NCBI RefSeq assembly: GCF_003010495.1
Contig: NZ_CP027570.1
Coordinates: 480,001-512,000 of the forward strand
Reading direction: 5' to 3'
Length of the DNA: 32,000 nt
DNA from: Megasphaera elsdenii DSM 20460
GTDB taxonomy: Bacteria; Bacillota; Negativicutes; Veillonellales; Megasphaeraceae
Part shown: piece by piece, positions 1-32,000 of the stretch
Numbering within the stretch: position 1 is the first letter of the stretch
Layout: each line of letters opens with the position of its first letter
Notes under the pieces: model-generated
What the model saw: only the letters and a program-made list of their open reading frames with translations
Database searches by the model: none
What the model was told of the DNA's origin: nothing
Position numbers and translations under genes: made by a program

Positions 1-1
1 G

Positions 2-274
2 ATGGAAAGCCTCATCGACCTCGTCGTCGGCATGGAAGACGTCGCCCAGGCAAAACCCGCCCCGGACGGAATCAACGCCGTCTGCCGCCATTTCGGGCTG
101 GACAAGAAAGACGTCCTCTATATCGGTGACAACACGATCGATGCCAAAGCGGCCCAAAACGCAGGCGTCGCCTTTGCCGCCGTGACGACAGGCACGACGA
201 CGAGCCAGGAATTTGCTCCCCTGCCCCATGTGGCAATCATGAAGGATCTCAGTGAAATCCTTACTATTCCCTAA
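2..274 (+). CDS. HAD-superfamily phosphatase (PGP/PpaX-like), C-terminal fragment; 5' end lies outside the window
   Basis: ORF is open at the window edge. HAD motif-IV-like region LYIGDNTIDAKAAQNAGV. TAA stop at 272-274. Confidence 0.7.
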   Translation: MESLIDLVVGMEDVAQAKPAPDGINAVCRHFGLDKKDVLYIGDNTIDAKAAQNAGVAFAAVTTGTTTSQEFAPLPHVAIMKDLSEILTIP

Positions 275-288
275 TGGAGGAACCTATT

Positions 289-1077
289 ATGATGAAGAAA
301 AAAGTTACGACCCTCGTCGCTGCCTCCCTGGCAGCCCTGACCCTTCTCTCCGGCTGCGGCTCGAATGGTACAGCCGACAAAAAAGACGGTGCTGCCAAAG
401 GTGACAAGACCCTCATCGTCGGCACGGAACCGACGTTCCCGCCCTTTGAATTCACGGAAAACGAAAAAGACGTCGGTTTCGACATCGACCTGGCCCAGGC
501 CGTCTGCGACAAACTGGGCTACAAGATGGAAGTCAAGAACCTCGGCTTCGATGCCCTCATCCCGGCCCTGAAGAGCGGCCAGATTGACCTCATCGCTGCC
601 GGCATGGACGCTACGGATGAACGGAAGAAACAGATCGACTTCACCGACGTCTACTACCAGGGCGGCTACACCATCGTCGTCCCGACGGGCAATACGGACA
701 TCACCGGCTATGACTCCATCGCCGGTAAGACCGTCGGCGCTCAGGTCGGTTCCAAAGCAGCCGACTACGCCCGTGAACACGGTGCCAACGTCAAGGAATT
801 TGACACCAATACCCAGGGCTGGATGGAACTGGAAGCCGGCACGTGTGACGCGGTCTCCATCGATAAAGCCGTCGCCCAATATTACCTCCAGCAAGGTGGT
901 AAAGACAAGCTCAAAATCGTCGGCGAAGCCATTACGTCCCGCGGCGTAGCCATGGGCATCAGCAAGGATAAACCGGAACTGAGCAAGCAGGTCAACGAAG
1001 CTTTGAAGGAACTCAAAGCGGACGGAACGTATGCTAAGATTTATAAGAAATGGTTCGGCGAAGAACCGAAGCAGTAA
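289..1077 (+). CDS. Polar amino-acid ABC transporter substrate-binding lipoprotein (family 3 SBP); orphan, no permease or ATPase adjacent
   Basis: Lipobox LLSGC. SBP motifs GTEPTFPPFEF, GFDIDLA, DLIAAGM. GGAGG at 276-280 favours ATG 289 over the ORF-track ATG 274. Confidence 0.85.
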   Translation: MMKKKVTTLVAASLAALTLLSGCGSNGTADKKDGAAKGDKTLIVGTEPTFPPFEFTENEKDVGFDIDLAQAVCDKLGYKMEVKNLGFDALIPALKSGQIDLIAAGMDATDERKKQIDFTDVYYQGGYTIVVPTGNTDITGYDSIAGKTVGAQVGSKAADYAREHGANVKEFDTNTQGWMELEAGTCDAVSIDKAVAQYYLQQGGKDKLKIVGEAITSRGVAMGISKDKPELSKQVNEALKELKADGTYAKIYKKWFGEEPKQ

Positions 1078-1113
1078 AAAAAGGCGCTGTCGCATGAAGA
1101 CAGCGCCTTTTTG
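1078..1113. terminator. Bidirectional intrinsic terminator between convergent genes
   Basis: Perfect 11-bp stem aaggcgctgtc/gacagcgcctt with loop gcatgaa. A-run on the 5' side and T-run on the 3' side. Confidence 0.7.
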
Positions 1114-1160
1114 AGTTTTAAGTTTGTAGTTTTTAGTTTGCAGCAATAAGGCAAAAGAAT

Positions 1161-1205
1161 CTCTCCGGCCCGTTGGGCCACCTCCCCTATGAGGGGAGGC
1201 TTTGC
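1161..1205 (-). repeat. Inverted partial copy of the first ~42 nt of the 146-bp intergenic repeat unit
   Basis: The reverse complement reads aagcctcccctcataggggaggtggcccaacgggccggagag. This is identical to the 5' part of the units at 13114-13787. Confidence 0.8.
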
Positions 1206-1219
1206 GAGCCACGAACCAC

Positions 1220-2527
1220 TTATTTTTTATCCTTCTGCTGGAGTTTGGCCAAGCGGTCTTTCAGGGATGTGAACTCACCCTGGTTGTCGGACTGGAGTTC
1301 GGCTTCGGGTTGGATGGTCGTGTCTTTGTAGGCGGCTTTCCGTTTAGCTGCTTCTGCAGCGGCAGCAGTTCGTTTTTCTTTGGCAGTCCGTTCGGCCTGG
1401 ACGGCTTCGCGGATGGGCTGGAGTTTATTGTCCGGGACGACGAGGAAGCGGACCGGCAGGTTGGCCGCTCCCGGCGGCATGATGCGGATGGTCATGTCTG
1501 TCCCGGCCGGGAAGGTATCGACGTATTCCATGGCATACGGGTCATTGAGGCCCATAGAATGGCGGTGGCGCGGCAGTTCGACGATTTTCTTGTCTTCCCC
1601 CCGCTTGGGGTCGCTGTAGATGAGTTCCGTCACGCCGGCATATTCGCCGCCCTGGGGATTGAAATACAAGTGGACATCCCCGTTTCCTGTCGTGCGCAGG
1701 TGGATGGTGTAATCGACGCCGTAGTTGCCCGTGTCTTCCGAGGCCCGGTTGTCCATGACGTCGCGCCCCTGGAGGAAACGGTCCCAGACGCCGTCGGCCA
1801 GGAGGATATAGCCGATGCCGCTGTCCGTCGAGTACGGGATGAGCGTACTCAGATAGCGGTCCTTGCCGTGGAAGGTACCGCGCAGCTGAACCGAGTCGCT
1901 GGCCAGGTACTGCTGCTTACGGATGAAGGCGACAGGATCTTCCTGCGGCGGCAGGATCATGGATGACAGGATCATCGGTTCCGGCAGGCTGACATTGACG
2001 ATGCCCGAAAAAAGCTGGTCCGGACGGACGACGGTCTCGTTGAGGCGCTGGCCGACGACGGCATAGTTATGAGCCGGGACGGTAATCTTATTGACCGTCA
2101 TATTGCCTTCATAATACATGGTGGACAATTCCTTGCCAACCTGGTAGTAATCCGTGCTGGGCCGCGTGTACTGATAGCCCTGGAGGACGGCTTCCAGCGG
2201 ATAAGGATGCGGGTTGTAGAGCATGGCTACGATTTTCCGGTTGTACGGATGCTGGTTGACATGATAGAAATAAAGGCGCACGTCGCCGCTGACCATATCC
2301 CCATAGAGGATACCGTCACCATCGGCGTATTCCGGACTGTCTGACAGCAGCAGCGTCCCCGTATCGACAGGGGCCGTCATGGAAATGGGCAGCATGCGCT
2401 GGGCGACGACGCGGTCCATGACCTCCGGATCGTCCACAGCCGGCAGGTCCGCCGCCAGGGCACTTGCCAGAGGCAGGCAGGCCGTCAGCAGGCCGGCTAT
2501 ATAAGTACATAGTTTCTTAAATTTCAT
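1220..2527 (-). CDS. Exported protein of unknown function (signal peptide or possible lipoprotein; Ala/Lys/Glu-rich C-terminal tail)
   Basis: 435-aa ORF. N-terminus MKFKKLCTYIAGLLTACLPLASALA has a possible lipobox (LTAC) or an ALA-A signal peptidase I site. Its ATG overlaps the whiA stop by 11 nt. No family recognised. Confidence 0.7.
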   Translation of the reverse strand: MKFKKLCTYIAGLLTACLPLASALAADLPAVDDPEVMDRVVAQRMLPISMTAPVDTGTLLLSDSPEYADGDGILYGDMVSGDVRLYFYHVNQHPYNRKIVAMLYNPHPYPLEAVLQGYQYTRPSTDYYQVGKELSTMYYEGNMTVNKITVPAHNYAVVGQRLNETVVRPDQLFSGIVNVSLPEPMILSSMILPPQEDPVAFIRKQQYLASDSVQLRGTFHGKDRYLSTLIPYSTDSGIGYILLADGVWDRFLQGRDVMDNRASEDTGNYGVDYTIHLRTTGNGDVHLYFNPQGGEYAGVTELIYSDPKRGEDKKIVELPRHRHSMGLNDPYAMEYVDTFPAGTDMTIRIMPPGAANLPVRFLVVPDNKLQPIREAVQAERTAKEKRTAAAAEAAKRKAAYKDTTIQPEAELQSDNQGEFTSLKDRLAKLQQKDKK

Positions 2528-3452
2528 CTTTTTTTTGACCTTCTATCTGTTTCGCTATATCAGCGATTTTTTTGAATCGGTGGGACAAGCCGGATTTCGT
2601 CAGTCCCGACTGGGCCGCCAGCTCGCTCATGGACGCTTCCGGATTGGCCATGCGCAGTTCCGCCGCTTCCCGAAGCTTCGGGGACATGCGCGGATACAGG
2701 CCCGATTCCTGGATACAGGTAATGGCCCGGCGCTGGCGGACAGCGGCGTCGACGGTCTTCTGAAGATTGGCCGTTTCGCAATTGACGACGCGGTTGACGT
2801 TATTGCGCATCCCCTTGACGACGCGGACGCTTTCAAACTTGAGATAAGCCTGGGCCGCGCCGATATATTGCAGGAACTGGGACACGCCATTTCCCTCTTT
2901 GATATATACGAGATAATCACCCTTGCGGTCTGTCGTCTTGGCCGGCAGATGGAAGCGGCGCATGATTTTCAACAGTTTTTCGGCAAAGGCCGCATTGCCC
3001 GTCACCAGTTCCAGGTGATAGTCCCCTTTGGGCTGGTTGACGGAACCGCCGCCCATGAAAGCGCCCCGCAGGAAAGCCCGCTGGCAGTCGGCCTTGCGGA
3101 GATCGATGGCGGAAAATTCCGCATCCGTCGGAAATAAGGACAGGTCCCGTAAAATGGCCGTGCTCTCCGGCGACGGCGTCACCCGCAGGATGTAATAGTT
3201 CTTCTTGCGCAGGCGCAATCCCTGGCGGACGCGGACTTCCGGCCGGACCGTAAAGGATTCCATCCACATCTTCAAAGCCTTGCGGGCGACGGCATTATTG
3301 GACGTACTGAATTCGATGCCGATGGTCCCGCGCGATCCGAGGATGAGGGACCCGCCCATGCAGAGCAGCGCCGCCAGTTCGGCAAAGCGGCAGGCAGCAT
3401 TTTCCGGCTTGCAGTGGGCGATTTCATTCTTCACTTCTTCTGCAAAAGACAA
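2517..3452 (-). CDS. whiA: DNA-binding cell-division/sporulation regulator WhiA
   Basis: 311 aa. N-terminus MSFAEEVKNEIAH is characteristic. Degenerate LAGLIDADG-like core and C-terminal HTH (SELAAQSGLTKSGLSHRFKKI). Conserved rapZ-yvcK-whiA gene order. Confidence 0.93.
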   Translation of the reverse strand: MSFAEEVKNEIAHCKPENAACRFAELAALLCMGGSLILGSRGTIGIEFSTSNNAVARKALKMWMESFTVRPEVRVRQGLRLRKKNYYILRVTPSPESTAILRDLSLFPTDAEFSAIDLRKADCQRAFLRGAFMGGGSVNQPKGDYHLELVTGNAAFAEKLLKIMRRFHLPAKTTDRKGDYLVYIKEGNGVSQFLQYIGAAQAYLKFESVRVVKGMRNNVNRVVNCETANLQKTVDAAVRQRRAITCIQESGLYPRMSPKLREAAELRMANPEASMSELAAQSGLTKSGLSHRFKKIADIAKQIEGQKKDEI

Positions 3453-3465
3453 AAGATGCCGCCTC

Positions 3466-4812
3466 CTAACGATGGGTAAATGTGTAACGTTTCAAATAGT
3501 AATGCAACAGTTCCGGCGATAAGTCGGTCCGCAAGGCATTGATCAGGTCGAAGAGGACGTTGGCCAGCTTCTTCGTATCGTGGGTGGCACTGTTTTCCTT
3601 GTTGATGAGGTCCGACAGGATGAGCGTCGCCCCGGCCTGGCTGACTTCCTTCTTGTCGATGATGACCGGATGGGACCCGGTGGCGACATAGCGCTGGAGG
3701 ACGGCCGGATCGACGTCACCGTTGTTGGCGATGACGAAGTCGATGACCCTGCCGCCGGCCTGGCGGTTGATGGCCTTGACGTGGTCGGATACGGTGTAAT
3801 CATCGGTTTCTCCGGGCTGGGTCATGACGTTGCAGATATAGATTTTCGGCGCCTTGCTGGTGCGGACGGCCTGGACGATATCGGGCACACAGAGATTGGG
3901 CATGATACTCGTATAGAGGCTGCCCGGTCCGAGGACGATGGCGTCGGCTTCCTGGATGGCCCGGACGGCGGACTGGATGGCCTTGGGATGTTCCGGTGTC
4001 GTAAAGACGCGCTTGATCTTGCCGTGGGCATGGGGAATCTGTGATTCCCCTTCGACGATGCGGCCGTCGGTCATTTCAGCGTTGAGGCGTATCTTTTCCG
4101 CCGACGACGGGATGACCTTGCCGCGGACGCGCAGGACTTTGCTCGTCGCATCCATGGCTTCTTCGACGTCGCCCAGGACTTCGATAAGGGCGGCAATGAA
4201 GAGATTGCCGAAGCTGTGGCCCGTCAGGTTGCCGGAGCCGCCGAAGCGGTGGGCAAAGAGCTTTTCCATGAGCCCTTCCTTATCGGCCAGGGCGACCAGG
4301 CAGTTGCGCAGGTCACCAGGCGCGATGATATCCAGGTCCTGGCGGATACGGCCCGTCGAGCCGCCATCATCGGCAACGGTGACGACGGCCGTCAGATTAT
4401 AGGTCTTGGCCTTGAGGCCGCGCAGCATGACCGACAGGCCCGTGCCGCCGCCGATGACGACGACCTTCGGCCCTTTGGACAGCTGCAGGTTGGAGAAGAT
4501 CAAGTCGCTGAGGTTCTCCGATTCGCCGGGCATGACGACGCCGATCATGGTGCGGATCAGGCGCCGCGTGGCCCAGGCCATGACGACCAGCCCCAGGAGG
4601 ATGACCAGGATGCCCAGACTGGCCAGGATGGTATAGTTATAATGGCCGGTCATTTCGTAGAGCAGGCGGAAAGCCCATTCTTCCAATTCTCCCAGCCATT
4701 GGTAGTTAAAGGTCAGGATAATGCCGAAGCTGGAACACATCATGCCCAGGCCGAAGAGGAAGAGCCATCGCTTGATGTGCAAGCCCGGATGCAGCCATTT
4801 CATAAAACGCAT
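3466..4812 (-). CDS. yvcK: YvcK / gluconeogenesis factor (UPF0052, CofD-like) with N-terminal membrane segments
   Basis: Motif VVVIGGGTGLSVMLRGLK and region VTVADDGGSTGRIR. Lies between rapZ and whiA. Confidence 0.9.
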   Translation of the reverse strand: MRFMKWLHPGLHIKRWLFLFGLGMMCSSFGIILTFNYQWLGELEEWAFRLLYEMTGHYNYTILASLGILVILLGLVVMAWATRRLIRTMIGVVMPGESENLSDLIFSNLQLSKGPKVVVIGGGTGLSVMLRGLKAKTYNLTAVVTVADDGGSTGRIRQDLDIIAPGDLRNCLVALADKEGLMEKLFAHRFGGSGNLTGHSFGNLFIAALIEVLGDVEEAMDATSKVLRVRGKVIPSSAEKIRLNAEMTDGRIVEGESQIPHAHGKIKRVFTTPEHPKAIQSAVRAIQEADAIVLGPGSLYTSIMPNLCVPDIVQAVRTSKAPKIYICNVMTQPGETDDYTVSDHVKAINRQAGGRVIDFVIANNGDVDPAVLQRYVATGSHPVIIDKKEVSQAGATLILSDLINKENSATHDTKKLANVLFDLINALRTDLSPELLHYYLKRYTFTHR

Positions 4813-4823
4813 GACAGCACCTC

Positions 4824-5729
4824 CTACGCTTCGCCTTCGTACCCCGGCGCATCTTCTTCGACGTCGTTCTTCTGGATATCCCGGTGTTCGATGGATACGT
4901 CGACACCATTATCCCGCAAATGCTTATACATGGCTTCAGCCATACAGACACTGCGGTGCATGCCGCCGGTACAGCCGACGGCAATGACCAGCTGGCTTTT
5001 GCCTTCCCGTTCATAGTTAGGCAGGAGGAAGTCGATCATGTCGAACCACTTTTCCTTATACGTCTGGGTAATGGGGAAACTTTCGACATAGTCGCGCACA
5101 CAGGGCACGCGGCCCGATTTATGACGGTATTCATCGATATAGTACGGGTTGGGCAGGAAGCGCACGTCTTCGACGATGTCCGCGTCGATGGGCATGCCGT
5201 GCTTGAAGCCGAACGAGACGACCGTGACGGTCATGTTCTTCTTGCTGTCCGTAATGGCATAGCGCTTGACCAGGATTTCCTTGAGCTGTTTCGGCTTGAG
5301 GTTCGACGTGTCGATGATGAAATCCGCTTTCTGGCGCAGGCTGGCCAGGCGCTTTCGTTCTTCGGCAATGCCCTGGCTGATGCGGCCGTGCGGGGCCAGG
5401 GGATGGACGCGGCGCGTTTCCTTGTAACGCCGTACCAGGGCCTGGTCAGAGGCTTCGATGAAGACGATTTCGTAGGAAATGCCTTCGGCCTTGAGGTCTT
5501 TCAGGCACTGGCTCATGGCATCGAAAAATTCACCGCCCCGGATATCGGCGATGAGGGCCACGTGGCGGACCCGTTCGCCGCCTTTGATGCATAATTCCGC
5601 GAATTTGGGAATCAGGACCGGCGGGATATTGTCGATGCAGAAATAGCCGATATCTTCCAGTACCTGGACGGCATGGCTCTTACCGGCACCGGACATGCCG
5701 GTGACAATGATCAAATGAAAATGGTCCAT
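4824..5729 (-). CDS. rapZ: RNase adapter / nucleotide-binding protein RapZ (YvcJ)
   Basis: Walker A motif in IIVTGMSGAGKSHAVQVLEDIGYFCIDNIP. C-terminal GCTGGMHRSV motif. 301 aa. Confidence 0.93.
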   Translation of the reverse strand: MDHFHLIIVTGMSGAGKSHAVQVLEDIGYFCIDNIPPVLIPKFAELCIKGGERVRHVALIADIRGGEFFDAMSQCLKDLKAEGISYEIVFIEASDQALVRRYKETRRVHPLAPHGRISQGIAEERKRLASLRQKADFIIDTSNLKPKQLKEILVKRYAITDSKKNMTVTVVSFGFKHGMPIDADIVEDVRFLPNPYYIDEYRHKSGRVPCVRDYVESFPITQTYKEKWFDMIDFLLPNYEREGKSQLVIAVGCTGGMHRSVCMAEAMYKHLRDNGVDVSIEHRDIQKNDVEEDAPGYEGEA

Positions 5730-5752
5730 AAGAACCTCCTATTTTAAATGAG

Positions 5753-6538
5753 TTATAATACAAATTTCTCGACAGCTGCGGCGACACCGTCGTCGTCGTT
5801 GGACGCCGTGACATAAGCCGCTGCGGCCTTCACTTCTTCGGCGGCGTTGGCCATAGCTACGGGGAAACCGGCAGCCTTCAGCATATCCAGGTCGTTCTGG
5901 GAGTCGCCGAGGGCCATGATTTCATCGGTCCCGATGCCGTAGAGCTCGCCCAGGCGGCGGATGCCCTCGCCCTTGTCGACGCCCTGGGGCATGATTTCCA
6001 GGAACGTCGGCGCCGAGAAGAGGACATTGAACCGGCCGGGGAAGGTCTTTTCGATGAGGGCCTTGCGGGCGACGAGGTCGTCGTGTCCGCCCCGGCTGAG
6101 GAGCTTGTTGCAGTCGCCCTGGACGTGGTAAAAGTCATCGCCGCAGATGCAGGCCTTGCTGTGCGTGATCCGTTCATAGTCGCGGATCCACTCGTCGTCC
6201 CGGGCTGCGCGCAGGACGTCGTCGATATAGGTCTGGAGCTGCCAGCCCCGGCGGCGGGCCAAATCGGCCAGTTCCTGCGCCCATTCCCTGGGGATGACCT
6301 GCTGGAAGAGAATCTTCTTCGATTCCAGCGTCTCGATGAGGCCGCCGGCAAAGAGCAACAGCGGGCTGTCGCCCAGCCCCAGCCGTTCTCCGTATGGCCG
6401 GGCCGTCTGGTACATGCGGCCCGTGGCGATGGCGACGACGACGCCCTTATCGCGGGCGGCCTGCAAAGTCCGCACCGTCCGGTCCGACACGCTGCCGTCA
6501 CTGCGCAGGAGGGTCCCGTCGAGGTCGATGGTGATCAT
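5753..6538 (-). CDS. Cof-type HAD-IIB sugar phosphatase
   Basis: MITIDLDGTLL (DxD motif I), ATGR, GDSQNDLDML (motif IV). I chose ATG 6538, which lies 1 nt after the stop of the upstream gene. The 30-aa Arg-rich extension in the ORF track overlaps that gene. Confidence 0.85.
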   Translation of the reverse strand: MITIDLDGTLLRSDGSVSDRTVRTLQAARDKGVVVAIATGRMYQTARPYGERLGLGDSPLLLFAGGLIETLESKKILFQQVIPREWAQELADLARRRGWQLQTYIDDVLRAARDDEWIRDYERITHSKACICGDDFYHVQGDCNKLLSRGGHDDLVARKALIEKTFPGRFNVLFSAPTFLEIMPQGVDKGEGIRRLGELYGIGTDEIMALGDSQNDLDMLKAAGFPVAMANAAEEVKAAAAYVTASNDDDGVAAAVEKFVL

Positions 6539-6539
6539 C

Positions 6540-6941
6540 TTAATGGCCGGCACCGAGGGTTCCCTCCTTCCAGTCGAATACGACGCCCTTCGGCGTCTGA
6601 TTGGCTTCCTGCGCCGCGTCGGTGACATATCTCAGGTCATCGGCATAGCTCTGGGCCAGCTTATCGATTTCCTGCTGCTGGTCTGCCGTAGCCCGGCTGC
6701 GGTTCTTCATGGCCGTCGCGATCATTTCCGTCACTTCATAGCGGGTCAGATTATACGACGGGGCGAACCGCTCCATCGGAGCCCCGGTCAGGCCGGCCTT
6801 GGACAGGTCATAGACGGCCTTGTATTCCCACGTATGGCGGTCGACGGCGTCGAACTGGTTCGGCGCGTAGGGATTGTAGGCCAGGACCGTGCCCAGGCCC
6901 AGGCAGCACCAGGCTGCCAGTAAAAGAAAGAGTCTTTTCAT
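6540..6941 (-). CDS. Small exported SLH-domain protein (single SLH domain plus a short helical tail)
   Basis: Signal peptide MKRLFLLLAAWCCLGLGTVLA. FDAVDRHTWEYKAVYDLSKAGLTGAPMERFAPSYNLTRYEVTEMIATAM matches the SLH pattern F.DV...HWA....L...G...G.....F.P....TR.E.A. Confidence 0.65.
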   Translation of the reverse strand: MKRLFLLLAAWCCLGLGTVLAYNPYAPNQFDAVDRHTWEYKAVYDLSKAGLTGAPMERFAPSYNLTRYEVTEMIATAMKNRSRATADQQQEIDKLAQSYADDLRYVTDAAQEANQTPKGVVFDWKEGTLGAGH

Positions 6942-7028
6942 GATGGTCCCCCCTCTATAAACAAATATACTCCCTGCCGGGTCTAACGTGCGTCATACCT
7001 GAAAGAGAGCATATCCAGAAAATACGTA

Positions 7029-7631
7029 TTATTTGGCTTTGTTGGCGTCCTTTTCGGCGTCCTTGCCGTCGTGGCTGCCATGGTCGGGTACGGCTTTCTG
7101 TGCCGCTTCGGCCGAAACGGCGACAGCAGCCGCTGCCGGCTTGACGGCAACAGCCTTATCCGAAGCGACAGGTGCCGCCGCTTCGCCGTCGAGGGCCATA
7201 TCGTCGAGCAGCTTGAGCTGGCTGGTCAGGATAGCGCGGCATTTGGCACGGTATGCCCCGGTCTGGGCTTTGAGCTTTTCCCATTCCTGCTGGGATTTCT
7301 GCAGATTCATCATCGTTTCGTCGAGCATCTGCTTCTTCTTGCTTTCCGCTTCCTGCAGGATGAGGTCGGCTTCCTTACGGGCCGAGACCTTGACATTTTC
7401 TGCCGTCTGCTGGGCCAGCATGAGCGTACTGTTCATGGTCGCTTCCATCTTTTCGTACTGCGTCAGCTTATCCTGCAGGCTGTCGCAGCGTTCCTTCAAT
7501 TCGCAATATTCCCGGTATACCTTTTCGTAGTCGCCGGCGATGTTGTTCATGAAGGCATCGACGTCTTCCTCGCTGTAGCCGCGGAAGCCGCGTTTAAATT
7601 CTTTGTTGTGAATATCCATTGGTGTAAGCAT
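7029..7631 (-). CDS. divIVA: Cell-division protein DivIVA
   Basis: N-terminus MLTPMDIHNKEFKRGFRGYSEEDVDAFM followed by coiled coil. Sits after ylmH. Confidence 0.92.
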   Translation of the reverse strand: MLTPMDIHNKEFKRGFRGYSEEDVDAFMNNIAGDYEKVYREYCELKERCDSLQDKLTQYEKMEATMNSTLMLAQQTAENVKVSARKEADLILQEAESKKKQMLDETMMNLQKSQQEWEKLKAQTGAYRAKCRAILTSQLKLLDDMALDGEAAAPVASDKAVAVKPAAAAVAVSAEAAQKAVPDHGSHDGKDAEKDANKAK

Positions 7632-7658
7632 GGCATTTCCTCCGTATGAAAAAGGGAA

Positions 7659-8444
7659 TCACATATACCGCTTCAGCAAGACGCCGATACGGCCCTTTCT
7701 CGACGTACCCGTAATCTCGGCCAGTTCCATCCGGCCCTTGCCGCGCAGCGAAATGACATCGCCTTCACTGACGTCCTGGCTCGGCCCCTTGGCAGGCTGC
7801 CAATTGACCTGGACCCGGTCGCCCTTGATGGCTTCGGCCGCCTTGGTACGGGAAATGCCAAAGCCCGATGAGGCAATGGCATCGAGGCGGAGCGATGCAA
7901 CAGTGGTCTTGATTTCCTTGACCTTTTCCTGGCGCGGCGCGATGTCTTCCAGGGGCATCTCTTCGATGGCAATGGATACCATAGCGATTTTTGTGAAATT
8001 CTGCTGTAAATAGGGGACGAGCTTCGTATCTGCCAAAAGGATGGCACCGGCCTCCTGCATAATGATGTCGCCGAAGCGTTCCCGGCCGACACCGAGGCTC
8101 ATGAGCGAGCCCAGGACGTCGCGGTGCCCCAGGAGCCGGTAGCGGTCATCCCAGGACAGACGGCAGGCCGTGATGCCGAAATCGACAGGCCCGTCGTAAT
8201 CGGCGCTGACAAAGGCCAGTTTGACCCGTTCAGCCCCTTCGTAGCCGCCAAAGGTCCGGAGGACCAGGGACGGCACATGGGCCTGGATGGTCTCGCCGAT
8301 CTGGACGGCGCCGGGAGATACGAACTCGCTGACAGCATAAGGACGGCCCTTGGCCGTGCTGTCAGCCAGATCGATAAGGCGGGCAGCGAGCTCGCCATTA
8401 TCGGTCCCCTGATAATAACGGATAATCCGATCTCTGTTCTTCAA
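7659..8444 (-). CDS. ylmH: YlmH-type RNA-binding protein with S4 domain
   Basis: C-terminal S4 region LRLDAIASSGFGISRTKAAEAIKGDRVQVNW...EGDVISLRGKGR. Synteny sepF-ylmH-divIVA. Confidence 0.8.
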   Translation of the reverse strand: MKNRDRIIRYYQGTDNGELAARLIDLADSTAKGRPYAVSEFVSPGAVQIGETIQAHVPSLVLRTFGGYEGAERVKLAFVSADYDGPVDFGITACRLSWDDRYRLLGHRDVLGSLMSLGVGRERFGDIIMQEAGAILLADTKLVPYLQQNFTKIAMVSIAIEEMPLEDIAPRQEKVKEIKTTVASLRLDAIASSGFGISRTKAAEAIKGDRVQVNWQPAKGPSQDVSEGDVISLRGKGRMELAEITGTSRKGRIGVLLKRYM

Positions 8445-8460
8445 GATAATCCCTCAATTA

Positions 8461-8973
8461 CTAGTGCTGCGGCGTGTTATTGCCGTTGCTGTTATTGTTG
8501 CTGCCGCCATTCCAGGACAGGGGCGGCGTGTTGAAATCGCCGTAATCGTCGCGTTTGCCGTGATCGACGGTGACGTTGCTCGGTACGCAGAGGAAGATTT
8601 CCTTGCCGACCTTCTGGATGTTGCCGTCAAGAGCATACGTAGCGCCGCTGACGAAGTCGACGACGCGTTTGGCGATGTCGTCCGGCGTCGATTCGAAGTT
8701 GATGACGACGGGCTTGCGGTCGCGGATGTAATCGGCAATGCTCTGCGAATCATCAAAGGTTTCCGGTTCGACGATGACCATGCGCAGCGGTTTTTCCTGC
8801 GGTGCTGCATAGTTGACGCTGGAACGGCGCGGAGCTACGGCCGGCGTGCGGCGCGGCGGACGTTCTTCTTCCATTTCTTCTTCGTCTTCGTATTCGTCCG
8901 TTTCAAATTCGTCGTCTTCGTTGACGCCGCCTACAGTACCTACTAATTTATCCCAAACTTTCTTTACTCCCAT
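8461..8973 (-). CDS. sepF: Cell-division protein SepF
   Basis: Acidic linker followed by the conserved core MVIVEPETFDDSQSIADYIRDRKPVVINFE...FVSGATYALDGNIQKVG. Confidence 0.9.
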   Translation of the reverse strand: MGVKKVWDKLVGTVGGVNEDDEFETDEYEDEEEMEEERPPRRTPAVAPRRSSVNYAAPQEKPLRMVIVEPETFDDSQSIADYIRDRKPVVINFESTPDDIAKRVVDFVSGATYALDGNIQKVGKEIFLCVPSNVTVDHGKRDDYGDFNTPPLSWNGGSNNNSNGNNTPQH

Positions 8974-8988
8974 GGTGAATACTCCTCC

Positions 8989-9693
8989 TTAGTAATTACG
9001 GGGCCCAAAGATCGCCGTACCTACGCGGACGACATTGGCGCCTTCTTCGATTGCTATTTCAAAATCATGGGTCATGCCCATAGACAGGTAACGGATCTGA
9101 CCTTCCGGAAACTTTGGCTTCATGTCTTCATACAAAGCGTGGGCAATGCGGAATACAGGCCGTACATCCTCGACATTGTCGTAATTCGGGGCGATACACA
9201 TGAGTCCCAGGACGCGGACGTGTTCCATACCCTTGGCCAGTTCGCACATAGCCGGGAAGTCCTCTACTTCCATACCGAATTTACTTTCTTCGCGGGCCAC
9301 ATTGACCTGCAGGAGAATATCCTGTACCTTGCCGATCTTGCCGGCTTCCTTATCCACAGCTTTGAGCAGGTGTTCCGAATCGATCGAGTGGATGAGGTCG
9401 AAGTGTTCGACGGCATGCTTGGCCTTGTTGGTCTGCAGATGACCGATCAAGTGCCAGGTCAAATGGTTATCCGGAAAGGCTTCCAGCTTCTGGAGTGCTT
9501 CCTGGACCCGATTTTCACCGACGTCCGTGACACCGCATTTGGCGGCTTCTTCCATCATTTCTACGGGATGATTCTTCGTAACTGCGACAAGCGTAATTTT
9601 GTCAGTTCTGCCGACACGGGCAGCTGCATCGGCAATTCTCTTATTTACTGCCTCAAGATTTTCCTTAATCAAGCCTATCCCTCCGTAGTGCAT
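8989..9693 (-). CDS. yggS: YggS/YlmE-family PLP homeostasis protein
   Basis: LVAVTKNHP (PLP-binding Lys), [38 protein letters not shown]. The true start may be TTG 9672, which has GGAGGG 6 nt upstream. ATG 9693 has no SD. Confidence 0.88.
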
Positions 9694-9790
9694 GTGATTA
9701 TATATATTTATAAAACATTACACTTCTTTTATTATATATAGTTAAGGCTATAAAAGCTAGTCATATTTAAAAATTTGTCCCATCTGCTTT
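9694..9790 (-). promoter_or_regulatory. AT-rich island with candidate sigma-A promoters for yggS-sepF-ylmH-divIVA
   Basis: 97-nt strongly AT-rich gap in GC-rich DNA. Minus-strand TATAAT at 9702-9697 and 9736-9731. TGACTA-N17-TATATA at 9763-9735. Which of these is used cannot be decided from sequence. Confidence 0.35.
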
Positions 9791-10597
9791 TCAAAGGACG
9801 GCAAAGGCCCCCATGCGGCCCGTATGGCCGCCATCGCGGCGGTAGGAAAAGAACTTATCCGCTTCGGAAAAGGCACAGCTCGTCGTGACTTCCACGTGGT
9901 CCGGCGCGAGGCCCGCTTCCAGCAGGAGCAGGCGGTTGGCCTGCCACAAATCGACGGACCAGACGCCGTCAGTCTCGCCGGCACAGGCGGCGTAGTCCGG
10001 GCCCAGGCGGCGGAAGGCCATGGCCGTGTCTTCGCTGACCTGGTAATGGGATCGGGAAATGGAAGGCCCGACATAGGCCAGGAGGTCCTTCGGGTCCGAC
10101 CCGTAGGCCAGGCGCATGGCAAAGACTGTCTTGGCCGCCAGGCGCTGTACCGTGCCGCGCCAGCCATCGTGGATGACGGCGACGGCCTGCTTCACCGGGT
10201 CGTAGACGATGACCGGCACGCAGTCGGCGATGCAGAGCAGGAGCGGCACGCCGGGAAGATTTGTCATGATGGCGTCCGTATGGGCCAGGGCGTCGGCATA
10301 ACTGCCGGCACCGCAGCCGATTTCAGCCGGTCCGACGGCGACGACGTGGTCTTCATGGGTCTGCTGGGCCGTCGTCAGCTTCTGCAGGGGATAGCCCAGG
10401 AGAGCACACAGGCGGCGCCGGTTCTCCAGGACGTCCTTGGGCCGGTCACCGACGTGAAGGGCCAGATTGAGCGATGTAAAAGGCGCTTCGCTCACGCCGC
10501 CGCTCTTGCCGGTCACGCCGTGGCGCAGGCCGGCCCCGGCCAGGAGGGTACTTTCTTCCCAACAGATTCCGTTTTTATGTTCTACCCACTTCGTCAT
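9791..10597 (-). CDS. pgeF: PgeF/YfiH (YlmD) laccase-domain / purine nucleoside phosphorylase-like protein
   Basis: Motifs HGVTGKSGGVS, LNLALHVGD, ADCVPV, HDGWRG. GGAGG lies 5 nt upstream of ATG 10597. Overlaps the upstream radical SAM gene by 23 nt. Confidence 0.85.
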   Translation of the reverse strand: MTKWVEHKNGICWEESTLLAGAGLRHGVTGKSGGVSEAPFTSLNLALHVGDRPKDVLENRRRLCALLGYPLQKLTTAQQTHEDHVVAVGPAEIGCGAGSYADALAHTDAIMTNLPGVPLLLCIADCVPVIVYDPVKQAVAVIHDGWRGTVQRLAAKTVFAMRLAYGSDPKDLLAYVGPSISRSHYQVSEDTAMAFRRLGPDYAACAGETDGVWSVDLWQANRLLLLEAGLAPDHVEVTTSCAFSEADKFFSYRRDGGHTGRMGAFAVL

Positions 10598-12326
10598 GAT
10601 GACCTCCGCAAATATGGCAGCGCCGGCAGCCGTCAAAACAGGGAATCGTAAATTCGCCGGTCTCGGCCTTCTTCAGCTCGTCCGTCAGGTACGTCGGCAC
10701 CAGTCCCGTGTCGATCGTATCCCAGGGCATGACGGCATCGGTCGGACGCTGATCATATAAAAATCCTTTAATATCGAAATGAAGTTCCTTGGCCGCCCGC
10801 TTCCAGCCCTTGACGCCGCCGTACTCATGGGCCTTGACCAGGAGGTCGCCGACGCGGCGGTCGCCCCGGGACAGGACGCCCTGGATATAGGCCGAACGCA
10901 GGGGCTCGATGAGCAGCTCGATCTGCTTGTCCTTCAGGGCCTTCTTGAGGAAATTGAGCCGTTTCTCGACGACTTTCTTTTCCGTCATGGCCATCCACTG
11001 GAAGGGCGTGAAGGGCTTGGGGATGAAGGGGTTGATGCTCAGGGTGATGCGGCTCAGGTTGCCGATGGCCGCCATGTGCTGCTGGACGCGGCGGGTCATG
11101 TCGACGATGCCCTGTATATCGTCATCGGTCTCCATGGGCAGGCCGACCATGATGTACATGCGCACGTGGCGGATGCCGGCGGCCGTCGCCAGGTCGATGG
11201 ACTGGAGCAGGTGCTCCTCGGTAATGCCCTTGTTGATGATGTCCCGCATGTGCTTGCTGCCCGCTTCCGGCGCCAGGGTGATCGTCTTCTGGCCGCTTTC
11301 GGCCAGTCCCTTGACGATAGTCGGCGTAATCGAATCGGCCCGCAAGGACGCGCAGGAAAAAGCCAGGCCCTGGTCGCGGATGAAGGTGACCAGTTCGTCG
11401 ATGTAGGGATAATCGGAAATGGCTGCCCCCATGAGGCCGATCTTCTTGCCCAGCTCCTTGCCGCGCAGGACGGCAGACTTCACATAGTCCAAGGGGCGGA
11501 CGCGGGGCCGGCGGTAACAGTAGCCGGCCATGCAGAAGCGGCAGTGACGGCCGCAGCCCCGGGCAATCTCGATGAGGTACATGGCGCCGAACTCCGTATT
11601 CGGCGTGGCGATGACCGTCTCGGCCGGTTGGTCCAATTCATGCCATTGCCGTTCGACCTTGGCCGGGATGCCTTCTTCCGGGACGATGCGCACGACATGG
11701 CCGTCATCATCGTATTCGTGACGGTACAAAGACGGCACATAGACACCGGGAACGTGGATGGCCAGATAGCGCAGCAGTTCATGACGCCCCAGGCCCCGGG
11801 CCTTGCCTTCCCCATAGGCATCGAGGAAGGAATGGATGAAGTGTTCCCCTTCGCCGACCAGGACGACGTCGACGAAGGGCGACAGCGGTTCGGCATTGAA
11901 AAAGGCGACGGGCCCGCCCATGACGACGAGCGTATCCTCATCGCCGCGGTCAGCTGCCAGGATGGGGATACGTCCCATTTCCAGGATCTTCGGCACGTTG
12001 AAATAATCCATTTCAAAACTGACCGATAAGCCGAGGATCTCAAAATCCGACAGGGGCCGGCGGTTCTCCAGGGAAATGAGCGGTTCCCCCGTCTTGTCGA
12101 AGACCTTCATGAGGTCCTTGTCCGGCAGGAAGGCCCGTTCACAGAGCCAGTCCTCGCGGCCGTTCACTTCGCGGTAAATGATCTGCATCCCCAGATTGCT
12201 CATGGCCACGTCGTACGTATTGGGATAACAGATAGCCATGGCGTGACGCGTCCCGAACGGATAGCATACGGCTCCCGTTTCCTGGGCCATCAAATCATCC
12301 AGGGCCTTTTCGACTTGCCAGCTCAT
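10575..12326 (-). CDS. Radical SAM protein with N-terminal B12-binding-like domain (TIGR03960-like, about 580 aa)
   Basis: CxxxCxxC motif in ARGCGRHCRFCMAGYCY. GGAGG lies 7 nt upstream of ATG 12326 (ORF-track start is 12350). Confidence 0.8.
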   Translation of the reverse strand: MSWQVEKALDDLMAQETGAVCYPFGTRHAMAICYPNTYDVAMSNLGMQIIYREVNGREDWLCERAFLPDKDLMKVFDKTGEPLISLENRRPLSDFEILGLSVSFEMDYFNVPKILEMGRIPILAADRGDEDTLVVMGGPVAFFNAEPLSPFVDVVLVGEGEHFIHSFLDAYGEGKARGLGRHELLRYLAIHVPGVYVPSLYRHEYDDDGHVVRIVPEEGIPAKVERQWHELDQPAETVIATPNTEFGAMYLIEIARGCGRHCRFCMAGYCYRRPRVRPLDYVKSAVLRGKELGKKIGLMGAAISDYPYIDELVTFIRDQGLAFSCASLRADSITPTIVKGLAESGQKTITLAPEAGSKHMRDIINKGITEEHLLQSIDLATAAGIRHVRMYIMVGLPMETDDDIQGIVDMTRRVQQHMAAIGNLSRITLSINPFIPKPFTPFQWMAMTEKKVVEKRLNFLKKALKDKQIELLIEPLRSAYIQGVLSRGDRRVGDLLVKAHEYGGVKGWKRAAKELHFDIKGFLYDQRPTDAVMPWDTIDTGLVPTYLTDELKKAETGEFTIPCFDGCRRCHICGGHHDEVGRT

Positions 12327-12368
12327 GTATACACCTCCCCTTTCGTTCATCCTTTATAGGTAACCTAT

Positions 12369-12377
12369 ATTGTATCA
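12369..12377 (-). promoter_or_regulatory. Candidate extended -10 (TGATACAAT) for the radical SAM / division operon
   Basis: The minus strand reads TGaTACAAT about 45 nt upstream of ATG 12326. No good -35. Confidence 0.3.
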
Positions 12378-12444
12378 CAGAATGTCCCGATGGGCCAGCA
12401 GCGTCTTGCATCGCCTTCTCCATCGTGGTATGGTATTAATTGAT

Positions 12445-12470
12445 GTAGGGGCCGCTCAAAAGAGCGGCCC
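12445..12470 (+). repeat. REP-like hairpin, GTAGGGGCCGC...GCGGCCC family
   Basis: gtaggggccgc-tcaaaaga-gcggccc, 7-bp GC stem. Sister copies at 12646, 20163 and, inverted, 21771. Confidence 0.75.
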
Positions 12471-12483
12471 GCAGGTCGCCGTT

Positions 12484-12632
12484 CGCAGGCCGCAGGCCGC
12501 AAAGCCTCCCCTCATAGGGTAGGTGGCCCAACAGGCCGGAGAGGTTGAATTTCCGCACACTACTTCAAAAGCAACCTCTCAGTCAGCTTCGCTGACAGCT
12601 CTCCTATGAGGCGGGCCTTTTGAAAGACCCCC
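12484..12632 (+). repeat. Solo copy of the 146-bp repeat unit in the crcB 5' leader
   Basis: Aligns by eye with the array units over nearly its whole length. The aagcctcccctcatagg...ctcctatgaggcg core starts at 12502. Confidence 0.8.
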
Positions 12633-12645
12633 ACGGACCGCTTCC

Positions 12646-12671
12646 GTAGGGGCCGTCCCAAAGGGCGGCCC
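12646..12671 (+). repeat. REP-like hairpin, GTAGGGGCC family
   Basis: gtaggggccg-tcccaaaggg-cggccc, about 30 nt upstream of the crcB ATG. Confidence 0.7.
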
Positions 12672-12700
12672 GCTTATTTCATAAAAAAGGAGTCCTCTTC

Positions 12701-13081
12701 ATGGAAAAAGTCCTCTTCGTCGCCCTGGGCGGCGGCATCGGCGCAGGCTTGCGCTATTTACTCACGGAACTGGCCAACCTTCACGGCGGCGCCTTCTTCC
12801 CATACGGCACCGTCCTGGCCAATATCATTGGTTCCTTCTGCATCGGCGTCTTCTTCGTCTTCTTCTCCGAAAGCAGCAACCTGCCGCCGGTCGTCAAACT
12901 CTTCTTCGTCACAGGCATCCTCGGCGGCTTCACGACCTTCTCGACGTACAACATGGAACTCCTCACCTTCGTCCGCACCGGCGACCTCTTCCCGGCCCTG
13001 GCCTACTTCTCCTTCAACGTCATCGGCGGCTTCGTCTGCTGCTGGCTAGGCTTCGCCACGGGCAACGCCTTGTGGGGATAG
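12701..13081 (+). CDS. crcB: Fluoride ion channel CrcB/FluC (single copy)
   Basis: 126 aa with 4 TM segments. Motifs GGGIGAGLRY and GILGGFTTFSTY. GGAG lies 8 nt upstream of the ATG. Confidence 0.9.
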   Translation: MEKVLFVALGGGIGAGLRYLLTELANLHGGAFFPYGTVLANIIGSFCIGVFFVFFSESSNLPPVVKLFFVTGILGGFTTFSTYNMELLTFVRTGDLFPALAYFSFNVIGGFVCCWLGFATGNALWG

Positions 13082-13112
13082 TGTTAGTGGTTCGTGGCTA
13101 GGGGCTCGTAGT

Positions 13113-13787
13113 AAAGCCTCCCCTCATAGGGGAGGTGGCCCAACGGGCCGGAGAGGTTGAATTTCCGCACACTACTTCAAAAACAACCTCTCAGTCAGCT
13201 TCGCTGACAGCTCTCCTATGAGGCGAGCCTTGGGAAAGGCCCCCTCAGACCGCAGGCCGCAAGCCTCCCCTCATAGGGTAGGTGGCCCAACGGGCCGGAG
13301 AGGTTGAATTTCCGCACACTACTTCAAAAGCAACCTCTCAGTCAGCTTCGCTGACAGCTCTCCTATGAGGCGAGCCTTGGGAAAGGCCCCTCAGACCGCA
13401 GGCCGCAAGCCTCCCCTCATAGGGGAGGCGCCCCAACGGGCCGGAGAGGTTGAATTTCCGCACACTACTTCAAAAGCAACCTCTCAGTCAGCTTCGCTGA
13501 CAGCTCTCCTATGAGGCGAGCCTTGGGAAAGGCCCCTCAGACCGCAGGCCGCAAGCCTCCCCTCATAGGGGAGGTGGCCCAACGGGCCGGAGAGGTTGAA
13601 TTTCCGCACACTACTTCAAAAGCAACCTCTCAGTCAGCTTCGCTGACAGCTCTCCTATGAGGCGAGCCTTGGGAAAGGCCCCCTCAGACCGCAGGCCGTA
13701 AAGCCTCCCCTCATAGGGGAGGTGGCCCAACGGGCCGGAGAGGTTGAATTTCCACGCGGTGATTTAAAAACAACCTCTCAAGGGAGC
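13113..13787 (+). repeat. Tandem array (4.6 copies) of a 146-148 bp hairpin-dense non-coding unit
   Basis: Unit starts at 13114, 13261, 13407, 13553 and 13701. Copies differ by a few substitutions and 1-nt indels. No ORF of 60 aa or more in any frame. Confidence 0.9.
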
Positions 13788-13823
13788 AAAAAAGGCGCTG
13801 TCGCATGAAGACAACGCCTTTTT
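13788..13823. terminator. Bidirectional intrinsic terminator (near-identical copy of the one at 1078-1113)
   Basis: aaggcgctgtc-gcatgaa-gacaacgcctt with one mismatch. A-run 5' and T-run 3'. First convincing terminator downstream of crcB. Confidence 0.65.
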
Positions 13824-13989
13824 GAGTTTGAAGTTTGAAGTTGAAAGTTTGATGTGGATGGGACAAACTTTAAAAGCCATTGCCTCAAACATCATACATC
13901 AAACCTCAAACATTTAAGAAAAAGGGCCACGCATGATGGCAAAAGCCTTCGTGCGACAGCCCCCTTTTTTACTTTAGGCCGATACTTTC

Positions 13990-15432
13990 CTAATGCTGTG
14001 CCGGTGCGCCGACAGTCTTGGCTTCTTCTACGAGGCCGTCTGTTGCGATGGCTTTCTTGGATACGAAGCTGATGCCGCAGAAAGTGACGGCGCAGACGAT
14101 CCATTCGGCATAGATGACGTGCGGCAGTACGCGGACAGCCGGTACGAACATCCAGGCGACGAGGACGATGATGGAAGCCAAAATCGTGTAGAACGCAGCC
14201 TGTCTGGAGCAATATTTCGGTGCATACATGGTCATGAGGACGATGACTGCGAAAGCCGTCATAAGCGACAAGCCGGCCATGAGGGTCGAAATGATGCCGC
14301 TGATGGTCAGGGCGAAGCCCAAGGTCAGCAGGCCCAGGAGCAGGACAGAAATACGGGTAACGGTCATGTATTTCTTATCGGACATATTGGGGTCGATGAA
14401 CTGTTTATGAATATCATGGGAATAGAGCGTCGCAGCCGACAGCAGGAGATTGCAAGCCGTGCTGACATCGGCAGCCCACAGCGAAGCCAACGTCACGCCG
14501 GCAATCCAGGGATTGAGGGACATGATGAGTTTCGGCAAAGCCGTCGTCGGCGAAATAGCCGGATACATTTCGGCAGCGATGACGCCGAGGAGTGCTGCGA
14601 TGAAGCCAACGGGCAGCATGACCAGGCCGCCGATGATGAAGCCTTTGCGGGCCGTCTGGACATCCTTGGCACCCAGGGAAATCTGGATAATAGCCTGAAG
14701 CGAAACATTGACCGTAATGAGGACGACGATCCACGTGACAATAGTCATGGGGCCGACACCGCTGATGAGGTCCATGGACGTAATGGACGGAGCCTGGATA
14801 GCGACGACGTCGATACCGCCGGCCATGCTCAGGATAAGGAAAGCAGCGACGGTAATACCGATGTACTGCAAGGTAACATTGAGGACGTTAGACTGGCTGG
14901 CCGACCACATACCACCGATGAGGGTAATGCCGATGAAGACGACGGCACTGGTGAGCATCCCCGTAACCGGCGTGAAGATGTTCGGCATCAAAGCGGCCAG
15001 GATAGCGCCGCCGGCGACGTACTGCAAGCTCATGATGACCAGCTGGACCAAAACCTGACAGCCAATACCGGCAACCATGCTGCGGCGGTCATAATACCGT
15101 TCCAACAATTCCGGCACCGTCGTAATGTTGAGCTGACGATACTTCTTGGCGACCGTCAGGCCCATGACGATGGCCCCGATGCCCCAGGCAGCCGTATACC
15201 AACCGGCCGACAGACCGACTTTGTAGGCCTGTTCGGCAACGCCGATAGTCGAAGCCCCGCCGACAGCCAGGCCGACGATAGACACCATGATGAGGGGCGT
15301 CGTCAATTTACGGCCAGCCAATACGTAAGCTTCCGTCGAAGCGGCAGCCTTATGCTTGACATACCAGCTGATACCGAAGAGAACGCCGATGTACACTAAA
15401 ATAATGAAGACTTGAATCCCTGTGGTTCCCAT
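13990..15432 (-). CDS. Sodium:solute symporter family (SSF) transporter; T-box controlled, so probably an amino-acid importer
   Basis: 480 aa with about 13 TM segments. SSF-like N-terminus (YVLAGRKLT, VGGASTIG). Preceded by a T-box leader. Confidence 0.85.
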   Translation of the reverse strand: MGTTGIQVFIILVYIGVLFGISWYVKHKAAASTEAYVLAGRKLTTPLIMVSIVGLAVGGASTIGVAEQAYKVGLSAGWYTAAWGIGAIVMGLTVAKKYRQLNITTVPELLERYYDRRSMVAGIGCQVLVQLVIMSLQYVAGGAILAALMPNIFTPVTGMLTSAVVFIGITLIGGMWSASQSNVLNVTLQYIGITVAAFLILSMAGGIDVVAIQAPSITSMDLISGVGPMTIVTWIVVLITVNVSLQAIIQISLGAKDVQTARKGFIIGGLVMLPVGFIAALLGVIAAEMYPAISPTTALPKLIMSLNPWIAGVTLASLWAADVSTACNLLLSAATLYSHDIHKQFIDPNMSDKKYMTVTRISVLLLGLLTLGFALTISGIISTLMAGLSLMTAFAVIVLMTMYAPKYCSRQAAFYTILASIIVLVAWMFVPAVRVLPHVIYAEWIVCAVTFCGISFVSKKAIATDGLVEEAKTVGAPAQH

Positions 15433-15464
15433 AGTAAAAAACTCCTCTCTGAAATACTTTCCCG

Positions 15465-15533
15465 AAAAAAAAGCCGCCCCTCACAAAAGGGACGACTCAG
15501 TCGCGGTACCACCCAATTTATCGATATATGGAT
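15465..15533 (-). promoter_or_regulatory. Second T-box antiterminator/terminator module lacking Stem I
   Basis: Minus strand: small hairpin tttatc-N8-gataaa, then AAATTGGGTGGTACCGCGA (plus 15501-15519). Antiterminator GCGAC-uga-GUCGU. Terminator GUCGUCCC-uuuuguga-GGGGCGGC (15496-15473) followed by U8 (15472-15465). Confidence 0.7.
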
Positions 15534-15776
15534 AAAAAAAGAGTGGTACGCCAGGGACGGAAGATTCCGCGGTACCACCCTAATTATCTCGAATCGATCA
15601 ACTCATGGCCGTATAACGGCAGCCGTCCCGGTACAGCCTACTCACGTTCAGCCGTACAGTTCAGGAATGAACTTCATGCCCTCTCCCCTGTCCCCTCACA
15701 CCGGCCGGGGACTCTCTGAAAAGCTCAAAGACACTACTTTTTTCCATCACAACTGTTATCAGGAAATCTGTTGTTG
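15534..15776 (-). promoter_or_regulatory. T-box riboswitch leader (Stem I, Stem II/F-box, Stem III, T-box antiterminator, terminator)
   Basis: Minus strand elements: GA/K-turn GUGAUGG; specifier-loop AGUA...GAA; AG bulge AGAGAG; distal loop GGCCGGUGUGA; F-box CCGUUA; T-box AATTAGGGTGGTACCGCGG (plus 15567-15585). A 9-bp terminator GGGUGGUAC/GUACCACUC is followed by U7 (15540-15534). Confidence 0.85.
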
Positions 15777-15782
15777 ACCATG

Positions 15783-15810
15783 ATTATACAGGAAAATAAA
15801 ATAAAGTCAA
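15783..15810 (-). promoter_or_regulatory. Sigma-A promoter of the T-box leader / symporter
   Basis: Minus strand TTGACT (15810-15805), 16-nt spacer ending in TG, then TATAAT (15788-15783). Confidence 0.65.
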
Positions 15811-15854
15811 GGAAAAAGTAACGAAAAAATGTAAAGAAAATCACGTAAAACGTA

Positions 15855-16964
15855 CTACGAATCAAGTAAAACGTGAGACTTGAGAACCAAAACAATTTCT
15901 GTGTTTTTATGCGACTTATAGTGATAACGAAACAATTTCCCCAACACCGGCAATGACGCCAGAATGGGTACCTTGCGGAAATGCTCCACCTCTTCCCGGC
16001 GGATCAGACCACCAATGACCAAGGGCTCGCCATCGCGCAGACGCACGACCGTCCGGGCCTGGCGCGTCGCAATGCGGTAGGCCTTCATTTCCGGTACAAA
16101 CACAGGCGTACTCACTTCTGCCACCAACTGGGCCGTCACCGAGTTATCCGGATGGATCTGCGGAGTATAGGTCAATTTTATGCCCGCCTCTTCGTAAGTC
16201 GTGCTCACAGCCGTCTCCTTGCCAGACAGATGCTCTGTCTGGACGGGAACCTTATCGCCGATGAGGATGTGCGCTTCCCGGCCATTGCTGGCCACCATAT
16301 GCGGCGAAGCCAGAATCTGAGCCCGTCCCTTTTCTTCGAGGGCGTGGATTGTCCCGGCCAGGGAAAAGACATCGTGGTCCGCTCCGCCTTCCACCGTCGA
16401 CCAATTCCATTCCATACCGGTCTGTTTCAACAGGCTGTCATCGACGGAGGCGACCTCTACAGAAACATCAACTTGCCGCGCCGGCACATCGAGGCGCTTC
16501 ACCAGGGAATGAACAGCGGCCTGCACTTGGTGGGTCCCGCCGACGACGAGGGTATTCGTATCACTATGACAGCGCACATCGGCTTCCGGTACCGCCGCCT
16601 GGACAGCTTCTTTCAAAACGGCCGGGTCGGCATAGCGCAGAGACCAGGTGTGGAACGTCTTGACGCCTTTTCCCGCTTTGGGTCCGGTCATCGTCCGGAT
16701 AAGTCCGGATTTTTCATAGTACAAGCCTTGGCTGTCGGCAATAGCCTGCAAGGCCTCTTCCAAGGTGACATCGTGGAGGTTCATCGTCAATGCCCCCTGC
16801 ACGCTGTCATCGACGACGAGATTGATATTCCCTGACCTGGCCAGTCCTTCCAGTACCGTCCGCGTCGGCACATCCTGGACCTGTACATCGACGGCTCCCG
16901 CTGTCCAGGGACAAAGGCAACAGACGCTGACAGCCAGCCACTTTTTCCATTCATTCACAACCAT
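15855..16964 (-). CDS. Outer-membrane secretin (GspD/PilQ superfamily), unusually short at 369 aa
   Basis: Signal peptide. N0/STN-like region VPTRTVLEGLARSGNINLVVDDSVQGALTMNLHDVTLEEALQAI. C-terminal secretin signature GEPLVIGGLIR...VPILASLPVLGKLFRY....EIVLVLKSHVL. Confidence 0.8.
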   Translation of the reverse strand: MVVNEWKKWLAVSVCCLCPWTAGAVDVQVQDVPTRTVLEGLARSGNINLVVDDSVQGALTMNLHDVTLEEALQAIADSQGLYYEKSGLIRTMTGPKAGKGVKTFHTWSLRYADPAVLKEAVQAAVPEADVRCHSDTNTLVVGGTHQVQAAVHSLVKRLDVPARQVDVSVEVASVDDSLLKQTGMEWNWSTVEGGADHDVFSLAGTIHALEEKGRAQILASPHMVASNGREAHILIGDKVPVQTEHLSGKETAVSTTYEEAGIKLTYTPQIHPDNSVTAQLVAEVSTPVFVPEMKAYRIATRQARTVVRLRDGEPLVIGGLIRREEVEHFRKVPILASLPVLGKLFRYHYKSHKNTEIVLVLKSHVLLDS

Positions 16965-16976
16965 CCCTGCCTTTCC

Positions 16977-17564
16977 TTACAAAGGAATTTCAAAAACCCG
17001 TCCATCCCGCTGCAGGCCGGTGGCCTGACGGTTGACGTAGGCGACATACCAGCCGTTCCACCATTCACCGGCAGCACACGTCGCCGTCTGTCCCTGCCAT
17101 TTCAAAATGACTAAATGGACTTCTCCTTCGTGGACAGCCCCACAAACGATGGGCAATGTCCATTCTTTCTTATCTTTTTTAGGTGGTTCCTTATCTTTTT
17201 TAGGCGCTGCCGCCGGAACAGGCAGCTGTACCGCTTCAGGCGCAGCAGTCTTCTTCGGCAGACTGCCGGCAAATAAATCAGGTAAGGATTTGTAACGCAA
17301 GGCCGGGCGGACATCATAGACGAGGTTTCCCTTATCGTTTCCCTTTTCCACCTTTTCAGAGGCAGAAAAAACGGGATGCGCTCCAGCAGTATGCTGGACA
17401 GCATCCCGTTTCATGTATTCTTGTCCTTGCGGCTCGTCCCACCACAACCAGATGGCGCCAAGACAGACAAGTATCCCCACATAGGGAAGCCATGTCTTGC
17501 GATGGTGAACGAGACCGTTCCTTACCTTTGGCAGAGCGGATAAGACCTTATTTCTTATCTCCAT
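16977..17564 (-). CDS. Single-pass membrane protein with Pro/Lys-rich linker and C-terminal beta-rich domain (possible PilP/GspC-like secretin partner)
   Basis: TM segment TWLPYVGILVCLGAIWLWW. Linker PAAAPKKDKEPPKKDKK. Ends 12 nt before the secretin ATG. ATG 17564 overlaps the galE 3' end by 17 nt (ORF-track start is 17606). The functional call is inference only. Confidence 0.55.
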   Translation of the reverse strand: MEIRNKVLSALPKVRNGLVHHRKTWLPYVGILVCLGAIWLWWDEPQGQEYMKRDAVQHTAGAHPVFSASEKVEKGNDKGNLVYDVRPALRYKSLPDLFAGSLPKKTAAPEAVQLPVPAAAPKKDKEPPKKDKKEWTLPIVCGAVHEGEVHLVILKWQGQTATCAAGEWWNGWYVAYVNRQATGLQRDGRVFEIPL

Positions 17565-18543
17565 AGCCCTGCGGATGATGCTGATGCCAGTTCCAGGCAT
17601 CGGCAATGATTTGTTCTACTTTGCTGTGTGTCGGCTGCCAGCCTGTGACGCGGCGGATCTTTTCGGATCCGGCGATGAGGATGGCCGGGTCGCCGGCGCG
17701 GCGCGGTGCTTCTTCGACTTTGAAGTCTTTGCCTGTGACTTTCTTAGCGGCTTCGATCATTTCACGGACGCTGAAGCCGTTCTGAGAGCCTAAGTTGAAG
17801 TACTGCGATTCTCCCCCTTCGGCGAGATACTGGAGGACCCTTACGTGGGCGTCTGCGAGGTCTGTGACGTGAATGTAGTCACGGATACAGGTGCCGTCGG
17901 GCGTGGGATAGTCCGTGCCGAAGATTTTGATGCTGTCCCGCTGGCCCAGGGCCGTCTGCAGGATCAAGGGGATGAGGTGTGTTTCCGGGGTATGGTCTTC
18001 CCCGATGGTGCCGCTTCCATCGGCCCCGGCGGCATTGAAGTAGCGCAGGGCCACGTAGCGCAGGCCGTAAGCCCGGCTGAACTGGGCCAGCATGGTTTCG
18101 ATCATGAGCTTGGTCTGGCCGTAGACGTTGGTCGGATGGTAGGGCATGTCTTCCGTGATCGGCGTCTGTTCCGGTTCGCCATAGACGGCGGCCGTCGACG
18201 AGAAGACGAAGTATTTGACGCCGGCCCGGCGTACGGCTTCCAAGAGGCTGTATGAGCCGACGACGTTGTTATCATAGTAAATCGTCGGGTTTTCCATGGA
18301 TTCGCCGACCTGGCTATGGGCGGCGAAGTGCATGACAGCGTCGATGTTCATGTCTTCCATGATGTGCTGTACCCGGTCGATGTCATGGATGTCGACGACG
18401 TAAAAAGGGATTTCTTCCGGGACGGCTGCTCGATGGCCGCGGGAAAGATTATCGATAACGACGACGTCGTGGCCTTGAGCCAATAAAGCTTTGACCGTGT
18501 GGCTGCCGATGTAGCCAGCGCCGCCTGTAACGAGAATATTCAT
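17548..18543 (-). CDS. galE: UDP-glucose 4-epimerase
   Basis: MNILVTGGAGYIGSH Rossmann motif. Catalytic YGQTK. 331 aa. Confidence 0.93.
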   Translation of the reverse strand: MNILVTGGAGYIGSHTVKALLAQGHDVVVIDNLSRGHRAAVPEEIPFYVVDIHDIDRVQHIMEDMNIDAVMHFAAHSQVGESMENPTIYYDNNVVGSYSLLEAVRRAGVKYFVFSSTAAVYGEPEQTPITEDMPYHPTNVYGQTKLMIETMLAQFSRAYGLRYVALRYFNAAGADGSGTIGEDHTPETHLIPLILQTALGQRDSIKIFGTDYPTPDGTCIRDYIHVTDLADAHVRVLQYLAEGGESQYFNLGSQNGFSVREMIEAAKKVTGKDFKVEEAPRRAGDPAILIAGSEKIRRVTGWQPTHSKVEQIIADAWNWHQHHPQGYGDKK

Positions 18544-18571
18544 TGAGAATCTGCCTTTCTTATATTATCAT

Positions 18572-20014
18572 CTATTTTTCTTGTAATTTCTTCAGGCGGC
18601 CGCCGAGGAATTTCTTATAGACTTCGACGCCGGGCTGGTTGAAGGCGTCGACGTTGGCGTATTCGCCTTCGTATGCGATGGACAAGCAAAGCATGAACAT
18701 CAATTCGCCCAAGTGATACGGCGTCAGGGCCGGCAAGATGTAGTTCGCGCTGGGGCGGCCGTCACCGGCGAGGGCTTCGGCATTGGAGCTACGGGCGGCT
18801 TCCAGGATCTGGCTCAAGGGCAGGCCGCTGAAGGCAGCGAGTTTCGGGTATTCGTCATAGAGATGGGGGACCGTGACGTCGTCAGGCCAGTTTTCGACGG
18901 AGACGAACTGGACGACTTTGTCCTGCGGGCCTTCCTGGTGTTCCTGGGTCTGGGCGTGCATGTCCGTCGTACCGACGGCGACGATCGGCGTGCGGCCGTA
19001 GTTGACGACGTTGCCCTGTTTGTCCAGGCGTTTGCCCAGGGATTCAGCCAGGAGCTGGATGTACCATTCGGACAGGGATTTCAGGTTGTCCGCATAGGGC
19101 ATGAGGACTTCCAGGTCGCGGCCGTGGTTCTTGCCGGCCAGGAATTTGAGGACGCTGTTGAGCAGGGCCGGGTTCTGCCAGATATCCGGATTCTGGCAGG
19201 CGTGGTCCATGTCGCGGGCGCCGTCGAGGAATTGGCGGATATCGAAGCCCGTGAGGGCACCGACGATGAGGCCGACTTCGGAGAAGACGCTGAAACGGCC
19301 GCCGACGCCATCGGGAACGTAGAAGATGGGCCAGCCCGATTTCTTGGCCAGGCCGTGGAGCAATGTTTCTTTATCGCCACCGTCGTGGGGGTCCGTAACG
19401 GCGACCGTTTCCAGGGCGATGCCGGCGTCGTTCATGGCCTGTTTGAGGACCATGTAGTTGGACATGGGTTCGATGGTCGAGCCCGATTTGGAAATGACGA
19501 CGGCCATGACCGTGTAGTTCGGTTTGGTATGGCTGTCAGCCTTGAGGAAATGGATGAGTCCCGTCATCTTATGGGAGTCGACGTTGTTGCCGGCAAAGAA
19601 GGCTTTCGGGAAGCCCTTGCGTTCTGCCGTGCTCTTAAGGTTCCAAAATTCGCCGCACTGGACGTCGAAGAGGACCTTGCCGCCGAGATAAGAACCGCCG
19701 ATGCCGAGGAATACGACGGCGTCTACGCGGTTGCGCGTCGTCCGTGCCAGTTCTTCCAGGGCAAAGATGCGTTCCGGGCTGTTGATGTTGCCGTCTTCGA
19801 TGTACGGCAGCTGCGGGAAGAGGACTTCTTCCGGTTCGCCGTCTTTCGAGAGATGGCCCGGCATGATACCGGTCTTGCGCATATTCATAACGGCTTCGTG
19901 GGCTTTTGTATAGACAGGCGCGAAAGCCTTTACTTCATCTTCAGTTACTTCATTGGGACCATAGAGGTTGGTTACGTCAAAAGTAAATCCAGAACGTAAT
20001 TTCAATTGGGTCAT
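18572..20014 (-). CDS. pgi: Glucose-6-phosphate isomerase
   Basis: LGIGGSYLG and the PGI signature GVGGRFSVFSEVG. 480 aa. Confidence 0.88.
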   Translation of the reverse strand: MTQLKLRSGFTFDVTNLYGPNEVTEDEVKAFAPVYTKAHEAVMNMRKTGIMPGHLSKDGEPEEVLFPQLPYIEDGNINSPERIFALEELARTTRNRVDAVVFLGIGGSYLGGKVLFDVQCGEFWNLKSTAERKGFPKAFFAGNNVDSHKMTGLIHFLKADSHTKPNYTVMAVVISKSGSTIEPMSNYMVLKQAMNDAGIALETVAVTDPHDGGDKETLLHGLAKKSGWPIFYVPDGVGGRFSVFSEVGLIVGALTGFDIRQFLDGARDMDHACQNPDIWQNPALLNSVLKFLAGKNHGRDLEVLMPYADNLKSLSEWYIQLLAESLGKRLDKQGNVVNYGRTPIVAVGTTDMHAQTQEHQEGPQDKVVQFVSVENWPDDVTVPHLYDEYPKLAAFSGLPLSQILEAARSSNAEALAGDGRPSANYILPALTPYHLGELMFMLCLSIAYEGEYANVDAFNQPGVEVYKKFLGGRLKKLQEK

Positions 20015-20064
20015 GTGAGTTCCCTACCTTTCGATAGAATAATGTCTGATTCACGTATAAGGTC

Positions 20065-20073
20065 ATTATAGCA
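20065..20073 (-). promoter_or_regulatory. Candidate extended -10 promoter (TGcTATAAT) for pgi-galE
   Basis: The minus strand reads TGCTATAAT about 50 nt upstream of the pgi ATG. The -35 is weak. Confidence 0.4.
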
Positions 20074-20123
20074 CAAAACGGGGCGCACGGGCTACCTCCT
20101 GGACGGGGACGGGCCCGATGTGG

Positions 20124-20159
20124 AAAAAGGACTTGTCGCATGACGACAAGTCCTTTTTT
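20124..20159. terminator. Bidirectional intrinsic terminator ending the ABC transporter operon
   Basis: Perfect stem ggacttgtcg/cgacaagtcc with loop catga. Flanked by A5 and T6. Loop context gtcgcatgaNgac is shared with the terminators at 1078 and 13788. Confidence 0.75.
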
Positions 20160-20162
20160 GCT

Positions 20163-20279
20163 GTAGGGGCTCGCACGTGGCGAGCCCGTTCATGTAAATG
20201 ATTGATAACGGGATTCCCGCAAGCGGCTATGGCAACCTCTCAGACCGCCTTTGGCGGCCTGCGAATTGCGATTTTGCAA
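20163..20279 (+). repeat. Intergenic mosaic: REP-like hairpin plus fragments of the 146-bp unit
   Basis: gtaggggctcgc-acgtg-gcgagccc at 20163-20187. caacctctcagaccgc...ggcggcctgcg at about 20233-20262 joins two segments of the array unit. Confidence 0.6.
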
Positions 20280-21047
20280 TCAAAAATGCAGCATGGATTT
20301 TAGGAAGTTCTGGGTCCGTTCGTTCTGCGGGTGTTCGAAGACGTCTTCCGGTTTGCCTTGTTCCTGGATGATGCCGTCGGCCATGAAGATGACCCGGTCG
20401 GCGACTTCCTTGGCGAAGGCCATTTCGTGGGTGACGATGATCATGGTCATGTGTTCATCGGCGAGCTGTTTGATAGTCCGCAGGACTTCGCCGGTCAGTT
20501 CCGGATCGAGGGCACTCGTCGGTTCGTCGAAGAGCATGATGTCCGGGTCCATGGCCAGGGCGCGGGCAATGGCCACACGCTGCTGCTGGCCGCCGGAGAG
20601 GCGCGACGGATAGGCATCGCGTTTGTCCCAGAGGCCGACTTTCTTCAGGAGTTCTTCGGCCTTGGGCATGATGTCTTCGGTCTTCATCTTCTTGACGATG
20701 CGCGGCGCTTCCAGAATGTTATCCAAAACGGTCATGTGCGGGAAGAGGTTGAAGTGCTGGAAGCACATGCCCATGCGGCGGCAGATGGCCCGGACTTCGG
20801 CTGCCGGGGCATAGACGGCACGCTGGCTTCCTTCCGGCGTACTGACCATGGTCCGGCCGTCGACGACGATGGAACCGCTGTTAATCGTTTCCAACTGACA
20901 GAGACAGCGCAGGAAGGTACTCTTGCCGCTCCCTGACGGGCCGATGATGGAAATGACTTCCCCCGTTTCAACGTGGAGGGTAACGTCTTTCAAGACTTCG
21001 AGACTGCCGAAGGTCTTGCGGATATGGTCCATTTCAATAAAACTCAT
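20280..21047 (-). CDS. Polar amino-acid ABC transporter ATP-binding protein (GlnQ-like)
   Basis: Walker [10 protein letters not shown], signature [15 protein letters not shown], Walker [13 protein letters not shown]. Confidence 0.93.
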
Positions 21048-21058
21048 GATAATCCTCC

Positions 21059-21709
21059 TTATTCATCGTAAACGGCATAGCGTTTTTCCAGATATCCAAA
21101 GACCTTAGTCAGGATAAAGGTAAAGAACAGATAGAAGACAGCCGCTACCAGGAAGGCCGTCGTATCAAAGTCGCGCTGTACGATGGAACGGGTAATGCGC
21201 AGGATGTCGTTCATGGCCAGGATGTAGACCAGGGACGTATCCTTGAGGAGGTTGATCGTTTCGTTCGATACCGGCGGCAGGACGCGCTTGATGACCTGGG
21301 GCAGGATGATGCGGCGCATGGTCTGGACGTAAGTCATGCCCAGGACCTTGGCACCTTCATACTGGCCGCGGTCGATGGACTGGATGCCGCCGCGGAAGAT
21401 TTCGGCAAAATACGCGGCGTAGTTGAGGACGAAGGCGATGATAGCCGCCGGGAAGGCCGGCAGTTTCAGGCCGTCGATGATGAAAGGCAGGCCATAGTAG
21501 ATGAACAGGATCTGCAGCATGAGCGGCGTGCCGCGCATGACATAGATATAGGCGTACATGGCCTTGCGCAGGATGGCGATTTTGGAAATACGGCCGATAG
21601 CCATGAGGATGCCCAAGGGCAGGCTCAGGATGATGGTGATGATGAAAATTTTCAGGGTAATCTGAAGGCCTACGGCAACGGCAGGCACGATGTGAAATAA
21701 ATAGTCCAT
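21059..21709 (-). CDS. Polar amino-acid ABC transporter permease (HisM/GlnP family)
   Basis: 216 aa with 5 TM segments. EAA-like loop [27 protein letters not shown]. Confidence 0.9.
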
Positions 21710-21770
21710 GTTGGCTCCTTTTTGGGAATTAACACATATACGGCATAGGATTCACTTATATACGCAAGGC

Positions 21771-21840
21771 GGGCCGCCCTTTTGGGCGGCCCCTACATAC
21801 GGTCCATAGGACCGTTGCAAACTGCGAACTGCGAATCTCC
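21771..21840 (-). repeat. REP-like hairpins inside the ABC operon, between the SBP genes and the permease
   Basis: Inverted family copy gggccgcc-cttttg-ggcggcccctac at 21771-21796. ggtcc-ata-ggacc at 21801-21813. gcaaactgcgaactgcgaa motif also seen at 1130-1145 and 20261-20279. Confidence 0.65.
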
Positions 21841-21842
21841 GC

Positions 21843-22646
21843 TTACTGTACTTTAATGGTAATATCTTCGTTAAACCACTTCTGGGACAACTTAGTCATT
21901 GTACCATCTTCGCTCATTTGTTTCAAGACGTCGTTGAGTTTATCCTGCAAGAGCGTATCTTCTTTGCGCATGCCGACGCCGAATTTTTCGTCGCCCATCT
22001 TGTCGTCGATGACTTTGAATTTGCCCGGCTTCTTGGCCATGTAGTAACGGCCGACGACGCTGTCGACGAGGATGCCGTCGGTACGGCCGATTTCCAGGTC
22101 CATGAAGGCATTGACGAAGTCACCGTATTTCTTGACTTCTGCCAGGGAATCCTTGAATTCGGCGTTCTTTTCCAGGGCGTCGATGGAACTGCTCCCTTCC
22201 TGGGTGCCAATGACTTTCCCTGCCAGGCCGGCCCGGTCGCTAACCGGCGAATCGGCGCGGACGACGAGGAGCTGAGCGTTATTCATATACGGCTTGGAAA
22301 AGGCAATCTGCTGAGACCGTTCGTCCGTGATGGTCAAGCCGTTCCAAAGCATGTCGACCTGTTTGCTCTTGAGGGCCGCTTCCTTGCTGTCCCAGTCGAT
22401 GGGCTTAAATTCGACGGGGATGCCCAGGCGCTTGGACGCTTCCTGTGCCAGGTCGATGTCGAAGCCGACGAGCTGACCGCTGTCATCGCGGAAACCCATG
22501 GGCGGGAAGTTGTCGTCGAGACCGATGACGATCTTATCGGGCAGTTTCTGTGCTGCCTGTTTATCCGTATTGCCGCCGCAGCCGGCGATCATGGTAACGG
22601 CTGCGACAGCCAGGGTGCCCGCAGCCAGTGCTTTTTTCCAATTCAT
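21843..22646 (-). CDS. Amino-acid ABC transporter substrate-binding lipoprotein (paralog 1)
   Basis: Lipobox MIAGC. Motifs GLDDNFPPMGF, GFDIDLA, DMLWNGLTIT. Confidence 0.88.
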   Translation of the reverse strand: MNWKKALAAGTLAVAAVTMIAGCGGNTDKQAAQKLPDKIVIGLDDNFPPMGFRDDSGQLVGFDIDLAQEASKRLGIPVEFKPIDWDSKEAALKSKQVDMLWNGLTITDERSQQIAFSKPYMNNAQLLVVRADSPVSDRAGLAGKVIGTQEGSSSIDALEKNAEFKDSLAEVKKYGDFVNAFMDLEIGRTDGILVDSVVGRYYMAKKPGKFKVIDDKMGDEKFGVGMRKEDTLLQDKLNDVLKQMSEDGTMTKLSQKWFNEDITIKVQ

Positions 22647-22658
22647 GTAAATTCCTCC

Positions 22659-23456
22659 TTACATCGTGACGTCGATGCCAAACCATTTTTCAGAAATCTT
22701 CTTCGACGTACCGTCGTTGTGCATATCTTCCAGTACCTTGTCGATCCGGGCCTTCAGTTCCGTGTCATCCTTGCGCATGCCGACACCGCTGGGGATGTCC
22801 GGATAGCCGACGTCGATGATGCGGAAGGGCGCGTTATTCTTCTTGATGAAGTAGGCAGCTGTCGTCTGGGCGACGACAACGGCGTCGATGCGGCCGACTT
22901 CCAGGTCCATGAAGGACGTGACGTTATCCGAATACTGTTTCAATTCCTTGAAGGAATCGCGCAGTTCCGGTTCGGCTTCGATGGCTTCCAACCCAGTGCT
23001 GCCCTGCTGGGTGCCGACGATCTTGCCGGCCAGGTCGGCCTTGCCCTGGATGGGCGAGTCGTTCTTGACTAACAGGATCTGCGGGCCGTTTTCATAAGGC
23101 CGGGAGAAGAGGATGTTCTGTTCCCGTTCCGGCGTGATGGACAGGCCGTTCCAGATGGCATCGATTTTCTTGCTCTTCAGTTCCGTTTCCTTGCTGTCCC
23201 AGTCGATGGGCTTAAATTCGACTTCCATGCCCAGGCGCTTGCTGGCTTCCTTGGCCATGTCGATGTCGAAGCCGACGAGCTCGCCGCTTTCATCATGGAA
23301 TCCGAAAGGCGGGAAGTTATCATCGAGGCCGATGACGATTTTCCCCTTTTGAGCCGTCGCCCCCTTGTCGGTCTGTTTGTCAGCGCCGCACCCGGCGACG
23401 AAGGTTGCTGTCAGAAGTGCCGCCATGCCGGCAGCTGCGTATTTTCTCCATTCCAT
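22659..23456 (-). CDS. Amino-acid ABC transporter substrate-binding lipoprotein (paralog 2)
   Basis: Lipobox FVAGC. Motifs GLDDNFPPFGF, GFDIDMA, DAIWNGLSIT. ATG 23456 is preferred (GGGAG upstream); the ORF-track start is 23480. Confidence 0.88.
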   Translation of the reverse strand: MEWRKYAAAGMAALLTATFVAGCGADKQTDKGATAQKGKIVIGLDDNFPPFGFHDESGELVGFDIDMAKEASKRLGMEVEFKPIDWDSKETELKSKKIDAIWNGLSITPEREQNILFSRPYENGPQILLVKNDSPIQGKADLAGKIVGTQQGSTGLEAIEAEPELRDSFKELKQYSDNVTSFMDLEVGRIDAVVVAQTTAAYFIKKNNAPFRIIDVGYPDIPSGVGMRKDDTELKARIDKVLEDMHNDGTSKKISEKWFGIDVTM

Positions 23457-23549
23457 GATTATCCGCTCCCTTGAGATCATCTAGACGTACCGTTGTGTAC
23501 AAGCCTTATTTTACTTTATTTCGTTAAAAAGATAAAGGCTTTAGGGTAT

Positions 23550-23577
23550 AAAAAATCGGCATGTCTCCATGCCGATT
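23550..23577 (-). terminator. Intrinsic terminator of the upstream six-gene operon
   Basis: Minus strand aatcggcatg-gaga-catgccgatt followed by TTTTTT. Confidence 0.7.
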
Positions 23578-23606
23578 TATGCATACCATACATATGACAG
23601 GCGCCG

Positions 23607-24113
23607 TCAGTGAGCGCTGTCGTCGTCATCGCGCTCATGGGCCTGCTTGATGCGGTCGATGATGCGCTGTTTGTTCCGCTTGGAGAGGAACTGCAAGTGG
23701 ACCGGCAGGACGGCCAGCCCCCCTTCTTCGGCTTCGCCCAGCTGGATTTCCTGCCAGCTGTCACCGATGACGAAGATATCCTTATACGGGAGGAAGACGA
23801 GGCTCCGCTCTTCATGGAACTGATCGTCGTAGAACTCGCGGAGGGACCGGAACTGGCGGCGGACGACGAGGCCTTTCCGGGTGACGTAGCACATGACGTC
23901 GTCCTGGCGGTGGATGCGCCACAGGCAGAAAGCCAGGACGGCCCAGTTGTCGAGGTGCTCGACGAGGTGCTGTTCGCCCATCATAAGCCAGAAGAAATAG
24001 ATGGCCACCAGGAGGAAGAGGACCTTCATGAAGACCGAGAACCACTTGGAGTTCTCATAGGCCGCCTCGACGGGACCGCAGCGGAAGCGCTTTTCCAGGT
24101 CCTCGTTTTTCAT
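23607..24113 (-). CDS. Hypothetical membrane protein (2 TM segments plus cytoplasmic domain, acidic C-terminus)
   Basis: 168-aa ORF. TM segments WFSVFMKVLFLLVAIYFFWLMM and WAVLAFCLW. Its ATG overlaps the upstream stop (ATGA). No family recognised. Confidence 0.6.
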   Translation of the reverse strand: MKNEDLEKRFRCGPVEAAYENSKWFSVFMKVLFLLVAIYFFWLMMGEQHLVEHLDNWAVLAFCLWRIHRQDDVMCYVTRKGLVVRRQFRSLREFYDDQFHEERSLVFLPYKDIFVIGDSWQEIQLGEAEEGGLAVLPVHLQFLSKRNKQRIIDRIKQAHERDDDDSAH

Positions 24114-24445
24114 TTTCTCAGTTTCTTGCTCGTCTTCGGCGCCGTCTTGATGACGACGTTGCGGCCGTCTTTGACGACTTCCAGGGAGATGTCGCCGACG
24201 CCGTCCTTGAAGTAAGCCATCTTGATGTCCAACAGGATGGAGCCGACTTTTTCCTGGAGGTCATCCGTGAAGAACTGGCGGCGGAAGTCCGATGCGGTCT
24301 GCTTCTTGGCCGACTTTTTGGCCTGCGGCCGGCGGACGCTCACTTCGTCGTCTTCCCAGCCCGTCGTTTCAAAAGTCGCTTCTTCTTCAACGCCCTGGAA
24401 CATGTCTTCAATGGAGCGGTTCTTGGGAATCTTATGTTTTGCCAT
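24110..24445 (-). CDS. Small basic hypothetical protein (111 aa)
   Basis: AGGTGA lies 6 nt upstream of ATG 24445. The ORF-track start at 24454 is GTG. Translationally coupled to the next gene. No family recognised. Confidence 0.6.
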   Translation of the reverse strand: MAKHKIPKNRSIEDMFQGVEEEATFETTGWEDDEVSVRRPQAKKSAKKQTASDFRRQFFTDDLQEKVGSILLDIKMAYFKDGVGDISLEVVKDGRNVVIKTAPKTSKKLRK

Positions 24446-24454
24446 GACAATCAC

Positions 24455-25357
24455 CTACTTCTTTTCCATTTTGTCGGATTTTTCCGACGCTTCGTGCATA
24501 CTATTAAGGGTAATCTTATTAAATTCTTCCGGCGTCTTGTACGTCGCAATCTTCTTGAAGCCGACGCGCAGGCGGCCCCGGTAAGCGGCTACGACCTTGT
24601 CGTCGTGGTTCATTTCGGCGATGTAGATTTCCTGGCCGTCGATGCCGATGAGGCGGAAGTTGCCGCTCGGCGAGATTTCACGCCAGCTGCTGGTCGCTCC
24701 GTCGAACATGTAGACGACGCCGGTCCTCAGGTTGTCGTAGAAGAAGGTATCCGAGTCGTAGAAGACGGCAATGCGGCCGATGTTTTCTGCCTGGACGTGG
24801 ATGCGGCGCGTATCGTAGTTGGCATCGGTCCGGTAGATGCGGTATTTATTTTCGCCAACTTGGAGCTTCATGTAAACGACATTGGTCGCTGTCGAATAAG
24901 CGACATCGGTAATCTTGCTGTCGACCGGTGCGTCTTCGATAGGCGTATCGAGTTCGCGGTCCGGATAAATCGGGTTGTACTGGGCGATGTAGACGCCGTA
25001 CTTGCCGTTTTTCCTGTCGCGGCCATAGGTAGCGAAAATAGCCAGGTTGCGGTCGGGCAGCCATTCAAAGAAAGAAACTTTACGGCCGTGGAGATTGATG
25101 CGCTGGGGATCGCTCTTCTTTCCGGCTTCGTAAATCGTGACCCTGTCGTCGACGATAGTCGCCATGAAGCGCTTGTCATAGGAATAGAAGCTGCGGCCGT
25201 TCGGTTCCGTCCCTTCGCCCATGGCTTCCTGCTGGTTCGTGCCGCCGATCTGGAAGTCCGACGTCGGCGCAAACAGGACCTGATCGAGATAGAGATAAAT
25301 AGCAGCCTGGACGGCGATGCCTGCCAGAAAGACTGCGATGAACTTTCGTATTTTCAT
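24455..25357 (-). CDS. Membrane-anchored extracytoplasmic beta-rich protein (propeller-like), unknown function
   Basis: N-terminal anchor FIAVFLAGIAVQAAIYLYL. Recurrent aromatic beta-strand motifs: VTIYEAG, VYIAQYN, VVYMKLQ, YRIYRTD, VVYMFDG, IYIAEMN. GGAGG lies 6 nt upstream of the ATG. Confidence 0.65.
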   Translation of the reverse strand: MKIRKFIAVFLAGIAVQAAIYLYLDQVLFAPTSDFQIGGTNQQEAMGEGTEPNGRSFYSYDKRFMATIVDDRVTIYEAGKKSDPQRINLHGRKVSFFEWLPDRNLAIFATYGRDRKNGKYGVYIAQYNPIYPDRELDTPIEDAPVDSKITDVAYSTATNVVYMKLQVGENKYRIYRTDANYDTRRIHVQAENIGRIAVFYDSDTFFYDNLRTGVVYMFDGATSSWREISPSGNFRLIGIDGQEIYIAEMNHDDKVVAAYRGRLRVGFKKIATYKTPEEFNKITLNSMHEASEKSDKMEKK

Positions 25358-25367
25358 AGCCTGCCTC

Positions 25368-26312
25368 CTACTTGACGACGAACGCCGTCGGAATCATGCG
25401 TTCACCTAAGAGGTCCGCCGGTTTGTTGATGACTTTGCCGTTATAATACAAGGTCGAGCTGGAACCACCGTCCAGGTTGGCCGCGATGACCGCGCCTTCT
25501 TCATACATGATGTTCTGTATGTCACGCAGTGTCGCCCCGACAGAATAGCCGGGCTGGCGGCCGTCGATGACCAGGAACAGGACCGTCCCGTCCTTGCGCT
25601 GGCCGATGGCCGTGCGGGGACCGACGCCCCAGCCGCCGTCGCCGCGGGTAATCATCTTTTCACCGTTGACGATGAGGGCCGGCCCGAAGGAAATGCCTTC
25701 GACAACGTCTTTTTCTTTCAATTCGGCCTTGGAGTAATTGCCGACAATGAGGTTGCCATCCTTGGTGAAGCCGACAAATTCATTTTCTTCCTCGTCGGAC
25801 GCATCCTGGCCGAGGAGATATTTGCCATCGTGGAGGATGAAGCCATAGGGCTGACGGCCCGTGCCGGTCCCGTTGGCATCGTAGAAGCCGCCGGCATTGA
25901 TGGCAGCTACGGCGCCGACACGTTCGGCGATGCCGCTGGTCGTATCGCCCTTTTCATCCATGTTCTCAGCCGTCGCGACCTGTACGCGGTGCGGATCCGG
26001 GATTTCCAGCAGGAATCCCTTGAAACGGCTGGAATCGATATTCTTCAAAGTCAATGTCGAATCGGTACGGGCTTTGAATTTAAACAATTCCTGTTTCGGC
26101 GTCGAGCTGATGCCGCCCAGGATCTTGTCGATTTCTTCCTGCGAAAAGAGCCAGGTAATGTACTGGGGATGACGGCTCTTGAGGATGGCCCCGACGACGG
26201 TGCGCTTCAGATTGTCGAACGGTCCGAAGAGGACGACAAAAGGCGATGTCAAGGCGAAGAAAATGGCGACAAAGACAAAAAACTTACCGATTTCTTTTAC
26301 GTGTTTCCTCAT
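25368..26312 (-). CDS. Phosphodiester glycosidase family protein (DUF2233/NAGPA-like), membrane anchored
   Basis: N-terminal TM segment. Motifs AAINAGGFYD and AANLDGGSSSTLYYNGKVINKP. Confidence 0.75.
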   Translation of the reverse strand: MRKHVKEIGKFFVFVAIFFALTSPFVVLFGPFDNLKRTVVGAILKSRHPQYITWLFSQEEIDKILGGISSTPKQELFKFKARTDSTLTLKNIDSSRFKGFLLEIPDPHRVQVATAENMDEKGDTTSGIAERVGAVAAINAGGFYDANGTGTGRQPYGFILHDGKYLLGQDASDEEENEFVGFTKDGNLIVGNYSKAELKEKDVVEGISFGPALIVNGEKMITRGDGGWGVGPRTAIGQRKDGTVLFLVIDGRQPGYSVGATLRDIQNIMYEEGAVIAANLDGGSSSTLYYNGKVINKPADLLGERMIPTAFVVK

Positions 26313-26335
26313 AAGTAACCTCGAAAATAATAAAG

Positions 26336-27142
26336 TTAGCGTTCTTCATAGTGCGGTGTCGTGACGCGCTGCTTGAAGTTTTCTATGTCGACGGCATTGC
26401 CGATCCAGATGCGCTTGACTGCATAGGGGTTGTCCCCGTATTTGGCCCAGCCTGGATCCATGGTGAAGGCCAGTTTGATGCCGGCTGCCTTCAACGCGTC
26501 GCCGGCGCTCTTCGTATAGCCGCCATAGGGATAGCAGAAATATTCGTTGGTAATGCCCAGCTGTTCCTTGAGTTCAGCCTGGCTCTTCTTGATTTCATCG
26601 GCAAAGGTACTGCCCGTCATGTCCGTCGCCCGTTCATGATGATGACTGTGGGACGCGATGGTCAGGCCGGCAGCCTTCATTTCTTTGACCTGCTGCCAGT
26701 TCAGGCGCGTCGCCTGGTCCGTATCATAGGTCGGCACGAAGACCGTCCCGGCAAAGCCGTATTCCTTCAAAACGGGCATGACGATGCTGTACGTATCGGG
26801 ATAGCCGTCGTCAAAGGTAAGGACGACCGGCCGGACCGGTACGGGCTTGTCGTGGACCATATAGTCGTAGAGCTGATCCATGGTGATGGGATGGAAATCA
26901 TTGTCCTTCAAGAACTTCATCTGTTCCCGGAAGTGCGATTCCAAGAGGACCGCGTCGTTGTCCGGCACATCGCCGATCATGTGGTACATCAGGACCGGGA
27001 TGCCCTGTTTGGGCACGGCCATTTCTACCTGCGCCGGCTGCGGCTTTTCCGCCTTGGCCGTATCGCCGCTCTGCGTCGGCGTACAGCCAACCAGCATGAA
27101 GCAGCAAAGAACGGCCAGACAGGCCAGTTTCCATATACGCAA
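26336..27142 (-). CDS. Polysaccharide deacetylase (NodB homology domain) lipoprotein
   Basis: Lipobox MLVGC. Motifs VLTFDDGY and SHSHHH. Confidence 0.85.
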   Translation of the reverse strand: MRIWKLACLAVLCCFMLVGCTPTQSGDTAKAEKPQPAQVEMAVPKQGIPVLMYHMIGDVPDNDAVLLESHFREQMKFLKDNDFHPITMDQLYDYMVHDKPVPVRPVVLTFDDGYPDTYSIVMPVLKEYGFAGTVFVPTYDTDQATRLNWQQVKEMKAAGLTIASHSHHHERATDMTGSTFADEIKKSQAELKEQLGITNEYFCYPYGGYTKSAGDALKAAGIKLAFTMDPGWAKYGDNPYAVKRIWIGNAVDIENFKQRVTTPHYEER

Positions 27143-27160
27143 ATTGTACAGCCCCTCTCG

Positions 27161-28138
27161 TTAAGATTCTTCGCTGTCCCGCCGGGTCACAACGGGCAGC
27201 TCGTCGTAATGGCCGGCCAGGAACAAACGGATATACCGTTCGGCATCATCACGGACGGCCTTGTCGGCTTCTACGGAATGGAAGCAGACATTGGGCGTGA
27301 GCAGGAATTCCGGCCGGGCGATCATCTTGAGCAGCATCGGGCTCGGATGTTCCATAGATAATACGTCGAGAGCGGCACTGCGGATGTGGCCGTCGTCGAC
27401 AGCATGATAAAGGGCCGCTTCATCCGCCAGGCCGCCGCGGCAGCAATTGACGAACATGGCCCCTTCTTTCATTTCCTCGAACTGTTCGTCCTGGAAGATG
27501 TAACGTGTCGTTTCGTTGAGCGGCATGTGAAGTGATACGACGTCGCTGGTCTGAAGAAGCTTGTCAAAATCGACGGGACGGACACTGCGTTCCATCATGA
27601 CCTTTTCACTGACAAACGGATCATAAGCCTGGATCTTGCATCCAAAAGCCTGGAGACGGGCGGCGACGGCGCGGCCGACATGGCCAAATCCGACGAGGCC
27701 GATGAGATTGCTGCTGACACGGTGAATGGGCCAGGAAACGGACCCGTATTCCCAACGGCTGTTGGTGCGGATATCGCTCTGGTATTCCGGCAGCTGGCGG
27801 ATGAGGGCCAGGATCATGGCACACGTATGGTCTGCGATGTCGTCGACACAGTACGACGTATTGTTGATGACCATGACGCCCCTTTCCCGGGCAGCCTCCA
27901 AATCGACATTATCCGACCGCGTCGATAAAACGACGATCAATTTCAGATCATCCAATTCTTTCAGAAGGGAAGCCGTAATCGGTTCGGACTTGCAGACGAT
28001 GATGTCCGCATCTTCGAGCCTGTCGGCCATTTCTTCTTCATCTCCGGGAGGACAATATTCAACGCGCGCTACATCGCGCAGTCTCTCTCCAAAATCATCT
28101 TCATCCTGACGTCCTGTCAAAACACTTATGTGATACAT
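27161..28138 (-). CDS. D-isomer-specific 2-hydroxyacid dehydrogenase family (CtBP/PGDH-like)
   Basis: GLVGFGHVGRAVAARL NAD-binding fold, CCRGGL, and a catalytic His in the VCFHS context. ATG 28138 is preferred (AGGGG upstream); the ORF-track start is 28213. Confidence 0.82.
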   Translation of the reverse strand: MYHISVLTGRQDEDDFGERLRDVARVEYCPPGDEEEMADRLEDADIIVCKSEPITASLLKELDDLKLIVVLSTRSDNVDLEAARERGVMVINNTSYCVDDIADHTCAMILALIRQLPEYQSDIRTNSRWEYGSVSWPIHRVSSNLIGLVGFGHVGRAVAARLQAFGCKIQAYDPFVSEKVMMERSVRPVDFDKLLQTSDVVSLHMPLNETTRYIFQDEQFEEMKEGAMFVNCCRGGLADEAALYHAVDDGHIRSAALDVLSMEHPSPMLLKMIARPEFLLTPNVCFHSVEADKAVRDDAERYIRLFLAGHYDELPVVTRRDSEES

Positions 28139-28235
28139 TATCACTGCCCCTTTTCTATAAACAAAAGATTTAGACATAAAGATACACCTAATTATATACC
28201 ATATAAAAGTCAATTAGCAAGTCCCTGCGCCGTCC

Positions 28236-28265
28236 TTGACGGAATTGTAAAAACTCTGCTATAAT
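28236..28265 (+). promoter_or_regulatory. Sigma-A promoter of tRNA-Ser
   Basis: TTGACG (28236-28241), 18-nt spacer, TATAAT (28260-28265). The tRNA 5' end is 11 nt downstream. Confidence 0.6.
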
Positions 28266-28276
28266 AGTTTCGTTAT

Positions 28277-28365
28277 GGAAAGGTGTCCGAGTGGTTTAAG
28301 GAGCTAGTCTTGAAAACTAGTGATGCGGCAACGCACCGTGGGTTCGAATCCCACCCTTTCCGCCA
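28277..28365 (+). tRNA. tRNA-Ser (anticodon UGA), CCA encoded
   Basis: Acceptor GGAAAGG/CCTTTCC. Anticodon stem ctagt/actag with loop cuUGAaa. Long variable arm. T-arm gtggg-ttcgaat-cccac. Discriminator G followed by CCA. Confidence 0.92.
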
Positions 28366-28474
28366 TTGATTTTAGCAGGGAGCAGGAACGTTTCACACTT
28401 TTGAAAACCCTTTTATTTATCGCATGTACAGGGCTTTTTGAGAATGTCGAGCGTTTCCTGCTTTTTCGCATTTT

Positions 28475-28504
28475 TGCTTAATTCTGCTTAATTTCTGCTT
28501 AATC
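28475..28504 (+). repeat. Three helically phased TGCTTAAT(T/C) motifs (candidate integrase arm-type sites)
   Basis: tgcttaatt at 28475 and 28485, tgcttaatc at 28496 (spacing 10 and 11 nt). They lie between the tRNA and the int stop. Confidence 0.55.
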
Positions 28505-28523
28505 GTTTTGAGCCATGCCACGC

Positions 28524-29711
28524 TTATTGAATCATCTCTAGCTTCTTCTGCAGATCTTCACGCATGGCATTAGTGACATGTGTATAAATTTGTAGCGTCG
28601 TATTCGGATCATTATGGCCGACGCGCTGCATGATGGCTTTCAAGGGCACGTTCATTTCTGCCAGCATACTGATGTGGGTATGCCGGAAAATGTGCGTGCT
28701 TATTTTTTTGCCTGGAATCACCACTTGACGAAGCTTGGTATTGATGAACTGAATATTATAGGGCGCGCCCGTCCTGGTCGTGAAGATATAGCCTCTATCC
28801 TTGTATGTACGGCTAATGCAATTCGTGCGTGGCCTCCACAATTCCATGCGCTTATTATCAACCTGGAACCATTTTAAAATAGCAATGGACCGGCTGTTCA
28901 AGTCAATTGTCCGATAAGAATAAATGTTTTTTGGCGTGCCGCGCTGTATGTCTTCCCCATTCCTGGCCGACTTTAAAAGCGTGCCATTAATATTGGCCTG
29001 TCTTTTATTTATATCGACGTCCTGCCAGCGCAGGGCCAGTAATTCGCCGCAGCGAAGGCCCGTCAAGGTGATAAATTCCATTGCCAGGGCCAGCCGCGGG
29101 GACATTTTGCGAAGCTGTCTGAAACATTCCTGCCTTTCATCTTCATTCAAGAATTTATTGGTTCTTTTCTCCAATTCTTGCGGCGTCGCGGGGCGGCGTT
29201 TTAAAGTAAGCTCTTCAAAATCAGATACATCATCGATGTAGCCTGCCTTTTTCGCATACCGCATAATTCGCTTGATGGTGACTAATGTCGTCACGGAATA
29301 GGAGTAAGACAGCATTTCTTTATAATACATATTGGAAACAAGTTTTTCGGCCATGGCCGGGGTAAAATCAGCAAACAATAATTCATCGGGTACGCCCCGT
29401 TTGATACGCTTGCAATAGCAGTCTTGCGAATGGCGTGTTTCAATCTTGACCGTTGGCGCAATCGCTTCTTGCCATTCATCACAAACAGCCGTAAAAAGAA
29501 GGTTCTTTTTATGCTTTTGAGCCGCCCCCACAGCAGCTAAACGCTTATCATACTTTTCTTGCAACAGTTGCCGGGCCACTCGTTGAGCGTGCCTTGATTT
29601 GCTGTTCATCGTAACGGACAGGGGAATCTTCTTCCCTGTCACCGGATCCGTAAACCGTTCCCGGTATGAGTATCTTGTACCTTTACTATTTTTTAATTCA
29701 ACCATCCACAT
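28524..29711 (-). CDS. int: Tyrosine recombinase / phage-type integrase with N-terminal arm-binding-like domain
   Basis: C-terminal catalytic region HIFRHTHISMLAEMNVPLKAIMQRVGHNDPNTTLQIYTHV (R..HxxR..H..Y). ATG 29711 has AGGTAGGG 5 nt upstream. The ORF-track start at 29729 is GTG. Confidence 0.9.
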   Translation of the reverse strand: MWMVELKNSKGTRYSYRERFTDPVTGKKIPLSVTMNSKSRHAQRVARQLLQEKYDKRLAAVGAAQKHKKNLLFTAVCDEWQEAIAPTVKIETRHSQDCYCKRIKRGVPDELLFADFTPAMAEKLVSNMYYKEMLSYSYSVTTLVTIKRIMRYAKKAGYIDDVSDFEELTLKRRPATPQELEKRTNKFLNEDERQECFRQLRKMSPRLALAMEFITLTGLRCGELLALRWQDVDINKRQANINGTLLKSARNGEDIQRGTPKNIYSYRTIDLNSRSIAILKWFQVDNKRMELWRPRTNCISRTYKDRGYIFTTRTGAPYNIQFINTKLRQVVIPGKKISTHIFRHTHISMLAEMNVPLKAIMQRVGHNDPNTTLQIYTHVTNAMREDLQKKLEMIQ

Positions 29712-29742
29712 AGTAACCCTACCTTTCACGCGTCTTCTTGTA

Positions 29743-29773
29743 TCCCTGCCAGGAATTAAGCAAACTCGTTATG
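29743..29773 (+). repeat. 31-bp direct repeat, copy 1 (contains an inverted TGCTTAATT motif)
   Basis: tccctgccaggaattaagcaaactcgttatg matches 31001-31031 at 29 of 31 positions. Lies about 30 nt upstream of the int ATG. Confidence 0.8.
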
Positions 29774-29864
29774 GTTGGTCTATGGGTATACGGCGTAATC
29801 TTCATGAATGGAGATATACGGCGTTTTTTTCGTTTTTAGGTAAATTTCATCATGAAATAAAGTA

Positions 29865-30461
29865 TTATCTTTTTTGATGTTTGAGTTTATTCAAAGCCTC
29901 CGTATATAACTTTTTATCCAAAGCATCCTTAGTATGATTAAGTGAATTACTGAGTAAGTTGAAAACGATATTAAAAATAGTCATTTGCAGTGTATTGGCC
30001 AATAGCGCATCTTTAGCTTTTGTATATTTTTTAGAAATAGTAGCCTCACGCATTATGTCCATAAACCATTCATTATCGAAAGTAAAAAAAATTAAATCAG
30101 AAACGCTAAATATAAAGTCCGGTTGTTCTGTAAAATCAGGTATCTGCACAGGTTGATTTTCTGGATTATATGCAATGACAACATGTGAATCTCTCCATCG
30201 AAAAACAGTAAAACCATTATTTTTACAGAAAGCCAGCTCTTCTTCTAAATCGTCTATCTGACCTGGATCATACCCTAATAAATCATCTATAGAAACATGT
30301 AACGTAGACGCAATTTTTTTTAATGTATCGTATTTAGGTTCACGACCTTGATTCTCATATGATATGTATGTCGTATATGGTAAATCAATAATTTTTGCAA
30401 ATTCTTTTGCAGTACATCCAGTATTTTCTCTATACCGCTTTAGATTTTCATTGAATATCAT
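29865..30461 (-). CDS. XRE-family HTH repressor (CI-like) with uncharacterised C-terminal domain
   Basis: N-terminal HTH LKRYRENTGCTAKEFAKIIDLPYTTYISYENQGREPKYDTLKKIASTL. No S24 peptidase Ser/Lys motif seen. RBS AAAGGAGGGAGG. Confidence 0.85.
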   Translation of the reverse strand: MIFNENLKRYRENTGCTAKEFAKIIDLPYTTYISYENQGREPKYDTLKKIASTLHVSIDDLLGYDPGQIDDLEEELAFCKNNGFTVFRWRDSHVVIAYNPENQPVQIPDFTEQPDFIFSVSDLIFFTFDNEWFMDIMREATISKKYTKAKDALLANTLQMTIFNIVFNLLSNSLNHTKDALDKKLYTEALNKLKHQKR

Positions 30462-30484
30462 AGTTTCCTCCCTCCTTTATACCC

Positions 30485-30513
30485 ATTTTACCTAAAACGC
30501 GTATAGAGGTCAA
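30485..30513 (-). promoter_or_regulatory. Promoter of the CI-like repressor gene
   Basis: Minus strand TTGACC (30513-30508), 17-nt spacer, TAAAAT (30490-30485). Confidence 0.55.
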
Positions 30514-30533
30514 TAAAAAACGATAAAAAGATA

Positions 30534-30580
30534 TTGACATTAATACCTTTTTAATGTATTATACCTTTATAAGGTATTAA
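30534..30580 (+). promoter_or_regulatory. Promoter of the cro-like gene overlapped by operator half-sites
   Basis: TTGACA (30534-30539), 17-nt spacer, TATTAT (30557-30562) preceded by TG. Half-sites TAATACC (30541), TATACC (30560), GGTATTA (30573). Perfect palindrome ATACCTT-tat-AAGGTAT at 30561-30577. Confidence 0.6.
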
Positions 30581-30595
30581 TGGGAGGTAAAAAGA

Positions 30596-30811
30596 ATGAA
30601 AAACACAGTCTCTATAGATATGGAAAAAGTAGAACAGTTGTCACATGAGCATTTATGGACATGGGCAGAACTGGCCCGCCATTCATCTGTAACTCAATCG
30701 ACCTTATTCGCTTTAAAAGCCGGGCGGCGGCGTGCAAGTATGATAACTGCCTATAAAATTGCTCATGCCTTGAATGTTGAACCACAAATGCTGATTAAGG
30801 AAGAAGGATAG
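30596..30811 (+). CDS. Small XRE-family HTH protein (Cro-like)
   Basis: 71 aa. HTH WAELARHSSVTQSTLFALKAGRRRASMITAYKIAHAL. Divergent from the repressor. RBS GGGAGG. Confidence 0.8.
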   Translation: MKNTVSIDMEKVEQLSHEHLWTWAELARHSSVTQSTLFALKAGRRRASMITAYKIAHALNVEPQMLIKEEG

Positions 30812-30813
30812 CT

Positions 30814-30996
30814 ATGAAATACACGAAGAAATGCGCAATAGAAACAGCGAAGTATCTTGAACGATTCTGCTTGTATTTTAAATTGGACAACCCTGACTGC
30901 CAGGGATGCCCTTTTGATAGTGTCGGCTGCTGCCTGTTGTATATCCCCGAAACTTGGGGCGTCACTCAGAAATTCCCCAAAAAAGATAACGAATAA
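30814..30996 (+). CDS. Cys-rich 60-aa hypothetical protein
   Basis: Starts 2 nt after the cro-like stop, with GAAGGA upstream. Contains CxxC and CC (PDCQGCPFDSVGCC). No family recognised. Confidence 0.5.
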   Translation: MKYTKKCAIETAKYLERFCLYFKLDNPDCQGCPFDSVGCCLLYIPETWGVTQKFPKKDNE

Positions 30997-31000
30997 AATT

Positions 31001-31031
31001 TCCCTGCCAGGAATTAAGCAAGCTCATTATG
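31001..31031 (+). repeat. 31-bp direct repeat, copy 2
   Basis: tccctgccaggaattaagcaagctcattatg. Lies 29 nt upstream of the Xis-like ATG. Confidence 0.8.
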
Positions 31032-31059
31032 CACCCATATTTGAAAGGAGAATGAAACC

Positions 31060-31296
31060 ATGGAAGTCTATAAATCAAAAAATAATCTCGATTCAATGGT
31101 ATATGTAAGGCCCTCACAACTGGCCAAACTCTTGCACCTGTCAAGAACTACTGTATGGCGGCTTTTAAACGCCTTTGCTGCTGAAGAAGGCAATGAACAC
31201 GCGGTTATTGAAATCAGTAAAACACTGAAACTCGTCCCGCTTTACCGTTTTCAAGAATGGCTTACAAATCAGGATAAAAAGTATTTGCAAAAATGA
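31060..31296 (+). CDS. Excisionase/AlpA-MerR-type HTH DNA-binding protein (Xis-like)
   Basis: 78 aa. YVRPSQLAKLLHLSRTTVWRLLN is typical of the Xis/AlpA-family HTH. RBS AAAGGAG. Confidence 0.65.
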   Translation: MEVYKSKNNLDSMVYVRPSQLAKLLHLSRTTVWRLLNAFAAEEGNEHAVIEISKTLKLVPLYRFQEWLTNQDKKYLQK

Positions 31297-31445
31297 AAAA
31301 TCCCCTGGCGAGTGTGCAGACTCGACAGGGGAAAAAGAAAGCCGCAGCTAACGACTTTTCTATTTGATTATATACGAATTGAGGCGATTGAGCAATGAAA
31401 ATAACCAGAAAGCGACCTTCAAGCGATTGACGGGGGAGTGGTTAC

Positions 31446-31874
31446 ATGAGTCGAAAAGGGCGCAACTGGCCGTCGTGGCAAGCTAAGGATAAAAAAGAAG
31501 GCGGCTTCATCTGTATCCCCAAATCAGTGGAACACAGTTCTGCTTTTCGAGAACTATCTGGCAATCAGATTCGCTTACTTTTTTGCTGTTGGCGACGTGG
31601 AAATTATAAGGCCAATGATCCATCCCGAAAGCATTTGCCAAGAGACGATTATCCAGGAGTAGACAAGTACCGTCGCGATGAAGTTTTTTATATGGGGCTG
31701 GCTGTCGCTGTCAAATACGGATTATACAAGCCAACAAATCGGAAGTACTACGCGGATATAAAGACCCTCGAAACAGTTGGCTTCATTGAACGGTTGAGTA
31801 CGGGCAAAAAAACGCAATCTCTGTCGATTTATAAGCTGTCAGATAAGTGGCAGTCTTACCGCCCAAACGATTAA
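31446..31874 (+). CDS. Hypothetical protein (142 aa) of the integrative element
   Basis: GGGGGAG lies 7 nt upstream of the ATG. Basic N-terminus. No family recognised. Confidence 0.55.
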   Translation: MSRKGRNWPSWQAKDKKEGGFICIPKSVEHSSAFRELSGNQIRLLFCCWRRGNYKANDPSRKHLPRDDYPGVDKYRRDEVFYMGLAVAVKYGLYKPTNRKYYADIKTLETVGFIERLSTGKKTQSLSIYKLSDKWQSYRPND

Positions 31875-32000
31875 AATCCCATGTGCCTAATGGGAGAATA
31901 ATGATTTTCCCCAAAAAGTCGACTAAATGGCTTGCTTAAGCCATTAATAGCTGTTTTTAATCATTCTCCAATTAGGTGAATGATAGCAAAAATTTTCAAC

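Follow-up and report, generated by a model that had tools for sequence, protein, structure and literature searches.

The analysed stretch of Megasphaera elsdenii DNA (32,000 nucleotides; in the following, the window) carries crcB, a fluoride-channel gene, which is flanked on both sides by non-coding repeats. Downstream of crcB a tandem array spans positions 13114-13781. Upstream, a related doublet (12502-12641) is located within the 350-nt crcB leader. Doublet and array are composed of two types of modules, termed A and B. Modules were scored with a covariance model, R1, which was built from 42 distinct A modules only. The features around crcB are:

12445-12472, plus strand: GTAG-headed REP-like hairpin GTAGGGGCCGCTC-aaaa-GAGCGGCCC (fold -21.1 kcal/mol, z -5.0)
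12473-12501, plus strand: heptamer filler (CGCAGGY)n, read from the sequence
12502-12547, plus strand: module A of the leader doublet (R1 69.6 bits, E 2e-19)
12548-12571, plus strand: 24-nt tail-to-tail spacer aatttccgcacactacttcaaaag of the leader doublet, which recurs in 21 A-B doublets
12572-12619, minus strand (that of the generic module): module B of the leader doublet (R1 31.9 bits, E 8e-8, full length)
12646-12673, plus strand: second GTAG-headed REP-like hairpin, followed by TTATTT, just 5' of the crcB ribosome-binding site
12701-13081, plus strand: crcB, fluoride channel of 126 amino acids (open reading frame; PF02537 CRCB match)
13082-13113, plus strand: (TAGTGGY-like)n heptamers filling the interval from the crcB stop to the array; strains differ in their number (alignment)
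13114-13159, plus strand: array module A1 (R1 76.8 bits)
13184-13231, minus strand: array module B1, inverted copy (R1 39.9 bits, E 2.7e-10)
13261-13306, plus strand: array module A2 (R1 72.5 bits)
13331-13378, minus strand: array module B2 (R1 39.9 bits)
13407-13452, plus strand: array module A3 with private changes GGCGCCCC (R1 68.9 bits)
13477-13524, minus strand: array module B3 (R1 39.9 bits)
13553-13598, plus strand: array module A4 (R1 76.8 bits)
13623-13670, minus strand: array module B4 (R1 39.9 bits)
13701-13746, plus strand: terminal array module A5 (R1 76.8 bits), present in every strain, even in those with 0.5 unit
13747-13779, plus strand: variant 24-nt spacer aatttccacgcggtgatttaaaaa and orphan tail arm CAACCTCTC, kept in all strains
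13788-13823, plus strand: bidirectional intrinsic terminator with an A-run, a stem at 13794-13818 and U5 at 13819-23 (-19.4 kcal/mol, z -4.0)

Tandem Repeats Finder delimited the array to 13114-13753 with a period of 146, 4.4 copies, 97% matches and a score of 1222. A preliminary description of this DNA had listed five head-to-tail copies downstream of crcB and a sixth one in the leader. The five starts (13114, 13261, 13407, 13553 and 13701) were reproduced exactly by BLAST, the covariance model and nhmmer, and the leader copy was found to be 94% identical to an array unit. The array runs A B A B A B A B A and closes with the variant spacer and the orphan tail arm. The final copy breaks off after this tail arm (13771-13779), about 80 nt from its start. 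The array had been considered non-coding. Its longest open reading frames have 41-51 amino acids and none exceeds 51; furthermore, the period is not divisible by three and indels distinguish the copies, and a coding function was rejected on these grounds. The first terminator after crcB had been placed beyond the array. Indeed, a consensus scan found no terminator-like site inside the array; it did find one at 12650-12671, inside the second GTAG-headed hairpin.

The 146-nt unit is an inverted doublet in which a module A is joined to an inverted module B; each of the two is also found separately elsewhere. This two-module makeup was not contained in the preliminary description. The period consists of A (46 nt), a 24-nt tail-to-tail spacer, inverted B (48 nt) and a head-to-head linker of 28-31 nt. 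Module A reads AAG-CCTCCCCT-cat-AGGGGAGG-t-GGCCC-aac-GGGCC-g-GAGAGGTTG, i.e. an 8-bp hairpin (CCTCCCCT/AGGGGAGG), a GC-rich hairpin of 5-6 bp and a conserved tail, GGAGAGGTTG. Module B reads CAACCTCTC-a-GTCAGC-ttc-GCTGAC-a-GCTCTCCT-atg-AGGCGAGC-ctt. It is a diverged reverse complement of A: 35 of 46 positions are identical (76%), and the alignment of reverse-complemented A with B scored 55, compared to 10.3 +/- 5.5 in 2000 shuffles. R1 also recognised the five B modules of the window, each of them on the opposite strand and in full length (31.9-39.9 bits, E down to 2.7e-10).

Folding predicted two hairpins per module, and the hairpins listed earlier were among the predicted ones. The 9-bp stem gagaggttg...caacctctc does pair in folding as described; it is the junction of two inverted modules, where the tails of A and B face each other across 24 nt. 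Similarly, the orphan tail arm at the end of the array is predicted to form a 9-bp stem with the tail of A5. Alternatively, the whole unit may fold into a cloverleaf-like structure in which the first hairpin arm of A pairs with the last one of B. Covariation supports the local hairpins over this whole-unit fold. In module A 96.3% of the cells are paired (42 distinct sequences), and CG to UA double changes were observed at two pairs, in 7 and 12 distinct sequences, both at positions outside those fixed by the search pattern. The covariation score was reached by none of 500 shuffles. In module B 91.6% of the cells are paired (35 distinct sequences) with one compensatory pair, changed in 13 sequences. 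Conservation of the A tail was in part forced by the search patterns; the B tail, AACCTCTC, is almost invariant although B modules were in no search pattern. Altogether 3 of 27 pairs covary and most stem positions are invariant. Such near-invariant stems are the mark of a sequence-specific repeat that has been spreading recently, not of an ancient structured RNA.

The locus was then compared in ten assemblies which code for an identical CrcB protein; six loci were aligned. Among these six, the DNA of crcB differs at two positions only. The leader doublet as well as terminal A5, spacer and tail arm were present in all ten assemblies. The number of internal doublets differed: 0.5 unit in five assemblies, 2.5 in three, 3.5 in one and 4.5 in the window as assembled, where 909 bp separate crcB from the SSF gene. 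The complete genomes HE576794 and CP027569 each carry 2.5 units, which answers the artefact check suggested in the preliminary description; in scaffold L152 the array is interrupted by an N-gap. The spread of unit numbers among strains with identical CrcB supports the recent amplification that had been proposed from the near-identity of the copies. The ongoing homogenisation proposed alongside was not borne out. Orthology of the first and the last units among the strains, together with private substitutions in single units, makes the pattern one of expansion and contraction, not concerted homogenisation. Since copy number ranges so widely among otherwise identical strains, no particular array length seems to be needed for crcB. 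The exact CrcB protein is indexed in 2526 blocks of the sequence collection, and the gene neighbourhood was the same in all ten loci examined. No match to the fluoride riboswitch (RF01734) was obtained upstream of crcB with Rfam, neither in the window nor with permissive E-values over 12300-14000.

How far is the family dispersed? A genome scan located an exact 20-mer of module A in M. elsdenii, M. intestinihominis, Megasphaera sp. WILCCON 0056 and uncultured Megasphaera MAGs; outside of Megasphaera there were isolated chance matches only. A looser module pattern matched more than 119 stretches, mostly from gut metagenomes, among the matches listed. This pattern also matched three stretches in viral contigs. 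Profile searches of all fetched loci identified about 300 modules at roughly 50-75 distinct sites. In the sampled loci the modules were intergenic, none convincingly within a gene. Three sites were counted in the window and the 10 kb on either side of it, about 52 kb of contiguous M. elsdenii sequence. By extrapolation a genome would hold tens of sites, perhaps a hundred or more, a rough and biased estimate. A distant BLAST search with one unit in the plasmid collection was without a match. Rfam 15 at gathering scores reported a T-box and a tRNA only for the whole window; at permissive settings over 12300-14000 the best E-value was 0.068, for an unrelated eukaryotic family. The literature searched contained no paper with the module sequences or a description of Megasphaera extragenic repeats. 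As far as checked, the repeat family is previously undescribed and belongs to a known category, the bacterial interspersed palindromic mosaic repeats.

Modules were found singly, in doublets and in arrays. Tail-to-tail doublets have spacers of 0, 12-27, 52 or 78-365 nt, and in head-to-head doublets the linkers measure 0-3, 24-31 or about 87 nt. Of the neighbouring pairs, 86 were distinct; 84 of them combine an A with a B on the same strand, i.e. the generic module alternates in orientation. Subfamilies with another small hairpin (GACCGCC/GGCGGC) or an insertion of about 69 nt in the large hairpin were found in both orientations. The modules are embedded in a mosaic of (CGCAGGY)n and (TAGTGGY)n heptamer fillers, a GGTCCC-n-GGACC hairpin and the GTAG-headed hairpin, GTAGGGGCCG-N-CGGCCC. 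The (CGCAGGY)n filler precedes module A at most sites and was found upstream of A in many loci. The GTAG-headed hairpin is a second repeat family in the mosaic of the crcB leader, with copies at 12646-12673 and 21769-21798 (minus strand).

A further site is located elsewhere in the window:

1157-1202, minus strand: lone module A (R1 67.5 bits, E 1e-18)

This partial seventh copy was absent from the preliminary description. It lies in sense orientation 17 nt past the stop of a minus-strand gene (1220-2527), is followed by a terminator (1112-1077) and is conserved in loci L154-L156. The terminator at 1077-1112 is a perfect paralogous copy of the one at 13788-13823. Both 3' sites of the window share one layout, stop codon, A in sense and bidirectional terminator, once on each strand and 12 kb apart. 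Because the layout is shared on both strands, the orientation of singlets appears to be tied to transcription and not to the direction of replication (two cases only).

Next, orientation was examined at all sites. The C3-minus-G3 codon-position statistic failed to discriminate the coding strand reliably, and greedy longest-ORF gene calls were used instead; with these calls and partly de-duplicated sites the following counts are approximate. The sites are concentrated after the 3' ends of genes. Co-directional or convergent contexts were far more common than divergent ones (21 sites in convergent intergenic regions vs 6 in divergent ones). At 25 of the 27 lone A sites the module follows a gene of its own orientation (17 '++', 8 '+-', 2 '--', 0 '-+'), often 6-120 nt beyond the stop codon. 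Doublets had no orientation preference relative to genes (16 vs 11), and lone B modules were rare (7 compared to 27 lone A). The sense bias of lone A in co-directional contexts (17 vs 2) hints at selection at the RNA level.

What kind of repeat is this? Like REPs, the A and B modules are hairpin-forming palindromes, have dispersed extragenic copies mostly at 3' ends and form alternating inverted doublets and clusters. A GTAG head is typical of RAYT-associated REPs. The A and B modules are without a 5' GTAG or GTGG; they start with AAGCC and have the conserved 3' tail instead. The GTAG-headed hairpins (12445, 12646, 21798) are a separate family which adjoins the A/B modules. With the GTAG head absent, membership of the A/B modules among REPs or REPINs is not established.

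The preliminary description had likened the array to E. coli BIMEs in logic. The likeness turned out to be more literal than was argued: both are dispersed intergenic families of alternating palindromic modules with two alternating linkers. The BIME-2 arrays of REP (PU) sequences in E. coli were reportedly described by Gilson et al. in 1991. In BIME-2, REPs of types Y and Z2 take turns in opposite orientations, joined by two linkers that alternate as well, and copy number varies. They are located after genes or between convergent genes and are co-transcribed; they stabilise the upstream mRNA or attenuate transcription, and their REPs are bound by IHF, gyrase or Pol I. Alternating modules of two types (Y/Z2 there, A/B here), two alternating linkers, variable copy number and a position after genes or between convergent ones are common to both. 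Yet, the sequences are not similar, and BIME-2 modules have about 35 nt compared to 46 nt and a period of 146 nt here. A Firmicute precedent is BOX of Streptococcus pneumoniae, boxA-(boxB)n-boxC with direct 45-nt boxB repeats, often co-transcribed with neighbouring genes. BOX elements are likewise modular intergenic repeats with variable internal tandem modules and extensive predicted RNA structure; however, boxB repeats are direct whereas the unit here is an inverted doublet, and the sequences are unrelated.

The REPINs of Pseudomonas fluorescens SBW25 have the same pair of inverted modules with a spacer that forms a long hairpin, the same singlets, doublets in both orientations and ordered tandem arrays, and are extragenic and lineage-specific (Bertels and Rainey; PMC3116915, PMC3337134). 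They differ in that the host is a proteobacterium whereas Megasphaera is a Negativicute (Firmicutes), and in that an SBW25 REP is one palindrome with a GTAG head whereas the Megasphaera module has two hairpins and a conserved tail. Further, unlike in SBW25 REPINs the Megasphaera arms have diverged into A and B types (76% identity). Both doublet orientations and tandem arrays of up to five REPINs have been described for SBW25 and for E. coli BIMEs, and the origin of such ordered arrays is unexplained (PMC3337134). RAYTs of groups 2 and 3, characterised mainly in Escherichia and Pseudomonas, are those associated with REP-rich genomes; the RAYTs reported in Clostridia belong to group 1 only (PMC5581495).

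With moderate confidence we take the array to be a cluster of tandem copies from a lineage-specific family of extragenic palindromes, with an organisation like that of REPs, REPINs and tandem REPINs/BIMEs. Units may be gained and lost by replication slippage or by unequal recombination between doublets which are 97-98% identical. The dispersal of the family may go back to an enzyme with single-stranded hairpins as its substrate; the obvious candidate would be a transposase, RAYT-like or otherwise of the HUH/IS200 type. Mobility is here deduced from dispersal alone because only tandem changes in copy number, and no filled and empty versions of one site, were seen among the strains. A phmmer search with an approximate E. 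coli RayT query plus a scan for HUH/Y motifs found no RAYT- or IS200-like open reading frame in 4471 ORFs from about 1.1 Mb of loci, a small and biased sample. The array itself is probably not a dedicated gene product. Because it sits between the crcB stop and the first intrinsic terminator, it is probably co-transcribed with crcB as a hairpin-rich 3' UTR, for which the preliminary description had given roughly 700 nt. The segment from the crcB stop through the terminator (13082-13830, 749 nt) has a predicted fold of -354.6 kcal/mol (z -12.5 vs shuffles). By analogy with REPs and BIMEs, such RNA hairpins would mainly block 3'-to-5' exonucleases or modulate read-through of the crcB message.

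Several other explanations were considered. First, modules or doublets may act as a functional structured RNA, i.e. as a scaffold or sponge for proteins, as a source of 3'-UTR small RNAs, or as a ribosome standby or anti-Shine-Dalgarno element, and with the array the crcB transcript would carry it in multiple doses. The sense orientation of lone A after genes is as expected for this, as is the fact that within 12 kb A follows the direction of the gene on both strands, which links it to transcription rather than replication. In addition, five distinct sequences have U-G wobbles on the A strand at pair 10-16 where the other strand would have C-A mismatches, compensatory changes exist in hairpins of A and B, and the RNA downstream of crcB folds far better than shuffled sequences. 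Read from the sequence, the first hairpin (H1) pairs CCUCC with GGAGG, and the tail motif GGAGAGG is Shine-Dalgarno-like. On the other hand, the sequences of the stems are near invariant and not just their pairings; doublets are found in both orientations relative to genes; 0.5 to 4.5 copies among otherwise identical strains mean that no particular dose is required; and there is no Rfam family. Overall we consider a dedicated structured RNA unlikely.

Second, the modules may be recognition sites, at the level of RNA or of transcription-coupled single-strand DNA, of an uncharacterised sequence-specific Megasphaera system. This would fit the tail GGAGAGGUUG, which is conserved even in singlets without a pairing partner, the almost exclusive sense orientation of lone A just after genes and the rarity of lone B, which has a C-rich, anti-Shine-Dalgarno-like tail, CAACCUCUC. 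The proposal is speculative and its probability in our view is low. If true, the crcB array would be a variable-dose sponge for a protein or for ribosomes or a source of 3'-UTR small RNAs, and Negativicutes would have their first described REPIN-type system with an enzyme of its own.

Third, the repeats may be MITEs, i.e. non-autonomous deletion derivatives of an IS element with the modules of about 46 nt as terminal inverted repeats, moved by cut-and-paste or copy-paste of a DDE transposase; the array would then be a result of repeated nested or adjacent insertion. Correia elements of Neisseria and bcr1 of Bacillus cereus are such MITEs with defined termini and target-site duplications (TA, TTTAT). 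They, too, are non-coding sequences of about 100-160 nt with inverted ends, dispersed between genes, and often transcribed. The doublets here are indeed bounded by inverted copies of one module, and in head-to-head doublets, which measure about 95 nt, the inverted ends are extended, e.g. AAGCAACCTCTC...GAGAGGTTGCTT. Downstream of tpiA one doublet resides in the loop of a terminator hairpin as if it had been inserted (L094 3640-3745). Thus, inverted-repeat doublets, one part of a MITE identity, are present. A target-site duplication and a parent IS were not seen: the flanks of about 25 inspected copies are heptamer filler or other mosaic motifs, and no ORF-carrying element bounded by modules was found in the fetched loci. 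Two genes flanked by modules had been taken up as IS candidates, a membrane-protein gene in L094 and an AAA-ATPase gene in L032 (direct B-type modules); neither codes for a transposase. Further, constant termini as in Correia or bcr1 elements were not seen and singlet modules are common; the occurrence of both tail-to-tail and head-to-head doublets speaks against a single constant pair of outer ends. Finally, the strain differences at crcB are changes of whole tandem units between conserved first and last ones, not new insertions. A MITE family therefore appears improbable.

That a single unit was inflated by repeat mis-assembly, for which the gap in L152 and several draft contigs ending within modules may be quoted, is hardly credible in view of independent assemblies with 2.5 units, two complete genomes among them, another one with 3.5, and private substitutions which tile consistently from unit to unit. 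A CRISPR array was rejected since every segment of the period is repeated, unique spacers are absent and no cas gene is among the called genes; likewise, the 24-nt spacers are not guide-like because they comprise a few indel-related classes and not unique sequences. An integron cassette around crcB was also dismissed: GCCCAAC and GTTGAAT resemble attC core sites, yet they do not complement each other and are not in the right positions, and crcB looks widely conserved in an unchanged neighbourhood.

We return to the cluster of REPIN/BIME-like palindromic repeats as our preferred explanation. Highly ordered arrays of this type have been studied almost only in Enterobacteria and Pseudomonas (PMC3337134). 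Our data would add a Firmicute (Negativicute) lineage to this short list. In practical terms, the family accounts for contig breaks and scaffold gaps in Megasphaera assemblies, and annotation pipelines could mask or model it. With its 0.5 to 4.5 units, the spacer 3' of crcB lends itself to strain typing as a VNTR-type marker. The repeats leave present knowledge of crcB and fluoride resistance unchanged; the only related point is the lack of a recognisable fluoride riboswitch. The sense bias of singlet A and the rarity of singlet B are not explained by a purely selfish-DNA reading and are the lead most worth following. If the bias holds genome-wide, the family would be a tractable case for RNA-level selection on such repeats.

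The 350-nt leader of the fluoride channel gene crcB (12351-12700) is full of hairpins. The fluoride riboswitch RF01734 was not detected in this leader, even at E ≤ 10. Immediately 5' of the ribosome-binding site a terminator-like hairpin (12650-12671) is followed by TTATTT. The leader also carries a doublet of the hairpin-forming intergenic module A and its diverged inverted copy B, and on either side of this doublet stands a copy of a GC-rich hairpin headed by GTAG. These hairpins, of the form GTAGGGGCCG-N7-9-CGGCCCGC, constitute a second repeat family in the window and have the classic REP-like form. At four other loci (L010, L011, L014 and L038) the GTAG-headed motif was likewise found 3' of A-B doublets. 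The GTAG-headed hairpins and other repeated elements of the window are:

12445-12472, GTAG-headed GC-rich hairpin
12646-12673, GTAG-headed GC-rich hairpin
21769-21798, minus strand, GTAG-headed GC-rich hairpin
1077-1140, bidirectional terminator with 28-nt heptamer tail
13788-13851, second copy of this terminator and tail
12473-12501, 13082-13113, 13824-13851, 1113-1140 and about 21808-21830, degenerate tandem heptamer filler

The filler, of the types (CGCAGGY)n, (TAGTGGY)n, (GAAGTTT)n and (GCGAACT)n, borders both modules and terminators. Alignment of crcB loci showed that its copy number differs from strain to strain, as does that of the array. The two terminator copies with their heptamer tails are 91% identical and identically oriented; they occupy two convergent intergenic regions, and at both a module A adjoins the terminator.

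Further features of the window are:

13990-15432, minus strand, sodium:solute symporter gene (PF00474)
15550-15759, minus strand, T-box leader (133 bits)
28277-28365, tRNA-Ser(TGA)
28524-29729, minus strand, phage-type integrase
29865-30461, minus strand, HTH repressor

The symporter gene is convergent with crcB and has the T-box leader 5' of it; presumably it encodes an amino-acid transporter under tRNA-charging control. The tRNA-Ser(TGA) is followed by the integrase and then the repressor, and matching genomes carry a MobA/MobL relaxase beyond these, just past the window end. The region from the tRNA onward has the appearance of an integrative mobilisable element that has inserted at the tRNA. 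A 300-nt direct repeat of 63% identity (22064-22363 versus 22871-23170) probably reflects tandem paralogous genes; in the loci L157-L159 two adjacent SBP_bac_3 binding-protein genes were called in this region.

Modules at other loci were examined as well. In L032 two direct B-type modules (3889-3936 and 5557-5605), which have another small hairpin, GACCGCC/GGCGGCC, enclose a DUF4143-like AAA-ATPase gene, an echo of the bracketing of crcB. In L094 (3600-3770), 3' of tpiA, a long terminator hairpin (cgggctcgctagcgcatcgctc ... gagcgatgcgtcagcgagcccg, then a T-run) has a head-to-head B-A doublet placed exactly in its loop. The arrangement has the look of a doublet inserted into the hairpin, or else of a terminator stem that is itself a further layer of the mosaic.
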